From the NCBI GenBank assembly GCA_031365725.1, contig JANLYQ010000010.1, positions 50,238 through 114,237 of the forward strand: 64,000 nt of DNA. The letters run 5' to 3'. Positions 1 through 64,000 of this stretch are shown one piece after another. The notes under the pieces were generated by a model. The model searched no databases and was not told the DNA's origin. It worked only from the letters and a program-made list of their open reading frames with translations. Both the position numbers and the translations under genes were made by a program. Numbering within the stretch: position 1 is the stretch's first letter; every line of letters begins with the position of its first letter. This DNA is from Sporichthyaceae bacterium (GTDB taxonomy: Bacteria > Actinomycetota > Actinomycetes > JACCUZ01).

Positions 1-35
1 GCGGCTCGGCGTACGCCGACCTAGTCGTCACCGGC

Positions 36-1634
36 GTGCGGGTCTACGTCGGTGACGATCAGCGCCGGTGGGCGTCGGCGGTGGCGGTGCGGGGCGACCG
101 CATCGCTGCCGTCGGTACGCCGGCCGACGTTGCGGACTTCATCGGCACCGGCACCCGCGTGGTCGACGCGCCCGGCGGCCTCCTGGTGCCCGGTTTCCAG
201 GACGCGCACGTGCATGCGCCGTTCGCCGGGCGCAACCGGCTGCACCTGTTCCTGGGCGACCTCCCCGGTCGGGTGGCCTACCTCGAGGCCATCGGCCGGT
301 ATGCCGCCGAGCACCCGGAGGTGGAGTGGGTGATGGGCGGTGGCTGGGCCATGGAGCACTTCCCCGGCGGGCTGCCCACCAAGGAGGACCTCGACGCGAT
401 CCTGCCCGACCGGCCGGTTTTCCTGTTCAACCGCGACGTGCACGGCGCGTGGGTCAACAGCGAGACGCTGCGCCGGGCCGGCATCGACGCCGGCACACCG
501 GACCCGGCCGACGGCAGGATCGAACGCGACCACACCGGCGCCCCGACCGGCATGCTGCACGAGGGGGCGGCGTACAGCGTCAACGACGCGCTCGTCCCGA
601 AGCCGGACCACGACGAGTGGCAGCGGGCGATCCTCAACGCCCAGGAGCACCTGCACAGCCTCGGCATCACCGGCTGGCAGGACGCGTGGGTGACGCCGGA
701 GACCCTGCGGGCCTACGGAGCGCTCGCCGGGTCCGGGCAGCTCACGGCGCGGGTCGTCGGTGCCCTGTGGTGGGACAGGCACCGAGGGCTCGAGCAGATC
801 GAGGACCTCGTCGCGCAACGGGCCGACGGCGCGGTCGGCCGGTTCCACCCGACCACCGTCAAGATCATGACCGACGGTGTCCTCGAGAACTACACCGGCG
901 CGTTGCTGGAGCCCTACTGCGACGGGTGTGGTGGTCACACCGACAACCGCGGCATCACCTTCCTCCAGCGCGATCTGCTCGCGTCGGCGGTGACCGAGCT
1001 CGACCGGCTCGGCTTCCAGGTGCACCTGCACACCATCGGGGACCGTGCGGTGCGCGACGCGCTCGATGCCGTAGCTGCTGCCCGGAACGCCAACGGCAGC
1101 AACGACCTGAGACACCACCTCGCGCACGTCCAGGTGGTGCACCCCGATGACCTGCTGCGCTTTGCCGAGCTCGGAGTGGTGGCCAACTGTCAGACCTACT
1201 GGGCGATGAACGACGCGCAGCTCACCGATCTGACGATGCCGTTCCTCGGCGAGGAGCGCTCCGCGCAGATGTATCCCTTCGGCGACCTGCTGCGATCAGG
1301 TGCCCGCTTGGCGATGGGCAGTGACTGGGCGGTCAGCACCGCCAACCCCTTGCTGCAGATGGAGGTGGCCACGACGCGCACCGACCCGCGGCGGCGCGAC
1401 GGCGTGCCGTTCCGTGCCGACCAGGCGCTGTCGCTGGCCGATGCCCTGGCCGGGTTCACCCGTGGGTCGGCGTTCGTCAACCATGACGAGCAGGAGGCGG
1501 GCAGCATCGAGGTGGGCAAGCGCGCCGACCTCGTCCTGCTGGACCGGGACATCTTCGCGGTCAGCGCAGGTCCGGTGGGTGACGCGCGGGTGGACCTCAC
1601 GATGGCCTCCGGCCAGGTCGTGTTCGAGCGCTGA
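36..1634 (+). CDS. Amidohydrolase family protein (amidohydrolase-3 type metal-dependent hydrolase, TIM-barrel)
   Basis: 532-aa ORF. N-terminal motif D-A-H-V-H-A-P-F typical of metal-binding amidohydrolases. Overall similarity to the amidohydrolase 3 family. High GC3. Confidence 0.7.
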   Translation: MRVYVGDDQRRWASAVAVRGDRIAAVGTPADVADFIGTGTRVVDAPGGLLVPGFQDAHVHAPFAGRNRLHLFLGDLPGRVAYLEAIGRYAAEHPEVEWVMGGGWAMEHFPGGLPTKEDLDAILPDRPVFLFNRDVHGAWVNSETLRRAGIDAGTPDPADGRIERDHTGAPTGMLHEGAAYSVNDALVPKPDHDEWQRAILNAQEHLHSLGITGWQDAWVTPETLRAYGALAGSGQLTARVVGALWWDRHRGLEQIEDLVAQRADGAVGRFHPTTVKIMTDGVLENYTGALLEPYCDGCGGHTDNRGITFLQRDLLASAVTELDRLGFQVHLHTIGDRAVRDALDAVAAARNANGSNDLRHHLAHVQVVHPDDLLRFAELGVVANCQTYWAMNDAQLTDLTMPFLGEERSAQMYPFGDLLRSGARLAMGSDWAVSTANPLLQMEVATTRTDPRRRDGVPFRADQALSLADALAGFTRGSAFVNHDEQEAGSIEVGKRADLVLLDRDIFAVSAGPVGDARVDLTMASGQVVFER

Positions 1635-1651
1635 CACGTCCGGGCGGGGGC

Positions 1652-2680
1652 TCAGTCCTCGGTGCTGGTCGGCGCCGGCGCCGGCGCCGCGGTCGGCGCC
1701 TCGGCGGAGAAGCCGTGCGAACCGTCCGAGCCGCCGCCTGAGCCGCCGGAGTCGCCGCCGTGTCCCCCTGTGCTGGCGTCCGCGGTCGGGGTGGGGGAGG
1801 GAGCATGCGTGCCGCCACCGCTGCTGCTCTCGTCGGAGGTGTCGCCGCCGGACCCTCCGCCGCCGGATCCGCCAGACCCGTCCGATCCGCCAGACCCGTC
1901 TGATCCGCCAGACTCGTCAGACCCGTCCGATCCGCCGCTCGTGTGGGTGCTCGTAGCGGTCGGTGCGGGCCGCCCGGATCCGCGGCCGCCGGACCCATCG
2001 CCGCCCGAGCCGCCCGAGCCGTTGTCGTCACCGGAGCCGCCCGAGCCGCTGCTGCCGCCGGACCCGGACCCGTCGTCCGACCCGGATCCGTCGCCGGAGC
2101 CACCGGAACCCGGACCGCCGTTGCCTGAGCCAGATCCGGTCGAGCCGCCGCCACCAGCACCGCTGCCGGCCGGGCGAGCGGTCGAGGGCGTGTTCGGCTG
2201 CGGCGTGCTCGTGGGGCTGGTGCGGCCGTGCGGTGCGGTGGGGCTGTCGTTGTCCGACGAGCCGAAGGGGGTCAGGGTCGTGACGATGCGGCTGAACACC
2301 TCGCGGGCGGCCTGCGGCACGTCCTGCGCAGCGGCACTGCCGACGAAGGGCGCTGTCATGACCGCGGAGATGCCTACGGCCAGCGCACCCCGGCGGACCC
2401 AGGGGTTGCGCGCCGAGCGGGCCGACTGGATCGGGATGACTGTCGTCGTGGCAGCAGCTACGGCCGTGCTCCCTGACATGAGCGCGGCGAGGGCGGCCGA
2501 GGGTGCGGGGGCAGGCCCGTCGACGACCTGGCGCCAGGTGGCGAGGACATCCGCGACCTGGGACAGCCGTGGGTCCACGACGTGGCCGTCGGCGCCCAGG
2601 AGCGCGTCGAGGCTCGCGTCGTCGGGCTGGGGTCCTCGGTCGTTGCGCATCTCGAACCAGTCATCGTCGACGGGGTTCAC
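1652..2680 (-). CDS. Anti-sigma factor, membrane-spanning, with a ~200-aa Gly/Ser/Asp-rich low-complexity extracytoplasmic tail
   Basis: GTG start overlaps the stop of the upstream ECF sigma gene (GTGA, 2677-2680). N-terminal cytoplasmic segment is followed by one TM helix (GALAVGISAVMTAPFVG) and then an extreme G/S/D tail. The co-operonic position is classic for a sigma/anti-sigma pair. Confidence 0.55.
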   Translation of the reverse strand: MNPVDDDWFEMRNDRGPQPDDASLDALLGADGHVVDPRLSQVADVLATWRQVVDGPAPAPSAALAALMSGSTAVAAATTTVIPIQSARSARNPWVRRGALAVGISAVMTAPFVGSAAAQDVPQAAREVFSRIVTTLTPFGSSDNDSPTAPHGRTSPTSTPQPNTPSTARPAGSGAGGGGSTGSGSGNGGPGSGGSGDGSGSDDGSGSGGSSGSGGSGDDNGSGGSGGDGSGGRGSGRPAPTATSTHTSGGSDGSDESGGSDGSGGSDGSGGSGGGGSGGDTSDESSSGGGTHAPSPTPTADASTGGHGGDSGGSGGGSDGSHGFSAEAPTAAPAPAPTSTED

Positions 2681-3237
2681 GGGGTTACGCCTTCCCGGGC
2701 CAGCACGTCGCGCAGGGTCAGCAGGGCGCGCCTCTGCAGCTGCTTGACCGCCCCCGGGGTGCGGCCCAGCAGCTCGGCGACCTGCTCGATGCTGAGGTCG
2801 GCCAGATGCCGTAGCTCGAGCACTTCGCGCTGAGCCTCGGGCAGCTGGTCGAGCAGCCTGGTCACCTGGGCCAGGCCGATCCCGTGCAGTGCCTCGTCCT
2901 CCGACGACGGAGTCGTGCGGGCGTCCAGGTCGGCGTCGTACGCCGTCAGACCCGGGCGCCGGCTGCGACGGCGCACGTCGTCGACCAGGCGGGCGTGGGC
3001 TACCGAGAAGACGAGGCTGCGCAGCCCGGCGCGGCCGCCGGTGACGCTGTCCAGCCGCGGGAAGACAGCCAGGAAGACCTCGCTGGTGAGGTCCTCCGGC
3101 TCCTCGGCGCCGCGATAGCGCAGGTAGCCGTGCACGGCGGGCGCGAGGTCGTCGTAGAGCTGGCGCAGGGCCGAGGCGTCACCGGCCGCTGCGGCGGCGA
3201 GGACCTCCTCGGGCGACCACTGCCCTTGCTCAGTCAC
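2677..3237 (-). CDS. ECF-type RNA polymerase sigma-70 family sigma factor
   Basis: 186 aa. Region 2 and region 4 signatures (FLAVFPRL..., [35 protein letters not shown]). Followed by the anti-sigma gene. Confidence 0.8.
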
Positions 3238-3421
3238 GGCAGCTCACGACTCGCACGGCTCCGTACGGCTCCTTCCCGGGGCGACGAGCTGCGGACGCCT
3301 CCGGTCCGCACCCTGTCATCGGCTGGTTCCGCCGACGACTTGCGTCGCCCGTGCCCGGCACCGTAACCCGGGGACCCGACCGGCGCTGCCCTGGCGGTGG
3401 GATTCGGGAGGTTCCTGCCGC

Positions 3422-4260
3422 TCAGGCAGGTCGTGCGGCGCCTCTCGTCGCGCCGGCTGCCCCCGCGGTGGTCGTCGGACCTGGACCGCCCGCGGCGGCC
3501 TGAATGGCGCCGGGTGCCGCACCAGCGCCGGCCCCCCCCGAACCGCCCTGGTGCTGGAGCACATCGCTGAGCTTGGCCGCGGCGGCACACACGATCTGGG
3601 CGTGCAGCCGGCCGGGCTGCCGGCTCAGGCGCTCGATCGGGCCCGACACGGACACGGCGGCGACGATGCGACCGCCCGGTCCACGTACCGGTGCCGAGAC
3701 GGAGGCGACACCGGCCTCGCGCTCGCCGACGCTCTGCGCCCACCCTCGTCGTCGTACGGCGGACAGCGCGGTGGCCGTGAACTTGGCCTCCCGCAGGCCC
3801 CGGTGCAGGCGGTCGGGCTCTTCCCAGGCCAGCAGGATCTGGGCGGCCGAGCCGGCCTTCATGGTCAACGTGGCCCCGACGGGCACGGTGTCGCGCAGGC
3901 CGGTGAGCCGCTCGGCGCCCGCCACGCAGACCCGGCTGTCGCCCTGCCGCCGATAGAGCTGGGCGCTCTCACCGGTGATGTCGCGCAGCCGGGCGAGCAC
4001 CGGGTTGGCGGCCTCGAGCAGGCGGTCCTCGCCGGCGGCGGTGGCCAGCTCACGCAGCCGGGGGCCGAGGACGAATCGGCCCTGCATGTCGCGAGCGACC
4101 AGCCGGTGATGTTCCAGAGCAGTGGCGAGGCGGTGCGCGGTCGGGCGGGCGAGGCCCGTCGCTGCAACCAGGGACGCGAGGCTGGCCGGTCCGGCTTCCA
4201 AGGCGCCCAGCACGATGGCGGCCTTGTCGAGGACACCGACTCCGCTAGAGTTGTCCATGT
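3422..4260 (-). CDS. IclR family transcriptional regulator (LtbR-like, divergent from leuCD) with an unusual Gly/Ala-rich C-terminal extension
   Basis: N-terminal HTH ([40 protein letters not shown]) and IclR effector domain. Divergent arrangement with leuC as in Corynebacterium/Mycobacterium (Rv2989-like). Likely start is MDNSSG, not the upstream MRRQYRY. Confidence 0.75.
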
Positions 4261-4268
4261 ACCGATAC

Positions 4269-4310
4269 TGCCGTCTCACGCACCGAGACGCAAGTCTTCT
4301 GCCGTCTCAC
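4269..4310. promoter_or_regulatory. Candidate operator in the IclR-leuC divergent promoter region
   Basis: Two 11-bp direct repeats tgccgtctcac (about 4269-4279 and 4300-4310) with a hairpin cgtctc-acgcacc-gagacg at 4272-4290. They lie between the divergent starts of the IclR regulator and leuC. Confidence 0.3.
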
Positions 4311-4321
4311 AGGGAGAAATC

Positions 4322-5740
4322 GTGGCGAGCACGCTGGCCGAGAAGGTCTGGGAAGCCCACGTCGTCCGTCGGGTGGCCGGCGAGCCGGACCTGCTCTACA
4401 TCGACCTGCACCTCGTGCACGAGGTCACCAGCCCGCAGGCGTTCGACGGGCTCCGGCTGGCCGGACGACCCGTGCGACGCCCCGACCTCACCCTGGCCAC
4501 CGAGGACCACAACGTCCCCACCCAGAACATCGACCTCCCGATCGCGGACCCTGTCAGCCGGATCCAGGTCGACACCCTGCGGGCCAACTGCGCGGAGTTC
4601 GGTGTCCCCCTGCACTCCCTCGGCGACACCGAGCAGGGCATCGTGCACGTCGTCGGACCGCAGCTCGGTCTCACCCAGCCCGGCATGACCGTGGTGTGCG
4701 GCGACAGCCACACCTCGACCCACGGGGCCTTCGGTGCACTCGCGTTCGGCATCGGCACCAGCGAGGTCGAGCACGTGCTGGCCACCCAGACGTTGCCTCT
4801 CACGCCGTTCCGCACCATGGCGGTGACCGTCGAGGGCCAGCTCGCGCCGGGGGTCACGGCCAAGGACCTGATCCTCGCGGTCATCGCGCGCATCGGCACC
4901 GGGGGCGGCCAGGGCTATGTCATCGAGTACCGCGGCGAGGCCATCAGGTCGCTGTCGATGGAAGCCCGCATGACGGTGTGCAACATGTCGATCGAGGCGG
5001 GTGCCCGGGCCGGCATGATCGCCCCGGACAACACCACGTTCGACTATCTCGCGGGGCGACCGCGTGCACCGAAGGGTGCCGACTGGGACGCCGCCGTCGA
5101 CGCCTGGTCGTCGCTGCGCACCGACGACGACGCGACCTTCGACCACGAGGTCGTGATCGATGCGACCGGGCTGACGCCGTTCGTCACCTGGGGCACGAAC
5201 CCGGGGCAGGGCCTGCCACTGTCCGCGTCGGTGCCCGACCCTGCCGCGATCGCCGACGAGCAGGAGCGGTCGGCCGCCGAGCGAGCCCTGGAGTACATGG
5301 GGCTGGTGCCCGGTACGCCGCTGCGTGAGGTGGCGGTCGACACCGTGTTCCTCGGCTCCTGCACCAACGGACGCATCGAGGATCTCCGAGCCGCAGCCGA
5401 CGTCCTGCGGGGCCGTCGGGTGTCTGACGGGGTGCGGGTGCTGGTCGTGCCCGGCTCGGTGCGGGTGCGTCTGCAGGCCGAGGCGGAGGGTCTCGACACG
5501 GTGTTCACCGACTCGGGAGCCGAGTGGCGCAACGCCGGCTGCTCGATGTGCCTGGGGATGAACCCCGACCAGCTCGCTCCCGGTGAGCGCAGCGCCTCGA
5601 CGTCCAACCGCAACTTCGAGGGACGTCAGGGCAAGGGCGGCCGGACCCACCTCGTGTCGCCGCTGGTCGCGGCGGCCACCGCCGTCACCGGCCACCTGTC
5701 CTCACCCGCCGACCTACCGGCGCTCGAGGAGATGAGCTGA
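4322..5740 (+). CDS. leuC: 3-isopropylmalate dehydratase large subunit
   Basis: Conserved LeuC sequence. The start is GTG at 4322 ([13 protein letters not shown]...), preceded by the RBS agggag. The ORF-track start at 3551 is an antisense read-through overlapping the IclR gene. Confidence 0.9.
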
Positions 5741-5741
5741 C

Positions 5742-6329
5742 GTGGAGCCCATCACCAGCCATACCGGACGGGCGGTCGCGTTGCGCCGCTCCAACGTCGA
5801 CACCGACCAGATCATCCCCGCCGTCTACCTCAAGCGGGTGACCCGCAGCGGGTTCGAGGACGGGCTGTTTGCTGCCTGGCGCAAAGACCCGGACTTCGTC
5901 CTCAACCGACCAGAGGCGCGCGGGGCCACGGTGCTGGTCGCCGGTCAGGACTTCGGCACCGGCTCGTCACGCGAGCACGCCGTATGGGCATTGCGGGACT
6001 TCGGTTTCCGCGTCATCGTCTCGTCGCGGTTCGCCGACATCTTCCGCGGCAACGCCGGCAAGGGAGGGCTCGTCGTGGCGGCGATTGCGCAGGAGCACGT
6101 CGAGGCGCTGTGGTCGGCCATCGAATCCGACCCGACGACCAAGGTGACCGTCGACCTGGAGAGTCGCACCGTGTCGTGGTCCGGCACCTCGGTGCCCTTC
6201 GCCCTCGACGACTACACCAGGTGGCGGTTGATGGAGGGCCTCGACGACGTCGACCTGACCCTGCGCCACGAAGACCTGGTCAGTGAGTTCGAGTCGCACC
6301 GGCCGCTCCACCTTCCCCGGACTGTCTGA
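5742..6329 (+). CDS. leuD: 3-isopropylmalate dehydratase small subunit
   Basis: 195 aa. GTG start 2 bp after the leuC stop. Typical LeuD sequence ([17 protein letters not shown]). Confidence 0.9.
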
Positions 6330-6405
6330 CGGCACACCTGTCGGCGTCCACGGCTCCTCCCGAGGACCCTGCGTCCGGTCGTTCTCGTTGCGGAAGTCCG
6401 GTCAC

Positions 6406-6426
6406 TCCCTTTGCAGAACAAAGGGA
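6406..6426. promoter_or_regulatory. Perfect 8-bp stem hairpin/palindrome ~100 bp upstream of hupB
   Basis: tccctttg-cagaa-caaaggga. Its position in the leuD-hupB intergenic suggests an operator or RNA leader element. No U-tract. Confidence 0.25.
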
Positions 6427-6523
6427 AACGCCGTCCGCGGTGTTTGTCTCGACGCGTGCTTGCGCCTAACGTCGGCCTCGAATCGAGCGTTTGCTCGACC
6501 TCCGCATCCTCAAGGGGTTCCTC

Positions 6524-7114
6524 GTGAACAAGGCTCAGCTCATCGAGAAGCTGTCCGGCCACCTCGGCAGCAAGAAGGCCGCGACCGACGCGGTGGAAGC
6601 CGTCATCGACACCATCACGCGCTCTGTTGCCGCGGGTGAGCGCGTGGCCATCACCGGCTTCGGTGTCTTCGACCGGGCCGTTCGCCCGGCCCGCACCGGC
6701 CGCAACCCGCGCACCGGTGCTGCCGTGAAGATCAAGAAGACCACGGTGCCGAAGTTCAAGGCCGGCCAGAGCTTCAAGGACGTCGTGTCCGGAGCCCGCA
6801 AGCTGCCCAAGGCTGTGGCTGTAGCGCCGGCAAAGAAGGCGACGGCCACGGTCGCCAGGACCACCGCCAAGAAGACCGCTCCGGCGGCCCGCAAGGCGAC
6901 TGCCACCAAGGCTCCGGCCAAGTCGGCGGCCCGCAAGACGGCCGCCAAGACCACGGCCACCAAGTCCGCCGCCGGTCGCACCCTGGCCACCAAAAAGGCC
7001 ACCGCCACCAAGGCGACTGCTGCCCGCACCCTGGCCAGCAAGACGACGGCCAAGAAGACCGCGGCCAAGAAGACGACCGCCAAGAAGACGACCGCCAAGA
7101 AGGCCACCCGCTAG
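6524..7114 (+). CDS. hupB: HU family nucleoid-associated DNA-binding protein with a long Lys/Ala/Thr-rich C-terminal tail (HupB/MDP1-like)
   Basis: HU fold N-terminal 90 aa (NKAQLIEKL...GFGVFDRAVRPARTGRNPRTG). Followed by a PAKKA/TAKKT repeat tail. GTG start with RBS aagggg. Position after leuD matches mycobacterial synteny. Confidence 0.85.
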   Translation: MNKAQLIEKLSGHLGSKKAATDAVEAVIDTITRSVAAGERVAITGFGVFDRAVRPARTGRNPRTGAAVKIKKTTVPKFKAGQSFKDVVSGARKLPKAVAVAPAKKATATVARTTAKKTAPAARKATATKAPAKSAARKTAAKTTATKSAAGRTLATKKATATKATAARTLASKTTAKKTAAKKTTAKKTTAKKATR

Positions 7115-7167
7115 TCGCACCACCCGCAGCACCAACGAACCACAGCACCAACGAACCACAGCACCGT

Positions 7168-7205
7168 CAGGGTCCGGTTGCCGCTTCGGGGGCGGCCGGG
7201 CCCTG
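7168..7205 (+). terminator. GC-rich imperfect hairpin with ttcg tetraloop downstream of hupB (probable actinobacterial-type intrinsic terminator, no U-tract)
   Basis: cagggtccggttgccgc-ttcg-ggggcggccgggccctg, about 55 bp after the hupB stop. Preceded by a 16-bp direct duplication caccaacgaaccacag. Confidence 0.4.
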
Positions 7206-7274
7206 ACTGCGTTCGGCTTGCCCTGACGTCCGTGCGAGGGCGGTCGATCAGGTCGGTCAGGTCGGTCCGGTCGG

Positions 7275-7508
7275 TCAGGTCGGTCCGGCGAAGGTTGCCA
7301 GTGTCAGATGGGTGATGACCGCATCGACCATCTCGATGCGCACCCGCTGACCAAGGCGTACCAGCCGCAGCCCACCGGCGTCGAAAGCCTTGGCGGGAAA
7401 CGCGATCTCGCTACCGTCGTCGAGCAGCACAGTGCCCGTGCGGGTATCGGGGTCGAAGACTCGCACCGTCGCCTGCACGCGGGTGAACCTATCCCGCTCG
7501 CGAGGCAC
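7275..7508 (-). CDS. Hypothetical small protein (77 aa) overlapping the 3' end of cofC by ~20 bp
   Basis: ORF MPRERDRFTRVQATVRVFDPDTRTGTVLLDDGSEIAFPAKAF... with an OB-fold-like pattern. GC3 is only moderate (~76%), so the coding status is uncertain. Confidence 0.3.
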   Translation of the reverse strand: MPRERDRFTRVQATVRVFDPDTRTGTVLLDDGSEIAFPAKAFDAGGLRLVRLGQRVRIEMVDAVITHLTLATFAGPT

Positions 7509-8163
7509 GCGTCAGCGCATGACGGTGCTCGGTCAGCACGGCGGCGGTGGCATGCCCCACCCCCAGCTCGGCAGCCTCCAGGAGGTGCGCCGTCGTGTCG
7601 ACGTCGCGACGCAGCCGCACCTCGGCATCGAGCTCGTGCGCAGACCGTGCATGAGCAGCTGCCGATGCGGTGCCGAATCGCGGCCGCAGAGCCTCGCCGT
7701 CCCGTGCCAGCAGCAGCGTCGTGCCCGAGCCGTCGGCGTCCCGGACGAATGCCCGTCCGGCCGGGGCAGCCGCCAGGACCGCAGTCAAAGCGTCAGGACG
7801 CAGTGTCGGCAGGTCCGCGGTCAGGACACCCACAGAGGCGTCCGGCTGCTGCCGGGCAAGCACCAGCGCGCCGTGCCGCAGGGCGGAGTTCAGTCCCCGG
7901 GTGAGAGTCGGCGACCCGGCCGGCCGGTCCCCGGTCACGTCCGCGCCGAGGGCAGCGAGCGCGGTGGCGACCACCTCGTCGTCGGTCACGACCAGCACCG
8001 TCGACACCATGGGAGAGCCCAGCGCCGCCACGACCGTGTCGGTGGCGAAAGCCAGCGCAAGAGCCCCCCGGACGCCGTTGTACGGCGGTCCGAGGCGGCT
8101 CTTGGCGACGGCGAGGGGTTTGACCGGCAGCACAAGGCACCACCGACGCTCGCTGTCGTCCAC
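7489..8163 (-). CDS. cofC: 2-phospho-L-lactate (phosphoenolpyruvate) guanylyltransferase, F420 biosynthesis
   Basis: CofC/FbiD signature (RWCLVLPVKPLAVAKSRL...). Start chosen at GTG 8163 (VDDSERRWCLVLPVK). The longer ORF-track start would collide with divergent plsC. Equivalent of Mtb Rv2983. Confidence 0.8.
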   Translation of the reverse strand: MDDSERRWCLVLPVKPLAVAKSRLGPPYNGVRGALALAFATDTVVAALGSPMVSTVLVVTDDEVVATALAALGADVTGDRPAGSPTLTRGLNSALRHGALVLARQQPDASVGVLTADLPTLRPDALTAVLAAAPAGRAFVRDADGSGTTLLLARDGEALRPRFGTASAAAHARSAHELDAEVRLRRDVDTTAHLLEAAELGVGHATAAVLTEHRHALTRASRAG

Positions 8164-8300
8164 GACGTCGATCCTGCCAGCCCGGCTCGACACCGACTGC
8201 GGCGGACGGGAGGATGTGGCCCCGTCCGCAGGCACCGGCGGCCGGGTCCCACCGCCGGTGCGCTCGCCCCGGTGACCACGTCGACGACCGGAGGAGCTGG

Positions 8301-9098
8301 GTGAGCCCGTTGCGCCGCCGCCCCGGTCGCCCAGGTCTCGATGGTCGCACCGGCCGCCCCGCCGTGGGTTTCTGGTACTCCCTGGCTGTCGCCCTGCTCA
8401 AGCCACCACTCACCGTGTTGACCCGACGTGACTGGCGTGGTGCCGAGCATCTGCCCGCTGCGGGTGGCTTCGTGGTGGCGACCAACCACGTCTCGCACAC
8501 CGACCCGGTGGTGGTCGGGCACTTCCTCTACGACCACGGCCGCCCCCCACGGTTCCTCGGCAAGGAGGTGCTGTTCCGATTGTTCTTCGTCGGTCAGGTG
8601 CTGCGCGGTGCGGGCCAGATCCCGGTGCTGCGGGAGACGGTGGACGCCGCGCAAGCCTACTCCGCCGCGGTCGCAGCCGTGCGGGCCGGCGAGTGCGTAG
8701 CGATCTACCCCGAGGCGACCCTGACGCGCGACCCCGATCTGTGGCCGATGGTCGGCAAGACCGGCGCCGCCCGCGTCGCGCTCGAGACCGGTGCGCCGCT
8801 GGTGCCGATTGCCCAGTGGGGACCGCAGTCATTGCTGCCGCCGTACAGCAAGCGGGTGCACCTCCTTCCCCGTACGACGATGCACGTGTGGGCCGGACCT
8901 CCGGTCGAGCTCGACGACCTGCGTGGCCGCCCGGTCGACGGACCGCTGCTCGTGGAGGCCACCGAACGGGTCATGGCGGCCATCACGGCGCTGCTCGAGG
9001 AGATCCGCGGCGAGCGCGCACCGAGGCACCGATTCGACCCGCGGCAGGACGGCCGGCCGGTGACCGGCGATCCGACGCGGGACGGGAGGTCGTCGTGA
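8301..9098 (+). CDS. plsC: 1-acyl-sn-glycerol-3-phosphate acyltransferase (lysophospholipid acyltransferase)
   Basis: HX4D motif (NHVSHTDP) and PEATLTRD motif. GTG start at 8301 preceded by RBS ggaggag. The stop overlaps the gpsA start. Confidence 0.75.
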
Positions 9099-10096
9099 CG
9101 AGGGTGGCGGTGCTCGGCAGCGGGTCGTGGGGCACGGCGTTCGCGCTGGTGCTCGCCGATGCCGGCGCCGACGTGGTGATGTGGAGCCGCCGGCCCGCGT
9201 TGGCGGCGGCGATCGAGGCGACGCACGAAAACCCTGACTACCTGCCCGGGACGACGCTGCCGGCCTCGATCGCCGCCACCGGAGACGCGTCGGCGGCACT
9301 TGCCGGCGCCGAGGTCGTCGTCCTGGCCGTGCCCTCGCAAGCCCTGCGACCCAACCTCGTCGCTTGGGCGCCGCTGCTGACGCCGGGGTGTGTTCTCGTC
9401 AGCCTGATGAAGGGGATCGAGCTCTCGACCACCCGACGCATGAGCGAGGTGATCGCTGAGGTGACCGGCGCCGGTCCCGAGCGGATCGCGGTTGTGTCGG
9501 GCCCCAACCTCGCCCCTGAGATCGCCGCCCGTCAGCCTGCTGCGAGTGTCGTCGCGTGCGCCGACGAGGCGGTTGCCGAGAAGCTGCAGCAGGTCTGCCT
9601 GACGCCGTACTTCCGGCCCTACACCAACACCGACGTCGTCGGGGTCGAGCTCGGTGGCACCGTCAAGAACGTGATCGCTCTCGCCGTCGGCATGGCCGAG
9701 GGCATGGGCATGGGTGACAACTCGCAGGCCTCGATCATCACCCGGGGCCTGGCCGAGACGACTCGGCTGGGCCTTGCTCTCGGCGCCGAGCCGACGACCA
9801 TGGCGGGTCTCGCCGGTGTCGGCGACCTCGTGGCCACCTGCATGTCACCGTTGTCGCGCAACCGGACCTTCGGGGTCAACCTCGGCCGCGGCATGAGCCT
9901 GGCGGAGGTCACCGGCGGGACCCGGCAGACCGCCGAGGGCGTGACGTCGGCCCAGTCGGTGCTCGCCCTCGCGCGGGAGCACGGCGTCGACATGCCGATC
10001 GTCGAGAACGTCGTCGCGGTGGTCCGGGACGGCCTGCCGCCGGAGGAGATCGTGCGGCGCATCATGAGCCGGTCCGCCAAGTCGGAGACCGGCTGA
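9095..10096 (+). CDS. gpsA: NAD(P)H-dependent glycerol-3-phosphate dehydrogenase
   Basis: [24 protein letters not shown] Rossmann motif. Full-length GpsA homology. GTG at 9095 overlaps the plsC stop (GTGA). In frame with the ORF-track 8693 ORF, whose N-terminal extension is spurious. Confidence 0.9.
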
Positions 10097-10141
10097 CCGG
10101 GGCGCCCGGCTGACGGGCGACCGCATGGTTGACGGACCGGG

Positions 10142-11236
10142 TCAGCCGATGACGTCCAGCGCCTCGGACAGGTCCTGCCAGAGGTCCTCGACGTCCTCGA
10201 TGCCGACCGAGAGCCGCACCAGGCACTCGGGCACCAGGGTGCTCTCGCCGGGCCAGCGGCGCCGACGCTCGAGGCTCGACTCGACCCCACCGAGGCTGGT
10301 GGCGTGCACCCACAGCCGGCAGGCATCGACCACCGTGTCGACGCCCGCCGCCTCGCGGGCCACCTCGATCGACACCATCGCGCCCCACCCCGGGTAGTGC
10401 ACGGTCGTCACCGCCGGGTGCACCTCGAGGCGGGACGCAAGATCGGCGGCGTTGGCGCTCGCCCGTTCGACCCGCAGGTGCAGGGTGCGGAGACCGCGCA
10501 GGGCCAGCCAGGCCTCGGTGGTGCCCGGCACGGCCCCCAGGCTGCTGCGCACCTCGACCAGACGCGCGGCAGTGGCGGCGTCCCGCGCCACCGCGATGCC
10601 CAGCAGGACGTCGGAGTGACCCGAGAGGTACTTCGTGGCGCTGTGCACGACGACGTCCGCCCCGATCTCGAGAGGGCGCAGCAGCATCGGGGTGGCGAAC
10701 GTGCTGTCCACCACGAGCATCGCTCCCGCGGCCGTCGTGCGGGCGGCCAGCGCCTCGAGGTCGACGACGCGGAGTAAGGGGTTGGTGGGCGACTCGGCCC
10801 AGACCATGGCCGCGCCGTCGACGGCCGCAGCGGCTGTACCGGCGTCGGTCAGGTCGGTGACGCGCACCGTGATGCGGCCCTGCTCCTCGAGCCGACGTAG
10901 CAGCTTCAGCGAGCCGTAGTAGCTGTCCGGACCGGCCACCACCACACCGCCGTGCGGTACGAGCTCGAGCGCGGCTGCCACCGCGGCGATGCCGGAGGCG
11001 AACGACGTCGCGACACCGCCGTCCAGTGCGCCGACCGCCTGCTCGAGCATCTCCCAGGTCGGGTTCCCGTAGCGGCCGTAGCCCACCTCACCGCCCGCGT
11101 GGTAGGTGGACGCCAGCACCATCGGCGGGTTCATCGGCCCGTCCGGCGTGCGTGGCGGCCGCCCGGCGGCCACTGCCACGGTGCCGGGGGAGAACGCCCG
11201 CGTGGGCTCGTCAGGGTCCTGGTTCGGGTGCGGCAT
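10142..11236 (-). CDS. Cys/Met-metabolism PLP-dependent enzyme (cystathionine gamma-synthase/lyase family)
   Basis: PLP-lysine motif region (VVHSATKYLSGHSDVLLG). ATG start MPHPNQ at 11236. The ORF-track 508-aa version carries a spurious N-terminal extension. Confidence 0.75.
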   Translation of the reverse strand: MPHPNQDPDEPTRAFSPGTVAVAAGRPPRTPDGPMNPPMVLASTYHAGGEVGYGRYGNPTWEMLEQAVGALDGGVATSFASGIAAVAAALELVPHGGVVVAGPDSYYGSLKLLRRLEEQGRITVRVTDLTDAGTAAAAVDGAAMVWAESPTNPLLRVVDLEALAARTTAAGAMLVVDSTFATPMLLRPLEIGADVVVHSATKYLSGHSDVLLGIAVARDAATAARLVEVRSSLGAVPGTTEAWLALRGLRTLHLRVERASANAADLASRLEVHPAVTTVHYPGWGAMVSIEVAREAAGVDTVVDACRLWVHATSLGGVESSLERRRRWPGESTLVPECLVRLSVGIEDVEDLWQDLSEALDVIG

Positions 11237-11282
11237 CCACCGAGTATCCCGGTCCCCGCGCCCGTCGGTAGGGTCGTCCACA

Positions 11283-12422
11283 ATGAATGCCGACTCCGAC
11301 GACACCGGCCCCGCCCGGCGGCGTACCCGGGTCGCCGTCGTCTTCGGGGGCCGCAGCACCGAGCACGCCGTCTCGTGCGTGTCCGCCGGCAGCGTGCTCC
11401 GGGCCCTCGATCCGGGGCAGTACGACGTGGTCCCGGTGGGCATCGCGCGCAACGGCCGCTGGGTGCTGGTCGGGCGCGAGGCCGAGCAGTTCGCGATCAC
11501 CTCAGGCGAGCTCCCGGAGGTCAGTGGTGAGGCCACCTCCGTCGTGCTGTCCGGTGACCCGACCCGGCGCGGGCTCACCACCCACGCACCCGGCGCTGTG
11601 CCGCAGGAGCTCGGCGAGGTCGACGTCGTGCTCCCGCTGCTGCACGGCCCGTACGGGGAGGACGGCACCGTCCAGGGGCTGCTCGAGCTCTCGGGTGTGC
11701 CCTACGTCGGGTCCGGTGTCTTCGCCTCGGCGGCCGCCATGGACAAGGGCCACATGAAGGCGCTGCTGCAGGCCGCCGGTATCCCCGTCGGGCCCTACGT
11801 CGTCGTCACGCCCCGCGAGTGGGCGCGCGACCGCGCGGCGGTGCGCGAGAGTGTGGCGGGGATGGGTGTCCCGGTCTTCGTCAAGCCAGCGCGGGCCGGG
11901 TCGAGCGTGGGCATCTCGAAGGTGCACGATCTGGACGAGCTCGACACCGCGATCGAGGCCGCTCGCGAGCACGATCCGCGCGTGGTCGTCGAGGCCATGA
12001 TCGAGGGCCGGGAGATCGAGTGCGGCGTGCTCGAAGGTCTCGACAGCGGCCCGCCCGACGCGTCCGTCCCGGGTGAGATCGTCGTCGGCGGTGGGCACGA
12101 GTTCTATGACTTCGCCGCCAAGTACCTTCCCGACCAGGGCACCGACCTCGTCGTACCGGCTGAGCTGCCCGACGAGGTGGCCGAGGCCGTCCGGGAGATG
12201 GCCTGCCGGGCCTTCGACGCGCTGGGCTGCGAGGGTCTGGCCCGGGTGGACTTCTTCGTGGGGCAAGGCGGCCGCGTCGTGGTCAACGAGGTCAACACGA
12301 TGCCCGGCTTCACCCCGGTCTCGATGTTCCCGCTGATGTGGGAGGCCAGCGGGCTTGACTATCCCGCGCTGGTGGACCGGTTGGTGCAGACCGCACTCGC
12401 CCGTCCCACCGGCCTGCGCTGA
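11283..12422 (+). CDS. ddl: D-alanine--D-alanine ligase
   Basis: ATG MNADSDD... at 11283. Ddl N-domain (VAVVFGGRSTEHAVS) and ATP-grasp motifs. Mtb Rv2981c equivalent. Confidence 0.9.
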   Translation: MNADSDDTGPARRRTRVAVVFGGRSTEHAVSCVSAGSVLRALDPGQYDVVPVGIARNGRWVLVGREAEQFAITSGELPEVSGEATSVVLSGDPTRRGLTTHAPGAVPQELGEVDVVLPLLHGPYGEDGTVQGLLELSGVPYVGSGVFASAAAMDKGHMKALLQAAGIPVGPYVVVTPREWARDRAAVRESVAGMGVPVFVKPARAGSSVGISKVHDLDELDTAIEAAREHDPRVVVEAMIEGREIECGVLEGLDSGPPDASVPGEIVVGGGHEFYDFAAKYLPDQGTDLVVPAELPDEVAEAVREMACRAFDALGCEGLARVDFFVGQGGRVVVNEVNTMPGFTPVSMFPLMWEASGLDYPALVDRLVQTALARPTGLR

Positions 12423-12431
12423 CCCGCCAGG

Positions 12432-12962
12432 TCAGCGCAACGTGCGTGACAGGGCAGCGGCGAGGTCGGCCAGCGGGGCCGTCGCCTGCTCGCGGGGCAC
12501 TGAGACCGGCACCCGGACCTGGACGTCGACATCGAGCCCCACGCTGGTGAAGACGTAGGCCGCGGGCCGTTCCACCACCAGCCACGACACGGTGGCAGCG
12601 CTACCGCTGCTTCCGGTGCTCCGGGTGCTGCCGGCGATCTCGACCAGCTGACTCGTGGCGGTCAGCTGGGCCGGCTTCGCGACTCCGCAACGCAGCACCA
12701 CGGCCGGGTTGCCCCAGGCAGCCGTGCGGGTCGAGGCCGGCGACGTCGTGCGTCGATGCCGGTCGCCCAGGGTCGTCGGCAGTACGGCGTGCAGCCGGGC
12801 GCAGGCCGCCGCTACTGCCGCGGCGCCTGCCACGGGCGCAGCACTCGCGGCACTGTCACCGGGGGCGGTCGCGGTCGGCGGCGTGACGGACACCGGACCA
12901 GGCGAGCGGGCGCACCCACCGAGCAGGGACGCGGCCAGCAGCGTGGCCACCAGCACCCTCAC
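12432..12962 (-). CDS. Secreted lipoprotein, DUF3515 family (Rv2980-like)
   Basis: Signal peptide with lipobox LLGGC. Position next to ddl is conserved in mycobacteria (Rv2980). Confidence 0.6.
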   Translation of the reverse strand: MRVLVATLLAASLLGGCARSPGPVSVTPPTATAPGDSAASAAPVAGAAAVAAACARLHAVLPTTLGDRHRRTTSPASTRTAAWGNPAVVLRCGVAKPAQLTATSQLVEIAGSTRSTGSSGSAATVSWLVVERPAAYVFTSVGLDVDVQVRVPVSVPREQATAPLADLAAALSRTLR

Positions 12963-12987
12963 TTGATCGAGTGCTCCCGACGAGGCC

Positions 12988-13230
12988 TCAGAGGTGGACG
13001 ACGGGGCAGGTCAGGGTGCGGGTGATGCCGTCGACGGCCTGGACCTTGGCGACGACCATCTTGCCCAGCTCGTCGACGTTCTTGGCCTCGGCGCGAACGA
13101 TCACGTCGTAGGGGCCAGTGACGTCCTCGGCCTGGGTGACGCCCTTGAGCTCGGCGATCTGGCGGGCCACGGCTGCGGCCTTGCCGACCTCGGTCTGGAT
13201 CAGGATGTAGGCCTGGACGACCATCGGCAT
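12988..13230 (-). CDS. Lrp/AsnC-type ligand-binding (RAM) domain protein, stand-alone 80 aa
   Basis: AsnC C-terminal domain pattern (VQAYILIQTEVGKAAAVARQIAELKGVTQAEDVTGPYDVIVRAEAKNVDELGKMV). Confidence 0.7.
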   Translation of the reverse strand: MPMVVQAYILIQTEVGKAAAVARQIAELKGVTQAEDVTGPYDVIVRAEAKNVDELGKMVVAKVQAVDGITRTLTCPVVHL

Positions 13231-13347
13231 GCCCTTCTTCGTAGAGTCTGGCGGTCAAGCCCCGGCGCCGGTGAGCACCGTCGTGGGACGAGGTGCGAGC
13301 GAACCTACCGGATGTGCCGGTAGACCGGTCCGGACAAGGAGTCGTAG

Positions 13348-14355
13348 GTGAGCGGGACCACAACCGGGCGCAGTGTCCCGGCACGTGGCAGTGGTGCCAC
13401 GACGGTCGCCGACGTGGGTGAGACCGCAATGATCGCCACCATCACGCAGCGGCTCGCGCAGGCCGCCACCGACCCGCGGCCGGGTCGCCGGCTCCTGGTC
13501 GGTCCCGGTGACGACGCGGCGGTGCTCGCCGCGACGGACGGTCGCGTCGTGGCCACCACCGACCTGCTGGTCGAGGGCCGGCACTTCAAGCGCGACTGGT
13601 CGAGCGCGGCCGATGTGGGAGTCCGCGCGGCCGCGGCGAACCTTTCCGACATCGCTGCCATGGGCGCCGTCCCGACCGCTCTGCTCATCGGGCTCTCGGT
13701 GCCCTCGGACCTGCCCTCGGCGTGGGTGCTCGAGCTGGCCGACGGCATCGGCGCCGAGGCAGCCCGGGCCGGCGCGGTCGTCGCCGGTGGTGACCTGGTG
13801 GCCGGTGACCTCATCACCGTCGCCGTCACCGCGCTGGGCTCGCTCGAAGACCGCGACCCGGTCCTGCGGTCCGGTGCCCGGCCCGGTGACCTGGTGGCGG
13901 TCTGCGGCCGGCTCGGCTGGGCCGCGGCCGGGCTCGCCGTGCTCAGCCGCGGCTTCCGGTCGCCGCGCGTGCTCGTCGATGCGCACCGCCGCCCCGTTCC
14001 GCCGTACGACGAGGGGCCGCGGGCCGCGACCCTCGGTGCCACGGCGATGGTCGACGTGAGCGACGGTCTGGTGTCCGACCTCGGGCACCTCGCTCACGCG
14101 AGTGGGGTCGCGGTGCGGCTGGACTCCGACGCGTTCCACCTGCCGCAGGAGCTGGCTGACACCGCCCGCGCCCTCAACGCCGACCCGATGCAGTGGCTGC
14201 TGGCCGGCGGCGACGACCATGCGCTGGCGGCCACCTTCCCCCCCGATGTCGACCTGCCGATGGCGTGGAGCCTGGTCGGTCGGGTCGAGGCCGGTGAGGG
14301 CGTGGCCGTCGACGGTGCACCGTGGCAGGGGGCCGGTGGGTGGCGCACGTTCTGA
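13348..14355 (+). CDS. thiL: Thiamine-monophosphate kinase
   Basis: GTG start with RBS aaggag. ThiL/AIR-synthase-related motifs (LLVGPGDDAAVL, DLLVEGRHF). Confidence 0.85.
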   Translation: MSGTTTGRSVPARGSGATTVADVGETAMIATITQRLAQAATDPRPGRRLLVGPGDDAAVLAATDGRVVATTDLLVEGRHFKRDWSSAADVGVRAAAANLSDIAAMGAVPTALLIGLSVPSDLPSAWVLELADGIGAEAARAGAVVAGGDLVAGDLITVAVTALGSLEDRDPVLRSGARPGDLVAVCGRLGWAAAGLAVLSRGFRSPRVLVDAHRRPVPPYDEGPRAATLGATAMVDVSDGLVSDLGHLAHASGVAVRLDSDAFHLPQELADTARALNADPMQWLLAGGDDHALAATFPPDVDLPMAWSLVGRVEAGEGVAVDGAPWQGAGGWRTF

Positions 14356-15329
14356 GCCCTGATCAGTGGCTGCCGCTGGCCCGCGCGCACGAGGCGCGGG
14401 TCGACCTGTGGATCGCTCCGCACCTCGCTCGCCGCCGGGCCGGGCAGACCCACCCGGTCGAGGACTTCCTGTTCGGCTACTACCGGCTGTCCCCGGCCAA
14501 GCTGCGTCGTTGGAATCCCGGTCCGCGCGTCGTGCTCGCCGGTGTCGAGGCCACCGAGCGGCTGTCCCGACCTGACTTTCGCCGCGTCCCCGGTGGAGTC
14601 GGCATCGACCCATGGCGGCTCGCCCGGCACTCCGGTCGGCTGCGTAATGCCCGGCGACTGCTGGTGGCGACGGCCGCGCGCCCACCTGCGTACGGCTGCT
14701 TCGGGCTGCACGAGTGGGCGATGGTCTACCGGCTGCCCGCCGACGACCTGCGGCACAGCGGGCTGCGGCTGCGGCTCGGCGCGACCGGCACCGATGCTGT
14801 GGTCGACGCGGGGCCGCTGCGCTGCACCCACATCGACGCCTTCCGGTTCTTCACCGATGCGGCCGCGCCGCTGAACTCGCTGCAGCCGACCCGGGCCACC
14901 CAGGTCGCGCTCGAGCAGCCCGGCTGCCTGCACGCGGGCATGGACCTCTATCGCTGGGCGGCGACCTTCGACCCCTTCGTCGGCAGCCACCTGGTGGCCG
15001 ACTGCTTTGCCCACGCCCGCCGGATCCGGGCCGTCGACATGGCGGCCTCGCCCTACGACCTCACCGACCTGGGCTACCCGCCGATCGCGATCGAGACCCC
15101 GGACGGTCGGGCCGACTACGCCCGGCACCAGCGGGCCTTCGCCGAGACCGGGGCCGTGCTGCGGGCCCGCCTCGTCGAGGCGATCGACGAGCTGCTGGAC
15201 GTCGTGGCGGAGCACGAGGAAGCACCGGCGGAGATGCCCACGATGGCCGCCCCCGGACATGACGACGGCCGGCCCCTGGTGGGGGACCGGCCGGGCACTG
15301 GAGCAGGTGGAGCGGGTGCTGCGGACTAG
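14322..15329 (+). CDS. Conserved hypothetical protein (family sometimes annotated as 3-methyladenine DNA glycosylase); occupies the position where mycobacteria carry ung
   Basis: 335-aa ORF with high GC3. Start overlaps the thiL 3' end by ~30 bp (ATG 14322, or a downstream GTG). The function is an inference from a memory of database annotations, not verified. Confidence 0.4.
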
Positions 15330-15511
15330 CGGGTGACCTTGCCCGCCTTGATGCAGGAGGTGCAGACGTTGAGGCGCTTGGGAGTGCGGCCGACCATCGC
15401 GTGCACGGTCTGGATGTTGGGGTTCCAGCGCCGCTTGGTACGCCGGTGGGAGTGGGAGATGCTGTGCCCGAAGCCGGGACCCTTGCCGCAGACGTCGCAG
15501 GTGGCAGCCAC
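15326..15511 (-). CDS. rpmB: 50S ribosomal protein L28
   Basis: 61 aa: [34 protein letters not shown]...[14 protein letters not shown] start with RBS gaggag. It sits inside a spurious 650-aa ORF-track entry. Confidence 0.85.
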
Positions 15512-15692
15512 GTGAACACTCCTCGGGGGCAATGCTGGCGGACGAGGCAGCGGTCCGGTGCGGCCGGCCTCAGATGGGGAGCCGGAGCGCGCTGGCGCGT
15601 CCGGACAACCGTGGCAGCGTAACCGACCTGCACTCCGGCGCGCCAACCGGCAGAAGCGGCGGGACGACACGAGCCGACTAGATTCGCTTTTC

Positions 15693-17408
15693 GTGAGCGC
15701 CGCCCCCGTCCGCAGCAGCCTGGACGCGCGCTCGCTGGCTCGTTGGGCCACCCTCGCCCGTGACGGCCTCTCGGCGGCCCGGGTGGAGATCGACGAGATC
15801 AACGTCTTCCCGGTGCCCGACGGCGACACCGGCACCAACCTGCACCTCACGATGGCAGCCGCAGTTGCCGCGCTGGCCGAGTCGACGCTGCTCGCGCAGG
15901 ACACCGAGACCCCGACCTCCGGGCGGCTGCTGTCCGCCCTGGCGGTTGGCGCGTCTCGAGGTGCGCGCGGCAGCTCCGGGGTGATCCTGGCCCAGCTGCT
16001 GCAGGGTCTTGCCGAGGGACTGGCCGAAGTCGAGGGCGAGGTCGGTGCCCGGCACCTGGCCGCCGCGCTCGCCGTTGGTGCCAGGGCGGCGCGCACGGCG
16101 GTGGCTGACCCGGTGGAGGGCACCATGCTCACCGTTGCCGACGGGGCCGCCGCAGCGGCTGGCGCTGTCATCGCCAACAGCCCCGCCGCTGACAGTGCCG
16201 TCACCGTCAGCAACGCCGGGGGCGGCCACCCCTCGAGCAGATTGCTCGCCGAACTGGTGCGGGCAGCAGCAACCGCAGCCCGCGACGCGCTGGCCCGCAC
16301 CCCCGAGCAGCTCGAGCCGTTGCGGCTGGCCGGCGTTGTCGACGCGGGCGGACGAGGGGTCTGCGTGCTGCTGGACGCCCTCGTCGAGGTGGACACCGGT
16401 GATGCACCAGCCGAGATCATCAGCCGGTCCGAGCGGGTGCCGGCGCCTGCCTCCACCGGCCCGCCACCCGGTACGTCGACGACCCGGGTGACGCGCCCCC
16501 CGGCGTACGAGGTGATGTTCCTGCTCGACGCCCCGGCTGCGGCGATCGCGCCGCTCACCTCGGTGCTGATTGCACTCGGCGACTCGGTCGTGGTCGCCGG
16601 TGCCGAGCCGACCTGGAACGTGCACGCCCACGTCGACGACGTCGGGGCGGCGTTAGAGGCCGGGGTGCTGGCCGGCCGTCCGCACGCCATCCGAGTCACC
16701 CACTTCGGTGATGCGGCCCGGGCGACCGCGCAGGCACTCCCTGCCGACAGCCGGGGTGTGGTGGCGCTGGTCGCCGGCGACGGGCTGGCCGCGCTCGTAC
16801 AGGACGCCGGCGCCACCGTGGTGCCCAGCGCCCCGGGTGCACGGGCCACCGCTGACGACGTCATCGCCGGCCTGCGCGCGGCCCGGGCCCGCGACATCGT
16901 CGTCGTGCCCAACGACGCACCCGGCCTGGCCGCCGCCGAGCAGGCCGCCGCTGCCGTGCGGGACGAGGGCCTGCGGGTGGCAGTCGTGCCGACCCGGGCC
17001 ACCGTGCAGGCGTTGGCGGCGTTGGCCGTGCACGACCCGACGCGCCGTTTCGAAGACGACGTGGTCGCGATGACGTCCGCGGGACGCGGCTGCCGGCACG
17101 GCGGCGTGACTGTCGCCACCCGGGAGGCCATGACGATGGCGGGGGTGTGCCGGCCGGGCGACGTGCTCGGCATCGTCGACGCCGACTTCGCCGTCGTCGG
17201 CGTCGACCTGCTGGCCGTCGGCCGCACCGTACTCGACCGGATGCTCGGCTCTGGCGGCGAGCTCGTCACCCTCGTCACCGGTGAAGGTGCACCTGCAGGC
17301 CTCGCACGCGACCTTGCCCGGCACGTCCGCGCCGGACGCCCCGAGGTCGACGCCGTCGTGCACCTCGGTGGTCCGGCGGGCTATCCGCTGCTGATCGGAG
17401 TCGAATGA
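15693..17408 (+). CDS. DAK2 domain fusion protein YloV (Rv2974c-like)
   Basis: Dak2 phosphatase domain N-terminus ([40 protein letters not shown]). Ala-rich. Upstream of recG as in Streptomyces/Mycobacterium. Start is GTG 15693, or alternatively ATG 15558. Confidence 0.8.
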
Positions 17409-19621
17409 GCAGCGGTCCAATGAGCACCGACGCCCACGGCGCCGCGATGACGCCGCTGACGACGTCGGTGAAGAACGCGATCGGTGGCGCGACCGCGACC
17501 GAGCTCACCGCCCGGCTGGGCATCGAGACCGTGGGGGACCTGCTTCGCCACTACCCCCGCCGCTACTACGACCGCGGTGACCTCACCGATCTGGCCGCGC
17601 TGCGCCCCGGTGACCTGGTCACCGTGCAGGCCAACGTCGTCTCGGCGCGCGGCCGCCAGCTCAAGCCCAAGCTGCACAAGCTCGACGTGGTGGTCTCCGA
17701 CGGCCGCAGCGAGCTGGCCGTCACCTTCTTCAACCGCCGCTATCTCATCGACCGGCTCGTCCCCGGTGCCCCGGCCCTGCTCGCCGGCAAGGTCGAGATG
17801 TTCAACCGCCGCCTCACGTTGACCAACCCCGAGCTGGCGTTGGGCGAGGACGTCGAAGATTTCGCCGGCCGGCTGATGCCGGTCTATCCCGCGACCGCCA
17901 AGCTGCCGTCCTGGCGGCTGGCCAAGGCCGTGCAGGTCGCCCTCGACGTCGCTCTGCCGGCCGACGTCCTAGCCGCCGACCCGGTGCCGCCGGGAGTGCG
18001 TGAGCGGCGCCACCTGCTGCCGTGGGACACCGCCGTCCGCCTCGTGCACCGACCCGAGTCCCGCGACGACGTACGGCGGTCCCGCGATCGCCTGCGCTTC
18101 GACGAGGCCTTCGTGCTGCAGGTGGTCCTCGCCCAACGGCGCACCGCGGCTGCGGCTCTGCCGGCCGTCGCCCGGGTGGCCCGTCCTGACGGCCTGCTCG
18201 CTGCCTTCGACAGGCGGCTGCCGTTCACCCTGACCGACGGTCAGCGCGCGGTGGCGGAGGTCCTCGAGGCCGACCTGGCCAGGCCGCACCCGATGCACCG
18301 GCTGTTGCAGGGCGAGGTGGGCTCGGGCAAGACAGTCGTGGCTCTGCGCGCGATGCTGGCGGTCGTCGACGCCGGTGGGCAGGCCGCCCTGCTCGCCCCC
18401 ACCGAGGTGCTGGCCCAGCAGCACCACCGCACCATCAGGACGTTGCTCGGACCACTCGGGGAACGCGGCTTCCTCGGCGGTGACGACCTGGGCACCAGGG
18501 TCGCGCTGCTGACCGGGTCGCAGGGCACCGCGAGACGCCGAGCCAATCTGCTCGATGCCGCGTCCGGCGACGCCGGCATCGTCGTCGGCACCCACGCCCT
18601 GATCCAGGACACGGTGTCCTTCCAGGACCTCGGTCTGGTGGTGGTCGACGAGCAGCACCGCTTTGGTGTCGAGCAGCGCGACGCCCTACGGGCCAAGGCA
18701 TCCGTGCCCCCGCACGTGCTCGTGATGACCGCGACGCCGATCCCGCGCACGGTCGCCATGACCGTCTTCGGCGACCTCGACGTCTCCACGCTCACGGAGC
18801 TGCCGGCGGGCCGGTCGCCGATCACCACGCACGTCGTGCCGGGCGAGCTGGCGCACTTCGTCGACCGGGCCTGGTCCCGGGTGCGCGAAGAGGTCGACGC
18901 CGGCCACCGGGTCTATGTCGTCTGTCCCCGCATCGGTGACGGCGAGACCGGTGAGGACCTCGAGAGCCCGGGTGTCGACGACGGCGACGCGGACACGACC
19001 GCGTCCAGACCGCCGCTAGCCGTCCTCGACGTCGCCACCCAGCTCGTCGACGGGCCGCTCGCCGGCTTGCGCCTCGCTGTCCTGCACGGCCGGATGCCTC
19101 CGGAGGTCAAGGACGAGGTCATGCAGGACTTCGCCGAGGGAAACCTCGACGTGCTCGTCGCAACCACCGTCGTCGAGGTCGGGCTCGATGTGCCCGAAGC
19201 CGCCGTGATGGTGGTGATGGATGCTGAGCGGTTCGGCGTCTCCCAGCTGCATCAGCTACGTGGTCGCGTCGGCCGTGGTGCCGTGCCGGGTCTCTGCCTG
19301 CTCGTCACGGAGGCCGAGGCCGGGTCCCCGGCGCGCGAACGGCTGGCGGCCGTGGCGGCCACCACCGACGGTTTCGCCTTGTCCCAGCTCGATCTCGAGA
19401 CCCGCCGGGAGGGTGACGTCCTGGGTGTCTCGCAGTCCGGCCGTCGCTCCAGCCTGCGGCTGCTCTCGGTGCTGCGCGACGAGGCAGTCATCGAGGCCGC
19501 CCGCGAGGACGCCGTGGCGGTCGTCGCGACCGACCCGACGCTGGCCGGTCACCCGGCGCTGTGCGACGCGGTTGACGCCGTGCTCGCCGACTCCCGCGCT
19601 GACTACCTGGACAAGGCCTGA
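17405..19621 (+). CDS. recG: ATP-dependent DNA helicase RecG
   Basis: 738 aa. Wedge domain and SF2 helicase motifs (GEVGSGKT, DEQHRFG). ATG overlaps the upstream stop (ATGA). Confidence 0.9.
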   Translation: MSSGPMSTDAHGAAMTPLTTSVKNAIGGATATELTARLGIETVGDLLRHYPRRYYDRGDLTDLAALRPGDLVTVQANVVSARGRQLKPKLHKLDVVVSDGRSELAVTFFNRRYLIDRLVPGAPALLAGKVEMFNRRLTLTNPELALGEDVEDFAGRLMPVYPATAKLPSWRLAKAVQVALDVALPADVLAADPVPPGVRERRHLLPWDTAVRLVHRPESRDDVRRSRDRLRFDEAFVLQVVLAQRRTAAAALPAVARVARPDGLLAAFDRRLPFTLTDGQRAVAEVLEADLARPHPMHRLLQGEVGSGKTVVALRAMLAVVDAGGQAALLAPTEVLAQQHHRTIRTLLGPLGERGFLGGDDLGTRVALLTGSQGTARRRANLLDAASGDAGIVVGTHALIQDTVSFQDLGLVVVDEQHRFGVEQRDALRAKASVPPHVLVMTATPIPRTVAMTVFGDLDVSTLTELPAGRSPITTHVVPGELAHFVDRAWSRVREEVDAGHRVYVVCPRIGDGETGEDLESPGVDDGDADTTASRPPLAVLDVATQLVDGPLAGLRLAVLHGRMPPEVKDEVMQDFAEGNLDVLVATTVVEVGLDVPEAAVMVVMDAERFGVSQLHQLRGRVGRGAVPGLCLLVTEAEAGSPARERLAAVAATTDGFALSQLDLETRREGDVLGVSQSGRRSSLRLLSVLRDEAVIEAAREDAVAVVATDPTLAGHPALCDAVDAVLADSRADYLDKA

Positions 19622-20214
19622 CCCGGGTCATCGCCGGCGCGGCCCGCGGCCGGCGGCTCGCGGTCCCGCCCGGCGACGCCACCCGCCCGACCTCCGACCG
19701 CGCCCGCGAAGGACTGTTCTCCACCCTCGAGTCGCTGCTCGGCCCGTGGGCCGGTCGCCGGATTCTCGACCTGTACGCCGGCTCAGGCGCTCTCGGGCTC
19801 GAAGCCGTCAGCCGGGGCGCTGCGCACGCGCTGCTGGTCGAGCAGGACCCCAAGGCGGCCGCCACGATCCGCACGAACGTCACCACCGTCGGCCTGCCGG
19901 GAGCCGAGCTGAGGGTCGGCCGGGTCGAGCGCCTGGTGGCAACGAGCCCGGGCTCACCGCCGTACGACGTGGTGCTCGCGGACCCGCCCTACGCCCTGGC
20001 CGACGACGACCTGCGCGCCGTGCTGAGCCACCTGGTCGACGGCTGGCTGGCCGCGGGCGCGGTGCTGGCCGTCGAGCGGTCCACCCGGGGCGGTCCGTGG
20101 GCCTGGCCAGAAGGCATCGATGCGGTCCGTTCGCGGCGCTACGGAGAGGCCACCCTTTGGTACGGTCGCGCCGCCCCGCCAGCACCCGAGGTCACCGAGG
20201 AGGACCCGGCATGA
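19618..20214 (+). CDS. rsmD: 16S rRNA (guanine966-N2)-methyltransferase RsmD, apparently initiating at a non-canonical CTG
   Basis: Frame contains TRVIAGAARGRRLAVPPGDATRPTSDRAREGLFSTL...LDLYAGSGALGLEAVSRGA...DPPY. There is no ATG/GTG/TTG between the in-frame stop at 19600 and residue ~105. The only plausible start is CTG 19618, overlapping the recG TGA. Confidence 0.65.
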   Translation: MTRVIAGAARGRRLAVPPGDATRPTSDRAREGLFSTLESLLGPWAGRRILDLYAGSGALGLEAVSRGAAHALLVEQDPKAAATIRTNVTTVGLPGAELRVGRVERLVATSPGSPPYDVVLADPPYALADDDLRAVLSHLVDGWLAAGAVLAVERSTRGGPWAWPEGIDAVRSRRYGEATLWYGRAAPPAPEVTEEDPA

Positions 20215-20693
20215 CGCGTCGCTGCATCTGCCCCGGCTCCTTCGACCCGGTCACCAGCGGGCACCTCGACGTCATCGAGCGCGCGAGTGCTCTGGTCGAC
20301 GAGGTCACTGTCGCCGTGCTCGTGCACCCGACCAAGACCGGTCTGTTCCCGGTCGATGAGCGGGTCGCGATGCTCGAGGAGGTGACCGCGCACCTGCCCG
20401 GCGTGCGGGTCGACTCGTTCGGGGGCCTGCTGGTCGACTACTGCTCGGCGCGTGAGATCACGGTCGTGGTGAAGGGACTGCGAGGGTCCGCCGACGTCGA
20501 CTACGAGCTGTCGATGGCGCAGATGAACCGTCGCATCACCGGTCTCGAGACGGTGTTCCTCGCGAGCGAGCCGGCCTTCTCCTACGTCTCGTCTAGTCTC
20601 GTCAAGGAGGTCGCGACCTGGGGCGGTGACGTCTCCGGGCTCGTCCCCGAGCCGGTCCTCCACCGCCTGCGCCAGCGCTTTCCCCGCACCTGA
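20211..20693 (+). CDS. coaD: Phosphopantetheine adenylyltransferase
   Basis: ATG overlaps the rsmD stop. H/T-x-G-H motif (GSFDPVTSGHLDV). 160 aa. Confidence 0.9.
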   Translation: MTRRCICPGSFDPVTSGHLDVIERASALVDEVTVAVLVHPTKTGLFPVDERVAMLEEVTAHLPGVRVDSFGGLLVDYCSAREITVVVKGLRGSADVDYELSMAQMNRRITGLETVFLASEPAFSYVSSSLVKEVATWGGDVSGLVPEPVLHRLRQRFPRT

Positions 20694-20760
20694 CTCTCCG
20701 ACCACCCGACCACCCGACCACCCGGACCCACCCCGTCTCCATCCTTGAGGACCGCCACCC

Positions 20761-21303
20761 GTGGACGTGCACGACAAGCTCGACGAGCTGATCACCCTCG
20801 TCGAAGACGCCCGTTCGATGCCGATGTCGGCGTCCTGCATCGTCAACCGGGGTGAGGTGCTGGGTCTGCTCGAAGAGCTGCGCGCGCTGCTGCCGGAGGA
20901 GTTCCGGCACGCCCAGCTGCTGCTTGCCGACCGCGAGTCGGTCGTCGACGAGGGGCGTCGAGAGGCAGCCCGCATCCTGGACAACGCCCAGGAGCAGCGG
21001 GTGGCCCTGACCGCGGAGACCGAGGTGGTCGCCGAGGCCGAGCGGGTCGCCGGCCAGATCCGGACTGCGGCCGCCGAGGAGGCCCGCACGATGCGCGCCG
21101 AGGTCGACGACTACGTCGACACCAAGCTGGCCAACTTCGAGGTCGTGCTGGAGAAGACGCTCAACGCCGTGCACCGCGGTCGCGACAAGCTCAGCGGCCA
21201 GGGTGCGGGTGCCGACCTGGGCAGCATCGAGGACCGACCCCTCGAACCCCACCCCTTCGACGACGGCGGCCACGATTTCGGCCCCGCCGGGTCGCTCGGG
21301 TAG
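20761..21303 (+). CDS. Conserved actinobacterial hypothetical coiled-coil protein upstream of yceD-rpmF
   Basis: 180 aa, GTG start. Charged helical sequence. Conserved position between coaD and DUF177 in actinobacteria. Confidence 0.5.
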   Translation: MDVHDKLDELITLVEDARSMPMSASCIVNRGEVLGLLEELRALLPEEFRHAQLLLADRESVVDEGRREAARILDNAQEQRVALTAETEVVAEAERVAGQIRTAAAEEARTMRAEVDDYVDTKLANFEVVLEKTLNAVHRGRDKLSGQGAGADLGSIEDRPLEPHPFDDGGHDFGPAGSLG

Positions 21304-21350
21304 CCTGACCGGCGGTCCTGACCCTGGGGCCGAGTCCATGACGACACCAG

Positions 21351-21932
21351 ATGAGCATGCCCGACGAGAGCAGGAGAGCAACGCCCCGCCTCGACCCGCG
21401 CTCGCCCCTCGTTCTCGACACCCGAGAGCTGGGACGACGTCCCGGGTCGATGCGCACGCTCTCCCGATCTGTTCCGGCACCCGCCCACCTGGGCGTCGAG
21501 GTCCTCGGCGTCACGGAAGGGTCCCCGCTCGAGCTGGACCTCCGGCTCGAGTCGGTCGTCGAGGGGGTCCTCGTCTCCGGCACGGTGGCTGCCACCACCT
21601 CGGGGGAATGCGTGCGCTGCCTCGACCCGGTCACGGATCCACTCGTGGTCGACCTGCAAGAGCTCTACGTCTACCCGGGCACCCAGCCCGGCGACGAGCG
21701 TGACCCTGACGACGACACCGATCCGCTGCCCGAGCTCCAGGGTGACCTGCTCGACCTGGAGCCGGCGTTGCGGGACGCCGTCGTCCTGGCTCTGCCGCTG
21801 CAACCGCTGTGCCGGGTCGACTGCCCTGGTCTGTGCCCGCAGTGCGGGGCGCGGCTGGCCGACGACCCGGACCACAGCCACGAGGCCAACGACCCGCGCT
21901 GGGCCGTGCTGAAGGACCTCGGCTCCGGCTGA
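21351..21932 (+). CDS. yceD: YceD family protein (DUF177), large ribosomal RNA accumulation protein
   Basis: CxxC...CxxC zinc-ribbon pairs (ECVRCLDP ... DCPGLCPQCG). Immediately upstream of rpmF. Confidence 0.8.
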   Translation: MSMPDESRRATPRLDPRSPLVLDTRELGRRPGSMRTLSRSVPAPAHLGVEVLGVTEGSPLELDLRLESVVEGVLVSGTVAATTSGECVRCLDPVTDPLVVDLQELYVYPGTQPGDERDPDDDTDPLPELQGDLLDLEPALRDAVVLALPLQPLCRVDCPGLCPQCGARLADDPDHSHEANDPRWAVLKDLGSG

Positions 21933-22021
21933 CCAGCACCAGCACCACCAGGTGACACCCGCAGGACCTGCCGGACCCGCACGACCTGCTCCACCACCAC
22001 CCGATTCGAGGAGACGCAACG

Positions 22022-22195
22022 ATGGCCGTTCCGAAGCGCAAGATGTCGCGCAGCAACACGCGCTCGCGCCGGGCCAACTGGAAGGCGACGCCGCCGAACC
22101 TCATGGCGTGCAAGAACTGCACGGCGCCCAAGCTGGCGCACATCGCGTGCCCCACCTGCGGCACCTACGACGGCCGCGTCGTCCTCGACGTCTGA
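22022..22195 (+). CDS. rpmF: 50S ribosomal protein L32
   Basis: [57 protein letters not shown] (57 aa). RBS gaggag. Absent from the ORF track because it is under 60 aa. Confidence 0.85.
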
Positions 22196-22202
22196 GCAGG
22201 TC

Positions 22203-22946
22203 GTGAGCGTCGGGTCCACCGCCCCGCCCGGTCATGACGCGCCCGGTCGTCTCGCAGAGACGATCGGTGTCGTCGTCGACGCCGGGCTGCTGGATCGCGC
22301 GCTGACCCACCGCTCGTTCGCCTACGAGAACGGCGGCCTGCCCACCAACGAGCGCCTGGAGTTCCTCGGCGACTCGGTGCTGGGCCTGGTCGTCACCGAC
22401 CACCTTTACAAGGTCCATCCCGAGCTGCCCGAGGGCCAGCTGGCCAAGCTGCGGGCTGCCGTGGTCAACATGCGGGCGCTGGCCGATGTGGCCCGCTCGC
22501 TGTCCCTCGGTGGGTTCATCCGGCTGGGCCGCGGCGAGGAGAGCACCGGCGGCCGGGACAAGTCCTCGATCCTGGCCGACACCCTCGAGGCCGTCCTGGG
22601 CGCGGTCTACGTCGACCGCGGCCTCGAGGCCGCCGCCGAGCTGGTGCATCGACTCTTCGACCCGCTCATCGACCAGGCGGCCACCCTCGGGGCCGGGCTC
22701 GACTGGAAGACCAGCCTGCAGGAGCTGACCGCGACCGCCGCGATGGGCGTCCCGGACTATCTCGTCACCGAGACCGGCCCGGACCACGAGAAGGTCTTCG
22801 CCGCCGTCGTCCGGATCGCCGGCGAGGGCTACGGCGAGGGCAGCGGGCGCAGCAAGAAGGAAGCCGAGCAGGAGGCCGCCGCGGCCGCCTGGCGGCACCT
22901 GCGCGCCGAACTGCCGGAGGACGGGTCCGACCCCGTCGGGGTCTGA
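22203..22946 (+). CDS. rnc: Ribonuclease III
   Basis: RNase III signature [12 protein letters not shown] and a C-terminal dsRBD. GTG start. Confidence 0.9.
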
Positions 22947-22956
22947 CGCCCCCACC

Positions 22957-23832
22957 GTGCCCGAGCTGCCCGAGGTCGAGGTGGTCCGCCGCGGGCTCGC
23001 CCGCTGGGTCGCCGGGCGCACCGTGGCCGCTGTCGAGGTCGCCCACCCCCGCGCCGTACGACGCCATGCCGGGGGTGGCCTCGACTTCGCCGCGCGGCTG
23101 ACCGGGCGCACGCTCACCGGAGCCAGCCGGCGCGGGAAGTACCTCTGGCTCCCGCTCGACGGCGGCGACGAGGCGGTCCTCGCGCATCTGGGGATGAGCG
23201 GGCAGCTGCTGGTGCGCCCGGTCGACGCGCCGACCGAGACCCACCTGCGGGTCCGGGTCACGTTCACCGACGCGACCACCGAGCGGCACGACCTGCGTTT
23301 CGTCGACCAGCGCACCTTCGGTGGCCTGGCTGTTGTCGACCTCGTCGACGGCGTCCCGGCTCCGGTCGCCCACATCGCGCGCGACCCGCTGGACCCGGTC
23401 TTCGACGACGAGAGGTGGGTCAGTGCCCTGCGGCGTCGTCGTACCGGGCTCAAGCGGGCACTGCTGGACCAGACGCTGGCCAGCGGCATCGGCAACATCT
23501 ACGCCGACGAGGCGCTGTGGCGGGCCCGGCTGCACTGGGCCCGGGCCACCGACACGTTGCCGCGTCCACAGGCGAGGGTCGTGCTGGGTGCTGCCCGCGC
23601 GGTGATGGTGGAGGCCCTGGCCCAGGGCGGCACGTCCTTCGACTCCCTCTACGTCAACGTCAACGGCGAGAGCGGCTACTTCGACCGCTCGCTGCACGTC
23701 TACGGCCGCGACGGCGGGTCGTGCGACCGCTGCGGCACCCCGGTGGTGCGCGAGCCGTTCATGAACCGTTCGTCGTTCCGCTGCCCGCGCTGCCAGCCGC
23801 GACCGCGCGCGGCGCAGAACCTGCACGCCTGA
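22957..23832 (+). CDS. mutM: Formamidopyrimidine-DNA glycosylase
   Basis: N-terminal PELPEVE with catalytic Pro2. C-terminal zinc finger CxxC..CxxC. GTG start. Confidence 0.9.
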
Positions 23833-23920
23833 GCCGGCTGACCGGCTGACCGGCTGTCCGGCTGACCGGTTGCCACGTAGGTTGGCGAGCGTGCTCCCCG
23901 CCAGGCCGGCCCGCGCCGGA

Positions 23921-24820
23921 ATGAGTCCTGTCCCGAGGCAGTCAGGCGGCCTGGTCATGGTGCTCGCGGCGGCCGCCCTGGCCGGTCTGGTGTCCGGCTG
24001 TGCCCGCGGCAGCGCCACGCCGGCAGCGGCGGCCTCGGCCGCAGCTCGTGCCCACACCCCACGGCTCCGCGCCGAGGTCGTGCAGCTGCGTCGGGACGAG
24101 GCCCTGGGCCGGGTCGAGGTGGCCGTGACCAACCGCTCCGGCAGCACCGTCACCATCGAGACGATCGACCTGCGGGTGCCCGGCTTCAGCGGCGGCGGCC
24201 GGCAGGTCAAGGGCGAGCCGCTGCCCGCCGGGCAGCGGGTGAACCTCCCCACGCCGTACGGCGAGGTGAGCTGCGACGACGCCGGCGCGGCACACGTCGG
24301 TGCCGGCACCGTCGAGGTGCTGGTGCACTCCGCCACGGACCCGACCTCGCACCGTGAGGTGCTGCCGGCGCAGGACCCCGACGGGCTGATGCCCCGCATC
24401 GCGGCCCAGACCTGCCTGGTCCGCAGGCTCGACGCGGAGGTACCGCTGGCCTTCGGCCCGACCTGGCGGCGGACGGGCAGGGGAGCCGAGGTGGCACTGC
24501 ACGGGACGCTGGTGGCCCGGCTCGGCACCGACCAGCCGCGCGACGTCACCCAGGTCGCGGGCACCGTGATCTTCGACCTGGCGCCGGACGGCGCGGCTCG
24601 ATCCGCACACCCGCTGGCGAGGCTCACTTCCGGGCACCCGCGGGTCGCGATCCCGATCGTGCTGCGGACGGCCCGCTGCACCGGCCACGCCATCGGAGAG
24701 ACCAAGAAGCCGTACGCCTTCCTGGTCTGGCTGGCTGCACCCGGCGGTCCCGAGCAGGCGGTGACCCTGCCGGTCAGCGCGGCGGACAAGGCCGCGCTGC
24801 AGGCGCTCTGCCGGCTCTGA
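23921..24820 (+). CDS. Hypothetical lipoprotein
   Basis: Signal peptide with lipobox LVSGC. No recognisable domain. Lineage-specific insert between fpg and smc. Confidence 0.5.
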   Translation: MSPVPRQSGGLVMVLAAAALAGLVSGCARGSATPAAAASAAARAHTPRLRAEVVQLRRDEALGRVEVAVTNRSGSTVTIETIDLRVPGFSGGGRQVKGEPLPAGQRVNLPTPYGEVSCDDAGAAHVGAGTVEVLVHSATDPTSHREVLPAQDPDGLMPRIAAQTCLVRRLDAEVPLAFGPTWRRTGRGAEVALHGTLVARLGTDQPRDVTQVAGTVIFDLAPDGAARSAHPLARLTSGHPRVAIPIVLRTARCTGHAIGETKKPYAFLVWLAAPGGPEQAVTLPVSAADKAALQALCRL

Positions 24821-25080
24821 CGGGCCGGTCAGACGGGGGACGGATCGGCGTCGTCACCCGTTCAGCGCACCGTTCGTCATGTTTCGTGAGCGTGCGTCAC
24901 TGTGACCGTCCTGTGACCTCTTGACCGGCTGCAAGCGGGGTGTCACCCTGGGAGAGCGCTCGGCGTCGCCCCCTCGGTGTCCGCCCCCGACGGGTGCACG
25001 TGGCCCCCCGGTGACCGGAGCGCGCGAACAGAACACATGCCCGCGTGCCGCGCGGGACGGACGGCAGGTGGAGGACCCGC

Positions 25081-25275
25081 ATGGCGAAGGCTCTGATCGG
25101 TCATGTCGGTGGACCAGACGTCCACACCCTCGTCGAGATGCGTCGGCTTCGGGAGCGGGTGCGGTCCCTCGAGACCGAGCTGCTCCGCCTACGCTCGGAA
25201 AATGACGCCCTGATCGAGGCTGCCGCCGAGTCGCGGCTGATCTCGTTGGACGTCAAGGAGCCTGCGCTGGCCTGA
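25081..25275 (+). CDS. Hypothetical small coiled-coil protein (64 aa)
   Basis: ATG with RBS ggaggac. MAKALIGHVGGPDVHTLVEMRRLRERVRSLETELLRLRSENDALIEAA. No family assignment. Confidence 0.35.
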   Translation: MAKALIGHVGGPDVHTLVEMRRLRERVRSLETELLRLRSENDALIEAAAESRLISLDVKEPALA

Positions 25276-25401
25276 GGCGGCTGTCGGGTAGGCTGCTCCC
25301 TGGCCTTCCCCGCCCGTCGTCACGCCCCGCCTGCACCGCCGTACCCGCTGGTCGTCGACCCGCGGCAGCCCGGTCACGCCGGGGCCGAGGAGCTCCGCCT
25401 C

Positions 25402-28400
25402 GTGCACCTGAAGAGCCTCACCCTCAAGGGCTTCAAGTCCTTCGCGTCGGCCACCACGTTCCACTTCGAGCCGGGCATCACGGCCGTGGTCGGACCCAAC
25501 GGGTCCGGCAAGTCCAACGTCGTCGACGCCCTCGCCTGGGTGATGGGGGAGCAAGGCGCCAAGACGCTGCGCGGGGGCAAGATGGAGGACGTCATCTTCG
25601 CCGGCACCAGCGGCCGCGACGGTGCCGCCGGGCGCGCACCACTGGGTCGGGCCGAGGTCAGCCTCACCATCGACAACTCCGACGGTGCCCTGCCGATCGA
25701 CTATGCCGAGGTCACCATCTCGCGGATCATGTTCCGCAACGGCGGCTCGGAGTACTCCATCAACGGCACCGGCTGCCGGCTGCTGGACGTCCAGGAGCTG
25801 CTGTCGGACTCCGGCATCGGCCGCGAGATGCATGTGATCGTCGGCCAGGGCCAGCTCGACGCCGTGCTGTCGGCCGGCCCCGAGGAGCGACGCGGCTTCA
25901 TCGAGGAGGCAGCAGGGGTCCTCAAGCACCGCAAGCGCAAGGAGAAGGCGCTGCGCAAGCTGGACGCGATGCAGGGCAACCTCACCCGGGTGCAGGACCT
26001 CACGGTCGAGCTGCGTCGCCAGCTCAAGCCGCTCGGTCGCCAGGCCGAGGTCGCTCGGCGCGCTGCCGTCGTCCAGTCCGACCTGCGCGACTCGCGGCTG
26101 CGGCTGCTCGCCGACGACCTCGTGGCACTCAGCGTCACCCTCGAGGCGGAGGTCGCTGACGAGACCGCGCTGCGTGCCCGCCGGGCCGAGGTCGAGGCCG
26201 AGCTCGCGACTGCCATCGAGCGGGAGACCGCCCTGGAGCAGAGCTCTGCGGCCGAGGCGCCCGCACTGACCCGGGCCCAGGAAACCTGGTACCGGTTGTC
26301 CTCGCTGCGAGAGCGCTTCCGGGGCACCGGCAGCCTTGCCGCCGAACGGGTGCGGCACCTCGCTGAGGCCGTCGAGGGCGCGCAGAGCGCGCCCGGCCGC
26401 GACCCGGCCGAGCTTGCCGCCGAGGCCGGCCGGGTGCGGGCCGACGAGGCCGAGATCGAGGCCGCGGTCGAGCGGGACCGGGCCGCACTGGCCGACGCCG
26501 TGACGGCCCGCCAGCAGGCCGAGGCCGAGCTCGCCGACGAGCAGAAGCGCCTGGCTGCGGCCGCGCGAGCCGCGGCGGACCGACGTGAGGGACTGGCCCG
26601 CCTGGCCGGCCAGGTCGCCGCCCGCCGCAGTCGGGTCGAGGCCGCGGAGGCGGAGATCGGTCGCCTCAGCCCGGCCCGAGAGGAAGCCCGGGCCCGCGCC
26701 GCCCGCGCCCAGTCCGAGTTCACCGCCATCGAGACCCAGGTGGCCGGGCTCGATGCCGGCGAGGAGGACCTCGACGCCGTGCACGAGGAGGCCGCGTTGC
26801 GCCTCGCGGCCGCCGACGACCGGGTGGCCGTGTTGCGCGAGGAGGAGCGGGTCGCCGACCAGGAGCGCGCCGCCTTGGTCGCTCGCAAGGACGCCCTCGA
26901 GATCGGCCTCGCCCGCAAGGACGGGGCCGGCACCGTGCTCGCCGCCGGAGACCGCCTCTCCGGTGTGCTCGGGTCGGTCGCCGCCCTGCTCACCGTCGAG
27001 AGCGGCTTCGAGACTGCGGTGGCGGCCGCTCTCGGGCCGGTGGCCGATGCGGTCGCGGTCGGTGACCTTGGCGCTGCCCAGCGGGCGATCATGTTGCTCA
27101 AGGACGACGACGCCGGTCGGGTGGGCATGCTCGTCGGCGCTGAGGCTCCTCGGTCCCCGGCGTACACCGGTGGGAATGACGTACCTCCCTCGCTGCCCGC
27201 AGGCTGTCGGGCCGCGACCGAGGTGGTCACTGCGCCGGCGGCACTGCAGGCGGCGGTGGCGCTGCTGCTGGCCGATGTCGTGGTCGTGCCTGACCTCACC
27301 ACGGCGCGACGGCTCGTGCAGGACCACCCCCAGCTCGTGGCAGTCACCACCGAGGGCGACCTGCTCGGGGTCGACCGGGCGGCCGGCGGTTCGGCCAGCA
27401 CGCCCAGCCTCCTCGAGGTGCAGGCGGCCGTCGACGAGGCGGCGGGCCGCTTGGTCGAGGCGGGGCACCGGCTCGAGCGGGCGAGATTCGGCCTGGGGTC
27501 GGCGAGTCAGGAGCAGGACACCGCACACCGTGACGTGCAGGTGGCCCTCGACCGACTGCACGAGTCCGACGCACGGATGGCCGCCGTCGCCGAGCAGCTG
27601 GGTCAGCTCGGTGCGCAAGCCCGGTCGGCACGCGGCGAGGCCGACCGCCTCGACCGTTCGATCGCGCTGGCCACCGAGGCGCGCGACACCGACAGCACCG
27701 CCCTCGGCGAGCTGGAGGAGCGGCTCGCCCTCGCCGCCCGGACCGGCCCCGACGGCCTGGCCGATGGCGCCGAGGGTGCCGAGCCCGACTCCGCGGTCCG
27801 AGACCAGCTCGAGGAGGCATCGCGTTCGGCCCGCCAGGCCGAGGTCGAGCACCGCCTCGCTGTGCGCACCGGTGAGGAGCGCGTCCGCGCCCTGGCCGGT
27901 CGGGCCGACCAGCTGACCCAAGCTGCCGAGCAGGAGCGCCGTGCCCGCCAGCAGCAGGCGGCGCGCCGTGAGGCGCAGGTCCGGGAGGCAGCGGTGGCCC
28001 GCCAGGTGGCGCTCGCCGCGCAGGCCGCGCTCGCTCACCTGGAGCACTCCCTGGCCTTGGCCGCCCAGGTGCGCGAGGAGGCCGAGCGGGCCCGCGCCGA
28101 GCGTGACGCCGAGACGACGGCGCTGCGCAGCCGGCTGCGTGAGCTCGGCGGCGAGCTCGACCGGCTGACCGACAGCGTCCACCGCGACGAGGTGGCCCGG
28201 GCCGAGCAGCGGCTGCGCATCGAGGCCCTGCAGATGAAGGCGCTGGACGACCACGGGGTGGAGCCTGTCGCACTCGTGGAGGAGTACGGCCCGCACGTCC
28301 TCGTGCCGCCCTCCCCCCTGGCGCCGGAGGAGGTGCGTGAGGTCGAGCCGGAGCCGACGACGTTCGTGCGCGTCGAGCAGGAGAAGCGGATGCGCTCCGC

Positions 28401-29028
28401 CGAGCGGGCGCTGGCGCTGCTGGGTCGGGTCAACCCGCTGGCGCTGGAGGAATTCCAGGCCCTCGAGGAGCGCCACCAGTTCCTCGCCGAGCAGCTCGAG
28501 GACCTCAAGGCCACCCGGCGCGACCTGATGGACATCGTGCGCGAGGTCGACGAGCGGGTCGAGCAGGTCTTCACCGCTGCCTTCCATGACACCGCCCGGG
28601 AGTTCGAGGGCGTCTTCGCCCGGTTGTTCCCCGGTGGCGAGGGGCGGCTGGTCCTCACCGATCCCGGTGACATGCTCGCCACCGGCATCGAGGTCGAGGC
28701 CCGGCCGCCGGGGAAGAAGGTCAAACGGCTGTCGCTGCTCTCCGGCGGGGAGCGGTCCCTGACCGCGGTGGCCCTGCTGGTCGCGATCTTCAAGGCCCGG
28801 CCGAGCCCGTTCTACGTCATGGACGAGGTGGAGGCGGCTCTCGACGACACGAACCTCGGCCGGCTCATCGCGATCATGGAGGAGCTGCGGGAGGCCAGCC
28901 AGCTGATCGTGATCACCCACCAGAAGCGCACCATGGAGGTCGCCGACGCCCTCTACGGCGTGTCGATGCGTGGCGACGGCATCACGACCGTCATCGGTCA
29001 GCGGCTGCGGGAGCCCGAGCCGGTCTGA
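25402..29028 (+). CDS. smc: Chromosome segregation protein SMC
   Basis: 1208 aa. N-terminal Walker A (GPNGSGKSN), long coiled coils, hinge, and C-terminal signature/Walker B (LSGGERSLTAVALL...YVMDEVEAALD). Confidence 0.95.
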   Translation: MHLKSLTLKGFKSFASATTFHFEPGITAVVGPNGSGKSNVVDALAWVMGEQGAKTLRGGKMEDVIFAGTSGRDGAAGRAPLGRAEVSLTIDNSDGALPIDYAEVTISRIMFRNGGSEYSINGTGCRLLDVQELLSDSGIGREMHVIVGQGQLDAVLSAGPEERRGFIEEAAGVLKHRKRKEKALRKLDAMQGNLTRVQDLTVELRRQLKPLGRQAEVARRAAVVQSDLRDSRLRLLADDLVALSVTLEAEVADETALRARRAEVEAELATAIERETALEQSSAAEAPALTRAQETWYRLSSLRERFRGTGSLAAERVRHLAEAVEGAQSAPGRDPAELAAEAGRVRADEAEIEAAVERDRAALADAVTARQQAEAELADEQKRLAAAARAAADRREGLARLAGQVAARRSRVEAAEAEIGRLSPAREEARARAARAQSEFTAIETQVAGLDAGEEDLDAVHEEAALRLAAADDRVAVLREEERVADQERAALVARKDALEIGLARKDGAGTVLAAGDRLSGVLGSVAALLTVESGFETAVAAALGPVADAVAVGDLGAAQRAIMLLKDDDAGRVGMLVGAEAPRSPAYTGGNDVPPSLPAGCRAATEVVTAPAALQAAVALLLADVVVVPDLTTARRLVQDHPQLVAVTTEGDLLGVDRAAGGSASTPSLLEVQAAVDEAAGRLVEAGHRLERARFGLGSASQEQDTAHRDVQVALDRLHESDARMAAVAEQLGQLGAQARSARGEADRLDRSIALATEARDTDSTALGELEERLALAARTGPDGLADGAEGAEPDSAVRDQLEEASRSARQAEVEHRLAVRTGEERVRALAGRADQLTQAAEQERRARQQQAARREAQVREAAVARQVALAAQAALAHLEHSLALAAQVREEAERARAERDAETTALRSRLRELGGELDRLTDSVHRDEVARAEQRLRIEALQMKALDDHGVEPVALVEEYGPHVLVPPSPLAPEEVREVEPEPTTFVRVEQEKRMRSAERALALLGRVNPLALEEFQALEERHQFLAEQLEDLKATRRDLMDIVREVDERVEQVFTAAFHDTAREFEGVFARLFPGGEGRLVLTDPGDMLATGIEVEARPPGKKVKRLSLLSGGERSLTAVALLVAIFKARPSPFYVMDEVEAALDDTNLGRLIAIMEELREASQLIVITHQKRTMEVADALYGVSMRGDGITTVIGQRLREPEPV

Positions 29029-29168
29029 GCCGGCGACGCCTTCCGGGCTTACCGTCGTACGTCGCCCGACGGTCACGTGATCTCGCTCACCCCGTGGGCG
29101 TGGCGCCACGCCGAGGCGCCCGCGCAGGACCGGCGTACGGCCGGACTGTGGCTACCGTGGAGGGGGTG

Positions 29169-29459
29169 ATGACCATCATCGTTTTCCAGCTGGCAATGGG
29201 TCTCGTCGCCCTGCTCGTCGTGGGTGTCGTGGCCGTCCTCTACCGCGGCCGCCAGATGGCCGAGTCCGGCCGGCTGCCTGCCGCACCGATGCACAAGCTC
29301 TCCGACACCATGACGGCGATGGCCGGCAAGGTCCTCCCCGGCGACGCTCCGCCGCTCGGCGTGCTCACCAGCCCGGAGAAGTCCCGGGCGATGTCGGCCC
29401 GCTTCGAGCGCGCCGAGACCAGCGTCCGTCGCCTGGTCGGCACCGCGCCCCGACCCTGA
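29169..29459 (+). CDS. Hypothetical small membrane protein
   Basis: ATG with RBS ggaggggg. One TM helix (TIIVFQLAMGLVALLVVGVVAVLY). Confidence 0.4.
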   Translation: MTIIVFQLAMGLVALLVVGVVAVLYRGRQMAESGRLPAAPMHKLSDTMTAMAGKVLPGDAPPLGVLTSPEKSRAMSARFERAETSVRRLVGTAPRP

Positions 29460-29529
29460 CTGATCCGGCGGGCTGGCCGAGCTGAGCGTCGCGTCGACGA
29501 CGTGGTCCTGCGGCGGAACTCTGCGCCCC

Positions 29530-29618
29530 GTACCCACGAACACACAGAAGCCGCTGATTCAGGTTCTGCTGAGCGTGCACCCAGCGGCCCGTCCCCACTT
29601 CTGTGTGCTCGCCGGTAC
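29530..29618. repeat. GTAC-bounded ~90-bp palindromic element, copy 1
   Basis: 21-bp imperfect terminal inverted repeats gtacccacgaacacacagaag ... cttctgtgtgctcgccggtac (perfect 10-bp core cacacagaag/cttctgtgtg) around a 47-nt interior containing gagcgtgc. Confidence 0.6.
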
Positions 29619-29750
29619 ATCGAGCCCGCCGAGGCCGACGAGGCCGACCCGCTGATCTTCGCCCTCTCGCACGCGGACCAGCTCCCCGAGTGGCGGAACC
29701 TGGCTGCTCGCCCCCATCCAGCGGCGGAAGGTGGTCGTCGGCAGCGTCGA

Positions 29751-29840
29751 GCGGCGACCAGGTTCCGCCACTCGTCGACCGCGACGACCAGGTTCGGCCA
29801 CTCGTCGGCCGCGACGACCACGGGCCGCCAGTTGCGGTGT
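29751..29840. repeat. 3 x 30-bp tandem direct repeat (third unit degenerate), plus an upstream inverted 16-mer at ~29688-29703
   Basis: Units gcggcgaccaggttccgccactcgtcgacc / gcgacgaccaggttcggccactcgtcggcc / gcgacgaccacgggccgccagttgcggtgt. gagtggcggaacctgg at 29688-29703 is the exact reverse complement of ccaggttccgccactc in unit 1. Confidence 0.5.
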
Positions 29841-29865
29841 CCGTGTGGCGGGCGGAGTGATGGGC

Positions 29866-29955
29866 GTACCCACGAACACACAGAAGCAGCGGTTCCGGGT
29901 CCTGTTGAGCGTGCGCCCCGGCGGCTCGTCCCCGCTTCTGTGTGTTCGTCGGTAC
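29866..29955. repeat. GTAC-bounded ~90-bp palindromic element, copy 2
   Basis: gtacccacgaacacacagaag ... cttctgtgtgttcgtcggtac with one TIR mismatch. Interior has ctgttgagcgtgcgccccggcgg, homologous to copy 1. Confidence 0.6.
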
Positions 29956-30034
29956 AGCCGCCGTTCCCTTCGACGTCGTGTCCGGCTCAACGAGCGGGGC
30001 AGCGAAGGCCGTCGGTTGACCTGAGAGACTGCCC

Positions 30035-31192
30035 GTGATGGCCACTCTCACTCTTGTCCTCGTCCTTGCCGTGCTGGGCCTGCTCGTCCTTGTCGGTGGC
30101 GGCATCGGCCTCTACCGCGGCACGCGGCGGCGGGGGAGCAACCGGCTCGGCACCGGCACGCTGACCGGGCCCGACCTGACTCCGGCGGAGACCAGCGGTC
30201 CTGACGGCAGCACCGGCGCTGGCACCGTCGTCGACGATGGCCCGCGCACCGAGACCCCGACGCCCGTCGCCGGCCGGATGGGACGGCTGCGCGCTCGCCT
30301 CGGCCGGTCCCAGGGCTCGCTCGGCCGCGGCCTGCTCGGCCTGCTCTCCCGCGACACCCTCGACGAGGAGACGTGGGAGGAGGTCGAGGACGTCCTGCTC
30401 ACCGCTGACGTCGGTGTCGGTCCGACCCAGGAGCTCGTCGGTCGGCTGCGCACCCGGGTCCGCGAGATCGGCACCCGCGACCCGGCCAGCGTCCGCCCCC
30501 TGCTCCGCGAGGAGCTGCTGAGCCTGGTAGGCGTCGACAGCGACCGCTCCCTGCGCACCACGGGGACCGAGGGTCGCCCAGCGGTGGTCCTCGTGGTCGG
30601 AGTGAACGGCACCGGCAAGACGACCACGGTCGGCAAGCTGGCCCGCGTGCTGGTCGCCGACGGGCGCACCGTGCTCCTCGGTGCTGCCGACACGTTTCGC
30701 GCGGCTGCCGCTGACCAGCTGGCCACCTGGGGCGAGCGGGTCGGAGCCCCCGTCGTCCGCGGGCCGGAGGGCGGCGATCCCGCCAGCGTGGCCTTCGACG
30801 CCGTCAAGCAGGGCGGCGAAGGCGGCTACGACGTGGTGCTGGTCGACACCGCCGGCCGGCTGCAGAACAAGGTCGGGCTGATGGACGAGCTCGGCAAGGT
30901 CAAGCGCGTCGTGGAGAAACACGGACCGGTCGATGAGGTGCTGCTCGTCCTCGACGCGACAACGGGCCAGAACGGCTTGGTCCAGGCGCGCGTCTTCGCC
31001 GAGGTCGTCGATGTCACCGGCATCGTGCTGACCAAGCTGGACGGCACCGCTAGGGGCGGCATCGTCGTGGCCGTCCAGCGCGAGCTCGGGGTGCCGGTCA
31101 AGCTCGTGGGTCTCGGCGAGGGCGCCGATGACTTGGCACCCTTCGACCCTGAGGTCTTCGTCGACGCCCTGCTGGACGTCGACCCGAGCTGA
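30035..31192 (+). CDS. ftsY: Signal recognition particle-docking protein FtsY
   Basis: N-terminal membrane anchor, acidic linker, NG domain with GVNGTGKTTT, DTAGR, TKLDG motifs. Confidence 0.9.
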   Translation: MMATLTLVLVLAVLGLLVLVGGGIGLYRGTRRRGSNRLGTGTLTGPDLTPAETSGPDGSTGAGTVVDDGPRTETPTPVAGRMGRLRARLGRSQGSLGRGLLGLLSRDTLDEETWEEVEDVLLTADVGVGPTQELVGRLRTRVREIGTRDPASVRPLLREELLSLVGVDSDRSLRTTGTEGRPAVVLVVGVNGTGKTTTVGKLARVLVADGRTVLLGAADTFRAAAADQLATWGERVGAPVVRGPEGGDPASVAFDAVKQGGEGGYDVVLVDTAGRLQNKVGLMDELGKVKRVVEKHGPVDEVLLVLDATTGQNGLVQARVFAEVVDVTGIVLTKLDGTARGGIVVAVQRELGVPVKLVGLGEGADDLAPFDPEVFVDALLDVDPS

Positions 31193-31205
31193 GGCAGGTC
31201 CGGCC

Positions 31206-31679
31206 ATGAACGGTCAGCCACATGCGGTCGTGCAGCTGCCCGGTGCCGCTCGGGAGCTGGACATGGGTCCGTTCCAGATGACGGTGCTGGCTGACTCACC
31301 GGATACCGCAGGTGCCCTCACCGTGCTCGAGGCCGATGAGCCGCCGGGCTTCGAGCCGCCGATGCACGTGCACCACGACGCGGGTGAGGCGTTCTACGTC
31401 CTCGACGGGCTGTACGTCGTCTTCATCGAGGACGAGGAGCACCACTGCCCCGCGGGGTCCTTCATCTACGTCCCGGCCGGGATGCGGCACGGCTTCCGGG
31501 TGGGGCCAGAACCCAGCCGCAAGCTGAACATCTACCTGCCGGGGGCGATGGTCGGCTACTTCGAGGCGCTGGCAGCGTCGACGGCGAGCGGCGACCACCT
31601 GGACGCCGACGCGCTCACCGACCTGGCCGCTCGCCATGCCATGGAGGTCCTCGGACCGGTCCCCGAGGGCTACCTCTGA
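31206..31679 (+). CDS. Cupin domain-containing protein
   Basis: 157 aa, ATG at 31206. Cupin metal motif (HVHHDAGEAFYVLDG ... YVPAGMRHGF). Confidence 0.65.
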   Translation: MNGQPHAVVQLPGAARELDMGPFQMTVLADSPDTAGALTVLEADEPPGFEPPMHVHHDAGEAFYVLDGLYVVFIEDEEHHCPAGSFIYVPAGMRHGFRVGPEPSRKLNIYLPGAMVGYFEALAASTASGDHLDADALTDLAARHAMEVLGPVPEGYL

Positions 31680-31700
31680 GCGTCCGATCTGTGGATCGGC

Positions 31701-31747
31701 GTTACCGCGACGTAACAGGCGCTGCGGGATTGATACCTGCCGGAAAC
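31701..31747. promoter_or_regulatory. Putative GlnR-type boxes upstream of amt-glnK-glnD
   Basis: gttac-cgcgac-gtaac (31701-31716) and gatac-ctgccg-gaaac (31732-31747) resemble the actinobacterial GlnR a-site/b-site consensus gTnAc-n6-GaAAc. They lie 70-120 bp upstream of the amt GTG. Confidence 0.35.
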
Positions 31748-31818
31748 CTGAGGCGCCGCGATCGGTAACCCGCGGCGAGCAGTCTCCTCCCCAGACATCG
31801 GTCCCTAGGAGGAACCCT

Positions 31819-33506
<1,688 letters not shown>

Positions 33507-33630
33507 CCTGCCGGGCTCGGGAGCGGTTGTCCCGGCGGCAGGGTCAGCCCTGCCGTCGGACTACGCCGCCCGCCGCCGGGAGCTCCTGGCCGACTCCGGT
33601 CAGTCCAGGAATCCCGGCGCGGGCAGCGTC

Positions 33631-35934
33631 ATGCGCCGCCGGGGCCTTGCGGCCCTCACCGACTCGTGGCTGCGCCAGGTCTACGCCAGCGCCACTGCCG
33701 CGGCCGGCGTCCCGCCCGACAAGTCCGCTCTCGTCGCGGTCGGTGGCTACGGTCGCGGTGAGCTCGCGCCTGGGAGCGACCTCGACCTGGTGCTGCTGCA
33801 CGTCGACCGGGACCGCGCCTCCGGGGTCGCTGTCCTGGCCGACAAGATCTGGTATCCCGTCTGGGATACCGGCGTACGACTCGATCACGCCGTGCGCACC
33901 TTCGAGGAGGCGCGCCGGCTGGCGAGCAACGACCTGGCGGTGCTGCTCGGTCTGCTCGACGCACGGCCTGTCGCGGGCGACGCGGCGTTGGTGGGTCGCC
34001 TCCGCACCAGTATCCTGGGGGACTGGCGCGGGGCAGCCCGCCGGCGGCTGCCCGAGCTGCGCGAGGCGTGGGACGAGCGCGGAGCCCGCTCGGGGGACCT
34101 CCGGCACGACCTCGAACCCGACCTGAAAGAAGGCCGCGGCGGCATGCGCGACGTGGTCGCGCTGCGCGCCGTTGCTGCCTCGTGGGTCGCCGACCGTCCG
34201 CATCGTGACGTCGACGACGCAGTACGCCGGTTGGCCGACGTGCGCGATGCGTTGCACCTGACCACGGGGCGCGCCGGCAACCGGCTGCTGCTGCAGGAGC
34301 AGGACCAGGTGGCGGCTGCTCTCGGGCTGCCCGACGCAGATGACCTACTGCGCGCCGTAGGCGCTGCCGCCTCAGCCATCACCCACGCCGCCGACGTCAC
34401 GTGGCGCCGCGCGCTGCAGGCAAGCCGACCGCAACGTGCACGTTTCGTCCGAGGTCGGCGCCCGGTGCTGCGTCTGTTGGGTGCGGGCCTCGCCGAGCAC
34501 GACGGCGAGGCGGTGCTCACGGCCCAGGCCGACCCGCGCTCTGATCCGTTGCTGGCCTTGCGGATGGCGGCCCGTGCCGCGCGCGCTGGTCTGCCGCTCT
34601 CACCCAGCTCGGTCGACCGTCTTGTGGCTGATGCACCACCGATCGACGAGCCCTGGCCGGAGAACGCCCGGCAGCTGTTCGTCGACCTGCTCGGTGCCGG
34701 CCCCCAGCTGGTCGGGGTCTGGGAGGCGCTGGACCACGCCGGCCTCATCTCGCGATTGCTGCCGGAGTGGCACCTCGTGCGGCATCGGCCGCAGCGCAAC
34801 GCGGTGCACCGCTTCAGTGTCGACCGACACCAGCTCGAGACCGCCGTACGCGCTGCTGCACTTGTCCGAGACGTACGTCGCCCTGACCTGCTGCTCGTTG
34901 CTGCGTTGTTGCACGACATCGGCAAGGGCTCGGAGCGCGACGGTCGTGACCACAGCCAAGCGGGCGAGCCGGTTGCCCGGATGGCCGCTCGGCGGATGGG
35001 TTTCGATGCACCTGACGCCGACCTGGTCGCGCTGCTGGTGCGCCACCACCTGCTGCTGGTGGAGACGGCAACGCGGCGCGACCTCGAGGACCTGGCCACG
35101 GTCACCTCGGTAGCCGACCTGCTGCAGGCCGCGCAGGGCGACGGCCGTCCGGACCCCGTCGAGGCACTGGAGCTGCTGGCGGCCCTGACCCGGGCAGACG
35201 CACTGGCCACCGGGCCGGCTGCATGGAGTGAGTGGAAGGCGGGGCTCGTGGACGAGCTGGTCCGACGCACGGCGTTGCAGCTGCACGGGGCACTGCCACC
35301 GCCCCGACCCCCGCTCACCCCGGCCCAGGCGGACCTCGTCGCCGGCGGTCGCCTCGCAGTCGTGGCCGAGCCGGACGAGGCGGTCACCTGGACGATCACT
35401 GTGGCCGCACCGGACCGGACCGGCCTGTTCGCCACGATCGCCGGAGTCCTGGCGCTGCACCGGCTCTCGGTCCGCTCCGCGCAGGTCCGCACGGAGGGAC
35501 CGGTCGGCGCGCAGATGGCGCTCGACGTGTGGACCGTCGTGCCCGACCGCGACCACGAGCCGCGCTCCGAAGCCCTGCGCAACGACATCGCTCGTGCGTT
35601 GGCCGGCGAGCTCGAGCTGACCCAGCGGCTCACCGCTCGCGACGCCAGCCGCCGCCCGCCCGCCAGCCCGCCGGCCGCGCCCCGGGTCGACATCGTCGAG
35701 GCCGCGTCAGACACGGCGACGGTCATCGAGGTCCGCGCCGGTGACCGGCCGGGACTGCTGTACCGGCTCGGCCGGGCGTTGGCCCTCATGGGCGTCGACA
35801 TCCGCGGTGCACGGGTGGTGACGCTGGGGGCCGAGGCGGTGGACGTGTTCTATCTGCAGGACTCGGCCGGAGCCCGGTTGACCGAAGTGGCCGTCCGGGA
35901 GGCGGTGCGGCTGCTCACCGACGCCGCCGGCTGA
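33631..35934 (+). CDS. glnD: [Protein-PII] uridylyltransferase / uridylyl-removing enzyme
   Basis: Nucleotidyltransferase motif VAVGGYGRGELAPGSDLDL, HD domain (LLHDIGKG), C-terminal ACT domains. First in-frame ATG after the glnK stop is 33631. The ORF-track start 33427 would overlap glnK. Confidence 0.85.
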   Translation: MRRRGLAALTDSWLRQVYASATAAAGVPPDKSALVAVGGYGRGELAPGSDLDLVLLHVDRDRASGVAVLADKIWYPVWDTGVRLDHAVRTFEEARRLASNDLAVLLGLLDARPVAGDAALVGRLRTSILGDWRGAARRRLPELREAWDERGARSGDLRHDLEPDLKEGRGGMRDVVALRAVAASWVADRPHRDVDDAVRRLADVRDALHLTTGRAGNRLLLQEQDQVAAALGLPDADDLLRAVGAAASAITHAADVTWRRALQASRPQRARFVRGRRPVLRLLGAGLAEHDGEAVLTAQADPRSDPLLALRMAARAARAGLPLSPSSVDRLVADAPPIDEPWPENARQLFVDLLGAGPQLVGVWEALDHAGLISRLLPEWHLVRHRPQRNAVHRFSVDRHQLETAVRAAALVRDVRRPDLLLVAALLHDIGKGSERDGRDHSQAGEPVARMAARRMGFDAPDADLVALLVRHHLLLVETATRRDLEDLATVTSVADLLQAAQGDGRPDPVEALELLAALTRADALATGPAAWSEWKAGLVDELVRRTALQLHGALPPPRPPLTPAQADLVAGGRLAVVAEPDEAVTWTITVAAPDRTGLFATIAGVLALHRLSVRSAQVRTEGPVGAQMALDVWTVVPDRDHEPRSEALRNDIARALAGELELTQRLTARDASRRPPASPPAAPRVDIVEAASDTATVIEVRAGDRPGLLYRLGRALALMGVDIRGARVVTLGAEAVDVFYLQDSAGARLTEVAVREAVRLLTDAAG

Positions 35935-36015
35935 CCCACCGGCGTACCACCGTCGTCGCATTCTCCCGGGGAGCGACCGGCCCGCGGGGGACACGTCGAC
36001 AGTTAGGCTCTTCCC

Positions 36016-37596
36016 GTGTTCTCCACCCTTTCCGACCGGCTTGCCGCGAGCTTCAAGAATCTGCGCGGCAAGGGCCGGCTGACCGACGCCGACATCGATG
36101 CCACGACGCGGGAGATCCGGGTCGCGCTGCTCGAGGCCGATGTCGCGCTGCCGGTCGTCAAGGACTTCATCGCCGCGGTGCGCGAGCGGGCCCGCGGCGA
36201 GGAGGTCAGCCAGGCGCTGAACCCGGCCCAGCAGATCATCAAGATCGTCGATGAGGAGCTCGTCGCGATCCTGGGTGGCGCGACCCGCCGCCTCAGGTTT
36301 GCCAAGAACCCACCGACCGTGATCATGCTCGCTGGCCTGCAGGGTGCCGGCAAGACGACGCTGGCCGGCAAGCTCGCCTTCTGGCTCAAGGGTCAGGGTC
36401 ACCAGCCGTTGCTCGTCGCCGCGGACCTGCAGCGACCCAACGCCGTGACCCAGCTGCAGGTGGTGGGGGAGCGGGCCGGTGTCGCGGTGTTCGCTCCCGA
36501 GCCGGGCAGTGGTGTCGGCGACCCGGTGTCGGTCGCACGCCGGGCCATCGAGCACGCCAACGCTCGCATGCACGACGTGGTCATCGTCGACACCGCCGGT
36601 CGGCTTGGCATCGACGCCGACCTGATGCAGCAAGCGTCTGACATCCGCGACGCGGTGAAGCCCGACGAGATCCTCTTCGTGGTCGACGCCATGGTCGGCC
36701 AGGACGCGGTCGTCACCGCGCAGGCCTTCCTCGACGGCGTCGGCTTCGACGGCGTGGTGCTGACCAAGCTCGACGGTGACGCCCGCGGCGGTGCGGCGCT
36801 GTCGGTCGCGAAGGTCACCGGCCGTCAGGTGATGTTCGCCTCCAACGGCGAGAAGCTCGAGGACTTCGACACCTTCCACCCGGACCGGATGGCCTCGCGC
36901 ATCCTGGACATGGGTGACGTCCTGACCCTCATCGAGCAGGCCGAGAAGGCCTTCGACAAGGACCAGGCCGAGGAGATGGCCGGCAAGTTCGGCCGCGGCG
37001 AGGACTTCACCTTCGAGGACTTCCTCTCCCAGATGGAGAGCGTCCGCAAGATGGGCTCGATGTCCAAGCTGCTCGGGATGCTGCCCGGCATGGGCGCGAT
37101 GCGCGAGCAGATCGAGAACATCGACGAACGCGAGATCGACCGCACCACAGCCATCATCAAGTCGATGACGCCGGCTGAGCGACGCAATCACAAGATCCTC
37201 AACGGGTCACGGCGTCAGCGCATCGCCAAGGGCTCCGGCCGCACGGTGGCCGACGTCAACGGGTTGGTCGACCGCTTCACCGATGCGCAGAAGATGATGA
37301 AGCAGCTCGCGGCCGGTGGCGGCATGCCGGGGATGCCCGGCATGGCGATGCCGGGCTTCTCGGGCATCGGGAGGGGCAAGAAGGCCAAGGGCAAGGCGGT
37401 GGCTGCCCGCAAGCCCAAGGGTGGTCGCAGCGGCAACCCGGCCAAGCGCGCCATCGAGGCGCAGCGGTCCCTGGAGGGCGGCGGTCCCGGCGCGTCCGGA
37501 GGTCCCGGCTCGCTTCCGGGTGGCCTCGGTGACGGGCCCGCGGACTTCGAGCTGCCCCAGGGGCTGCGCGGGCTGCTCCCGCCCGGCCAGCGCTGA
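36016..37596 (+). CDS. ffh: Signal recognition particle protein Ffh
   Basis: NG domain (GLQGAGKTT, DTAGR, TKLDGD) and Met-rich M domain with a Gly/Pro-rich C-terminus. Confidence 0.9.
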   Translation: MFSTLSDRLAASFKNLRGKGRLTDADIDATTREIRVALLEADVALPVVKDFIAAVRERARGEEVSQALNPAQQIIKIVDEELVAILGGATRRLRFAKNPPTVIMLAGLQGAGKTTLAGKLAFWLKGQGHQPLLVAADLQRPNAVTQLQVVGERAGVAVFAPEPGSGVGDPVSVARRAIEHANARMHDVVIVDTAGRLGIDADLMQQASDIRDAVKPDEILFVVDAMVGQDAVVTAQAFLDGVGFDGVVLTKLDGDARGGAALSVAKVTGRQVMFASNGEKLEDFDTFHPDRMASRILDMGDVLTLIEQAEKAFDKDQAEEMAGKFGRGEDFTFEDFLSQMESVRKMGSMSKLLGMLPGMGAMREQIENIDEREIDRTTAIIKSMTPAERRNHKILNGSRRQRIAKGSGRTVADVNGLVDRFTDAQKMMKQLAAGGGMPGMPGMAMPGFSGIGRGKKAKGKAVAARKPKGGRSGNPAKRAIEAQRSLEGGGPGASGGPGSLPGGLGDGPADFELPQGLRGLLPPGQR

Positions 37597-37601
37597 CCGG
37601 C

Positions 37602-38696
37602 GTGGCTGCCGTGACGCCGCTGCACGTGCGCGGGGTCGTGCTGCCCGACGCCGAGCACGGCGAGCTGTGGGTCGACGACCAGGGCCTCGTGCGGTACGCC
37701 GAGGTGCCCGGCGCCCAGACCCTTGCGGCCACGGGCTGGATCGTTCCCGGGCTGGTCGACGCGCACTGCCACGTCGGACTCGACGCCCACGGCGGGGTCG
37801 ACGACGCGACCGCCGAGGCGCAGGCCACGACCGACCGTGACGCGGGGGCACTCCTGCTGCGCGACGCCGGGTCGCCGGTGGACACCCACTGGATCGACGA
37901 CCGCGACGACTTGCCCCGCATCGTGCGAGCGGGGCGGCACATCGCCCGCAGTCGTCGCTATCTGCGCAACTTCGGCGCTGAGATCGAGCCGGACGACCTC
38001 GTCGCCGAGGTCGAGACCCAGGCCGCCCGTGGCGACGGCTGGATCAAGCTGGTCGGGGACTGGATCGAGCGCGACGCCGGCGATCTCACCCCCTGCTGGC
38101 CGGCCGATGCTGCCGCCGCGGCGATCGCCCGGGCCCATGAGCTCGGCGCGCGGGTCACCGCCCACTGCTTCGGAGAACAGTCCGTGACCGAGCTGGTCGC
38201 GGCCGGCATCGACTGCATCGAGCACGGCACCGGCATCACCGATGCCGTGATCGCGGCGATGGTCGCCCAGGGCACGGCGCTGGTGCCGACCCGGGTCCAG
38301 CTCGACAACTTCACTGGCTACGCCGACGCCGGGCAGGAGCGGTTCCCCGCCTACGCCGCCCAGATGCGCGGCCTGCACGCCCGTTGCGACAGTGTGCTGC
38401 GGGCGGCGTACGACGCGGGGGTGACCCTCTACACCGGCTCGGACGCGGGCGGGGTGCTGCCGCACGGGCTGGTCGGGCGCGAGGTGCTGGCCCTGCACGA
38501 AAAGGTCGGGATGACAGCGGTCGATGCCCTGGCGTCCGCGTCCTGGGGCGCCCGGTCATGGCTCGGTCGGCCCGGTCTCGGTGAGGGAGACCCGGCCGAC
38601 CTGGTGGTCCTGGCCGGCGATCCACGCGAGGACCTGCGGGTGCTCCAGCACCCGGCCGCCGTCGTGCTGCGGGGCCGTGTCGTGGCCACCGGCTGA
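37602..38696 (+). CDS. Amidohydrolase family protein
   Basis: Metal-binding HxH (VDAHCHVGLD), a later H...H, and a D near the C-terminus. 364 aa. Conserved between ffh and rpsP in actinobacteria. Confidence 0.7.
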   Translation: MAAVTPLHVRGVVLPDAEHGELWVDDQGLVRYAEVPGAQTLAATGWIVPGLVDAHCHVGLDAHGGVDDATAEAQATTDRDAGALLLRDAGSPVDTHWIDDRDDLPRIVRAGRHIARSRRYLRNFGAEIEPDDLVAEVETQAARGDGWIKLVGDWIERDAGDLTPCWPADAAAAAIARAHELGARVTAHCFGEQSVTELVAAGIDCIEHGTGITDAVIAAMVAQGTALVPTRVQLDNFTGYADAGQERFPAYAAQMRGLHARCDSVLRAAYDAGVTLYTGSDAGGVLPHGLVGREVLALHEKVGMTAVDALASASWGARSWLGRPGLGEGDPADLVVLAGDPREDLRVLQHPAAVVLRGRVVATG

Positions 38697-38948
38697 ACGT
38701 CGGCCGCGGAGATCCACTGGACGCTCCGACACCCGACGCTCTGCAGGAGTGGTGTGTCCACGTCCGAAGGATCGTGCGGGCGGGCAGCGATTTCGGCGGT
38801 GGGGTGCGGTCTGGCATGATGGCGCGCTGAACCCGGTGCGCCTGCGGCCCTCTACCCGCTGCGTCCCGCGTCCATCTCGCGCCAGGCCCGGTTCCGCACC
38901 CCACGCGGCACAGGCCCGGCCACCATATGACTCAGGAGTCCCACCCTC

Positions 38949-39518
38949 GTGGCTGTCAAGATCAAGCTGATGCGCATGGGCAAGATCCGCGCGCCGTACT
39001 ACCGCATCGTCATCGCCGACTCGCGCACCAAGCGCGACGGTCGGGCGATCGAGGAGATCGGCAAGTACCACCCCACCCAGGAGCCCTCGCTGATCGAGGT
39101 CAACTCCGAGCGCGCGCTGTACTGGCTGGGGGTCGGCGCGCAGCCGACCGAGCCCGTCGCCGCGATCCTGAAGGTCACCGGCGACTGGCAGAAGTTCAAG
39201 GGCCTGCCGGGCCAGGAGGGCACCCTGCGGGTCGCCGAGCCCAAGGCCGACAAGAAGCTGGTCTTCGAGGCAGCGGCCAAGGCATCGGCCGGCGAGCCCA
39301 AGGAGGGCGCGACGACGCCCAAGAAGAAGGCCGTCAAGAAGGCTGTTGCCCCCGAGGCTCCTGCGGCTGAGGCTCCTGCGGCTGAGGCACCAGCTGTCGA
39401 GGCTCCTGCGGCTGAGGCACCGGCTGTCGAGGCTCCTGCGGCTGAGGCACCGGCTGTCGAGGCGCCTGCTGCTGAGGCACCTGCTGCCGAGGACGACGCC
39501 CCGAAGGCCGAGGCTTAA
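38949..39518 (+). CDS. rpsP: 30S ribosomal protein S16 with a ~100-aa Ala/Pro/Glu-rich C-terminal extension containing (APA[AV]E)n repeats
   Basis: Canonical S16 core [43 protein letters not shown]... The tail is encoded by 15-nt tandem repeats at ~39353-39490. Confidence 0.85.
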
Positions 39519-39521
39519 CCC

Positions 39522-39761
39522 GTGCTCGAGGAGGCTCTCGAGCACCTGGTCCGGGGCATCGTCGACCACCCGGACGACGTCGCCGTGCGCGACCGCACCG
39601 GTCGTCGTGGTCGGACTCTCGAGGTGCGCGTGCACCCCGAGGACCTCGGCAAGGTCATCGGTCGGGCCGGTCGCACCGCGAAGGCGCTGCGCACCGTGGT
39701 CGGCGCGCTGAGCCAGGGCCCCGGCGTCCGCGTCGACTTCCTCGACGTCGACGAGCGCTGA
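39522..39761 (+). CDS. KH domain RNA-binding protein (Rv2908c-like)
   Basis: 79 aa. VIGRAGRTAKALRTVV KH-type GXXG loop. Conserved between rpsP and rimM. Confidence 0.75.
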   Translation: MLEEALEHLVRGIVDHPDDVAVRDRTGRRGRTLEVRVHPEDLGKVIGRAGRTAKALRTVVGALSQGPGVRVDFLDVDER

Positions 39762-39808
39762 TCCCGGCTCCGGCTGCGTCAGCACCTCCTCGACCGGCTT
39801 ACCTGACC

Positions 39809-40363
39809 ATGGATGTTGTCGTCGCCCGCATCGGGCGTCCGCACGGCATTCGTGGCGAGGTGTCCGTAGAGATCCGCACCGACGACCCCGAGGGTCGGCT
39901 CGGCGTGGGCAGCAGCCTGCGCACCGAGCCGCCCTCGGCCGGTCCACTCACCGTCAGCGGCGCCTGGGTGCACTCGGGCCGGCTGATCCTCTCATTCGCG
40001 GGGGTCGAGAGCCGGTCCGGCGCCGAGGGCCTGCGCAACGTGCTGCTCGTCGCCGACGTCGACCCGACCGAGCGCCCCGATGACCCCGAGGAGTTCTACG
40101 ACCACCAGCTGGTCGACCTCGAGGTGCGCACCGTCGCGGGGGAGCACGTCGGGCGGCTCGCCGAGGTACTGCACCTGCCCGGTCAGGACGTCCTGTCGGT
40201 GCAGCGCCCCGACGGCACCGAGTTCCTGATCCCGTTCGTAGCCGCCATGGTCCCCGCCGTCGACCTCGACGCCAAGCTCGTGCTTGTCGACCCGCCGCCC
40301 GGCCTGCTGGCCGAGCTGCCCGATGCTGCTCCGGCGGACCCCAGCGACCCGCGCGAGGACTGA
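39809..40363 (+). CDS. rimM: Ribosome maturation factor RimM
   Basis: [16 protein letters not shown]-terminus and PRC barrel C-domain. Confidence 0.85.
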
Positions 40364-40364
40364 C

Positions 40365-41201
40365 ATGCGTCTCGACGTCGTCACGATCTTCCCCGACTAC
40401 CTCGCTCCGCTGCGGCTCTCGCTGATCGGCCGCGCCGTCGACGACGGCTTGATCGACCTGCGGGTGCACGACCTGCGCCGCTGGACCAGCGATCGCCACC
40501 GCACCGTTGACGACTCGCCGTACGGCGGTGGGCCGGGCATGCTGATGCGCCCGGAGCCCTGGGGGGACGCCCTCGACGAGATCACGGCGGGGGCCGACGC
40601 ACCCGGTCCGCGCATCCTCGTCCCGACGCCCGGTGGCGCGCCGTTCCGGCAGGCGATGGCGCTCGAGCTGGCAGCCGAGCCGTGGCTGGTGTTTGCCTGC
40701 GGGCGCTACGAAGGCATCGACCAGCGGGTCGTCGACGCTGCTGCCGACCTCGGCCGCGTGACCGAGGTCAGCCTCGGTGACTACGTGCTCAACGGGGGAG
40801 AGGTCGCCGTCCTCGTCATCGTCGAAGCCGTCGCCCGGCTGTTGCCCGGGGTGATCGGCAACGCTGACTCGCTGGCCGAGGAGTCCCACAGTCCCCACAA
40901 TGCCGGGCTGCTCGAGGCGCCGGCCTACACCAAGCCCGCGACCTGGCGCGGTCGCGCGGTGCCACCCATCGTGCTGTCCGGGGACCACGCGCGCATCGCC
41001 CGCTGGCAGCGGGACGAGTCGTTGCGCCGCACCGCCGCCCGGCGCCCCGACCTGCTGGCTGCGCTGCCGGTGGACGGGCTCGACCGGCGCGACCTCGCCG
41101 TCCTGGGCGAGCTCGGCTGGGTCGTGGTTGAGGCTGAGGGCACCGAGGCTGACCGGCGTACGCCGCGATTGGCCCGGGTCGAACCGCCTGTGGCAGACTG
41201 A
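40365..41201 (+). CDS. trmD: tRNA (guanine37-N1)-methyltransferase
   Basis: [15 protein letters not shown]... 2 bp after the rimM stop. SPOUT knot motifs ([17 protein letters not shown]). Confidence 0.9.
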
Positions 41202-41372
41202 GCGGCTGCTGAGCACCGCGTGCGCCCCCGCCACAGGGAGGGCGCGACCGCACGGTCGCTCGGCACACCACGTTCGTCCCACGGTCGTCACGGCCCCGTG
41301 CCGCGACATCGACCGACACAACTCCACCCCACACCGTGGGTGACCTGTGGCACCGCGAGAGAAGAGACCACG

Positions 41373-41732
41373 ATGCAGACGCTGGACGCCCTCGACGACG
41401 CCTCGAAGCGCACCGACATCCCCGACTTCCGCTCGGGTGACACGGTCAAGGTCCACGTGAAGGTCATCGAAGGCACTCGCTCCCGCATCCAGGTCTTCCA
41501 GGGCGTGGTGATCCGTCGCCACGGTGGTGGTGTGCGCGAGACCTTCACGGTCCGCAAGGTCAGCTTCGGCGTCGGCGTCGAGCGCACCTTCCCGGTGCAC
41601 ACCCCGGTGATCGACAAGATCGAGGTCGTCACCCGCGGCGACGTGCGCCGCGCCAAGCTCTACTACCTGCGCGACCTTCGCGGCAAGGCCGCCAAGATCA
41701 AGGAGAAGCGCGACGCCCGCGTCGCGCGCTGA
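41373..41732 (+). CDS. rplS: 50S ribosomal protein L19
   Basis: MQTLDALD...[29 protein letters not shown]. 119 aa. The ORF-track start 41220 is a spurious extension. Confidence 0.9.
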
Positions 41733-41780
41733 CCTGACGCCGCTCCTCGACAGCAGCGTCGACCCCCTCGGCCGCCCGCT

Positions 41781-42380
41781 GTGAAGCACCGGCGACCCAA
41801 GCGCCGTCGCGCTGTCGTCATCGAGCTCGTCCTGCTGGTGGTCGGCGTCGTGCTCGCCACCTCGCTGGTGCGCGCCTACGTCGTGGCGCCGTACTCCATC
41901 CCGTCCGCGTCGATGCAGCACACCCTCGAGGTGGGCGACCGCATCCTCGTCGACCGGGTGTCCTACCGGCTCCATGCTGTACGCCGGTTGGACGTGGTCG
42001 TCTTCGACGGCACGGACACCTTCGGCAAGCTCGGCACCGGGCCGGGGGAGACCGACTACGTCAAGCGGGTCATCGGCCTGCCCGGCGACCACGTGGTCTG
42101 CTGCGACGCCGCCGGCCGCCTCAGGGTCAACGGCACTGCGCTGGACGAACGCACCTACCTCTATCCCGGCGACAAGCCCTCCGACGTCGCCTTCGACGTG
42201 CGGGTGCCAGCGGGGCGGCTGTGGCTGATGGGCGACCACCGCTCGGACTCGCTGGACTCCCGCTCCCACCTCGGGGACCCCGGCGGCGGGACGGTGCCGG
42301 TCGGCAAGGTGGTCGGGCGGGTGCGGCTGGTCGTGTGGCCCTTGACACGCCTCGGTGGCCTGCCGGACCCGGCCTCATGA
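41781..42380 (+). CDS. lepB: Signal peptidase I (copy 1)
   Basis: N-terminal TM anchor, catalytic Ser (PSASMQHTL) and Lys (KRVIGLPGD) boxes, GDHRSDSLDSR box. Confidence 0.8.
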   Translation: MKHRRPKRRRAVVIELVLLVVGVVLATSLVRAYVVAPYSIPSASMQHTLEVGDRILVDRVSYRLHAVRRLDVVVFDGTDTFGKLGTGPGETDYVKRVIGLPGDHVVCCDAAGRLRVNGTALDERTYLYPGDKPSDVAFDVRVPAGRLWLMGDHRSDSLDSRSHLGDPGGGTVPVGKVVGRVRLVVWPLTRLGGLPDPAS

Positions 42381-42458
42381 CCTCGTTCTGACCGTCGCCC
42401 CCGTAGGCTCTCACGCGCGGTGCCACCCCGGTGCGCGGGACGGAAGGACTCCACCTCG

Positions 42459-43208
42459 ATGACGACCGACAGCGGTCACCGCGGGCACAGCGCGGCCGAT
42501 CTTCCTCGGGTGCGCACGCGGCGGGCAGCACCGCACCGCAAGTCGTTCCTTCGCGAGCTGCCCGGCATCGTGCTCACCGCGCTGGTCATCTCGGTGCTGA
42601 TCAAGACCTTCCTGGTGCAGGCGTTCTACATCCCGTCCGGGTCGATGGAGAACACCCTGCTGGTCAACGACCGGGTGCTGGTCAACAAGCTCGCGGACAA
42701 GCCCGACGAGATCCACCGCGGTGACGTCGTGGTCTTCCAGGACCCGGGCGGCTGGCTCAACTCTCCCGCTTCCACGCCGCGCGGCGGACTGCTCGGCGGC
42801 CTGCGCGACGGCCTGGTCTTCGTCGGGCTCGCACCGGCCGCGGGCGAGGAGGACCTGATCAAGCGGGTCATCGGGGTCGGTGGCGACACCGTCGCCTGCT
42901 GCGACCCACAGGGCCGGATGACCGTCAACGGGGTGCCGCTCACCGAGCCTTACCTCTTCCCCGGTGACGTCCCCTCGACGGAGACCTTCTCGGTCAAGGT
43001 GCCCGCGGGTCACCTCTGGGTCATGGGCGACCACCGGTCGGTGTCCGAGGACTCCCGCGCCCACCAGTCCCAGCCGGGCAAGGGCTTCGTCCCGGTGACC
43101 GACGTGATCGGCCGCGCCTTCACCATCGTCTGGCCACTGGACCGGGCGACGTTGATGAAGCGCCCCGCGACGTTCGGCCAGCCAGGACTGGCCACCAACG
43201 GGCCATGA
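42459..43208 (+). CDS. lepB: Signal peptidase I (copy 2, tandem paralogue)
   Basis: PSGSMENTL, KRVIGVGGD, GDHRSVSEDSR boxes. ATG at 42459 with RBS ggaagga. Confidence 0.75.
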   Translation: MTTDSGHRGHSAADLPRVRTRRAAPHRKSFLRELPGIVLTALVISVLIKTFLVQAFYIPSGSMENTLLVNDRVLVNKLADKPDEIHRGDVVVFQDPGGWLNSPASTPRGGLLGGLRDGLVFVGLAPAAGEEDLIKRVIGVGGDTVACCDPQGRMTVNGVPLTEPYLFPGDVPSTETFSVKVPAGHLWVMGDHRSVSEDSRAHQSQPGKGFVPVTDVIGRAFTIVWPLDRATLMKRPATFGQPGLATNGP

Positions 43209-43927
43209 CCGACCGGCACCGTGTCGTCGTGCGCCGCGAAGGCGGGCTGCACGCCTATGAGCAGGCGCTGGACCGGGCCGGGCTAGCGCCGGTCGCCGGC
43301 GTGGACGAAGCGGGGCGCGGCGCCTGCGCCGGCCCTCTCGTGGTCGCGGCGGTCGTGCTGCCGCCCGGTCGCCGCGGGCAGGTGCCCGAGCTCGCCGACT
43401 CCAAGCTGCTCACCCCAGCGGTCCGGGACCGCGTCTTCGACGAGGTGATGGCACGGGCTGTCGCGACGGCGGTGGTCGTGGTGCCACCGGGCGAGGTGGA
43501 CCAGCTCGGGCTGCACGTGTGCAACGTCGAAGGCATGCGCCGGGCGTTGGCCCAGCTGTCGGTGTCCCCGGCTTACGTGCTCACCGATGGCTTCCCGGTG
43601 CGCGGGCTGTCGGCCCCGGGGCTCGCGGTGTGGAAGGGCGACCGGGTCAGCGCGTCGATCGCCGCAGCCTCCGTGCTGGCCAAGGTCACCCGGGACCGGT
43701 TGATGGCCGAGCTGCACCTGCGCTACCCGGCGTACGACTTCGTCGGGCACAAGGGCTACTGCACGCCCGTCCACGATGCCGCGCTCGAGGGGCACGGACC
43801 GTGCTCGGAACACCGGTTCTCTTACGTCAACGTGGCCCGGCGGGTGCTGCGTGACGGCCCGGACCCGCGGGTGCCGGTGCGGACGCTGCACCGGATGGCA
43901 GTCGATGAGGGAGCGCTGGTCGGATGA
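43205..43927 (+). CDS. rnhB: Ribonuclease HII
   Basis: GVDEAGRGACAGPLV catalytic motif. ATG overlaps the lepB stop. Confidence 0.9.
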   Translation: MTDRHRVVVRREGGLHAYEQALDRAGLAPVAGVDEAGRGACAGPLVVAAVVLPPGRRGQVPELADSKLLTPAVRDRVFDEVMARAVATAVVVVPPGEVDQLGLHVCNVEGMRRALAQLSVSPAYVLTDGFPVRGLSAPGLAVWKGDRVSASIAAASVLAKVTRDRLMAELHLRYPAYDFVGHKGYCTPVHDAALEGHGPCSEHRFSYVNVARRVLRDGPDPRVPVRTLHRMAVDEGALVG

Positions 43928-44241
43928 GCGCCGAGGACCTGGAGAAGTACGAGACCGAGATGGAGCTCCAGCTCTATCGGGAGTACCGTGACGTGGTCGG
44001 CCTGTTCGGCTACGTCGTCGAGACCGAGCGCCGGTTCTATCTCACCAACGCCGTCGAGGTGACCCCGCGCAGCACCGACGGTGGCGACGTGTGGTTCGAG
44101 GTCACGATGGCCGACGCGTGGGTGTGGGACATGTACCGCCCGGCGCGGTTCGTCAAGAACGTGCGGGTGCTGACCTTCAAGGACGTCAACGTCGAGGAGC
44201 TCGCCCGGCACGAGCTGTCGGTGGAGCTCCCGGAGTCCTGA
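43924..44241 (+). CDS. DUF2469 domain protein (Rv2901c-like)
   Basis: 105 aa. MSAEDLEKYETEMELQLYREYRDVVGLFGYVVETERRFYLTN. Conserved downstream of rnhB in actinobacteria. Confidence 0.7.
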   Translation: MSAEDLEKYETEMELQLYREYRDVVGLFGYVVETERRFYLTNAVEVTPRSTDGGDVWFEVTMADAWVWDMYRPARFVKNVRVLTFKDVNVEELARHELSVELPES

Positions 44242-44260
44242 CGGCGTGGGTGGTGGCGAC

Positions 44261-45442
44261 TCAGCCGGCCGGGCGGGGCACCCGGTGCAGCGCCTCTTCC
44301 GGGTCGAGACCGGTGAGCTCGAGCAGGTCCACCACGATCGATCGCACCTGGGCGAGCACGACCGTCGAGGACATCGAGACCGGGTGCTGTCCAGCGGCCG
44401 TCCCGATGGCCGCGTGCGCACTGGCGTGGGCGAGCAGCTCCAGGTCCGGCCGCAGGTCGGCCACCGAACCGCTTCCGGTGAAGGTGTCGGCCAGGTCGCC
44501 GATGACCGAGGCGAGGTCATCGAGCAGCACGACGTACGTCGGGGGGATGGTGTCCCGGTAGCGCGTCGCGGCGACGACCCGGCGGACCAGGACCCGGGCG
44601 TTGCGCACGGCATGGTCGACCGGCTCGGCGATCTCCGCAACCCTCTCCACGTGTTGGCGGTGCCCGCGCCGGAACGGTGAGCTGCGCACGATCGCGAGGC
44701 CGTCGGCTGACGCCGAGCGCAGGTCAGCCAGGGCCGAGTCGGTGGCGCGGGCACGCCTGAGCGCGGCCTCCGCGAGGGGGACGTCACCGCCGCGGGCGGC
44801 GTCCGCGGCGTCGTGCAGCAGGGCGGCGAGCTCGTCGAGCACCCGGGCGGCCTCCTCCCGCGGGCGGCGCAACGGACTCTGCGGCGCGACGGCAGCCGCG
44901 GCGAGGGCGACCGCACCGCCGACCAGTGCGTCCAGCCATCGACCGAAGCCGGCCGACGGCACCGGCAGCACGATCGTGACGAACACCGACTGCACCGCGG
45001 CCTGGGTGACGATCAGGGGGCCGCCGTCGAGCAGCACCGCAGCGGTCATCGCGAGGGCCACCACCACCCCGACCTGCCAGACGCCGCTGCCGGCGACGCG
45101 GACGAAGGCCTCGGCCACGACCACGCCGACCGCCACTCCCACGGTCACCTCCCCGACCCGGCGCAGCCGCTGGCCGTAGGACATGCCGAGGCTGGCGATC
45201 GCAGCGACGGGAGCAAAGAACGGCTGCGGGTGCCCGAGCAGCCGGTGGGCGATGAACCAGGCGACTGCAGCCGAGACTGCGACCTGGGCGATGAGGAACG
45301 AGCGCTGCCGCAGGCGCAGCAACCGGGCCTGCAGGTCGCTGCGTCCGCGCCGGGCCACCCGCGCACCCAGGACGGCGGGTCGGGTGCCACGCACCCGGTC
45401 GCCGCGACCGGGGCCGTCACCGTCGCATGCCGGGCTGCTCAC
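44261..45442 (-). CDS. FUSC-like / aromatic acid exporter family inner-membrane protein
   Basis: Multiple TM helices ([38 protein letters not shown]...) followed by a cytoplasmic helical domain. The start is uncertain (ORF-track ATG 45442, or an internal GTG near 45358). Confidence 0.55.
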
Positions 45443-45555
45443 GACGCCATGGTGCCTCGTCGGTCGCGTTCGTCCACAGGCGGGCGTCAGGCCGAGTTGT
45501 CCACAGATCTGGTTCTGGCCGGGGACCGGCCCGTGCCGGCGGCCAGGGTGGAGAC

Positions 45556-45945
45556 ATGGAGCACTCAGCAGCCGATGGCACCGGCACCGTTCGTCGCAGC
45601 GACGCCCTAGGGGCCTACGGCGAGCGGTTGGCGGCGGCCCACCTGCAGGCCGGCGGCATGACGGTGCTCGACCGCAACTGGCGATGCCCGTCGGGGGAGA
45701 TCGACCTGGTGGCCCGCGACGGTGACGTGCTGGTCGTCTGTGAGGTCAAGACGCGGTCATCAGCACTGATGGGCCTGCCGTTGGAGGCCGTGACGCCGGC
45801 GAAGGCGGCCCGGCTGCGCCGGTTGGCAGCCGCCTGGATCGCCGCCCATGCGGTGCACCCGGCGGAGGTGCGCATCGACCTGGTCGGGGTCCTGCGACCG
45901 CCGCGCGGCCCCTCGGTCCTCGAGCATGTGCGGGGGGTGGCGTAG
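45556..45945 (+). CDS. yraN: YraN family protein (UPF0102, predicted endonuclease)
   Basis: [46 protein letters not shown] pattern. ATG at 45556 with RBS ggtggagac. Confidence 0.7.
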
Positions 45946-47529
45946 GTGCCACTGTCCCGGACGCGTGGAGTCGCGTTGGTGGGTGTCGAGGGCCACCTGG
46001 TCGACGTCGAGGCGGACCTGGGGGTCGGGTTGCCGTCGTACAGCCTGGTGGGTCTGCCCGATGCCTCCCTCGCCGAGTCGCGGGACCGGGTCCGCGCGGC
46101 CATGGTCAACAGCGGCCAGGTCTGGCCGTCGACCAAGCGGGTCACCGTCAACCTCTCGCCGGCCAGCCTGCCCAAGCGCGGCTCGAGCTTCGACCTCGCG
46201 ATCGCCGCGGCGATCCTCGGCGCGCAGGAGGTGGTGCCCTCCGCGGTCTTCGAGGACGCCGTGCTGCTCGGTGAGCTGGGGCTCGACGGTCGGGTGCGCG
46301 CCGTGCGGGGAGTGCTGCCGGCGGTCGCGGCGGCGGCCCGGGCGGGGGTGCTGTCCGCGGTGGTGCCGGCGGCCAACGCGGCCGAGGCCGCGCTGGTCCC
46401 GGGCATCCGGGTCACCGGAGTGCGCACCCTGGCCGGCCTCGTGGCCCGGGCGCGCAGCGAGGACCTGCCCGCGTGCGAGACGCAGGCAGTGCTGACGGTG
46501 GTGGGATCCGGTGAGCTGGGGGGTGACGGTGTGGATCCTGGTCACGCCGACCACCAGCCGGACCTGTCCGACGTGCTGGGGCAGGCGACGGCGCGCTACC
46601 TGATCGAGGTGGCGGCAGCGGGTGGGCATCACCTGCTGATGTCCGGGCCGCCGGGCGCCGGCAAGACGATGCTCGCCGAGCGGCTGCCCGGGTTGCTTCC
46701 TCTCCTCGATGCCGCGTCAGCGCTGGAGGTGACCGCCGTGCACTCGGTGGCGGGTGCACTGCCCGATGGCCGTCCGCTGGTGTCCTCGCCGCCGCTGCAG
46801 GCCCCGCACCACACCGCGTCGGTCGCGGCCATCGTCGGCGGCGGCTCGTCGCACGTGCGGCCGGGCGCGGCGTCGCTGGCGCATCGCGGGGTCCTGTTCA
46901 TGGACGAGGCACCGGAGTTCGCCCCAGCGGTGCTCGACGCTCTACGCGAACCGCTCGAGTCGGGGACCATCACCATTGCCCGGCTCGCGACCCGGGTCAC
47001 CTTCCCCGCGCGCTTCCAGCTCGTGCTGGCTGCCAACCCGTGCCCGTGCGGGCTCGCTGCCAACGTTCCCGGGGCTGGTCCGGCCTGCACCTGCACCCCG
47101 ATGGCCCGCATTCGCTACCTGGGCCGACTGTCCGGACCGCTGCTGGACCGGGTGGACCTGCGTATCGACATGCGGCCCGCCACCCGGGCAGATCTGCGCG
47201 GTGACCGGTCCGGCGTCGAGACCAGCGCTGTCGTCGCGGCCCGCGTCGCCGAGGCCCGGGGTCGGATGACCGCACGGCTGACCGAGACGCCGTGGCGGGT
47301 CAACGCTGACGTGCCCGGCCACGCGATGCGACGGCTCTGGCGGCTGCCGTGGGAGGTGGTCGCCGAGGCGGAGCGGCTGCTGGACCGGGGGGTGCTGACG
47401 GCGCGGGGGGTCGACCGGGTGGTCCGGGTGGCCTGGACGCTGGCCGACCTGGCCGGGCGCGACCGTCCCGATGCGGGTGACGTCCGGGTGGCCCTGGACT
47501 GCCGCGGCGTCCCGGCGTGGGCCGCGTGA
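45946..47529 (+). CDS. comM: YifB/ComM family Mg-chelatase-like AAA+ ATPase
   Basis: N-terminal Lon-like domain, Walker A (LLMSGPPGAGKTMLA), ChlI-type sensor regions. Upstream of dprA as widely conserved. Confidence 0.85.
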   Translation: MPLSRTRGVALVGVEGHLVDVEADLGVGLPSYSLVGLPDASLAESRDRVRAAMVNSGQVWPSTKRVTVNLSPASLPKRGSSFDLAIAAAILGAQEVVPSAVFEDAVLLGELGLDGRVRAVRGVLPAVAAAARAGVLSAVVPAANAAEAALVPGIRVTGVRTLAGLVARARSEDLPACETQAVLTVVGSGELGGDGVDPGHADHQPDLSDVLGQATARYLIEVAAAGGHHLLMSGPPGAGKTMLAERLPGLLPLLDAASALEVTAVHSVAGALPDGRPLVSSPPLQAPHHTASVAAIVGGGSSHVRPGAASLAHRGVLFMDEAPEFAPAVLDALREPLESGTITIARLATRVTFPARFQLVLAANPCPCGLAANVPGAGPACTCTPMARIRYLGRLSGPLLDRVDLRIDMRPATRADLRGDRSGVETSAVVAARVAEARGRMTARLTETPWRVNADVPGHAMRRLWRLPWEVVAEAERLLDRGVLTARGVDRVVRVAWTLADLAGRDRPDAGDVRVALDCRGVPAWAA

Positions 47530-48743
47530 GCGCGGCCGAGCAGGCGGCCCGGGCCGCGCTGTGCCGACTTGCCGAGCCGGCCGACGCGTGGCTGGGGCGG
47601 CAGGTCGCCGAGCTCGGTGCGGTGGAGGTTCTCGACCGGATCTGCCACCCGCGCGCCGAGGAACCCGCACGGCTGGCCGACTACCGGGTCCGGCTGCCGT
47701 CGGTGGCGGCCGACCAGGACCTCACCTCCCGGGCCGGTGCGCGGATCCTGGTCCCGGGAGACGACGAGTGGCCCGCCGCGCTCGACGACCTCGGCGACAC
47801 CACCCCCCTGGCGCTGTGGGCGGTCGGAGCCGGGCATCTGGCCGACCTCATGCGTCGGTCGGTCGCTGTCGTCGGGTCCCGGGCCTGCACCGCCTACGGC
47901 GAGAGCGTCGCGGCCGAGCTCGCGTCAGGCCTCGGCGACCGGGGCTGGTCGGTGGTGTCAGGCGGTGCCTACGGCATCGACGCCGCCGCGCACCGCGGCT
48001 GCCTCGCGGTCGATGCGCCGACCGTCGCGGTGCTTGCCTGCGGTGTCGACGTCGCCTATCCCGCCGCGCACGACGGACTGTTCCGGGCCATCGCGGAGAC
48101 CGGAGTCGTGCTCTCCGAGCTGCCGCCAGGCGCCCGACCGACGCGGCTGCGCTTCCTGGACCGCAACCGACTGATCGCTGCGCTCGGCCGCGGGACAGTG
48201 GTGGTCGAGGCCGCGGCCCGCAGTGGCGCCCTCAACACCGCGGGGCACGCCGAGGGCCTCTGCCGCACGGTGATGGTCGTTCCTGGTCCGGTCACCTCGG
48301 CGACCTCCCGCGGTGGGCACGAGCTCATCCGCACCCATGGCGCCTCCTTGGTCTCGGACGCCTCTGACGTGCTCGACCTCGTGGGTGACCTCGGCAGCGA
48401 TGCGCGGGAGCCGCGCAGGGGCGAGGAGCGCCCGCACGACGCGCTCGACCCGACTGGCTTGCGGGTGCTCGATGCGCTGCCGACTCGCCGACGCGCCGGT
48501 CTGGACAGCATCTCGCGAGTGGCGGGGGTGCCGGTACCCGTCGTGCTGCGGGTGCTGGCCGACCTGGGGTCTCGCGGGCTCGCTGACGGCCGCGACGGTC
48601 GCTGGCGACGGGCGGGGGTCTCGGCGGTCACAGCAGACGAGGTCGCGGGAGCAGACGAAGGAGGGGCAGCCGGCAAGGAAGGGGCAGCAGGCAAGGAAGG
48701 GGCAGTGGGCGAGGCAGGGGCAGCCGGCGAGGCAGCGGGCTGA
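47517..48743 (+). CDS. dprA: DNA-processing protein DprA, with a (GKEGAA)-type repeat C-terminal tail
   Basis: Rossmann-like DprA domain ([16 protein letters not shown]...[13 protein letters not shown]). C-terminal DML1/winged-helix region, then a low-complexity tail encoded by 18-nt repeats at ~48650-48740. Confidence 0.85.
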
Positions 48744-48799
48744 CGGCGCGCCGGGCGGCGTGCTTGCCTCCGCCCGATCGGCCCGTCACGGTGGGAGGC

Positions 48800-49840
48800 A
48801 TGTCCTCGTCGTCCGTCGCCGCCGTCGCAGCGGCTGCTAGCGCGGTGACCACTGATATGCCGGAGCAGATCGGGCTGCCGAAGCCGCCGGAACCGCCGGA
48901 GCTGCCGGAGCTGCCGGAGCCGCTGGGGCTGCCGGTGGCGCTGGCCGAGGCCCAGGCGGAGTACCTCCGGTACCTGCGCAGCGAGCGAGGCATGTCCGAG
49001 CACTCGGTGCGTGCGTATGGCGGTGACCTGGCCGGACTCCTGGCGCACGCGGCCCGCCTCGGACACTCGGCGCCGGACACGCTGACGCTCGCGGTGCTGC
49101 GCAGCTGGTTGGCCGGTCAGGCCACCCGCGGTCGCTCCCGCAGCACCGTCGCGCGGCGGGCAGCTGCCGCCCGCAGCTTCACCGCGTGGGCCACCCGGGT
49201 CGGTCTGGTGACGAGCGACCCAGGGGCGCTGCTGGCCAGCCCGAAGACGTCCCGGTCCCTGCCGGGCGTCCTGCGGGTGTCCGAGGCGGCCGAGGTGTTG
49301 CAGGTCGCGGCGTTGGCCGCCGACGACGACGCTCCCACCGGGCTGCGTGATCTGGCCGTGCTCGAGGTGCTCTACGCCACGGGTGTCCGGGTCGGCGAGC
49401 TGTGCGGGCTCGACCTGCGCGACGTCGACCGGGAGCGTCGGGTGCTGCGGGTGCTTGGCAAGGGAGCCAAGGAGCGCACGGTGCCGGTCGGTGCGCCGGC
49501 CCTGCGGGCGCTGGACCGCTGGCTCGCCGACGGGCGTCCCTTTCTCGTCACAGGTGCCAGCGGTGGTGCGGTCTTCCTCGGCGCGAGAGGTGGCCGGATA
49601 GACCCGCGGACCGTACGTCGGGCGGTGCACAGCCTGGTCCGGCACGTGCCCGGCGCACCTGACCTTGGCCCACATGGCCTACGACATTCGGCTGCAACCC
49701 ACCTCCTAGAAGGTGGAGCAGACCTCCGGAGCGTCCAAGAGCTTCTCGGTCACGCTACGCTCGCCACCACGCAGATCTACACCCATGTCTCCGTCGAACG
49801 GCTGAAGGCGATCTATGACCAAGCGCACCCAAGGGCCTGA
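48800..49840 (+). CDS. xerC: Tyrosine recombinase XerC, with an N-terminal [12 protein letters not shown] extension
   Basis: Catalytic R...HxxR...Y ([37 protein letters not shown]). ATG at 48800 with RBS gggagg. Confidence 0.85.
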
Positions 49841-50690
49841 CGGCGCTGCCGCCACGTCCTCCGGGGGAGTGGGCGCCGCCACCGGGCACGACCTCGTCAT
49901 CGACGAGGCGGCGGCGGAGAAGAGCGCGGCCGAAGCCGCGCTCAGTGAGCTCTGGCAGCACTTCAAGAAGACCGGCGAGTCAGCTCTTCGCGAGCGGCTG
50001 ATCCTGCACTACTCCCCGCTGGTCAAGTACGTCGCCGGCCGAGTGGGTGTCGGGCTGCCGCCCAACATCGAGCAGGCCGACCTGGTGTCCTACGGCATCT
50101 TCGGCCTCATCGACGCGATCGAGAAGTTCGACCTCGAGCGGGCGATCAAGTTCGAGACCTACGCCATCAGCCGCATTCGTGGCGCGATCATCGACGAGCT
50201 GCGGGCCATCGACTGGATCCCGCGCTCGGTGCGCTACAAGGCTCGCGAGGTGGAGAAGGCCTACGCCTCCCTCGAGGCCAAGCTGCACCGCACGCCCAGC
50301 GAGACCGAGGTCGCCGCCGAGATGGGCATCAAGCTCGACGACCTGCATGCGATCTTCAGCCAGGTCTCCTTCGTCAACGTCGTGGCCCTCGACGAGCTGC
50401 TCAGCGTCGGCGGCGAGAAGGGGGACAAGCTCAGCCTGGTCGACACGCTCGAGGACACCAAGGCCGAGGACCCTGTCCTCGCTTTCGAGTCCGAGGAGAC
50501 GAAGTTCCTGCTCGCCAAGGCCATCAACACCCTGCCGGAGCGCGAGAAGATCGTCGTCACCCTGTACTACTACGAGGGCCTCACCCTCGCTGAGATCGGG
50601 CAGGTGCTCGGCGTCACCGAGAGTCGCATCTGCCAGATGCACACCAAGGCCGTCCTGCAGCTGCGGGGCAAGCTCGCCGAGGGCAACTAG
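49815..50690 (+). CDS. whiG: FliA/WhiG family RNA polymerase sigma factor (sigma-28 type)
   Basis: Regions 2.x ([12 protein letters not shown] ... [13 protein letters not shown]), 3 and 4 ([29 protein letters not shown]). Overlaps the xerC 3' end by 26 bp if ATG 49815 is used. Confidence 0.8.
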
Positions 50691-51030
50691 CCCCGACGCC
50701 GCACAGTGACAGACCTTGGCTGAGGTCTGGGGTTGCTCACCGGTCGGTGCTCGGCTGGCCCACGTCCCGGTGCCACTGCTGCCGTGGACTGAACCCCGTC
50801 TTTCGCAGCCAGTGATCGGTGTACACACCACGCTCCGCCTCGATGGCGACCAACGGGCCCGTCGCGATCACGCACCTGTCTGGGGTGCCGAGCAACTGCA
50901 GAACTGCGTCCTCCAGCCCGGCTTGCGGCAGCGTCTCCGTGGGGGCGATGCCCCCCAGCCACGGGTGAGCCAGCGCTGGCGTGTCAGCGGAGAGGGCAGG
51001 GTACGGGACAGGGGCACTTAGGCTGCGCGG

Positions 51031-52269
51031 GTGCCTGCTGAGCCCACGACATCCGCAGTCCCCGACCTTTCGCAGGGCCGCGGTGACCGACCGGCGACGG
51101 CGCAGGAGCCGAACCCGTTCTGGGGTCCCGACTGGCCCGAGGTCCGGGAGCTGTGGCCGCTGGAGCCGACCGTGGCCCACCTCAACCACGGATCCTTCGG
51201 AGCGGTCCCGCGGTCGGTGCTCGAGGAGCAACAGTCCTGGCGGGACCGGATGGAGGTCAACCCGGTCCGGTTCTTCCGCCGCGAGCTTGCCGCCGCGCTG
51301 AGCACGGCCCGCGGTGAAGTCGCGGATTCCTTCGGTGCGCAGGAGGAGTCGCTCGCTTTCGTGTCCAACGCCACCAGTGGCGCGGGCACCGTGCTGGCGT
51401 CGTTCCCGATCGAGGCCGGCGACCGGGTCCTGCTCACTGACCACAGCTATGGCGCGGTAGCCATCGCTGCGCAACGGTTCGTGCCCGAGCGCGGCGGCGT
51501 CCTCGACACAGTGGCCGTCCCGCTGGCGGCTGATGACGCGGAGGTTGTTGAGCGGGTGCTCGCGGCGGTGGTCGACCGGACCCGGCTGGTGGTGTTGGAC
51601 CACATCACCTCACCGACTGCTCGGCGGCTCCCAGTGGAGCAGCTCATCCCGGCCTTGCAGGACCGCGACATCGCCGTGCTGGTCGACGGCGCCCATGCGC
51701 CGGGCATGATCGAGGTTCGGCTCGACGATCTCGGGGCGGACTTCTACGTCGGGAACCTGCACAAATGGGTTTGCGCCCCGCGGGGCACGGCGGTGCTGCA
51801 CGTCGCTCCGCGGTGGCGATCGCGGGTGCGTCCGCTCGTGGCGTCGTGGGGCGAGGCTGACGGCTTCCCCGCCGCCTTCGACGAGACCGGAACTGAAGAC
51901 GCGACCGCATGGCTGTCGGCGCCGCGCGCGCTACGTGCCCTGCAGCACCTCGGGCTGGAGCGCCTGCGGGCGCACAACGTGGCCCTTGTCGGTTGGGGGC
52001 AGCGGCTGGTCGCGAATGCGCTCGGGCTCAGCCCTGCTGACCTGTCGGTCCCGACCTCGCTGAGCATGGCGCTGGTGCCGCTGCCGGCAGGAGTGGCCAG
52101 CTCGACGGAGTCCGCACTGGCGTTGCAGACTCGACTGGGCGAGGAGTCGTCGGTCGAGGTGACGGTGGTCAGCTGGGGTGGGCAGGGTCTGCTGCGCGTG
52201 TCGGCCCAGGCCTACAACTGTCCGGGCGACTTCCACCGCCTCGCCGACGAACTGCCCGCCCTGCTCTGA
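51031..52269 (+). CDS. Aminotransferase class V-fold PLP-dependent enzyme (cysteine desulfurase / isopenicillin-N epimerase-like)
   Basis: 412 aa, GTG start. Motifs HLNHGSFGAVP, VLDHITSPTA, NLHKW (PLP-Lys). Confidence 0.75.
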   Translation: MPAEPTTSAVPDLSQGRGDRPATAQEPNPFWGPDWPEVRELWPLEPTVAHLNHGSFGAVPRSVLEEQQSWRDRMEVNPVRFFRRELAAALSTARGEVADSFGAQEESLAFVSNATSGAGTVLASFPIEAGDRVLLTDHSYGAVAIAAQRFVPERGGVLDTVAVPLAADDAEVVERVLAAVVDRTRLVVLDHITSPTARRLPVEQLIPALQDRDIAVLVDGAHAPGMIEVRLDDLGADFYVGNLHKWVCAPRGTAVLHVAPRWRSRVRPLVASWGEADGFPAAFDETGTEDATAWLSAPRALRALQHLGLERLRAHNVALVGWGQRLVANALGLSPADLSVPTSLSMALVPLPAGVASSTESALALQTRLGEESSVEVTVVSWGGQGLLRVSAQAYNCPGDFHRLADELPALL

Positions 52270-52318
52270 CCCGCAGGCGACGGCCGCCCGACTGGGGTCA
52301 GCCCGTGCGACCGCGGCT

Positions 52319-52408
52319 GTACCAACCAACACACAGAAGCTGCCATCTGGTTGTCTCTGCACGCTCGTGGAGCCACGTCAGCGCCGGCTTCTGTGTGTCC
52401 GCCGGTAC
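52319..52408. repeat. GTAC-bounded ~90-bp palindromic element, copy 3 (inverted orientation relative to copies 1-2)
   Basis: gtaccaaccaacacacagaag ... cttctgtgtgtccgccggtac. Interior carries gcacgctc, the reverse complement of gagcgtgc. Lies in the convergent intergenic between the aminotransferase and the M23 peptidase. Confidence 0.6.
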
Positions 52409-52435
52409 GCGGGCTGCCCAGTGACGGCCCGAGGG

Positions 52436-52483
52436 CCCGGGGCCGGGGGCCGGGGGCCGGGGGCCGGGGGCCGGGGGCCGGGG
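52436..52483. repeat. (CCGGGGG)n heptanucleotide microsatellite, ~7 units; G-quadruplex / i-motif-forming potential
   Basis: cccggggccgggggccgggggccgggggccgggggccgggggccgggg. Followed at ~52487-52504 by the perfect 18-bp palindrome gcgttaccgaggtaacgc. Confidence 0.8.
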
Positions 52484-52593
52484 AAAGCGTTACCGAGGTA
52501 ACGCCCCCTGGGGACAATCTCCGGTGCGTGGTCGGGTCCGGTGGCGCGACTCCGCCCGGCGTGCTAACCGGGTCCGTGCCCGGCTCGGGCGGC

Positions 52594-53199
52594 TCACCAG
52601 ACGGGAAGCAGGCGCACGTGGACCCGGCCGCCCACCAGGGTCAGGGGGTCGAGGTACGTCTCGCCCCGGCGAAGCCCCCAGTGCAGGCAGGCCGCAGGCG
52701 CGCAGTGGCTCGCGACCGCCTCCAGGGTGCCGAGGGCGTGGCCGGCGACGACCCGATCACCGCGACGCACGATGGTCAGCACCGGTTCGTAGGTCGTGCG
52801 CAGCCCGCCGGGGTGTTCGACGCTGACCACCCCTCGCCCGGCCACCACTCCGGCGAAGGTCACGACGCCGGGACCGGCGGCGAGCACGAGGAAGCCGACC
52901 TGGCTGGCCAGGTCGACGCCGCGGTGCCCCGGCGCGAACGGCCCGGCTGGTGGCTGAAACCTCGTCACCACCATGGGCGGCGGGTCCAGCGGCCACTGCC
53001 ATGACCCACCGATGCCGATGCCGGTGGTGCCACTCGCACGGGTTCGGGGAGTGGGCGCAGTGACCGGGTCGGTCGCCGGTGCGGCCAGGGCGAGCACGAG
53101 GGGTACGACGGCAGCGAGGCGGTTGACCGCCCCGGTGACTCGTTGGCCTGGACCTGGGCGGCGAGGCCGGCGCTGGCGGAGGGCGAGGTCGAGGTGCAT
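52594..53199 (-). CDS. M23 family metallopeptidase (Rv2891-like), secreted
   Basis: N-terminal signal/TM (LAAVVPLVLALAAPA). C-terminal LytM-type motifs (HRGVDLA ... HLHWG-like CLHWGLRRGETYLDP). Divergent from rpsB as in mycobacteria. Start taken at ATG 53199. Confidence 0.6.
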   Translation of the reverse strand: MHLDLALRQRRPRRPGPGQRVTGAVNRLAAVVPLVLALAAPATDPVTAPTPRTRASGTTGIGIGGSWQWPLDPPPMVVTRFQPPAGPFAPGHRGVDLASQVGFLVLAAGPGVVTFAGVVAGRGVVSVEHPGGLRTTYEPVLTIVRRGDRVVAGHALGTLEAVASHCAPAACLHWGLRRGETYLDPLTLVGGRVHVRLLPVW

Positions 53200-53558
53200 A
53201 CAGCCAACCTGGCGCCGCGCAACCCCTTCGGACTGCCCGGACGCGAAGATGTGGACAACCTCGGCCACCTGGAGGCTGTGGATTTCCAGCGCCGTTGCCC
53301 ACCGACGTACACTCGGCGCAGCGTCCCGCCTCGGCGGGGCGACTTCGCACGCCCGCACACCGCCATCGACCGGCAGCAGCCGGTCACCGACGGGGGCGCG
53401 CTCACCGGTCCGCCCGACCCGCGATGGCGACGGCGGCGAGCGCACTCGCAGGCGTCAGGACGTGGACGGCCGCCCGGCCGCCCGCGAGGCAACCGATAGC
53501 GCACGTGCCCGTTCGCCCCGGCGAGCCATGAGAGGCAGGTGCAGAGACGAGAACTCAG

Positions 53559-54491
53559 ATGGCCGGCACCACCCAGGTCGTCTCGATGAAGCAGCTGCTC
53601 GAGAGCGGCGTGCACTTCGGACACCAGACCCGCCGTTGGAACCCGAAGATGAAGCGATTCTTCTTCACCGAGCGCAACGGCATCTACATCATCGACCTCC
53701 AGCAGTCGCTGTCCTACATCGACCGCGCGTACGAGTTCGTCAAGGAGACCGTTGCGCACGGCGGCTCGGTGATGTTCATCGGCACCAAGAAGCAGGCCCA
53801 GGAGGCGATCGCCGAGCAGGCGACCCGCGTCGGCATGCCCTACGTGAACCAGCGCTGGCTGGGCGGCATGCTCACGAACTTCCAGACCGTGCACGGTCGC
53901 CTGCAGCGCCTCAAGGAGCTCGAGCAGCTCGACTTCGACGACGTGGCCGGCTCGGGCATGACCAAGAAGGAGCTGCTCGTCCTGCGTCGCGAGAAGGACA
54001 AGCTCGCCAAGACCCTCGGCGGTATCCGCGACATGTCCCGCGTCCCGAGTGCGGTCTGGATCATTGACACCAAGAAGGAGCACATCGCCGTCGGCGAGGC
54101 CCACAAGCTCCGCATCCCGGTGGTCGCGATCCTCGACACCAACTGTGACCCGGACGAGGTCGACTACAAGATCCCCGGCAACGACGACGCGATCCGCTCC
54201 GTCACGCTGCTCACCCGGGTGATCGCCGACGCGGTCGCCGACGGCCTCATGGCTCGCGTGCGCACGTCCCAGGACGGGGACGAGAAGCCGGGTACGGACG
54301 GACAGCTGGCCGTCGACGAGCCGCTTGCGGCCTGGGAGCAGGAGCTGCTCCAGGGCAGCGCTGCTCCGGTGGCTGAGGCTCCGGTGGCTGAGGCTCCGGT
54401 GGCTGAGGCTCCGGTGGCTGAGGCTCCGGTGGCTGAGGCTCCGGCGGCTGAGGCACCGGCGGCCGAGCCCAGCCCCACCCCGGCCAGCTGA
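53559..54491 (+). CDS. rpsB: 30S ribosomal protein S2 with a C-terminal (APVAE)n repeat tail
   Basis: [22 protein letters not shown] core. The tail is encoded by 15-nt tandem repeats gctccggtggctgag at ~54362-54465. Confidence 0.9.
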
Positions 54492-54516
54492 ACTGCCCTC
54501 CCCGGCCGGCCCTCGC
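54491..54516 (+). terminator. GC-rich hairpin immediately after the rpsB stop (candidate partial terminator/attenuator between rpsB and tsf)
   Basis: cccggccgg-ccctcgcg-ccggccggg 9-bp stem, no U-tract. Confidence 0.35.
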
Positions 54517-54611
54517 GCCGGCCGGGTGAGTGCGCGGGCCTGCGCCCTACGACACGTACGCACTGCACCGCACCCCGACGGGTCACCCCCAGAGAGCGAG
54601 ACGCACACGTC

Positions 54612-55439
54612 ATGGCGAACATCACCGCCGCCGAGGTCAAGAAGCTCCGCGACGCCACCGGCGCCGGGATGATGGCCGCCAAGAAGGCCCTTGTGGAGAC
54701 CGACGGCGACCACGAGAAGGCCGCCGAGCTGCTGCGCATCAAGGGCGAGACCAAGGTCAAGGAGCGCGGTGCCGAGCGCAACGCCACCAACGGACTGGTT
54801 GCCGCCGCAGACGGCGCGATGATCCAGCTGAACTGCGAGACCGACTTCGTGGCCAAGAACGAGCAGTTCCAGCAGCTCGCCGCCGACATCGTGTCGCACG
54901 CCGCCAAGACCGGCACGGGCGATGTTGCCGCGCTGCTGGCCGAGACTCTCGCCGACGGTCGTAGCGTCGCCGAGAACATCGACTCGGTGGCTGCGGTCAT
55001 CGGCGAGAAGCTCGAGCTGACGGCCGCCGTCGTGCTCGGCGCCGAGGGTCGCAACGTGGCGTCGTACATGCACCGGCGTTCCGCGGACCTTCCTCCGCAG
55101 GTCGGCGTGCTGCTCGAGTTCGAGGGCTCCAACCTCGAGGCGGCCCGGGCTGCGGCCATGCAGGTGGCTGCCATGAAGGCGCAGTACGTCACGCGCGACG
55201 AGGTCCCCGCCGACGTCGTGGAGAACGAGCGCCGCGTCATCGAGGCGATCTCCCGTGAGGAGGGCAAGCCCGAGGCGGCACTGCCCCGGATCGTGGAGGG
55301 CCGGGTCAATGGGTTCTACAAGGACATCGTGCTGCTCGAGCAGGAGTCGGTGCAGGAGAGCAAGAAGACTGTCAAGGCCGTGATGGACGCCGCCGGCGTC
55401 ACCGTGCGGAGCTTTTCGCGCTTCGAGGTCGGCGGCTGA
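54612..55439 (+). CDS. tsf: Translation elongation factor Ts
   Basis: UBA-like N-terminus ([24 protein letters not shown]) and EF-Ts dimerisation domains. Confidence 0.9.
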
Positions 55440-55527
55440 GCCGGCTCCTGGCAGACTGCGAGGCACGCGGGAGCACCCAGGGGACCAGCGCGACAGGTGG
55501 CAGCAGGGCGACGAGGAGGCGGCGACG

Positions 55528-56262
55528 GTGAACAGGTCCGACGAGAGCGTCCCCTACCGCCGCGTGGTGCTCAAGCTCTCCGGTGAAGTCTTCGGTGGCG
55601 GCCAGGTCGGGGTGGACCCCGATGTGGTCGCGACCATCGCCCGGCAGATCGCGGACGTCGTGCGCTCCGGTGTGCAGACCGCCATTGTCGTCGGCGGCGG
55701 CAACTTCTTCCGCGGCGCCGAGCTGTCCCAACGCGGCATGGATCGACCGCGCGCCGACTACATGGGCATGCTCGGCACGGTGATGAACTGCTTGGCCCTG
55801 CAGGACTTCCTGGAGAAGCAGGACGTCGACACCCGGGTACAGACCGCGATCGCCATGGGGCAGGTAGCCGAGCCCTACATCCCGCGTCGAGCCATGCGCC
55901 ACCTCGAGAAGGGCCGGGTCGTCATCTTCGGCGCCGGCGCCGGCATGCCGTACTTCTCGACCGACACCGTCGCCGCGCAACGATGTCTCGAGATCGGTGC
56001 GCAGGTGCTGCTGATGGGCAAGAAGGGCGTCGATGGTGTCTACGACGCCGACCCCGCCAAGCACCCCGACGCTGTGCGCTACGACCGGATCTCGTACGAC
56101 GAGTTCCTGAACAAGGGCCTGCGGGTGGCTGACGCCACCGCCATCAGCCTCTGTCGCGACAACGACCTGCCGATCGTCGTGTTCAACATGACCGTCGAGG
56201 GCAACATCGCCCGCGCGGTGCACGGCGAGAAGATCGGCACCACCATCGGCCCTGATGTCTGA
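55528..56262 (+). CDS. pyrH: UMP kinase
   Basis: RVVLKLSGE ... [11 protein letters not shown] ... [13 protein letters not shown] motifs. GTG start. Confidence 0.9.
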
Positions 56263-56316
56263 GCGGCCCCTGCGCGTGTGCACTGCAGCGACCCGACCGA
56301 CCGCCAAGGAGACGAC

Positions 56317-56874
56317 GTGATCGACGAGACCCTCTTCGAGGCCGAGGAGAAGATGGAAAAGGCCGTCTCCGTCGCGCGCGACGACCTGGCCTCCATCCGC
56401 ACCGGCCGGGCGAACCCGTCGATGTTCAACAAGATCCTCGTCGACTACTACGGCGCACCGACGCCGGTGAACCAGCTGGCCTCCTTCCACGTCGCCGACG
56501 CCCGGATGCTCACACTCACGCCGTTCGACAAGGGTGCGATGACCGGCATCGAGAAGGCGATCCGCGAGTCCGACCTGGGGGTCAACCCGACCAACGACGG
56601 CTCGATCATCCGCATCGTCTTCCCGCAGCTGACCGAAGAACGCCGCAAGGAGTTCATCAAGGTGGCTCACAAGAAGGCTGAGGACGCGCGCATCTCGATC
56701 CGCAACGTCCGTCGCCACGCCAAGGACAGTCTCGACAAGATGGTCAAGGACGGCGAGGTCGGCGAGGACGACGCGGGCCGTGCGGAGAAGGAGCTGGAGA
56801 AGCTCACTCAGAAGAGCGTCGCCACGGTCGACGACCTGGCGAAGCACAAGGAGGCCGAGCTCCTCGAGGTCTGA
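56317..56874 (+). CDS. frr: Ribosome recycling factor
   Basis: [17 protein letters not shown]...[14 protein letters not shown] at 56317 with RBS aaggag. Confidence 0.9.
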
Positions 56875-56904
56875 GGGTCGGCGCGACATGGTGCACGAGC
56901 GACA

Positions 56905-57798
56905 ATGACAGCCGAGCACGAGGAGGGTTCCTCGCCGCTGGACCCGGTGCCGATGGCGCCGGTGCCCCCGCCCGAGCGACGAACGCGGGCGGGTCGCAAC
57001 CTGCCCGCCGCCGTCGGTGTCGGGCTCGGCCTCGGGGCAGTGATCCTGCTGTCGGTCTACGTCTGGAAGCCTTCGTTCCTTGCTGTCGTCGCGGGCGCAG
57101 CCGTGCTCGGGGTCTACGAGCTCGCGCACGCTTTCGCCGAGGACGCGGTGCGGGTGCCGGTGCTGCCACTGGCCTTCGGATCGGTCGCCGTCATCGTCGC
57201 GGCCTACGCAGGTGGCAGCAGGGCCATGGTGGTGGTCGTCGCGCTCACGTTGTTCGTCCTCATGAGCTGGCGCGCCCGCGGTCCCAACGACGGCTACGTC
57301 CGCGACATCACCGCCGCCGTCTTCACCGTGCTGTACGTGCCGTTCCTGGCGGCGTTCGCGGCCCTCATGCTGCGCGAGGACGACGGCGCCAACCGGGTCG
57401 TCGTCTTCATCGTGCTGACTGTGCTCAGCGACGTGGGGGGCTACGCCGCCGGCGTGCTGTTCGGGCGTCACCCGATGGCGCCCTCGATCAGTCCCAAGAA
57501 GTCCTGGGAGGGCTTGGCCGGGTCCGGGTTGTTCTGCGCAGTCGGCGGTGCGATCGCGGTGCCCACGATGCTGGATGGTCGCGCACTCTACGGCGCCCTC
57601 ATCGGGCTTGCGGTCATGGCCACCGCCACCTTGGGTGACCTCGGTGAGTCGATCATCAAGCGGGATCTGCGGATCAAGGACATGGGCAGCTTGCTGCCCG
57701 GGCACGGCGGCATGATGGACCGGCTCGACTCGCTGCTGCCCGCCGCCCCGGTGACGTTCCTGCTGCTCGGCTGGCTCGTGCCGGCGGTGCTGTCATGA
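56905..57798 (+). CDS. cdsA: Phosphatidate cytidylyltransferase
   Basis: Multi-TM protein with C-terminal CDS signature ([10 protein letters not shown]...[33 protein letters not shown]). Confidence 0.85.
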
Positions 57799-58928
57799 CC
57801 GAGATTCAGCAGCCCGGCCAGCTCGTCTTCGCCGCACCGCGACGGCAGAAGCCGCCGCGGCACCTGGCCGACCTCACGATGGCGGAGCGCCGTGGGGTGC
57901 TGACCGAGCTGGGGGAGCGACCGTTTCGCGCCGCCCAGCTCTCGACCCACTACTTCGACCACCTGACCGACGATCCGGTCGACGAGCCCGACACCATGAC
58001 CGACGTCCCGAAGGCCGACCGCACCCGGCTGTCCGAGGCGTTGCTGCCGCGCCTGCTCACCGCCGTACGGCACCTGGACTGCGACAACGGTGCGACGCGT
58101 AAGACGGTGTGGCGACTCTTCGACGGCGCGACGGTGGAGAGCGTGCTGATGCGCTATCCGGGACGGGTCACGATCTGCGTGTCCTCCCAGGCCGGCTGCG
58201 GCATGAACTGCCCGTTCTGCGCGACCGGCCAGGCCGGGCTCACCCGCAACATGTCCGCCGCAGAGATCGTCGACCAGGTCGTCGCCGGTGCGCGGATGCT
58301 CGCGCGCGGCGAGATTCCCGGGGAAGCGACCCGCGTCTCCAACGTGGTCTTCATGGGCATGGGCGAGCCGATGGCCAACTACCGGGCTGTGATCGGTGCC
58401 GTACGCCGGTTGACTGAGCCGACGCCGGACGGCCTGGGTCTGTCGCAGCGCAACATCACCGTGTCGACGGTGGGACTGGTGCCGGCGATGGACAAGCTGA
58501 CCGCCGAGTCGCTCGCGGTGACCCTCGCCCTGTCTCTGCACGCCCCCGACGACGAGCTGCGCGACACTCTCGTGCCGGTGAACACCCGGTGGAAGGTCGC
58601 CGAGGTGCTCGACGCAGCAAAGCGCTATTTCGATGCGACCGGGCGACGGGTCAGCATCGAGTACGCGCTCATCCGCGACATCAACGACGACGCCTGGCGT
58701 GCGGACCTCCTCGGCACCGAGCTCAACCGACGCGGCCGCGGGTGGGTGCACGTCAACCCGATCCCGCTCAACCCGACCCCGGGGTCGAAATGGACAGCGA
58801 GCGACCCGGCCGTCGAGCGCGCATTCGTCGATCGGTTGCGGGCGCACGGCATCCCGACCACCGTGCGCGACACCCGCGGACGCGAGATCGACGGTGCGTG
58901 CGGTCAGCTGGCGGCGGTCACCGGATGA
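57795..58928 (+). CDS. rlmN: 23S rRNA (adenine2503-C2)-methyltransferase RlmN (radical SAM)
   Basis: CxxxCxxC radical SAM motif ([12 protein letters not shown]). ATG overlaps the cdsA stop. Confidence 0.9.
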
Positions 58929-59491
58929 GCCGACACGGCCGGTTCGCGCGGGTGCGGGTGCTGCGCCGGGGCTATCACCGTGGTCAGGTGGACGCGTTCC
59001 TGGACCGCCTCGCCGTCGCGCAGTCCGGCGGCCTGCCGCCGATGTCGGCTGCGGAGGTGCGGCAGGCGGGGTTCGAGCTGGTGCACCGCGGCTATGTCCC
59101 CGATGCCGTCGACACGCACCTCGACGTGCTCGAGCAAGAGATGTTGGCCGGCCAGACGATCTCGACCGGTCGTCGCGGGCGACCGGACCCTGTCGGTGAG
59201 GCGGAGTTCCTGCGGTCGCAGCTGACGGCGCCGTACATGAAGCGGTTCCCACGTGCAGGGGGCTTGCGCCGTGGCTATCACCAGGACGACGTCGACGACT
59301 TCGTGGACCGGGTGCTGGCGATGCTGGACGGACCGGAGACGCTGACGGCTGACGAGGTGCGGCGCACGGGGTTCCGGCCGCGCCGGGCGGGCTACCGCGA
59401 GGGTGATGTCGACGATGCGATGGATCGTGTGGTCGAGCACCTGATGCATGCCGGTCGGTCGGTCGAGCAACCCGGTGGCACGACCACCTGA
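58925..59491 (+). CDS. DivIVA domain-containing protein (three tandem RRGY...DVD DivIVA-N repeats)
   Basis: 188 aa. ATG overlaps the rlmN stop. Repeated motif [18 protein letters not shown] / [18 protein letters not shown] / [17 protein letters not shown] / [17 protein letters not shown]. The ORF-track 300-aa version has a spurious N-terminal extension. Confidence 0.6.
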
Positions 59492-59545
59492 CGCACCTCC
59501 GCTCGTGCCGGTCATCCCTGGCGTGGCGGGGCGACGAGCAGCAGG

Positions 59546-61444
59546 ATGGTCGTCATGGGCGACTACTCGGCGGCGTACGCACGCAGCCTGCAGGACCCGG
59601 ATGGCTTCTGGGGTGACGCAGCGGCGGGGGTGACGTGGCGCGAGACGCCGTCAAAGGTGCTCGACCGATCGGCTGCGCCGTTCTTCCGGTGGTTCCCCGA
59701 CGGTGTTCTCAACACGTGTGAGAACGCACTGGACCGGCACGTGCGTGACGGGCAGGGCGACCGCATCGCGTTGATCCACGACAGCCCGGTGACCGACAGC
59801 GTCCGGACGTTCACCTACGCGCAGCTGCTTGACGAGGTGGCGAGGTTCGCCGGGGCCCTCGCGTCGTTGGGGGTGGTGAAGGGTGACCGGGTCGTGGTCT
59901 ACCTGCCGATGGTGCCTGAGGCCGTGGTGGCGATGCTTGCCTGCGCGCGGCTCGGCGCCGTGCACTCGGTGGTGTTCGGTGGCTTCGCAGCCAGCGAGCT
60001 CGCAGCCCGTATCGATGATGCGACGCCGCGGGTGGTGGTGACGGCGTCCTGCGGCATCGAGGGCGCGCGGGTGATCGAGTACAAGCCGTTGCTGGACCGG
60101 GCGCTGGAGCAAGCCATTCACCAGCCGGAGCGAGTCGTGGTGCTGCAGCGGCCGCAGGTGGCGGCAGCCATGCGTGTGGGGCGCGACGTCGACTGGAGTG
60201 AGGTCGTCGCCTCCGCGACGCCGGCCGGCTGCGTCCCGGTGGCCGCCACCGACCCGCTCTACATCCTCTACACGTCCGGGACGACCGCCAAGCCCAAGGG
60301 CGTCGTACGCGACAACGGTGGGCATGCCGTCGCTCTCGTATGGTCGATGGCCAACATCTACGACATCGGGCCGGGCGACGTGTGGTGGAGCGCGTCCGAC
60401 GTGGGCTGGGTCGTCGGCCACTCCTACATCGTCTACGCGCCGCTGCTCGTCGGGGCCACGACTGTGCTCTACGAAGGCAAGCCGGTCGGCACGCCGGATG
60501 CCGGGGCGTTCTGGCGGGTCATCGCCGAGCACAAGGTGAAGGCGCTGTTCACCGCACCGACCGCGATCCGGGCGGTGAAGAAGGAGGACCCGGCCGGGCT
60601 GCTGCTGGCCGCCCACGACACCACCAGCCTGCAGACCTTGTTTCTTGCCGGCGAACGGCTCGACCCGGACACCTGGAGCTGGGCCACCGACCGATTGGGC
60701 GTTCCTGTCATCGACCACTGGTGGCAGACCGAGACGGGCTGGCCGATCGCGGCCAACTTGCGTGGGCTGGAGCCGATGCCGGTCAAGCCGGGGTCGCCGA
60801 CGGTGCCCGTGCCGGGCTACGACGTGCGGGTGCTCGACCCGCACGGCGCCGAGGTCGCCGTAGGAGTCGAAGGTGCCATCTGCGTGCGGCTGCCGCTGCC
60901 CCCGGGGACGCTGCCGACGCTGTGGCACGACGACGCGCGCTTCCTGGCGTCGTACCTCTCGGCCTTCGAGGGCTACTACCTCAGCGGCGACGGTGGCTAC
61001 GTCGACGAGGATGGCTACCTGTTCGTCATGGGTCGCACCGATGACGTCATCAACGTGGCCGGGCACCGGCTGTCGACCGGCAGCATGGAGGCCGTCGTGG
61101 CCGGGCACCCGGCGGTGGCCGAGTGTTGCGTGATCGGTGTGCACGACGAGCTCAAGGGTCAGGTGCCGCGTGGGCTGGTCGTGCTGAAGGCCGGTGCGGA
61201 CATCGAGCCCGACGTGCTGCGGGCCGAGCTGGTGGCGATGGTGCGCGACCAGATCGGGGCGGTGGCGTCGTTCCGGCTGGTCGATGTGGTGCCGGCGTTG
61301 CCAAAGACTCGGTCGGGCAAGATTCTGCGTCGGTCGATGCGCGCGATCGCCGACGGTGTCGAGGAGGCGGTGCCGTCGACGATCGAGGACGTCAGGGTGC
61401 TCGACGCGCTGCGCCCGACCCTGGGAGGACGGTCGGAGGACTAG
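59546..61444 (+). CDS. prpE: Propionate--CoA ligase / acetyl-CoA synthetase family AMP-forming acyl-CoA synthetase
   Basis: AMP-binding motif YTSGTTAKPKG, A8/A10 motifs, N-terminal PrpE-like YxxxYxxSLxDPxxFW. Confidence 0.75.
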   Translation: MVVMGDYSAAYARSLQDPDGFWGDAAAGVTWRETPSKVLDRSAAPFFRWFPDGVLNTCENALDRHVRDGQGDRIALIHDSPVTDSVRTFTYAQLLDEVARFAGALASLGVVKGDRVVVYLPMVPEAVVAMLACARLGAVHSVVFGGFAASELAARIDDATPRVVVTASCGIEGARVIEYKPLLDRALEQAIHQPERVVVLQRPQVAAAMRVGRDVDWSEVVASATPAGCVPVAATDPLYILYTSGTTAKPKGVVRDNGGHAVALVWSMANIYDIGPGDVWWSASDVGWVVGHSYIVYAPLLVGATTVLYEGKPVGTPDAGAFWRVIAEHKVKALFTAPTAIRAVKKEDPAGLLLAAHDTTSLQTLFLAGERLDPDTWSWATDRLGVPVIDHWWQTETGWPIAANLRGLEPMPVKPGSPTVPVPGYDVRVLDPHGAEVAVGVEGAICVRLPLPPGTLPTLWHDDARFLASYLSAFEGYYLSGDGGYVDEDGYLFVMGRTDDVINVAGHRLSTGSMEAVVAGHPAVAECCVIGVHDELKGQVPRGLVVLKAGADIEPDVLRAELVAMVRDQIGAVASFRLVDVVPALPKTRSGKILRRSMRAIADGVEEAVPSTIEDVRVLDALRPTLGGRSED

Positions 61445-61866
61445 GCGTCCGGGTCGTTGCTGCCGATGACCGTGCTGTCGCCGAGCACCCGGTCGACGTG
61501 GAGCCTCAGCACGACGCGCTCCGGGTTCGGCCGCGGGACGCGGTAGCGGGCGGCGTAGCGCTCCTCGGCCTCGCGCACCGAGGTGGCGTCATCGAGGACG
61601 GCCAGCCAGCCCTCGAGGCTCAGCCACCGGCGGCGGTCGACCTGGCAGAGCACGGCGCGGGGACGGTTACCCACGAGTGCGTGCCGCACCTTGGCGCTGC
61701 CCCGGCTGGTGATGACCCGGGCAACACCGCTGGGGGCGTCCCAGGTGAAGCCGACGGGCACCACGTGCGGGCTGCCGTCCCTCCGCACGGTCGTGAGGGT
61801 CGCCAAGTGGCGCTCGAGGAGAAACTCCAATGCGGCACTCGGCAACGCGTCCGGCGTCGTGCTCAT
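61441..61866 (-). CDS. PPOX class F420-dependent enzyme / pyridoxamine 5'-phosphate oxidase family protein
   Basis: 141 aa from MSTTPDALPSAALEFLLERHLATLTTVRRDGSPHVVPVGF (split-barrel FMN/F420-binding fold pattern). The ORF-track N-terminal extension is spurious. Confidence 0.6.
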   Translation of the reverse strand: MSTTPDALPSAALEFLLERHLATLTTVRRDGSPHVVPVGFTWDAPSGVARVITSRGSAKVRHALVGNRPRAVLCQVDRRRWLSLEGWLAVLDDATSVREAEERYAARYRVPRPNPERVVLRLHVDRVLGDSTVIGSNDPDA

Positions 61867-61876
61867 CGGGTAGTGC

Positions 61877-62431
61877 TCATCGGGTCGGGGTGGTGGCGAG
61901 GACCTCGGTGACCTGCTGCAGCAGTCCGCGGCACGCGCGCTCGATCTGGTGCAGCACCTCGGTGAAACCCTCAGTGTCGCCGTAGTAGGGGTCAGCGACA
62001 TCGGCGTCGGCAGCAGGGGCGGCGTCGAAGGACCGCAGCAGCTGCACCCGATCGCGCTCGTTCCTGTCGCGGGCGTGAGCCCGCAGGTCGCGCAGGTGGC
62101 CCTTGTCCAGCGCGATCACGAGGTCCCGGTCCGGCAGCCAGTCAGGCTCGAACCGGCGAGCCCGGTGCGTCGACCCCGCGGTATATCCCCCCTCCGTCAG
62201 GGAGGCCAGCGAACGCCGGTCGGCACCGTCGCCTGAGTGCCAGGCGTCAGTGCCCGCCGAGTCCACGACGATCTGCTCCGTCAGGCCGGCGTCAGCGACC
62301 AGGCGGCGCATCACGATCTCGGCCACCGGTGAGCGGCAGATGTTGCCGGTGCACACGAAGCAGATGCGGTACGCCGGTCGGCGCGCGTCGGACCGGTGGT
62401 GCGCCAGGGGTTGCGGGGCCGAGGTGGTCAC
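61877..62431 (-). CDS. Low molecular weight protein-tyrosine phosphatase
   Basis: P-loop CFVCTGNICRSP and a DPYY motif. Confidence 0.8.
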   Translation of the reverse strand: MTTSAPQPLAHHRSDARRPAYRICFVCTGNICRSPVAEIVMRRLVADAGLTEQIVVDSAGTDAWHSGDGADRRSLASLTEGGYTAGSTHRARRFEPDWLPDRDLVIALDKGHLRDLRAHARDRNERDRVQLLRSFDAAPAADADVADPYYGDTEGFTEVLHQIERACRGLLQQVTEVLATTPTR

Positions 62432-62503
62432 CCCGACATCGTGCCAGCCTGGCCACGAACCCCCGTGCTCAGGTCAGCCCGCCTGGCTGCCGACGTACCC
62501 AGG

Positions 62504-62860
62504 GTGACCTCGTTCTTCCCGGAGCCACCACCGGCTCCTATCGAGACTGCGGACGACCGTGCGGCGCTCCCGGAGCCGTTCGTCCCGGGGGGTCGGCTGC
62601 CTCGGGAGGACCATGCCCACAACGCCTTCCTGAACGCGGGGCCGCCGGTGCACATCGATGCCCACCCGGTGAGCCGATGGCAGTCCTCGGCTACCACGTT
62701 TGGTCCGGTGGGGCGGATCGTCGTCTCGCTGGTCATGGTCGCGACCGGTGCCGGCATCGTCATGCTGGGGATGGCCGCGCCCATTGCCATCTTCATGTGG
62801 TGGTTCGTGGTCATGCCGAAGGTGATGTTCGACGTCTGGCGACCCGCCCGGCGTCCGTAG
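62504..62860 (+). CDS. Hypothetical small membrane protein
   Basis: GTG start. C-terminal two TM helices (IVVSLVMVATGAGIVMLGMAAPIAIFMWWFVVMP). Weak evidence. Confidence 0.25.
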   Translation: MTSFFPEPPPAPIETADDRAALPEPFVPGGRLPREDHAHNAFLNAGPPVHIDAHPVSRWQSSATTFGPVGRIVVSLVMVATGAGIVMLGMAAPIAIFMWWFVVMPKVMFDVWRPARRP

Positions 62861-62873
62861 GGCCGAGGGCGAC

Positions 62874-64000
62874 TTAGTGCCCGAGCAGTCGCGCCAAGGC
62901 GGCCGCACGGCGCGAGGGCCGGCCGGTGCGCTCCTCCTCGGCGTCGGCCCCGGTCATGACCGCAAGCGAGGCACTGACACCGATCCACCGCAGCGGCTCC
63001 GGCTCCCAGGGACGGGACCGGTGGTTGACCCACGGCAGGGAAGTGAGGTCGGTGTCGCGGCGCAGCACGAGGTCAGCCAGGGTGCGGCCGGCGAGGTTGG
63101 TGGTGGACACCCCGTCGCCGACGTAGCCGCCGGCCCAGGCCAGGCCGGTGGCGCGGTCGAGACCGACCGATGCGCACCAGTCGCGGGCGATGCCCAGCGG
63201 GCCGCCCCACGAGTGGGTGATGGCGGCGTCGGCGGTCACCGGCAGCAGGTCAGTCAGAACTCGTTGCAGTGCCTCGAAAACTGCCGGCTCACGGTCACTG
63301 GCGGGGGTGATGCGCGAGCCGAAGTGATAGGGCGCACCGCGTCCGCCGAAGGCCAGCCGCCCGTCGGCCGTGCGCTGGCCGTAGACGACGAGGTGCCGGT
63401 GGTCGGTGAACGTCTCCCGCTCGGCGAGCCCGATCTGGTCCCAGATCTCCGCGCCCATCGGCTCGGTGGCGATCATCAACGAGTAGACCGGCGCGAGGGC
63501 GCGGCGCAGACCTGGCAGCTGCGCGGTGAACCCCTCGGTCGCTCGAACGACGACGTCCGCCCGGACCCGTCCCCGCGCCGTCTCCACGCGGTTCGGGGCG
63601 ATCGAGGTCACGGGTGTCTGCTCGTAGACAGTCACGCCATGGCGCTCGACCGCCCGGGCCAGGCCTCGCACCAGCTTGGTGGGGTGCACCGCGGCGCAGT
63701 GCGGCGTGTAGGTCGCGCCGAGCACGCGGGTCGCGTCCAACCGGAGCCGAGCCTCGTCCGCCCCGAGCAGGGTGAGGTCGTCGTCGGTGAAACCCCACCG
63801 GCGTGACTCCGCGACCATGGCTCCGGCGCGTTGCAGCTGCAACGGCGTGCGAGCGGCCGTGATGGTCCCGCCCTTGCGGAAGTCGCAGTCGATGTCCTCG
63901 GCTGCGGCGACCCGGCCGACCTCGTCCACCGTCGCCTGCATCGCCCGGTGCTGGGCGACGGCGCGCTGGTCGCCGTACCGCTTGGCGAGCCACGGGATCG
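62874..64000 (-). CDS. FAD-dependent oxidoreductase (glycine/D-amino-acid oxidase-like), 5'-partial: the N-terminus lies beyond the window end
   Basis: The reading frame stays open to the window edge (...IPWLAKRYGDQRAVAQHRAMQATVDEVG...). DAO-family C-terminal region. Confidence 0.7.
   Translation of the reverse strand, partial: IPWLAKRYGDQRAVAQHRAMQATVDEVGRVAAAEDIDCDFRKGGTITAARTPLQLQRAGAMVAESRRWGFTDDDLTLLGADEARLRLDATRVLGATYTPHCAAVHPTKLVRGLARAVERHGVTVYEQTPVTSIAPNRVETARGRVRADVVVRATEGFTAQLPGLRRALAPVYSLMIATEPMGAEIWDQIGLAERETFTDHRHLVVYGQRTADGRLAFGGRGAPYHFGSRITPASDREPAVFEALQRVLTDLLPVTADAAITHSWGGPLGIARDWCASVGLDRATGLAWAGGYVGDGVSTTNLAGRTLADLVLRRDTDLTSLPWVNHRSRPWEPEPLRWIGVSASLAVMTGADAEEERTGRPSRRAAALARLLGH

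What the first reader, a model, noticed from the sequence alone, without database searches (positions are those of the whole stretch)
29460..30034. 575-bp non-coding repeat island inserted between smc and ftsY
smc and ftsY are normally adjacent in this conserved operon region. Here they are separated by a small membrane-protein ORF plus a block made entirely of nested repeats: palindromic element copy 1; a 16-bp inverted repeat gagtggcggaacctgg (29688-29703) pairing with ccaggttccgccactc inside a 3 x 30-bp tandem array (29751-29840); then palindromic element copy 2. The only ORFs in the block (e.g. 29502..30038, 178 aa) are read-throughs of the repeats with no protein-like composition. The architecture (IR element, structured spacer, IR element) could be a composite mobile element scar, a long structured ncRNA or leader controlling ftsY, or a hotspot for repeated MITE insertion.
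Basis: seen in the sequence. Interest (0 to 1): 0.55.

Follow-up and report, generated by a model that had tools for sequence, protein, structure and literature searches.

The report
Hairpin-repeat insertion between smc and ftsY
About 540 bp of non-coding DNA made of small self-complementary repeats sits just upstream of ftsY in one uncultured actinobacterial lineage; this is an ordinary pile-up of MITE-like repeats, although the repeat family has not been described before.

Summary
Window 29460-30034 contains two copies (29530-29618, 29866-29955; 84% identical) of an 89-90-bp palindromic element with 21-22-bp terminal inverted repeats. A third copy lies at 52319-52408. Between the first two copies lie a 9-bp tandem repeat, an 88-bp hairpin with perfect 17-bp arms, and a 30-bp tandem array.

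Comparison with relatives shows the block is an insertion. The small membrane-protein gene is conserved, and in the nearest MAGs its stop lies only 40-80 bp from ftsY. A sister lineage (L093) has copy 2 and the spacer but not copy 1, and one 30-bp unit fewer. Another relative (L002) carries unrelated palindromes in the same spacers.

There is no coding signature, no protein homologue, no Rfam match and no covariation. A conserved extended -10-like motif (TGnnAnACT) lies 6-10 nt before the ftsY start in several families. ftsY therefore probably has its own promoter downstream of the island, which argues against a structured leader.

Best reading: a hotspot that has collected a lineage-restricted, MITE-like hairpin repeat plus slippage and inverted-duplication debris. 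It may terminate or insulate smc-operon transcription. This is a new member of a known kind, of modest interest.

The parts
25402..29028 (+). smc, the upstream gene of the locus
   Evidence: Pfam SMC_N 4.9e-69 and SMC_hinge 1.4e-21. The exact 1208-aa product is in the public collection on a 177,782-bp NCBI contig.
29169..29459 (+). Conserved small gene (96 aa, N-terminal hydrophobic segment, no Pfam family). The island begins after its stop codon.
   Evidence: GC1/2/3 is 0.71/0.53/0.90. It has 102 homologues at E<=1e-3. It is present between smc and ftsY in L001, L002, L003, L009 and L013. The exact 96-aa product is on record.
29480..30020 (.). Lineage-specific insertion, the core of the 29460-30034 island. 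It takes the place of about 9 bp in the nearest MAG, L001.
   Evidence: blastn aligns window 29400-29479 to L001 5702-5774 and window 30021-30100 to L001 5784-5864. GC content (0.69-0.72) is no different from the flanks.
29530..29618 (+). Palindromic element, copy 1 (89 bp, 21-bp terminal inverted repeats)
   Evidence: covariance model R1 scores 101.5 bits. It is present at the same site in the independent metagenome contigs L096 and L097. It is absent from sister lineage L093.
29621..29648 (.). 9-bp tandem repeat CGAGGCCGA, 3.1 copies
   Evidence: TRF. This stretch has no counterpart in L093.
29687..29774 (.). 88-bp hairpin with perfect 17-bp arms (29687-29703 / 29758-29774), built from roughly 30-nt units that carry GGCGGAA(C)
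   Evidence: Fold z-scores are -3.7 (+ strand) and -4.4 (- strand). All three GGCGGAA heptamers on the + strand of the window lie in the island. The L093 orthologue has arms matching only 15/17, with z -1.8 and -2.1.
29751..29840 (.). 30-bp tandem array: 2.3 good units (29751-29820) plus a degenerate third unit. Its copy number differs from the sister lineage.
   Evidence: TRF gives 92% matches. L093 lacks one 30-bp unit (alignment A3).
29866..29955 (+). Palindromic element, copy 2 (90 bp, 22-bp terminal inverted repeats, 95% complementary)
   Evidence: R1 scores 101.7 bits. The orthologous copy is at L093 759-847, 78% identical.
30022..30030 (+). TGAGAGACT: extended -10-like motif (TGn + nAnnnT), 8 nt before the ATG of ftsY. 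It is the probable promoter of a leaderless or short-leader ftsY mRNA (inferred).
   Evidence: It is conserved as CTGnnAnACT, 6-10 nt upstream of the start, in L001, L002, L003, L009, L013 and L095 and in the Microbispora, Nocardiopsis and Microtetraspora loci. It is also present in L093 and L094.
30038..31192 (+). ftsY (an in-frame GTG at 30035 is an alternative start)
   Evidence: Pfam SRP54 1e-72 and SRP54_N 1.1e-13. GC3 is 0.90.
52319..52408 (+). Palindromic element, copy 3 (90 bp). It lies between the convergent genes for a class-V aminotransferase (51031-52269, +) and an M23 peptidase (52594-53445, -).
   Evidence: R1 scores 84 bits. An identical copy is in the independent Logan contigs L098 and L099.

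Best explanation
The island is non-coding DNA that accumulated in one lineage of uncultured Actinomycetota, in the short spacer between a conserved small membrane-protein gene and the ftsY promoter.

Its two outer blocks are copies of a dispersed 89-90-bp palindromic repeat. The repeat has 21-22-bp terminal inverted repeats (GTACCCACGAACACACAGAAG) and a variable 46-48-nt centre. It behaves like a MITE or hairpin-type small mobile element. Copy 2 was already present in the common ancestor with sister lineage L093. Copy 1 was gained later, or was lost in L093.

The 245 bp between the copies is debris from replication slippage and inverted duplication. It holds a 9-bp and a 30-bp tandem array and an 88-bp hairpin built from roughly 30-nt units. 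This spacer is drifting: its copy number changes and its arms are decaying.

Shown: the anatomy, the indel status, the lack of coding potential, the lack of covariation, and the restricted distribution.

Inferred: (a) mobility of the element by transposition; (b) ftsY is transcribed from its own extended -10 promoter at 30022-30030 as a leaderless or short-leader mRNA, so the island lies outside the ftsY transcript; (c) if the island does anything, its strong hairpins (-43 to -60 kcal/mol) sit in the 3' untranslated tail of the smc/small-gene transcript, where they block or stabilise that transcript and reduce read-through into ftsY.
For: Repeat reality:
- There are 6 arms against 0.00 expected by chance.
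- The three copies, the 17-bp inverted repeat and a 33-nt, 73%-complementary pair inside the island (29723-29755/29797-29829) are among the best-matched inverted repeats in the 64-kb window.

Boundaries:
- Similarity among copies 1, 2, 3 and the L093 copy ends within 1 nt of the GTAC termini.
- Arms are 81-95% identical between copies, while centres are only 53-75% identical.

Insertion status:
- The spacer from the small-gene stop to the ftsY start is about 40-45 bp in L001, L009 and L003, 51 bp in L094, 78 bp in L095, about 75-85 bp in L013, about 255 bp in L002, 455 bp in L093 and 575 bp in the window.
- The flanks align to L001 across a gap of about 541 bp versus 9 bp.

Gain, loss and drift:
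- L093 has copy 2 and the spacer (87% identity) but no copy 1, one 30-bp unit fewer, and inverted-repeat arms at 15/17.
- The same-species contigs L096 and L097 carry copy 1.

Hotspot:
- L002 carries unrelated palindromes in both spacers.

Non-coding:
- GC3 is 0.66-0.80, there is no Pfam hit, and there are 0 hits in 1.84e9 representative proteins.

Not a known RNA:
-.

No covariation:
- 15 of 22 stem pairs are invariant and none is compensatory.

Structure:
- The island folds with z = -3.6 (+ strand) and -4.7 (- strand).
- Single copies fold at -43 to -60 kcal/mol.

ftsY signal:
- A conserved TGnnAnACT lies 6-10 nt before the start codon in several families.
Against: - No target-site duplication can be shown outside the terminal GTAC.
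- No clean empty site is available, because the L093 sequence at the position of copy 1 does not align.
- No transposase gene or longer element with the same ends is in the window.
- Only four independent copies are known. The element core was not found in 185,579 representative genomes, JGI metagenomes or viral contigs, so there is no family-level evidence for mobility.
- There is no U-tract after either copy, so a terminator role would have to work without a U-tract.
- Local 3-base periodicity at 29580-29730 (+ strand) and 29730-29850 (- strand) leaves open that part of the spacer is a decayed coding fragment.
- No transcript data exist. The promoter assignment rests on motif conservation only, and the motif could partly be a ribosome-binding signal.
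Confidence: 0.65

Rival explanations
1. The island is, or encodes, a structured RNA. It could be a long 5' leader that controls ftsY, or a small RNA carried in the smc-ftsY spacer.
For: The island folds strongly on both strands (z = -3.6 and -4.7). In the window copies the A.C mismatches of the + strand become G.U pairs on the - strand, which folds better (-58, -60 and -49 kcal/mol against -43, -56 and -44).
Against: - There are no Rfam matches at gathering score in the window, and only chance-level hits at relaxed E-values.
- Compensatory pairs in the 22-bp stem: 0.
- The G.U asymmetry is reversed in the L093 orthologue (my own pairing of the arms), so no one strand is consistently favoured.
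- The 17-bp inverted repeat loses two pairs in L093 without compensation.
- The whole block is absent from L001, L003, L009, L094 and L095.
- A conserved -10-like motif sits 8 nt from the ftsY ATG, downstream of the island.
Confidence: 0.07
2. The spacer between the two element copies (29619-29865) is the remnant of a gene, or of a gene fragment carried in by a composite element. The inverted repeat and the 30-bp array would then be an inverted, partly duplicated piece of coding sequence (decapeptide units ...DEW(R/P)NLVV...).
For: - There is codon-like periodicity at 29580-29730 on the + strand (one codon phase has GC 0.83-1.00 and another 0.43-0.57).
- The same is seen at 29730-29850 on the - strand (0.83-0.93 against 0.43-0.53).
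- Both orientations read EWRNL.
- The element copies bracket the segment in direct orientation, like a composite element.
Against: - The tandem periods (9 and 30) are multiples of 3, so the periodicity is largely that of a few repeated units and the effective sample is small.
- No parent gene is found in the window or in 100 loci by tblastn.
- The 178-aa read-through ORF has 0 hits among 1.84e9 proteins.
- No gene was called there in L093.
Confidence: 0.15
3. The repeated GGCGGAAC-type units, arranged as inverted arrays, are binding sites for a DNA-binding protein (operator-like or iteron-like) that acts on the smc-ftsY region.
For: All three + strand GGCGGAA heptamers of the 64-kb window lie in the island (29512, 29692, 29723). 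Inverted versions lie at 29763 and 29793. L093 keeps the motif in inverted pairs.
Against: - The motif with up to 3 mismatches is no more frequent in the window than in shuffles (15 found against 15.07 expected).
- The arms decay in L093.
- The region is absent from the nearest MAGs.
- No candidate regulator is encoded next to it.
Confidence: 0.05
4. The arrangement is an assembly artefact: a mis-join at repeats in a metagenome-assembled genome.
For: L096 and L097, two independent assemblies of the same species, both end 7 nt after copy 1. No independent contig spans 29626-29686.
Against: The left part (29460-29625) is reproduced in L096 and L097. The right part (29687-30034) is reproduced by homology in L093. 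Copy 3 is reproduced in L098 and L099.
Confidence: 0.03

Closest known systems
Bacterial MITEs that fold into one long hairpin, such as Correia/NEMIS elements of Neisseria and ERIC/IRU elements of enterobacteria (resemblance recalled from my own knowledge; general definition from PMC11602168 and PMC3184786)
   Same: It is small (89-90 bp), non-coding and intergenic. Its terminal inverted repeats of 21-22 bp are conserved in sequence while the centre varies. Several copies occur per genome, and copy similarity ends exactly at the inverted-repeat ends. Presence differs between close lineages. The whole unit can fold into a stable RNA or DNA hairpin and lies just downstream of genes.
   Different: It shows no sequence similarity to any described element that I could test. 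No target-site duplication is demonstrable: Correia elements have a TA duplication, whereas here only the palindromic GTAC termini are shared. No partner transposase is known. The host is a high-GC uncultured actinobacterium. Only four independent copies have been seen.
REP / REPIN / BIME elements mobilised by RAYT transposases (PMC3733652; REPIN concept from my own knowledge)
   Same: These are extragenic palindromes that cluster, sit between genes, and have been proposed to act in transcription termination and mRNA stabilisation. A REPIN is about 100 nt, made of two inverted units that form a hairpin. A conserved tetranucleotide marks the end.
   Different: REP units are 20-40 bp, are themselves palindromic, and carry GTAG or CGTC tags (PMC3733652). 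Here each 21-nt arm has no internal palindrome and the tag is GTAC. No RAYT gene can be looked for in 64 kb.
Factor-independent terminators without a U-tract, proposed for actinobacteria (my own knowledge; not tested here)
   Same: Copies 1 and 3 are strong GC-containing hairpins lying 70 and 50 nt downstream of stop codons of + strand genes. Copy 3 lies between convergent genes.
   Different: The stems are far longer than ordinary terminators and are conserved in sequence rather than only in pairing. No T-run follows them. There are no 3'-end mapping data.

Membership tests
MITE (non-autonomous DNA transposon) | Terminal inverted repeats of at least 10-15 bp (PMC11602168) | tested here: met
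   The arms are 21-22 nt and 81-95% complementary in all four copies. The arm occurs 6 times in the window against 0.00 expected.
MITE (non-autonomous DNA transposon) | Small size (50-800 bp in prokaryotes) and no transposase or other coding capacity | tested here: met
   The element is 89-90 bp. Read-through ORFs have no coding signature and no homologues.
MITE (non-autonomous DNA transposon) | Several dispersed copies whose similarity ends at the inverted-repeat ends | tested here: met
   Three copies lie at two loci 22 kb apart in the window, and one orthologous copy is in L093. The flanks are unrelated beyond +/-1 nt. The genome-wide copy number is unknown.
MITE (non-autonomous DNA transposon) | Target-site duplication of 2-10 bp flanking each copy | tested here: inconclusive
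   No direct repeat lies outside the GTAC termini at any of the four copies (flanks read). The palindromic GTAC at both ends could be a duplicated target or part of the inverted repeat. The two cannot be told apart without an empty site.
MITE (non-autonomous DNA transposon) | Evidence of mobility: presence/absence at orthologous sites with a recognisable empty site | tested here: inconclusive
   Copy 1 is present in the window, L096 and L097 and absent in L093. However, window 29460-29686 and L093 474-608 do not align, so no clean empty site is seen.
MITE (non-autonomous DNA transposon) | A partner insertion sequence with the same terminal repeats in the genome or its relatives | not testable with these tools
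   No further arm occurs in the 64-kb window. The rest of the 177,782-bp source contig and genome could not be fetched. An exact-core scan of 185,579 genomes gave 0 hits.
REP / REPIN | Unit of 20-40 bp that is itself an imperfect palindrome and carries a GTAG or CGTC tag (PMC3733652) | tested here: not met
   The arm GTACCCACGAACACACAGAAG has no internal self-complementarity and starts with GTAC.
REP / REPIN | A RAYT (Y1 transposase) gene in the same genome | not testable with these tools
   Only 64 kb of the genome is available.
Canonical intrinsic terminator | GC-rich hairpin directly followed by a U-tract | tested here: not met
   The terminator scan of 28900-30200 found no hairpin-plus-T-run at the 3' end of either copy. 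The only hit was a weak 5-pair hit inside copy 2, where 0.3 hits are expected by chance.
Described structured RNA family (Rfam 15) | Match to a covariance model at gathering score | tested here: not met
   There are 0 matches in the whole window. At a relaxed threshold the best E-value was 0.14, to an unrelated microRNA model.
Conserved structured RNA (any family) | Compensatory base changes that keep the helices | tested here: not met
   Of the 22 stem pairs, 15 are invariant, 3 vary on one side, 4 depart only by unpaired cells, and none has a change on both sides. The observed values do not exceed the shuffles. With only 4 sequences, the power of this test is low.

The most novel reading that the evidence does not exclude
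The GTAC-ended 89-90-nt hairpin is the first seen member of an undescribed mobile palindromic-element family of uncultured Actinomycetota. Its copies work as U-tract-less, bidirectional transcription blocks. By landing between the small gene and ftsY, they uncoupled ftsY from read-through of the smc operon and left it dependent on its own leaderless promoter.
Probability: 0.15. Interest if true: 0.45.

Novelty: new member of a known kind. Interest (0 to 1): 0.25.

Why it matters
The finding matters modestly.

- It shows how a tight, conserved gene junction (about 40 bp in the nearest relatives) can grow more than tenfold through small hairpin repeats and slippage without disturbing the start-proximal ftsY signal.
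- It defines a repeat family (covariance model R1; arm GTACCCACGAACACACAGAAG) that annotation pipelines and Rfam do not know. Such repeats break short-read assemblies: two contigs end 7 nt after copy 1.
- The conserved TGnnAnACT motif next to the ftsY start codon predicts a leaderless ftsY mRNA in several actinobacterial families. That prediction is cheap to test in cultured species.
- Nothing here bears on a long-standing open question.

Tried and rejected
Searches that led nowhere:
- An exact-core scan of genome contigs with AACACACAGAAGC..GCTTCTGTGTG gave 0 hits.
- A looser core in metagenome contigs gave 12 hits and in viral contigs gave 1 hit. All were low-GC and unrelated.
- blastn of the element against plasmids and of the island against phages gave only chance hits with E of at least 0.2.
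- I built an artificial protein query that joined all reading frames of the four copies, to catch spurious ORFs called across related elements. There were 8000 candidates and none at E<=1.
- phmmer of the 178-aa read-through ORF against 1.84e9 proteins gave 0 hits.
- The FtsY N-terminal 102 aa, used to fish for contigs that enter the island from the right, gave no hits.
- Exact look-ups of FtsY (three start variants) and RpsB were not on record.
- The 177,782-bp source contig could not be fetched. Look-ups returned only short ENA or Logan contigs, so no genome-wide copy count was possible.

Ideas considered and rejected:
- parS or another SMC-loading site: the arms do not resemble the parS palindrome (from memory, not tested).
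- REPIN: the arms are not palindromic.
- Canonical terminator: no T-run follows the hairpins.
- A canonical terminator in L093 at the position of copy 1: the hairpin-plus-T-run at L093 559-582 looked like one by eye but failed the scan, and its fold is not better than shuffles. I do not claim it.
- The G.U asymmetry as evidence for a minus-strand RNA: it is reversed in L093.

Full report
**1. What is in the sequence.**

The window is high-GC DNA (about 0.70-0.79). On the + strand, smc runs 25402-29028 and ftsY runs 30038-31192, with an in-frame GTG at 30035. Pfam gives SMC_N 4.9e-69 and SRP54 1e-72. Between them lies a 96-aa ORF (29169-29459), followed by 575 bp with no credible gene.

- There are two direct copies of a palindromic unit at 29530-29618 and 29866-29955. 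Their arms are 21-22 nt and 86% and 95% complementary, with 46-47 nt between the arms.
- A perfect 17-nt inverted repeat lies at 29687-29703 / 29758-29774, with a second right arm at 29788-29804 carrying one mismatch.
- A 30-bp tandem array of 2.3 units lies at 29751-29820, and a 9-bp x3.1 tandem at 29621-29648.

The arm GTACCCACGAACACACAGAAG, allowing up to 3 mismatches, occurs six times in the window against 0.00 expected. The extra pair defines a third copy at 52319-52408. In a survey of the whole window, the three copies, the 17-bp inverted repeat and a 33-nt, 73%-complementary pair inside the island (29723-29755/29797-29829) are among the best-matched inverted repeats.

**2. The block is not coding.**

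Real genes here have GC at codon positions 1/2/3 of about 0.8/0.5/0.9. The six ORFs that cross the block have GC3 of 0.66-0.80 and flat profiles. They have no Pfam hit. The 178-aa ORF finds nothing among 1.84 billion representative proteins.

Two short stretches do show 3-base periodicity: 29580-29730 on the + strand and 29730-29850 on the - strand. In both orientations they read EWRNL-type peptides. The tandem periods (9 and 30) are multiples of three, and no parent gene was found. A decayed coding fragment therefore stays a minority possibility.

**3. The small ORF is a real gene.**

It has a gene-like codon profile (0.71/0.53/0.90) and 102 homologues. It lies between smc and ftsY in the five nearest MAGs (45-55% amino-acid identity). 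It has no Pfam family. Its first roughly 25 residues are hydrophobic (read from the sequence).

**4. Comparison with relatives: the island is an insertion.**

The source species is not among the 185,579 representative genomes. The nearest ftsY loci are uncultured Actinomycetota MAGs.

Spacer from the small-gene stop to the ftsY start:

| Locus | Spacer |
|---|---|
| L001, L009, L003 | about 40-45 bp |
| L094 | 51 bp |
| L095 | 78 bp |
| L013 | about 75-85 bp |
| L002 | about 255 bp |

The window's flanks align to L001 on both sides of the block. Window 29400-29479 aligns to L001 5702-5774, and window 30021-30100 to L001 5784-5864. About 541 bp in the window therefore corresponds to 9 bp in L001.

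The closest relative found is L093, a 1.1-kb metagenome contig whose small protein is 91% identical. Its spacer is 455 bp. The alignment shows the following.
- The coding flanks match well.
- The middle segment and the 17-bp inverted-repeat region are orthologous (about 87% identity).
- One 30-bp unit is missing in L093.
- Copy 2 has an orthologue at L093 759-847 (78% identity).
- Copy 1 and the 9-bp array have no counterpart. Window 29460-29686 and L093 474-608 are unalignable.

Two contigs from other samples of the same species (L096, L097) carry copy 1 at the same site with two substitutions in the loop. Both end 7 nt after the element. Copy 3 is reproduced in two Logan assemblies.

L002 carries quite different palindromes in the smc/small-gene spacer and in the small-gene/ftsY spacer. 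These spacers are therefore a recurrent landing or growth site for hairpin repeats in this clade.

**5. Nature of the 89-90-bp element.**

Similarity among the four copies stops within 1 nt of the GTAC termini. The arms are much better conserved (81-95%) than the centres (53-75%). Copies 1, 2 and the L093 copy share one type of centre, and copy 3 has another.

Each copy folds into one long hairpin, at -43 to -60 kcal/mol and z from -2.2 to -6.2. A pair count on the 22-bp stem gives 15 invariant pairs and no compensatory change, and it does not exceed the shuffles. What is conserved is the arm sequence, not just the pairing. That is what is expected for ends recognised by a protein or for recent common descent, not for an RNA selected for its fold.

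In the window copies the + strand mismatches are A.C, which give G.U on the - strand. In L093 the asymmetry is reversed (arms read). No one strand is consistently favoured.

A covariance model built from the four copies (R1) finds no further copy. This covers the window with filters off and 21 relatives' loci. The core is absent from all 80 ftsY loci, from the genome collection as an exact core, and from JGI metagenomes and viral contigs. It is also absent from plasmids and phages and from Rfam. The family is therefore narrowly distributed and undescribed.

Tested against the MITE definition (PMC11602168), the element meets the criteria of terminal inverted repeats, size, non-coding nature, multiple copies and sharp boundaries. 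A target-site duplication, an empty site and a partner transposase could not be shown. Tested against the REP definition of 20-40-bp palindromic units with GTAG or CGTC tags (PMC3733652), it fails.

**6. The spacer between copies.**

It consists of the 9-bp array plus about five units of roughly 30 nt, each carrying GGCGGAA(C)-like cores. Two units are on the + strand (29687-29750) and three are inverted (29751-29840). This arrangement produces the 17-bp perfect inverted repeat and a 33-nt imperfect one.

All three GGCGGAA heptamers on the + strand of the window lie in the island. A 14-nt version with up to 3 mismatches, however, is not enriched in the window (15 found against 15.07 expected).

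In L093 the 17-bp arms have two uncompensated changes. The hairpin's z-score falls from -3.7/-4.4 in the window to -1.8/-2.1 in L093. This looks like neutral decay of a slippage and inverted-duplication product.

**7. Where ftsY expression signals lie.**

Immediately upstream of the ftsY start, every close relative keeps CTGnnAGACTG (window 30021-30031).
- TG, then one base, then a hexamer of the form nAnnnT, matches an extended -10 element.
- The start codon follows 6-10 nt later, and there is no clear Shine-Dalgarno sequence.
- The same arrangement is found in the Microbispora, Nocardiopsis and Microtetraspora loci.

From established knowledge, leaderless mRNAs are common in actinobacteria. 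I infer that ftsY has its own promoter and a leaderless or very short leader. The motif might partly serve as a ribosome-binding signal. Either way, the conserved signal lies downstream of the island and was not disturbed by it. This is the main argument against the 'structured leader' reading.

**8. Likely consequence.**

In the relatives with 40-80-bp spacers, nothing obvious separates the smc/small-gene transcript from ftsY. In the window lineage the same transcript would run into three very stable hairpins, and the whole island folds with z = -3.6. Copy 3 lies 50 nt after the aminotransferase stop, between convergent genes.

A role as a U-tract-less terminator, insulator or 3'-end stabiliser is plausible but untested. 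The consensus terminator scan found no hairpin-plus-T-run at the element ends. The alternative is that the element does nothing and is tolerated.

**9. Verdict.**

The block is a lineage-specific pile-up of a MITE-like hairpin repeat plus slippage debris, upstream of a conserved ftsY promoter. It is a new member of a known kind and of modest interest.

Noticed in passing
window 52429-52483: A 7-bp tandem repeat, CCGGGGG x7.9 (G-runs on the + strand, able to form a G-quadruplex), lies 20 nt after element copy 3, in the convergent spacer between the aminotransferase and M23 peptidase genes. Both independent Logan contigs, L098 and L099, end inside it.
   Followed up: partly
window 52484-52518 and L093 548-585: A roughly 35-nt motif (GAAAGCGTTACCGAGGTAACGCCCCCTGGGGACAA, with a perfect 8-bp-stem hairpin) lies near copy 3 in the window. 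A similar sequence occurs in reverse orientation in L093, about 190 nt upstream of that contig's element copy. A second shared motif therefore sits close to the element at two unrelated loci. It occurs only once in the window. Its folds are not better than shuffles.
   Followed up: partly
window 30021-30031; L001, L002, L003, L009, L013, L093, L094, L095, L010, L018, L024, L026, L028, L031, L033, L050, L053, L060: The motif CTGnnAnACT(G/T) is conserved 6-10 nt upstream of the ftsY start codon across several actinobacterial families. It fits an extended -10 element and predicts a leaderless ftsY mRNA.
   Followed up: partly
L002 4796-5142 and 5540-5617: A related MAG carries its own, unrelated palindromic repeats in the same two spacers. 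One is a 32-nt unit (CTGACCCGCCGTCGTGCGTGCGGGTCAGG) present three times, with one copy inverted. Another is a 59-nt-arm palindrome, and a third is a 33-nt-arm hairpin between the small gene and ftsY.
   Followed up: partly
L096 1456 and L097 1360 (equivalent to window 29625): Two assemblies from different samples both stop at exactly the same base, 7 nt after copy 1 and just before the 9-bp tandem array. This suggests strain-level heterogeneity or a repeat-induced break at that point.
   Followed up: no
window about 54357-54488 (C-terminus of rpsB, 53559-54491): Ribosomal protein S2 ends in a low-complexity tail with five APVAE repeats followed by APAAE units (translation; Pfam Ribosomal_S2 covers only residues 13-229).
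   Followed up: no
window 29512, 29692, 29723: The heptamer GGCGGAA occurs three times on the + strand of the 64-kb window, and all three lie inside the island.
   Followed up: partly

What the first reader, a model, noticed from the sequence alone, without database searches (positions are those of the whole stretch)
29530..29955. Unclassified family of ~90-bp GTAC-bounded palindromic elements, three copies in 64 kb (third copy at 52319-52408)
Each element has 21-bp imperfect terminal inverted repeats: gtacc[c/a]a[c]c[g/c]aacacacagaag on the left and cttctgtgtg[c/t]tc[g]cc/tcggtac on the right, with a perfect 10-bp core cacacagaag/cttctgtgtg. The ~47-nt interior shares a gagcgtgc motif. Copies 1 and 2 are direct repeats 247 bp apart upstream of ftsY. 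Copy 3 is in inverted orientation in a convergent 3'-3' intergenic region 22 kb away. The elements are too long and too structured for a REP, not direct-repeat MIRU-like, and not CRISPR: they are palindromic, the two adjacent copies are separated by a spacer carrying its own tandem repeats, and there are no cas genes. They are not simple terminators either, since the interior is conserved and the stems have internal mismatches. I cannot assign them to a named repeat or Rfam family from memory. Candidate interpretations are a MITE-like non-autonomous mobile element, a structured small RNA, or a protein-binding module. Three copies in 64 kb implies tens to hundreds genome-wide.
Basis: seen in the sequence. 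Interest (0 to 1): 0.65.

Follow-up and report, generated by a model that had tools for sequence, protein, structure and literature searches.

The report
Hairpin repeats linked to DUF559 nuclease
Three copies of a 90-base hairpin-forming repeat are real and unnamed, and related copies in other actinomycetes sit on both sides of a DUF559 nuclease gene, which suggests that this nuclease uses the hairpins, much as RAYT enzymes use REP repeats.

Summary
Three 89-90-bp elements (29530-29618, 29866-29955, 52319-52408) share 21-22-nt inverted arms, GTACC-N4-A[A/G]CACACAGAAG, and a perfect 10-bp core. Shuffled sequence gives 0 matches.

No Rfam family, paper, plasmid or phage record matches. The window is from an uncultured actinomycete near Sporichthyaceae/Motilibacter.

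The two copies upstream of ftsY, with their 247-bp spacer, are missing from the same locus in three relatives.

Sister families in other MAGs have the same layout: a genome-specific outer box, a small internal loop, the universal inner box AACACACAGAAG, and a 36- or 46-48-nt interior. Most lie just after stop codons.

In the MAG SD8021, two such elements bracket a DUF559/AbiEi_4 nuclease gene between crtI and crtB. Four relatives keep this hairpin-gene-hairpin layout with genome-specific arms. It recurs, with unrelated hairpin sequences, in Tsukamurella and Arthrobacter. Tsukamurella also has solo copies elsewhere.

Best reading: a REP/MITE-like dispersed palindromic repeat. Its likely partner, by inference, is a DUF559 nuclease, in a layout like REPIN-RAYT. 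The window has no DUF559 gene, and neither mobility nor mechanism has been shown.

The parts
29530..29618 (.). Copy 1, 89 bp. Left arm GTACCCACGAACACACAGAAG (29530-29550), 47-nt interior, right arm CTTCTGTGTGCTCGCCGGTAC (29598-29618).
   Evidence: RNA fold -41.5 kcal/mol on + and -52.9 on -, z -5.6 and -6.2. It starts 70 nt after the stop of the small ORF.
29619..29865 (.). 247-bp non-coding spacer bracketed by copies 1 and 2. It holds a 9-bp x3.1 tandem repeat (29621-29648), a 30-bp x2.3 tandem repeat (29751-29820) and a perfect 17-bp inverted repeat (29687-29703 / 29758-29774).
   Evidence: It is part of the roughly 450-490 bp missing from relatives.
29866..29955 (.). Copy 2, 90 bp. Left arm GTACCCACGAACACACAGAAG, 48-nt interior, right arm CTTCTGTGTGTTCGTCGGTAC. 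It ends 79 nt before the ftsY start.
   Evidence: It is 76/90 identical to copy 1 in direct orientation.
52319..52408 (.). Copy 3, 90 bp. Left arm GTACCAACCAACACACAGAAG, 48-nt interior, right arm CTTCTGTGTGTCCGCCGGTAC. It sits 49 nt after the aminotransferase stop and 185 nt from the stop of the M23 peptidase gene on the other strand.
   Evidence: The identical sequence is present in two Logan assemblies, SRR20217216 and SRR20217217.

Best explanation
The three elements belong to a dispersed family of palindromic, hairpin- or cruciform-forming intergenic repeats, of the REP/MITE kind, found in a group of uncultured actinomycetes.

Each element has four parts: a genome-specific outer box (GTACC here), a 2-5-nt internal loop, a universal 12-bp inner box (AACACACAGAAG / CTTCTGTGTGTT), and a variable interior of fixed length (36 or 46-48 nt).

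Shown:
- The family exists in several genomes.
- Copies sit mostly just downstream of stop codons.
- The ftsY-upstream pair is absent from the same locus in relatives.
- Members of the superfamily bracket a DUF559/AbiEi_4 (Vsr-like PD-(D/E)xK) nuclease gene at a conserved site.
- The layout 'hairpin - DUF559 gene - hairpin, plus solo hairpins elsewhere' recurs in cultured actinomycetes.

Inferred:
- The hairpins are the cis sites of a DUF559 nuclease encoded elsewhere in the same genome. Its winged-helix domain would bind the inverted inner boxes, and its nuclease domain would nick or cut there.
- Copying during repair would spread solo copies.
- Solo copies would persist where a strong symmetric hairpin is tolerated or useful, that is, at gene 3' ends, where they may also stop or stabilise transcripts in both directions.
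For: Reality and chance.

Sister families from a scan of 185,579 species genomes:
- MAG Co_metawrap_2689 has at least 11 copies: GATCTGCAGA-cc-AACACACAGAAG-N36-...
- MAG BP_174 has 3 copies: GATCGACC-N4-AACACACAGAAG-N36.
- MAG SD8021 has TGCACAGC-AACACACAGAAG-N36.
- Metagenome contig L088 has GTAC-N5-core-N36. L097 has a 48-nt interior with the same TGAGCGTG motif as the window.

Core conservation. The core is intact in every arm, although interiors differ by 15-50%. In about 230 kb of actinomycete loci only one decayed arm was seen.

Position. About 12 of 20 copies lie within 50 nt after a stop codon. By type of intergenic region, 7 are convergent, 8 tandem and 1 divergent.

Absence in relatives. 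The small ORF-ftsY spacer is 576 bp here, against 88, 33 and 129 bp in three relatives.

DUF559 link:
- In L026 (SD8021) two elements bracket a DUF559/AbiEi_4/MTES_1575 gene between crtI and crtB.
- The same gene at the same site is bracketed by hairpins with genome-specific arms in L179, L180, L189 and L190.
- In the L179 genome, the only copies in 30 kb sampled are the two beside DUF559.
- Tsukamurella tyrosinosolvens: two 41-bp hairpins, 93% complementary to each other, are the only two in 49 kb and 49 genes, and they sit directly on either side of the DUF559 gene. The same hairpin occurs solo elsewhere, once exactly filling a 58-bp convergent gap.
- Arthrobacter ERGS1:01 and StoSoilB13 have the same layout.

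Enzyme. The DUF559 profile matches an endonuclease-like structure (3hrl) and a protein deposited as 'mobile intron protein' (3r3p).

Outer-box similarity. BP_174 (GATCGACC) and L179 (GATCGCAACC) have similar outer boxes, which links solo families to DUF559-flanking families.
Against: - There is no DUF559 gene or relic in the 64-kb window, nor next to any of the 14 Co_2689 and BP_174 loci. The link to the window family therefore rests on homology of the hairpins, through SD8021.
- No target-site duplication and no precise empty site could be defined, because the flanks in relatives are too diverged.
- The hairpin-DUF559-hairpin unit is stably inherited at one site in five genomes, so it is not visibly mobile there.
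- The Nonomuraea locus has only a 22-nt inverted-repeat pair. E. coli ycjD shows no comparable pair.
- Only about 9 DUF559 loci were examined.
- No biochemical or expression data exist.
- Copy number in the window's own genome is unknown.
Confidence: 0.55

Rival explanations
1. It is a classical MITE: a deletion derivative of an insertion sequence, moved in trans by a DDE transposase that recognises the 21-24-bp terminal inverted repeats.
For: - Its size (78-90 bp), terminal inverted repeats, multiple copies and intergenic position fit a MITE.
- It is absent from the orthologous locus in three relatives.
- Every subfamily ends in a 4-bp palindrome: GTAC, GATC or TGCA. This could hide a TA, AT or GC duplication of a palindromic target.
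- Two copies bracketing a segment (the window spacer, the L026 gene) resemble a composite element.
Against: - There is no duplication outside the palindromic tips.
- No transposase gene or long element with these ends appears in any locus, and the window ORFs checked by Pfam are housekeeping genes.
- The best-conserved part is subterminal, while the tips differ between genomes.
- Decayed copies are almost absent.
- Hairpins persist at one orthologous site in five genomes.
Confidence: 0.2
2. It is primarily an RNA-level element: a sequence-conserved 3' stem-loop that terminates or stabilises transcripts, or a small RNA, kept by host selection and not mobile.
For: - Most copies lie 1-50 nt after stop codons and are enriched in convergent gaps.
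- In the window all three fold better on the - strand, because A.C mismatches become G.U pairs: -52.9, -53.5 and -46.2 kcal/mol against -41.5, -49.0 and -38.9.
- In both directions the 3' arm is U-rich (CUUCUGUGUGUU). Copy 2 scores as terminator-like.
Against: - No Rfam match.
- Interior pairing is not conserved in register, and the covariation term is -0.18.
- Polarity bears no fixed relation to the upstream gene. L016 and L019 have opposite polarity behind + genes.
- In Co_2689 the strand preference is not consistent.
- Termination cannot explain an invariant 12-bp sequence across genomes, nor hairpins in divergent promoter gaps (L026b, L188).
- There is no canonical U-tract.
Confidence: 0.15
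3. They are attC-like folded recombination sites. A site-specific recombinase inserts circular cassettes at a hairpin, giving hairpin-cargo-hairpin.
For: - The stem is bipartite, with an unpaired spacer between the outer and inner boxes and a variable terminal structure.
- The position is right after ORF stops.
- Cargo is bracketed by two hairpins in direct order in the window (247 bp) and in L026 (the DUF559 gene).
Against: - There are no RYYYAAC / GTTRRRY core sites, no integron integrase and no cassette array.
- The only tyrosine recombinase in the window is the syntenic XerC homologue.
- The neighbouring genes are core housekeeping genes.
Confidence: 0.05
4. They are chance palindromes or a purely local duplication with no wider family.
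For: Copies 1 and 2 are close together and 84% identical. The source genome could not be searched.
Against: - Shuffles give 0 matches.
- Copy 3 is 22 kb away, in an unrelated locus.
- Homologous families exist in at least 4 other MAGs or contigs.
Confidence: 0.01

Closest known systems
REP/BIME (REPIN) sequences with their RAYT transposase ('REPtron') in Proteobacteria
   Same: - Both are extragenic imperfect palindromes, repeated in the genome and concentrated after gene 3' ends.
- The sequence is genome-specific even at orthologous positions.
- A single enzyme gene, inherited at a fixed site, is bracketed by two cognate repeats, while solo repeats are dispersed.
   Different: - The bracketed gene is a DUF559/AbiEi_4 Vsr-like PD-(D/E)xK nuclease, not an IS200/IS605-type Y1 transposase.
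- The elements are 78-120 bp single long hairpins with a bipartite stem, not 20-40-nt REPs paired into REPINs.
- There is no GTAG head.
- Copy numbers seem low: 5 in about 0.9 Mb of Tsukamurella.
- The hosts are Actinomycetes.
Bacterial MITEs such as Correia elements (Neisseria), ERIC/IRU and RUP
   Same: They are about 100 bp long, have terminal inverted repeats of 20-26 bp, are intergenic and multi-copy, can form hairpins in transcripts, and vary in presence between relatives.
   Different: No target-site duplication is visible, and no parent IS is known. Conservation is highest subterminally, and the interior has a fixed length but a variable sequence.
Integron attC sites
   Same: Both are an imperfect hairpin with two paired boxes separated by an unpaired spacer and a variable terminal structure. 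Both lie at the 3' end of ORFs.
   Different: The attC core sequences, an IntI integrase and a cassette array are all missing.
Free-standing homing endonuclease genes of the Vsr-like (EDxHD, I-Bth0305I) type
   Same: The bracketed protein shares the Vsr-like nuclease fold family. The profile matches 3r3p, deposited as 'mobile intron protein'; equating that entry with I-Bth0305I is from my own knowledge. Such genes are selfish and site-specific.
   Different: The gene is not inside an intron or intein. It is flanked by complete palindromic repeats rather than by split target halves, and it is stably inherited at one chromosomal site in five genomes.

Membership tests
REP/REPIN-RAYT system | A short extragenic imperfect palindrome repeated in the genome | tested here: met
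   There are three copies in 64 kb, all intergenic. Sister families have 3 to 11 or more copies.
REP/REPIN-RAYT system | A REP unit of about 20-40 nt with a conserved 5' GT[A/G]G head, usually paired as an inverted doublet | tested here: not met
   The elements are single 78-90-bp hairpins with 21-24-nt arms. The tips are GTAC, GATC or TGCA, and there is no GTAG.
REP/REPIN-RAYT system | A cognate RAYT (Y1 transposase) gene flanked by the repeats | tested here: not met
   Where the repeats flank a gene, that gene is DUF559/AbiEi_4, not Y1_Tnp. No transposase was found among the window ORFs scanned. Not every window ORF was scanned.
REP/REPIN-RAYT system | The repeat sequence is genome-specific at orthologous positions | tested here: met
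   The crtI-DUF559-crtB site carries different arms in L026, L179, L180 and L189/L190.
MITE | Terminal inverted repeats and a small non-coding body | tested here: met
   Arms of 21-22 nt that are 82-95% complementary, a total length of 89-90 bp, and no ORF.
MITE | A direct target-site duplication flanking each copy | tested here: inconclusive
   There is no duplication outside the arms. A 2-4-bp duplication could be hidden in the palindromic tips. No alignable empty site was found.
MITE | An autonomous IS with the same ends and a transposase | tested here: not met
   None was found in any fetched locus or in the window. Whole genomes could not be searched.
MITE | Presence/absence polymorphism between relatives | tested here: met
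   The pair upstream of ftsY is absent in 3 of 3 relatives. These relatives are only about 90% identical in FtsY, so this is not strain-level evidence.
Integron attC | R''/R' core sites (RYYYAAC / GTTRRRY), a nearby IntI and a cassette array | tested here: not met
   The sequences lack these cores. The only integrase-family gene is the syntenic XerC homologue, 2.5 kb from copy 3 and also present in relative L110.
CRISPR array | Regularly spaced direct repeats with unique spacers of similar length, and cas genes | tested here: not met
   The units are palindromic. There are only two adjacent copies, 247 bp apart, and a third lies 22 kb away. No cas domain was found among the ORFs scanned.
Canonical intrinsic terminator | A GC-rich stem with a 3-8-nt loop followed by a U-tract | tested here: inconclusive
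   The consensus scan flags only a small inner stem of copy 2, using the U-rich right arm as the tail. It finds nothing for copies 1 and 3.
Any Rfam RNA family | A covariance-model match at gathering score | tested here: not met
   The window has 0 matches. In E-value mode nothing falls on the elements. The sister loci and DUF559-flanking loci also have none.

The most novel reading that the evidence does not exclude
AbiEi_4-DUF559 proteins are a very common class of actinomycete 'endonuclease domain-containing' proteins of unknown function. In this reading they are the trans-acting partners of genome-specific palindromic repeat families.

Each nuclease gene sits between two cognate hairpins, and the same hairpins are dispersed as solo copies. 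The window's GTAC-bounded elements would be such solo copies.

This would be a second, independently evolved system of the REPIN-RAYT type. It would be built on a Vsr-like PD-(D/E)xK nuclease instead of a Y1 transposase. It would also give DUF559 a function.
Probability: 0.35. Interest if true: 0.8.

Novelty: new variant of a known kind. Interest (0 to 1): 0.55.

Why it matters
By itself the element is one more small palindromic repeat family, in an uncultured lineage.

What raises its value is the repeated layout 'hairpin - DUF559 nuclease gene - hairpin, plus solo hairpins' in distant actinomycetes. If that link holds, three things follow:
- A large domain-of-unknown-function family gets a concrete, testable role: a nuclease that recognises repeats.
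- The repeat-plus-domesticated-enzyme principle, known from REP/RAYT in Proteobacteria, is extended to high-GC Gram-positive bacteria with a different enzyme fold.
- The conserved, genome-specific hairpins seen after actinomycete genes get an explanation.

Tsukamurella tyrosinosolvens is cultured and has only about five copies, so it would be a practical test organism.

Tried and rejected
- Rfam at gathering and E-value thresholds gave nothing on the elements. Only a spurious miRNA-like hit fell on the spacer hairpin.
- Literature searches for the core sequence, for actinobacterial MITEs and for DUF559 found nothing relevant.
- BLAST of copy 2 against plasmid and phage records gave only chance fragments.
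- Source contig. The exact-protein look-ups either failed or returned only two 1.8-kb Logan contigs with the identical copy 3. Copy number and a cognate DUF559 gene therefore could not be checked.
- Collection scans. Most genome and metagenome hits to the core pattern were unrelated hairpins in other phyla; I estimate about 17 sites by chance in the genome collection. Viral scans with arm patterns gave only single-arm chance hits.
- Empty site for copy 3. The nearest aminotransferase homologues are at most 70% identical, and the relative has a cupin gene in that gap.
- Target-site duplication. None could be derived from the flank alignments.
- Pre-existing palindromic target. The outer boxes never occur alone in the sister loci.
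- DUF559 relic in the 247-bp spacer. It was looked for by tblastn, Pfam and a custom profile, all negative.
- RNA structure with covariation in the interior is not supported. Only the outer and inner stems are consensus.
- More DUF559 loci. The viral collection has none. Plasmid records gave only four distant loci.
- E. coli ycjD showed no comparable hairpin pair.
- Extended similarity beyond the hairpin in the pairs L017/L029 and L004/L019 was examined. The neighbouring genes are unrelated metabolic genes and include no transposase.

Full report
**1.

The window carries three 89-90-bp elements at 29530-29618, 29866-29955 and 52319-52408. Each has 21-22-nt inverted arms that are 82-95% complementary.

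The paired-core pattern CACACAGAAG-N30-60-CTTCTGTGTG occurs three times, against none in 100 shuffles. The arm pattern with up to three mismatches finds exactly the six arms, where 0.07 are expected. There are no solo or decayed arms elsewhere in the window. All copies fold much better than shuffled sequence, both as RNA and as DNA.

Copies 1 and 2 are direct repeats, 76/90 identical, and 247 bp apart. The spacer has its own 30-bp and 9-bp tandem repeats and a perfect 17-bp inverted repeat.

One detail needs correcting. By arm asymmetry all three copies have the same + orientation: the left arm is A/C-rich and the right arm reads GTACCGGCG in reverse complement. A whole-element alignment slightly favours direct orientation for copy 3. 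Only the interior GAGCGTGC motif is reversed.

**2. Context and organism.**

Copies 1 and 2 lie between a conserved small ORF (29094-29459) and ftsY (30035-31192), downstream of smc. Copy 3 lies between a convergent class-V aminotransferase gene (51022-52269) and an M23 peptidase gene (52594-53454, - strand).

The other window ORFs checked by Pfam are housekeeping genes. The only recombinase is a XerC homologue in conserved dprA-xerC-whiG synteny.

The closest proteins come from uncultured 'Actinomycetes bacterium' MAGs. Related contigs carry names such as Sporichthyaceae, and Motilibacter is a more distant cultured relative. The source contig could not be retrieved. Two Logan assemblies hold an identical copy 3.

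**3. Not a named family.**

Rfam gives nothing on the elements at any threshold. The core sequence appears in no relevant paper. BLAST against plasmid and phage records gives only chance fragments.

**4. Absent in relatives.**

In three relatives with about 90% FtsY identity (local BLASTP alignments covering 80-87% of the query), the small ORF-ftsY spacer is 88, 33 and 129 bp. Here it is 576 bp. So the two elements and their spacer are specific to this lineage.

The flanks are too diverged to define an exact boundary or a target duplication. For copy 3 the nearest homologues are at most 70% identical, and the relative examined has another gene in that gap.

**5. A superfamily with a universal inner box.**

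A scan of one genome for each of 185,579 species found no GTAC-type copy. It did find clear sister families:
- MAG Co_metawrap_2689, at least 11 copies: GATCTGCAGA-cc-AACACACAGAAG-N36-CTTCTGTGTGTT-ct-TCTGCAGATC.
- MAG BP_174, 3 copies: GATCGACC-N4-AACACACAGAAG-N36.
- MAG SD8021: TGCACAGC-AACACACAGAAG-N36.

Metagenome contigs add L088 (GTAC-N5-core-N36) and L097 (a 48-nt interior with the same TGAGCGTG motif as the window). The remaining hits are unrelated hairpins, at roughly the number I estimate for chance.

The common plan has five parts:
- an outer box that is conserved within a genome and differs between genomes;
- a 2-5-nt internal loop with conserved mismatches;
- an invariant 12-bp inner box;
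- a few variable base pairs that extend the stem;
- an interior of fixed length but loosely conserved sequence.

The cores are intact in every arm, although interiors differ by 15-50%. Decayed arms are almost absent from about 230 kb of loci. This points to constraint on the core rather than neutral decay. RNAalifold supports only the outer and inner stems, and the interior pairing is not conserved in register.

**6. Position.**

With rough gene calls, about 12 of 20 copies lie within 50 nt after a stop codon. By type of intergenic region, 7 are convergent, 8 tandem and 1 divergent. Polarity, as defined by arm asymmetry and interior, has no fixed relation to the upstream gene. The neighbouring genes are unrelated metabolic genes.

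In the window the - strand folds better, because A.C mismatches become G.U pairs. This bias is not consistent in the sister family.

**7. The DUF559 link.**

In SD8021 (L026), two elements bracket a 331-aa gene with AbiEi_4, DUF559 and MTES_1575 nuclease domains. The gene is inserted in the opposite orientation between crtI and crtB. The genome scan detected only one perfect-core element in that MAG, and it is the one beside this gene.

Four related genomes have CrtI 78-85% identical to L026. They carry the same gene at the same site, again with a hairpin on each side, but with genome-specific arms:
- L179: GATCGCAACC-ggg-CCACAC.
- L189/L190: GATCGCAAC-tcg-CCCCCACA.
- L180: CACACAGTC and CACACA cores.

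In the L179 genome, 30 kb sampled hold only the two copies beside the nuclease gene.

I then chose loci purely by distant homology (about 30% identity) to this protein in annotated records. The layout recurs with unrelated hairpin sequences.
- Tsukamurella tyrosinosolvens. Two 41-bp palindromes (TGCGGTGGAT-N21-ATCCACCGCA) are 93% complementary to each other. They are the only two in 49 kb and 49 genes, and they sit directly on either side of the annotated DUF559 gene. Elsewhere in that strain the same hairpin is solo. One copy exactly fills a 58-bp convergent gap and another lies in a divergent gap.
- Arthrobacter sp. ERGS1:01 and StoSoilB13 show the same bracketing. The ERGS1:01 hairpin occurs at seven places in its 754-kb record.
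- Nonomuraea has only a 22-nt inverted-repeat pair around the gene.

The protein profile matches an endonuclease-like structure (3hrl) and a protein deposited as 'mobile intron protein' (3r3p), which I recall to be a Vsr-like homing endonuclease. The outer boxes of BP_174 (solo copies) and L179 (DUF559-flanking copies) are alike, which ties the two kinds of copy together.

**8. Interpretation.**

Four features are the hallmarks of REP/REPIN-RAYT systems, here with a different enzyme fold and a different repeat architecture:
- a single enzyme gene inherited at a fixed site;
- bracketing of that gene by two cognate palindromes;
- repeat sequences that are genome-specific even at an orthologous site;
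- solo copies dispersed after gene 3' ends.

I therefore read the window's elements as solo members of such a family.

The steps shown are family membership, position, absence in relatives, and the recurrent bracketing of DUF559 genes.

The steps inferred are:
- that the window genome has a cognate DUF559 gene;
- that its winged-helix domain binds the inverted inner boxes (by analogy with AbiEi operators, from my own knowledge);
- that nuclease action spreads copies;
- that solo copies also act as bidirectional transcript-end hairpins, since the 3' arm is U-rich in both directions.

The main weaknesses are these. There is no DUF559 gene or relic in the window or beside the 14 other solo loci. 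No target duplication or empty allele was found. Few DUF559 loci were examined. There are no functional data.

**9. Rivals.**

- Classical MITE with an undiscovered DDE transposase. This remains possible. The palindromic tips GTAC, GATC and TGCA could hide a short duplication.
- Purely RNA-level terminator or stabiliser, or a small RNA. The position fits, but this does not explain the invariant core, the lack of orientation bias, or the copies in divergent gaps.
- attC-like recombination site. The fold is similar, but every defining sequence and gene is missing.
- Chance. This is excluded.

**10. Verdict.**

This is a real palindromic repeat family that had no name. In kind it is REP/MITE-like. 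It carries a specific and testable link to DUF559 nucleases that I did not find described in the library searched.

Noticed in passing
window 52429-52483: A tandem repeat, CCGGGGG x7.9, lies 20 nt after copy 3 in the same convergent gap. Both Logan assemblies of this organism break inside it.
   Followed up: partly
window 29687-29703 / 29758-29774 and 29751-29820: The spacer between copies 1 and 2 holds a perfect 17-bp inverted repeat with a 54-nt loop, overlapping a 30-bp x2.3 tandem repeat. It occurs nowhere else in the window or in the fetched loci. Its only Rfam hit is a spurious miRNA model (E = 0.12).
   Followed up: partly
L100, L103, L104, L105 (IMG/VR); L031, L054, L069, L075, L085, L087 (metagenomes): A separate hairpin family uses the same 10-nt core: cacCACACAGAAG-N52-59-CTTCTGTGTGgtg, with variable interiors. 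It occurs in phage-like contigs of about 0.6 GC. Several copies have the flanks ggcctggaa.agacaggcac / gtgaatgcgcag. No Rfam family covers it.
   Followed up: partly
L026 1508-1537; L180 1811-1842: The DUF559 ORFs read through the right arm of the downstream hairpin and stop in its interior. Their last residues, TQ[K/R]AA, are therefore encoded by the conserved hairpin core.
   Followed up: partly
L026 ~2465-2475; L179 ~6489-6497; L180 ~2771-2779; L189 ~5591-5599: A motif, CTGTGGACA, is conserved 15-35 nt before the hairpin on the start-codon side of the DUF559 gene in all related genomes. It could be an operator or promoter element, or a conserved CPQ coding segment.
   Followed up: no
L017 2373-2396: A truncated extra left arm (GATCTGCAGACCAAACACAGCAG) lies directly upstream of a complete element. 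It is absent from the paralogous copy in L029.
   Followed up: no
L004 1180-1343 vs L019 365-480; L017 2475-2540 vs L029 225-290: Some Co_2689 copies share 50-200 nt of extra similarity on one side of the hairpin, always the same side by polarity, although their neighbouring genes are unrelated. The repeated unit may be longer than the hairpin in some subfamilies.
   Followed up: partly
L189 4523-4554 vs L190: Two near-identical genomes differ by a 32-bp indel in a C-rich tandem repeat between crtI and the first DUF559-flanking hairpin. The hairpins themselves are identical.
   Followed up: partly
window 39354-39492 and 54363-54467: There are long in-frame tandem repeats inside coding regions. 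The first has a 15/30/60-bp period (GAGGCACCTGCTGCT). The second is 15 bp x7 (GCTCCGGTGGCTGAG), at the 3' end of the ribosomal protein S2 gene.
   Followed up: no
L192 (E. coli K-12) 5041-5828: E. coli ycjD has the DUF559 domain only. Downstream it has a 90%-identical 39-nt duplicate of its own 3' end and G/C-rich inverted repeats (ACCCTCTCCCCAGAGGGGCGAGGGG). Upstream it has a perfect 17-bp inverted repeat. There is no matching hairpin pair like the one in actinomycetes.
   Followed up: partly

What the first reader, a model, noticed from the sequence alone, without database searches (positions are those of the whole stretch)
52436..52504. (CCGGGGG)7 G-quadruplex-type microsatellite plus adjacent perfect 18-bp palindrome next to repeat copy 3
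This is a near-perfect heptanucleotide SSR with runs of 5 G (cccgggg + ccggggg x5 + ccgggg). It can form G4 DNA on the top strand and an i-motif on the other. It sits 28 bp from palindromic element copy 3 and is followed by gcgttaccgaggtaacgc (8-bp perfect inverted repeat with 2-bp centre). The whole cluster lies in a convergent intergenic region where the aminotransferase and M23-peptidase genes end 3' to 3'. Long perfect SSRs are rare in high-GC bacterial chromosomes and are slippage-prone. The palindrome looks like a dimeric regulator site; the half-site gttac/gtaac is the same pentamer as the putative GlnR-type half-sites upstream of amt.
Basis: seen in the sequence. Interest (0 to 1): 0.5.

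Follow-up and report, generated by a model that had tools for sequence, protein, structure and literature searches.

The report
G-rich 7-base microsatellite between genes
A real but probably functionless run of about seven CCGGGGG units, followed by a small hairpin, sits in non-coding DNA between two genes that end facing each other in an uncultured high-GC actinobacterium; its closest available relative lacks it, so it is an ordinary, recently arisen slippage repeat and not a regulatory switch.

Summary
A period-7 array spans 52429-52483, with a perfect 45-nt run at 52439-52483. The perfect 18-bp palindrome lies at 52487-52504. Both sit in a 324-bp non-coding spacer between a class-V aminotransferase (+) and an M23 peptidase (-). 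Three independently assembled read-derived contigs confirm both ends of the array and the palindrome.

The array is the strongest predicted G-quadruplex site in the window. It is the only perfect repeat there with a unit longer than 3 nt and at least 4 copies.

The regulatory reading does not hold:
- No promoter or ORF is affected.
- The nearest relative (87% aa in the aminotransferase) keeps the adjacent 90-nt palindromic element but lacks the ~125 nt carrying the repeat and palindrome.
- The palindrome is GTTAC-n4-GTAAC, not the n6 spacing of a GlnR box.
- It is unique in the sequence available.
- As a hairpin (-21 kcal/mol) it is no more stable than the coding background.

(CCGGGGG)n arrays recur in at least 120 metagenome contigs. 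At one orthologous locus they differ in unit number (5 vs 8). The array therefore belongs to the known class of G4-prone heptameric intergenic repeats, whose function is unknown. Most likely it is a neutral slippage product. Interest is low.

The parts
52429..52483 (+). G-rich heptanucleotide microsatellite, consensus CCGGGGG, 7.9 units. The perfect period-7 run is 52439-52483. Two degenerate units (CCGAGGG, CCCGGGG) sit at the left end.
   Evidence: G4 prediction. Read support.
52487..52504 (.). Perfect 18-bp palindrome GCGTTACC-GA-GGTAACGC. It folds as a 7-bp stem with a 4-nt loop.
   Evidence: Confirmed in Logan contig L207.
52478..52511 (.). Extended hairpin. The last repeat unit CCGGGG pairs with CCCTGG across an AAA bulge around the palindrome. 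dG is -21.3 (+ strand RNA) and -18.8 (- strand RNA) kcal/mol. On the - strand it is followed by UUU and then the C-rich repeat.
   Evidence: z -3.5 and -3.0. It is not above the coding background of -20.5 +/- 3.1, and there is no T-tract terminator.
52411..52535 (.). Lineage-specific segment of about 125 nt that carries the repeat and the palindrome. It is absent from the orthologous spacer of relative L083. Boundaries are approximate.
   Evidence: plus manual alignment of the right flank.
52320..52409 (-). Neighbouring ~90-nt palindromic element, copy 3 (GTACC-n5-ACACACAGAAGC ... GCTTCTGTGTG-n5-GGTAC). It is not part of the repeat, but it shares the spacer and is conserved at this site in L083.
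51031..52269 (+). Class-V aminotransferase (annotated elsewhere as isopenicillin-N epimerase-like). Its stop codon is 160 nt upstream of the array.
52594..53268 (-). M23 family metallopeptidase. The start is uncertain: the public annotation has a 126-aa product. Its stop codon is 89 nt from the palindrome.

Best explanation
This is a neutral, recently arisen G-rich heptanucleotide microsatellite. It was produced and is kept in flux by replication slippage. It lies in the least constrained part of an unusually long convergent spacer, between the 3' ends of the aminotransferase and M23 peptidase genes. That gene junction is itself a hot spot for insertions in related genomes.

The array can very probably form G-quadruplex (G strand) and i-motif (C strand) structures in vitro. 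Changes in unit number have no gene or promoter to act on, so it is not a contingency locus.

The adjacent 18-bp palindrome is a modest stem-loop whose base is extended by the last repeat unit. At most it contributes a weak 3'-end hairpin for the M23 transcript (hairpin, then UUU). It is not a GlnR-type operator.

Shown: the sequence, non-coding status, uniqueness, absence from the closest relative, recurrence and length polymorphism of the same motif elsewhere.

Inferred: slippage origin, neutrality and G4 formation.
For: 1. The array is real and non-coding and is confirmed by independent read-derived contigs.
2. Relative L083 is 87% identical in the aminotransferase and about 88% identical in nucleotides from the stop codon through the palindromic element. 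It lacks the ~125 nt that hold the repeat and palindrome.
3. More distant relatives have a spacer of about 55 nt (L002), overlapping genes (L205), a cupin-like ORF by my reading (L001, L003) or an IS481 transposase (L204) at this junction. The junction is therefore plastic and needs no conserved signal.
4. In my rough gene map, convergent spacers in the window are -4, -4, 9, 13, 17, 19, 160 and 324 nt. This one is the longest.
5. The degenerate units at the left end (CCGAGGG, CCCGGGG) are what an expanding and decaying microsatellite would show.
6. (CCGGGGG) arrays of at least 4 units occur in at least 120 metagenome contigs with unrelated flanks. L092 and L103 have identical flanks but 5 versus 8 units.
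7. G-rich heptameric intergenic repeats are a described class with no demonstrated function. Heptamers are thought to be favoured by polymerase slippage (PMC4692102).
8. No promoter-like or terminator-like consensus lies in 51900-53000, and there is no Rfam match.
Against: - Neutrality is inferred from non-conservation in a single relative. It cannot be decided whether the window lineage gained the segment or L083 lost it.
- The segment just right of the element (52408-52425) is complementary to 52291-52309. This hints that part of the segment may be old and was deleted in L083.
- The hairpin is more structured than shuffles of its own sequence (z -3.5), and its stem is built partly from the repeat. 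A pure accident would not be expected to do that.
- The rest of this genome could not be searched, so a dispersed family of such arrays or palindromes cannot be excluded.
Confidence: 0.6

Rival explanations
1. Bidirectional transcription barrier. The G-rich array, the hairpin and the neighbouring long palindromic element together stop the two convergent transcripts from colliding.
- For the aminotransferase transcript, the G-rich strand is the non-template strand, which favours G4 and R-loop formation.
- For the M23 transcript, the hairpin is followed by UUU and a 55-nt C-rich stretch that resembles a Rho loading site.
For: - The position fits: 89 nt after the M23 stop and 160-218 nt after the aminotransferase stop.
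- The hairpin has z -3.0 to -3.5 and is followed by UUU on the - strand.
- This is the strongest G4 prediction in the window.
- The - strand repeat RNA has 5 C to 2 G per unit and is not more structured than shuffles.
- Xanthomonas and Nostoc heptamer repeats are enriched within 50 bp after stop codons on the sense strand, and most are transcribed (PMC4692102).
Against: - No canonical terminator was found.
- A hairpin of -19 to -21 kcal/mol equals the coding background of -20.5 +/- 3.1. The window's convincing 3' hairpins are much stronger: 7167-7206 at -35.3 and 54495-54533 at -30.6.
- Six of the eight convergent junctions in the window have spacers of 19 nt or less, and relatives have overlapping genes or a spacer of about 55 nt at this junction. 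No barrier is needed there.
- The module is absent from the closest relative.
Confidence: 0.2
2. Regulatory protein site. The palindrome is an operator for a dimeric transcription factor (GlnR-like or other). The adjacent repeat tunes its activity by changing length.
For: - It is a perfect 8+8 palindrome that contains A/T in a 72% GC genome.
- GTTAC/GTAAC is rare in the window: 9 sites against about 46 expected from base composition. Three of the 9 lie in the amt upstream region, including GCGTTACCG-cgac-GTAAC, which shares a 9-mer with the palindrome.
Against: - The spacer is 4 nt, not the 6 nt that defines the GlnR box (PMC10704036).
- It lies downstream of both neighbouring genes, with no promoter-like site and no coding signal in the spacer.
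- It is unique in the window and in 1.66 Mb of related and unrelated loci.
- It is absent from relative L083.
- Perfect palindromes of this size are near chance frequency.
Confidence: 0.06
3. Footprint or cargo of a mobile-DNA event. The ~125-nt segment arrived with, or was left by, an insertion or excision at this insertion-prone junction. The repeat then expanded within it.
For: - The junction carries different insertions in different relatives: a palindromic element, IS481, or an extra gene.
- The segment begins directly at the end of the palindromic element.
Against: - No terminal repeats or target duplication were recognised.
- No similarity to any other sequence in the window or in the fetched loci.
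- Copies 1 and 2 of the element have nothing similar next to them.
Confidence: 0.1
4. Assembly artefact: the repeat, or its length, was created by the assembler.
For: - The source is a metagenome-assembled contig.
- The k=31 contigs break inside the array.
Against: - Contigs from two sequencing runs reach 30-33 nt into the array from both sides with identical sequence.
- They break exactly where a perfect run longer than 31 nt must break them.
Confidence: 0.03

Closest known systems
G-rich heptameric quadruplex-forming intergenic repeats of Xanthomonas (GGGAATC) and Nostoc (GGGGAYT), described by Rehm et al. 2015 (PMC4692102)
   Same: - 7-nt unit with one G-tract per unit.
- At least four tandem units.
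- Non-coding location downstream of a gene, with the G-rich strand on that gene's sense strand.
- Length variation between relatives.
- No function demonstrated.
   Different: - The unit is GGGGGCC: pure G/C, five G, with CC loops that can also base-pair into hairpins.
- Only one array was seen in 64 kb, so a dispersed family is not shown for this organism.
- It lies 160 nt, not 50 nt or less, from the stop codon.
- Not tested biophysically.
Human C9orf72 (GGGGCC)n hexanucleotide repeat
   Same: Almost the same sequence, one G shorter per unit. It is known to form DNA and RNA G-quadruplexes, hairpins and R-loops, and to be unstable in replication (reviews PMC9916761 and PMC4661408, seen as title and abstract only).
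   Different: It is eukaryotic, intronic and pathogenic at hundreds of units. The array here has 7-8 units in a bacterial spacer, and the period is 7, not 6. The likeness is a structural analogy only.
Phase-variable heptanucleotide repeats, e.g. (TGAAAGA)n in the hmw1A/hmw2A promoters of Haemophilus influenzae (PMC2651432)
   Same: A tandem 7-nt repeat whose unit number changes by slippage.
   Different: Those repeats lie within promoters or ORFs, so unit number changes expression. This array lies downstream of both neighbouring genes.
Actinobacterial GlnR box (5-nt a-site, 6-nt spacer, 5-nt b-site; GTnAC-n6-GTnAC)
   Same: The half-sites GTTAC and GTAAC fit GTnAC. A canonical n6 example is present upstream of amt in the same window.
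   Different: The spacer is 4 nt, and the site is not upstream of any gene.

Membership tests
G4-prone heptameric intergenic SSR (Rehm et al. 2015 class) | Tandem 7-nt unit containing a G-tract of at least 3 G, with at least 4 consecutive units | tested here: met
   7.9 units with G-runs 3,4,5,5,5,5,5,4.
G4-prone heptameric intergenic SSR (Rehm et al. 2015 class) | Located in non-coding DNA | tested here: met
   No codon-position GC periodicity between 52270 and 52560, and the flanking genes are identified.
G4-prone heptameric intergenic SSR (Rehm et al. 2015 class) | Many dispersed copies in the same genome | tested here: inconclusive
   Only one array in the 64-kb window, and the rest of the genome was not available. 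Some metagenome contigs carry two or more GGGGGCC arrays.
G4-prone heptameric intergenic SSR (Rehm et al. 2015 class) | Quadruplex formation shown by CD or melting in K+ | not testable with these tools
   Prediction only: G4Hunter 2.56 and ViennaRNA G4 model -75.8 against -30.8 kcal/mol.
Contingency locus (phase-variable SSR) | The repeat lies within an ORF or a promoter/5' region, so that unit number changes expression | tested here: not met
   It lies downstream of both genes. No promoter-like site and no coding signal were found.
Contingency locus (phase-variable SSR) | Unit number varies among strains at this locus | tested here: inconclusive
   The k=31 contigs break in the array. Orthologous arrays of the same motif elsewhere do vary: 5 vs 8 and 5.1 vs 6.1 units.
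GlnR box | Two 5-nt sites fitting GTnAC / GnAAC | tested here: met
   GTTAC at 52489-52493 and GTAAC at 52498-52502.
GlnR box | 6-nt spacer between the a-site and b-site (11-bp register) | tested here: not met
   The spacer is CGAG, 4 nt. The rule comes from PMC10704036. The amt site in this window has 6 nt.
GlnR box | Located in the promoter region of a regulated gene | tested here: not met
   It lies between two convergent 3' ends.
Intrinsic (Rho-independent) terminator | Stable G+C-rich stem-loop shortly after a stop codon | tested here: inconclusive
   The stem-loop lies 89 nt after the M23 stop, with dG -18.8 to -21.3 and z about -3. It is no stronger than the coding background of -20.5 +/- 3.1.
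Intrinsic (Rho-independent) terminator | U-rich tract directly after the stem | tested here: not met
   Only UUU on the - strand and none on the + strand. The terminator scan found 0 sites.

The most novel reading that the evidence does not exclude
GGGGGCC heptamer arrays may be an undescribed, widespread family of length-polymorphic, quadruplex-forming intergenic repeats in GC-rich environmental bacteria. They would be the high-GC counterpart of the Xanthomonas and Nostoc GGGNATC repeats. In this reading the array here, with its attached hairpin, works as a structure-based insulator or 3'-end signal between convergent genes.
Probability: 0.12. Interest if true: 0.45.

Novelty: new member of a known kind. 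Interest (0 to 1): 0.2.

Why it matters
As it stands, it matters little. It is a clean natural example of a G4- and i-motif-capable microsatellite in a very GC-rich bacterial genome, and it could serve as a strain marker or a biophysical test sequence.

If arrays of this motif proved to be a dispersed, positioned family acting on transcription or replication, they would extend the still unexplained class of bacterial quadruplex-forming heptamer repeats to high-GC soil bacteria.

The more useful by-product is the conserved 90-nt palindromic element next to it, which deserves its own look.

Tried and rejected
- **Coding repeat.** Rejected. Three ORFs of 101-217 aa cross the array, but none has a Pfam hit and the spacer shows no codon-position GC periodicity.
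- **Known RNA family.** None found at gathering threshold or at E<=1. No tRNA or tmRNA.
- **Canonical promoter or terminator.** None in 51900-53000.
- **The repeat is part of the neighbouring palindromic element.** Rejected. The three copies align only between their GTACC and GGTAC ends.
- **Strain-level copy number.** The only other assemblies of this organism are k=31 contigs that break in the array. Three guesses at the M23 start codon or gene call found no record.
- **More close relatives.**
  - The genome scan gave at most 67% identical aminotransferases.
  - The protein search gave only this genome plus relatives of 68% identity or less.
  - A C-terminal query gave nothing close.
  - Only L083 was useful.
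- **Gene-context classification of the metagenome arrays.** A crude GC3 frame test was too noisy to use: 16 of 40 were unclear and many gaps were artefacts.
- **Palindrome in viral contigs.** Two exact hits, about the number I estimate by chance, with no shared flanks beyond 19-20 nt.
- **Literature on the sequencing runs.** No paper found.

Full report
**What is there.** The window is 72% G+C. At 52429-52483, Tandem Repeats Finder reports a period-7 array with consensus CCGGGGG, 7.9 copies and 93% matches.

Read directly, the sequence is ccgaggg, cccgggg, five perfect ccggggg, and ccgggg. The perfect period-7 run is 45 nt, at 52439-52483.

A three-unit pattern with up to two mismatches matches six overlapping times here and nowhere else. 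The expectation from dinucleotide shuffles is 0.02, and no shuffle of 100 reaches six. It is the only perfect repeat in the window with a unit above 3 nt and at least four copies.

Three A's follow, and then the perfect palindrome GCGTTACC-GA-GGTAACGC at 52487-52504, which is unique in the window.

**Setting.** Pfam identifies a class-V aminotransferase at 51031-52269 (+) and an M23 peptidase ending at 52594 (-). Codon-position GC periodicity is clear in both genes and disappears between about 52270 and 52560. The 324-bp spacer is therefore non-coding, and the ORFs that cross the repeat are spurious.

There is no Rfam match at gathering threshold or at E<=1. No tRNA was found. No sigma-70-like promoter or hairpin-plus-T-tract terminator lies in 51900-53000.

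In a rough gene map of the window, the convergent junctions have spacers of -4, -4, 9, 13, 17, 19, 160 and 324 nt. This is the longest.

**Is it an assembly artefact?** The organism is an uncultured Actinomycetota. The aminotransferase has one 100% match, on a 177,782-bp public contig and in read-derived Logan contigs of two runs. After that, nothing is above 68% identity.

Logan contigs L081 and L082 end at window 52468, and L207 begins at 52454. A k=31 assembly graph must break at exactly these positions if the perfect run is longer than 31 nt. That Logan uses k=31 is my own knowledge.

L207 differs from the window at 4 of 1162 positions. None is in the last 30 nt of the array, the AAA or the palindrome. 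The feature is therefore real. Its exact unit number could not be checked independently.

**Structure predictions.** My G4Hunter implementation gives 2.56 for the array, the highest value in the window. It is also the only motif with four runs of at least four G.

ViennaRNA with its quadruplex model gives -75.8 kcal/mol for the G-strand RNA, against -30.8 for the best hairpin. Without quadruplexes, neither strand of the repeat folds better than its shuffles. These are predictions only.

The palindrome folds as a 7-bp stem with a 4-nt loop. It is extended across the AAA bulge by pairing of the last repeat unit CCGGGG with CCCTGG. The energies are -21.3 kcal/mol (+ strand RNA, z -3.5) and -18.8 (- strand RNA, z -3.0).

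Three controls weaken the hairpin's case:
- Perfect hairpins with arms of at least 8 bp number 36 in the window, against 27 +/- 5 in shuffles.
- The best 40-nt fold in random 150-nt coding stretches averages -20.5 +/- 3.1 kcal/mol.
- The convincing 3' hairpins of this window are much stronger: 7167-7206 at -35.3 and 54495-54533 at -30.6.

**Comparative evidence (the key result).** Contig L083 (ENA ERZ28573553) carries the same convergent gene pair. Its aminotransferase is 87% identical over 265 aa, and its M23 is 75% identical.

From the aminotransferase stop codon through the end of the 90-nt palindromic element, the two spacers align at about 88%. L083 then has only about 48 nt before the M23 stop. 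These are homologous to the last ~58 nt of the window's spacer (and my manual alignment).

The ~125 nt at 52411-52535, which hold the repeat and the palindrome, are absent from L083.

More distant relatives show other states at this junction:
- A spacer of about 55 nt (L002).
- Genes overlapping by 4 nt (L205).
- An IS481-family transposase (L204).
- An extra ORF (L001 and L003), which I read as cupin-like but did not test.

The junction is therefore plastic and carries no conserved signal. The repeat and palindrome are lineage-specific.

Whether the window lineage gained the segment or L083 lost it cannot be decided from one relative. A 13-bp complementarity between 52291-52309 and 52408-52425 leaves loss open for part of it. 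The non-repeat parts of the segment resemble nothing else in the window or in the fetched loci.

**The regulator idea.** GTTAC/GTAAC is rare in the window: 9 sites against about 46 expected from base composition. Three of the 9 lie upstream of the ammonium transporter gene.

There, GTTAC-cgcgac-GTAAC and GATAC-ctgccg-GAAAC both have the 5+6+5 architecture that defines actinobacterial GlnR boxes (PMC10704036).

The palindrome, however, is GTTAC-cgag-GTAAC, with a 4-nt spacer. It also lies downstream of both neighbouring genes. It is unique in the window and in 1.66 Mb of fetched loci apart from the same organism's own contig. It is missing in L083.

The shared 9-mer GCGTTACCG is within chance for nine sites in a GC-rich genome, by my estimate of about 0.3 such pairs expected. 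It fails two of the three defining features of a GlnR box.

**The contingency idea.** Known phase-variable heptanucleotide repeats sit in promoters or ORFs, for example the hmw promoters of Haemophilus influenzae (PMC2651432). Here nothing is positioned to respond to a change in unit number.

In the 80 listed:
- G+C ranges from 0.42 to 0.81.
- Arrays run from 4 to more than 15 units.
- Flanks are unrelated.
- Several contigs carry two or more arrays.

Five pairs of contigs share identical flanks. In two of them the arrays differ in length: L092 and L103 have 5 versus 8 units with 300 and 77 nt of identical flanks, and L126 and L129 have 5.1 versus 6.1 units. The motif is therefore recurrent and length-polymorphic in nature.

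This matches the described class of G-rich heptameric, quadruplex-forming intergenic repeats in Xanthomonas and Nostoc. Those repeats are over-represented in non-coding DNA near gene ends. They vary between close relatives and have no established function. Heptamer abundance has been attributed to polymerase slippage (PMC4692102).

My attempt to classify the gene context of the metagenome arrays was too noisy to use.

**Conclusion.** The most likely explanation (0.6) is a neutral, recently arisen slippage microsatellite in an unconstrained convergent spacer. It is G4-capable by sequence, and the small adjoining hairpin is at most a weak 3'-end structure.

| Rival | Confidence | Main point |
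|---|---|---|
| Structure-based bidirectional transcription barrier | 0.2 | Cannot be excluded without transcript mapping |
| Regulator site | 0.06 | Fails the GlnR spacing and location tests |
| Mobile-DNA footprint | 0.1 | Compatible with the main explanation |
| Assembly artefact | 0.03 | Contradicted by independent read-derived contigs |

The array is a new member (new unit sequence, new host group) of a known kind. Interest is low.

Noticed in passing
window 29529-29619 (+), 29865-29957 (+), 52320-52409 (inverted); L083 919-1008: A ~90-nt palindromic element: CGTACC-n5-ACACACAGAAGC ... GAGCGTGCA ... GCTTCTGTGTG-n5-GGTACA.
- Three copies lie in the window, with no similarity beyond the GTACC and GGTAC ends.
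- An orthologous copy sits at the same gene junction in a relative that is 87% identical (aa) in the flanking aminotransferase.
- It is absent from the 67% relatives.
- It folds at -40 to -48 kcal/mol (z -3.4 and -4.6).
- The arm differences between the window and L083 are G-U to A-U changes on the - strand.
- There is no Rfam match.
- It could be a MITE/REP-like element or a structured RNA.
   Followed up: partly
window 31698-31747: The amt upstream region carries GTTAC-n6-GTAAC and, 15 nt later, GATAC-n6-GAAAC. Both fit the actinobacterial GlnR box architecture. The amt ORF starts at GTG 31819.
   Followed up: partly
window 7167-7206 and 54495-54533: Very stable, near-perfect GC-rich hairpins (-35.3 and -30.6 kcal/mol) lie just after gene ends, with no T-tract. 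One of them sits in the only other long convergent spacer. They are likely the organism's real 3'-end structures.
   Followed up: no
aminotransferase|M23 junction in relatives: L204 3434-4318, L205 2990-2993, L001/L003 about 7200-7600, L002 about 7186-7240: The same gene junction holds an IS481-family transposase, a 4-nt gene overlap, an extra ORF (cupin-like by my reading) or a short spacer in different relatives. It is an insertion-prone site next to the conserved rpsB-tsf-pyrH block.
   Followed up: partly
L092 vs L103; L126 vs L129; L093, L116, L120, L123, L145, L161: In the metagenome contigs, orthologous (CCGGGGG)n arrays differ in unit number between samples. Some contigs carry several such arrays, often in opposite orientation a few hundred nt apart. 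This suggests dispersed families in some uncultured bacteria.
   Followed up: partly
L208 165-215; L209 2450-2485 (viral contigs): The two exact matches to the 18-mer palindrome in viral contigs each have further CGTTACC or GGTAACG copies within 5-15 nt. L208 reads GGTAACGcccccGCGTTACCgaGGTAACGCcggaCGTTACC, which looks like clustered protein-binding sites. There is no evident link to the window.
   Followed up: no
window 39354-39492 and 54363-54467: Two in-frame 15-nt tandem arrays (GAGGCACCTGCTGCT-like, 9 copies; GCTCCGGTGGCTGAG, 7 copies) resemble each other (repeat family D1). The second lies at the 3' end of the gene I assigned to ribosomal protein S2 by synteny with L204.
   Followed up: no
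window 52566-52567, 51633, 52740, 53183: Single-base differences separate the window from the read-derived contigs of SRR20217216 and SRR20217217. The identity is about 99.7%, which indicates closely related strains in the samples.
   Followed up: no
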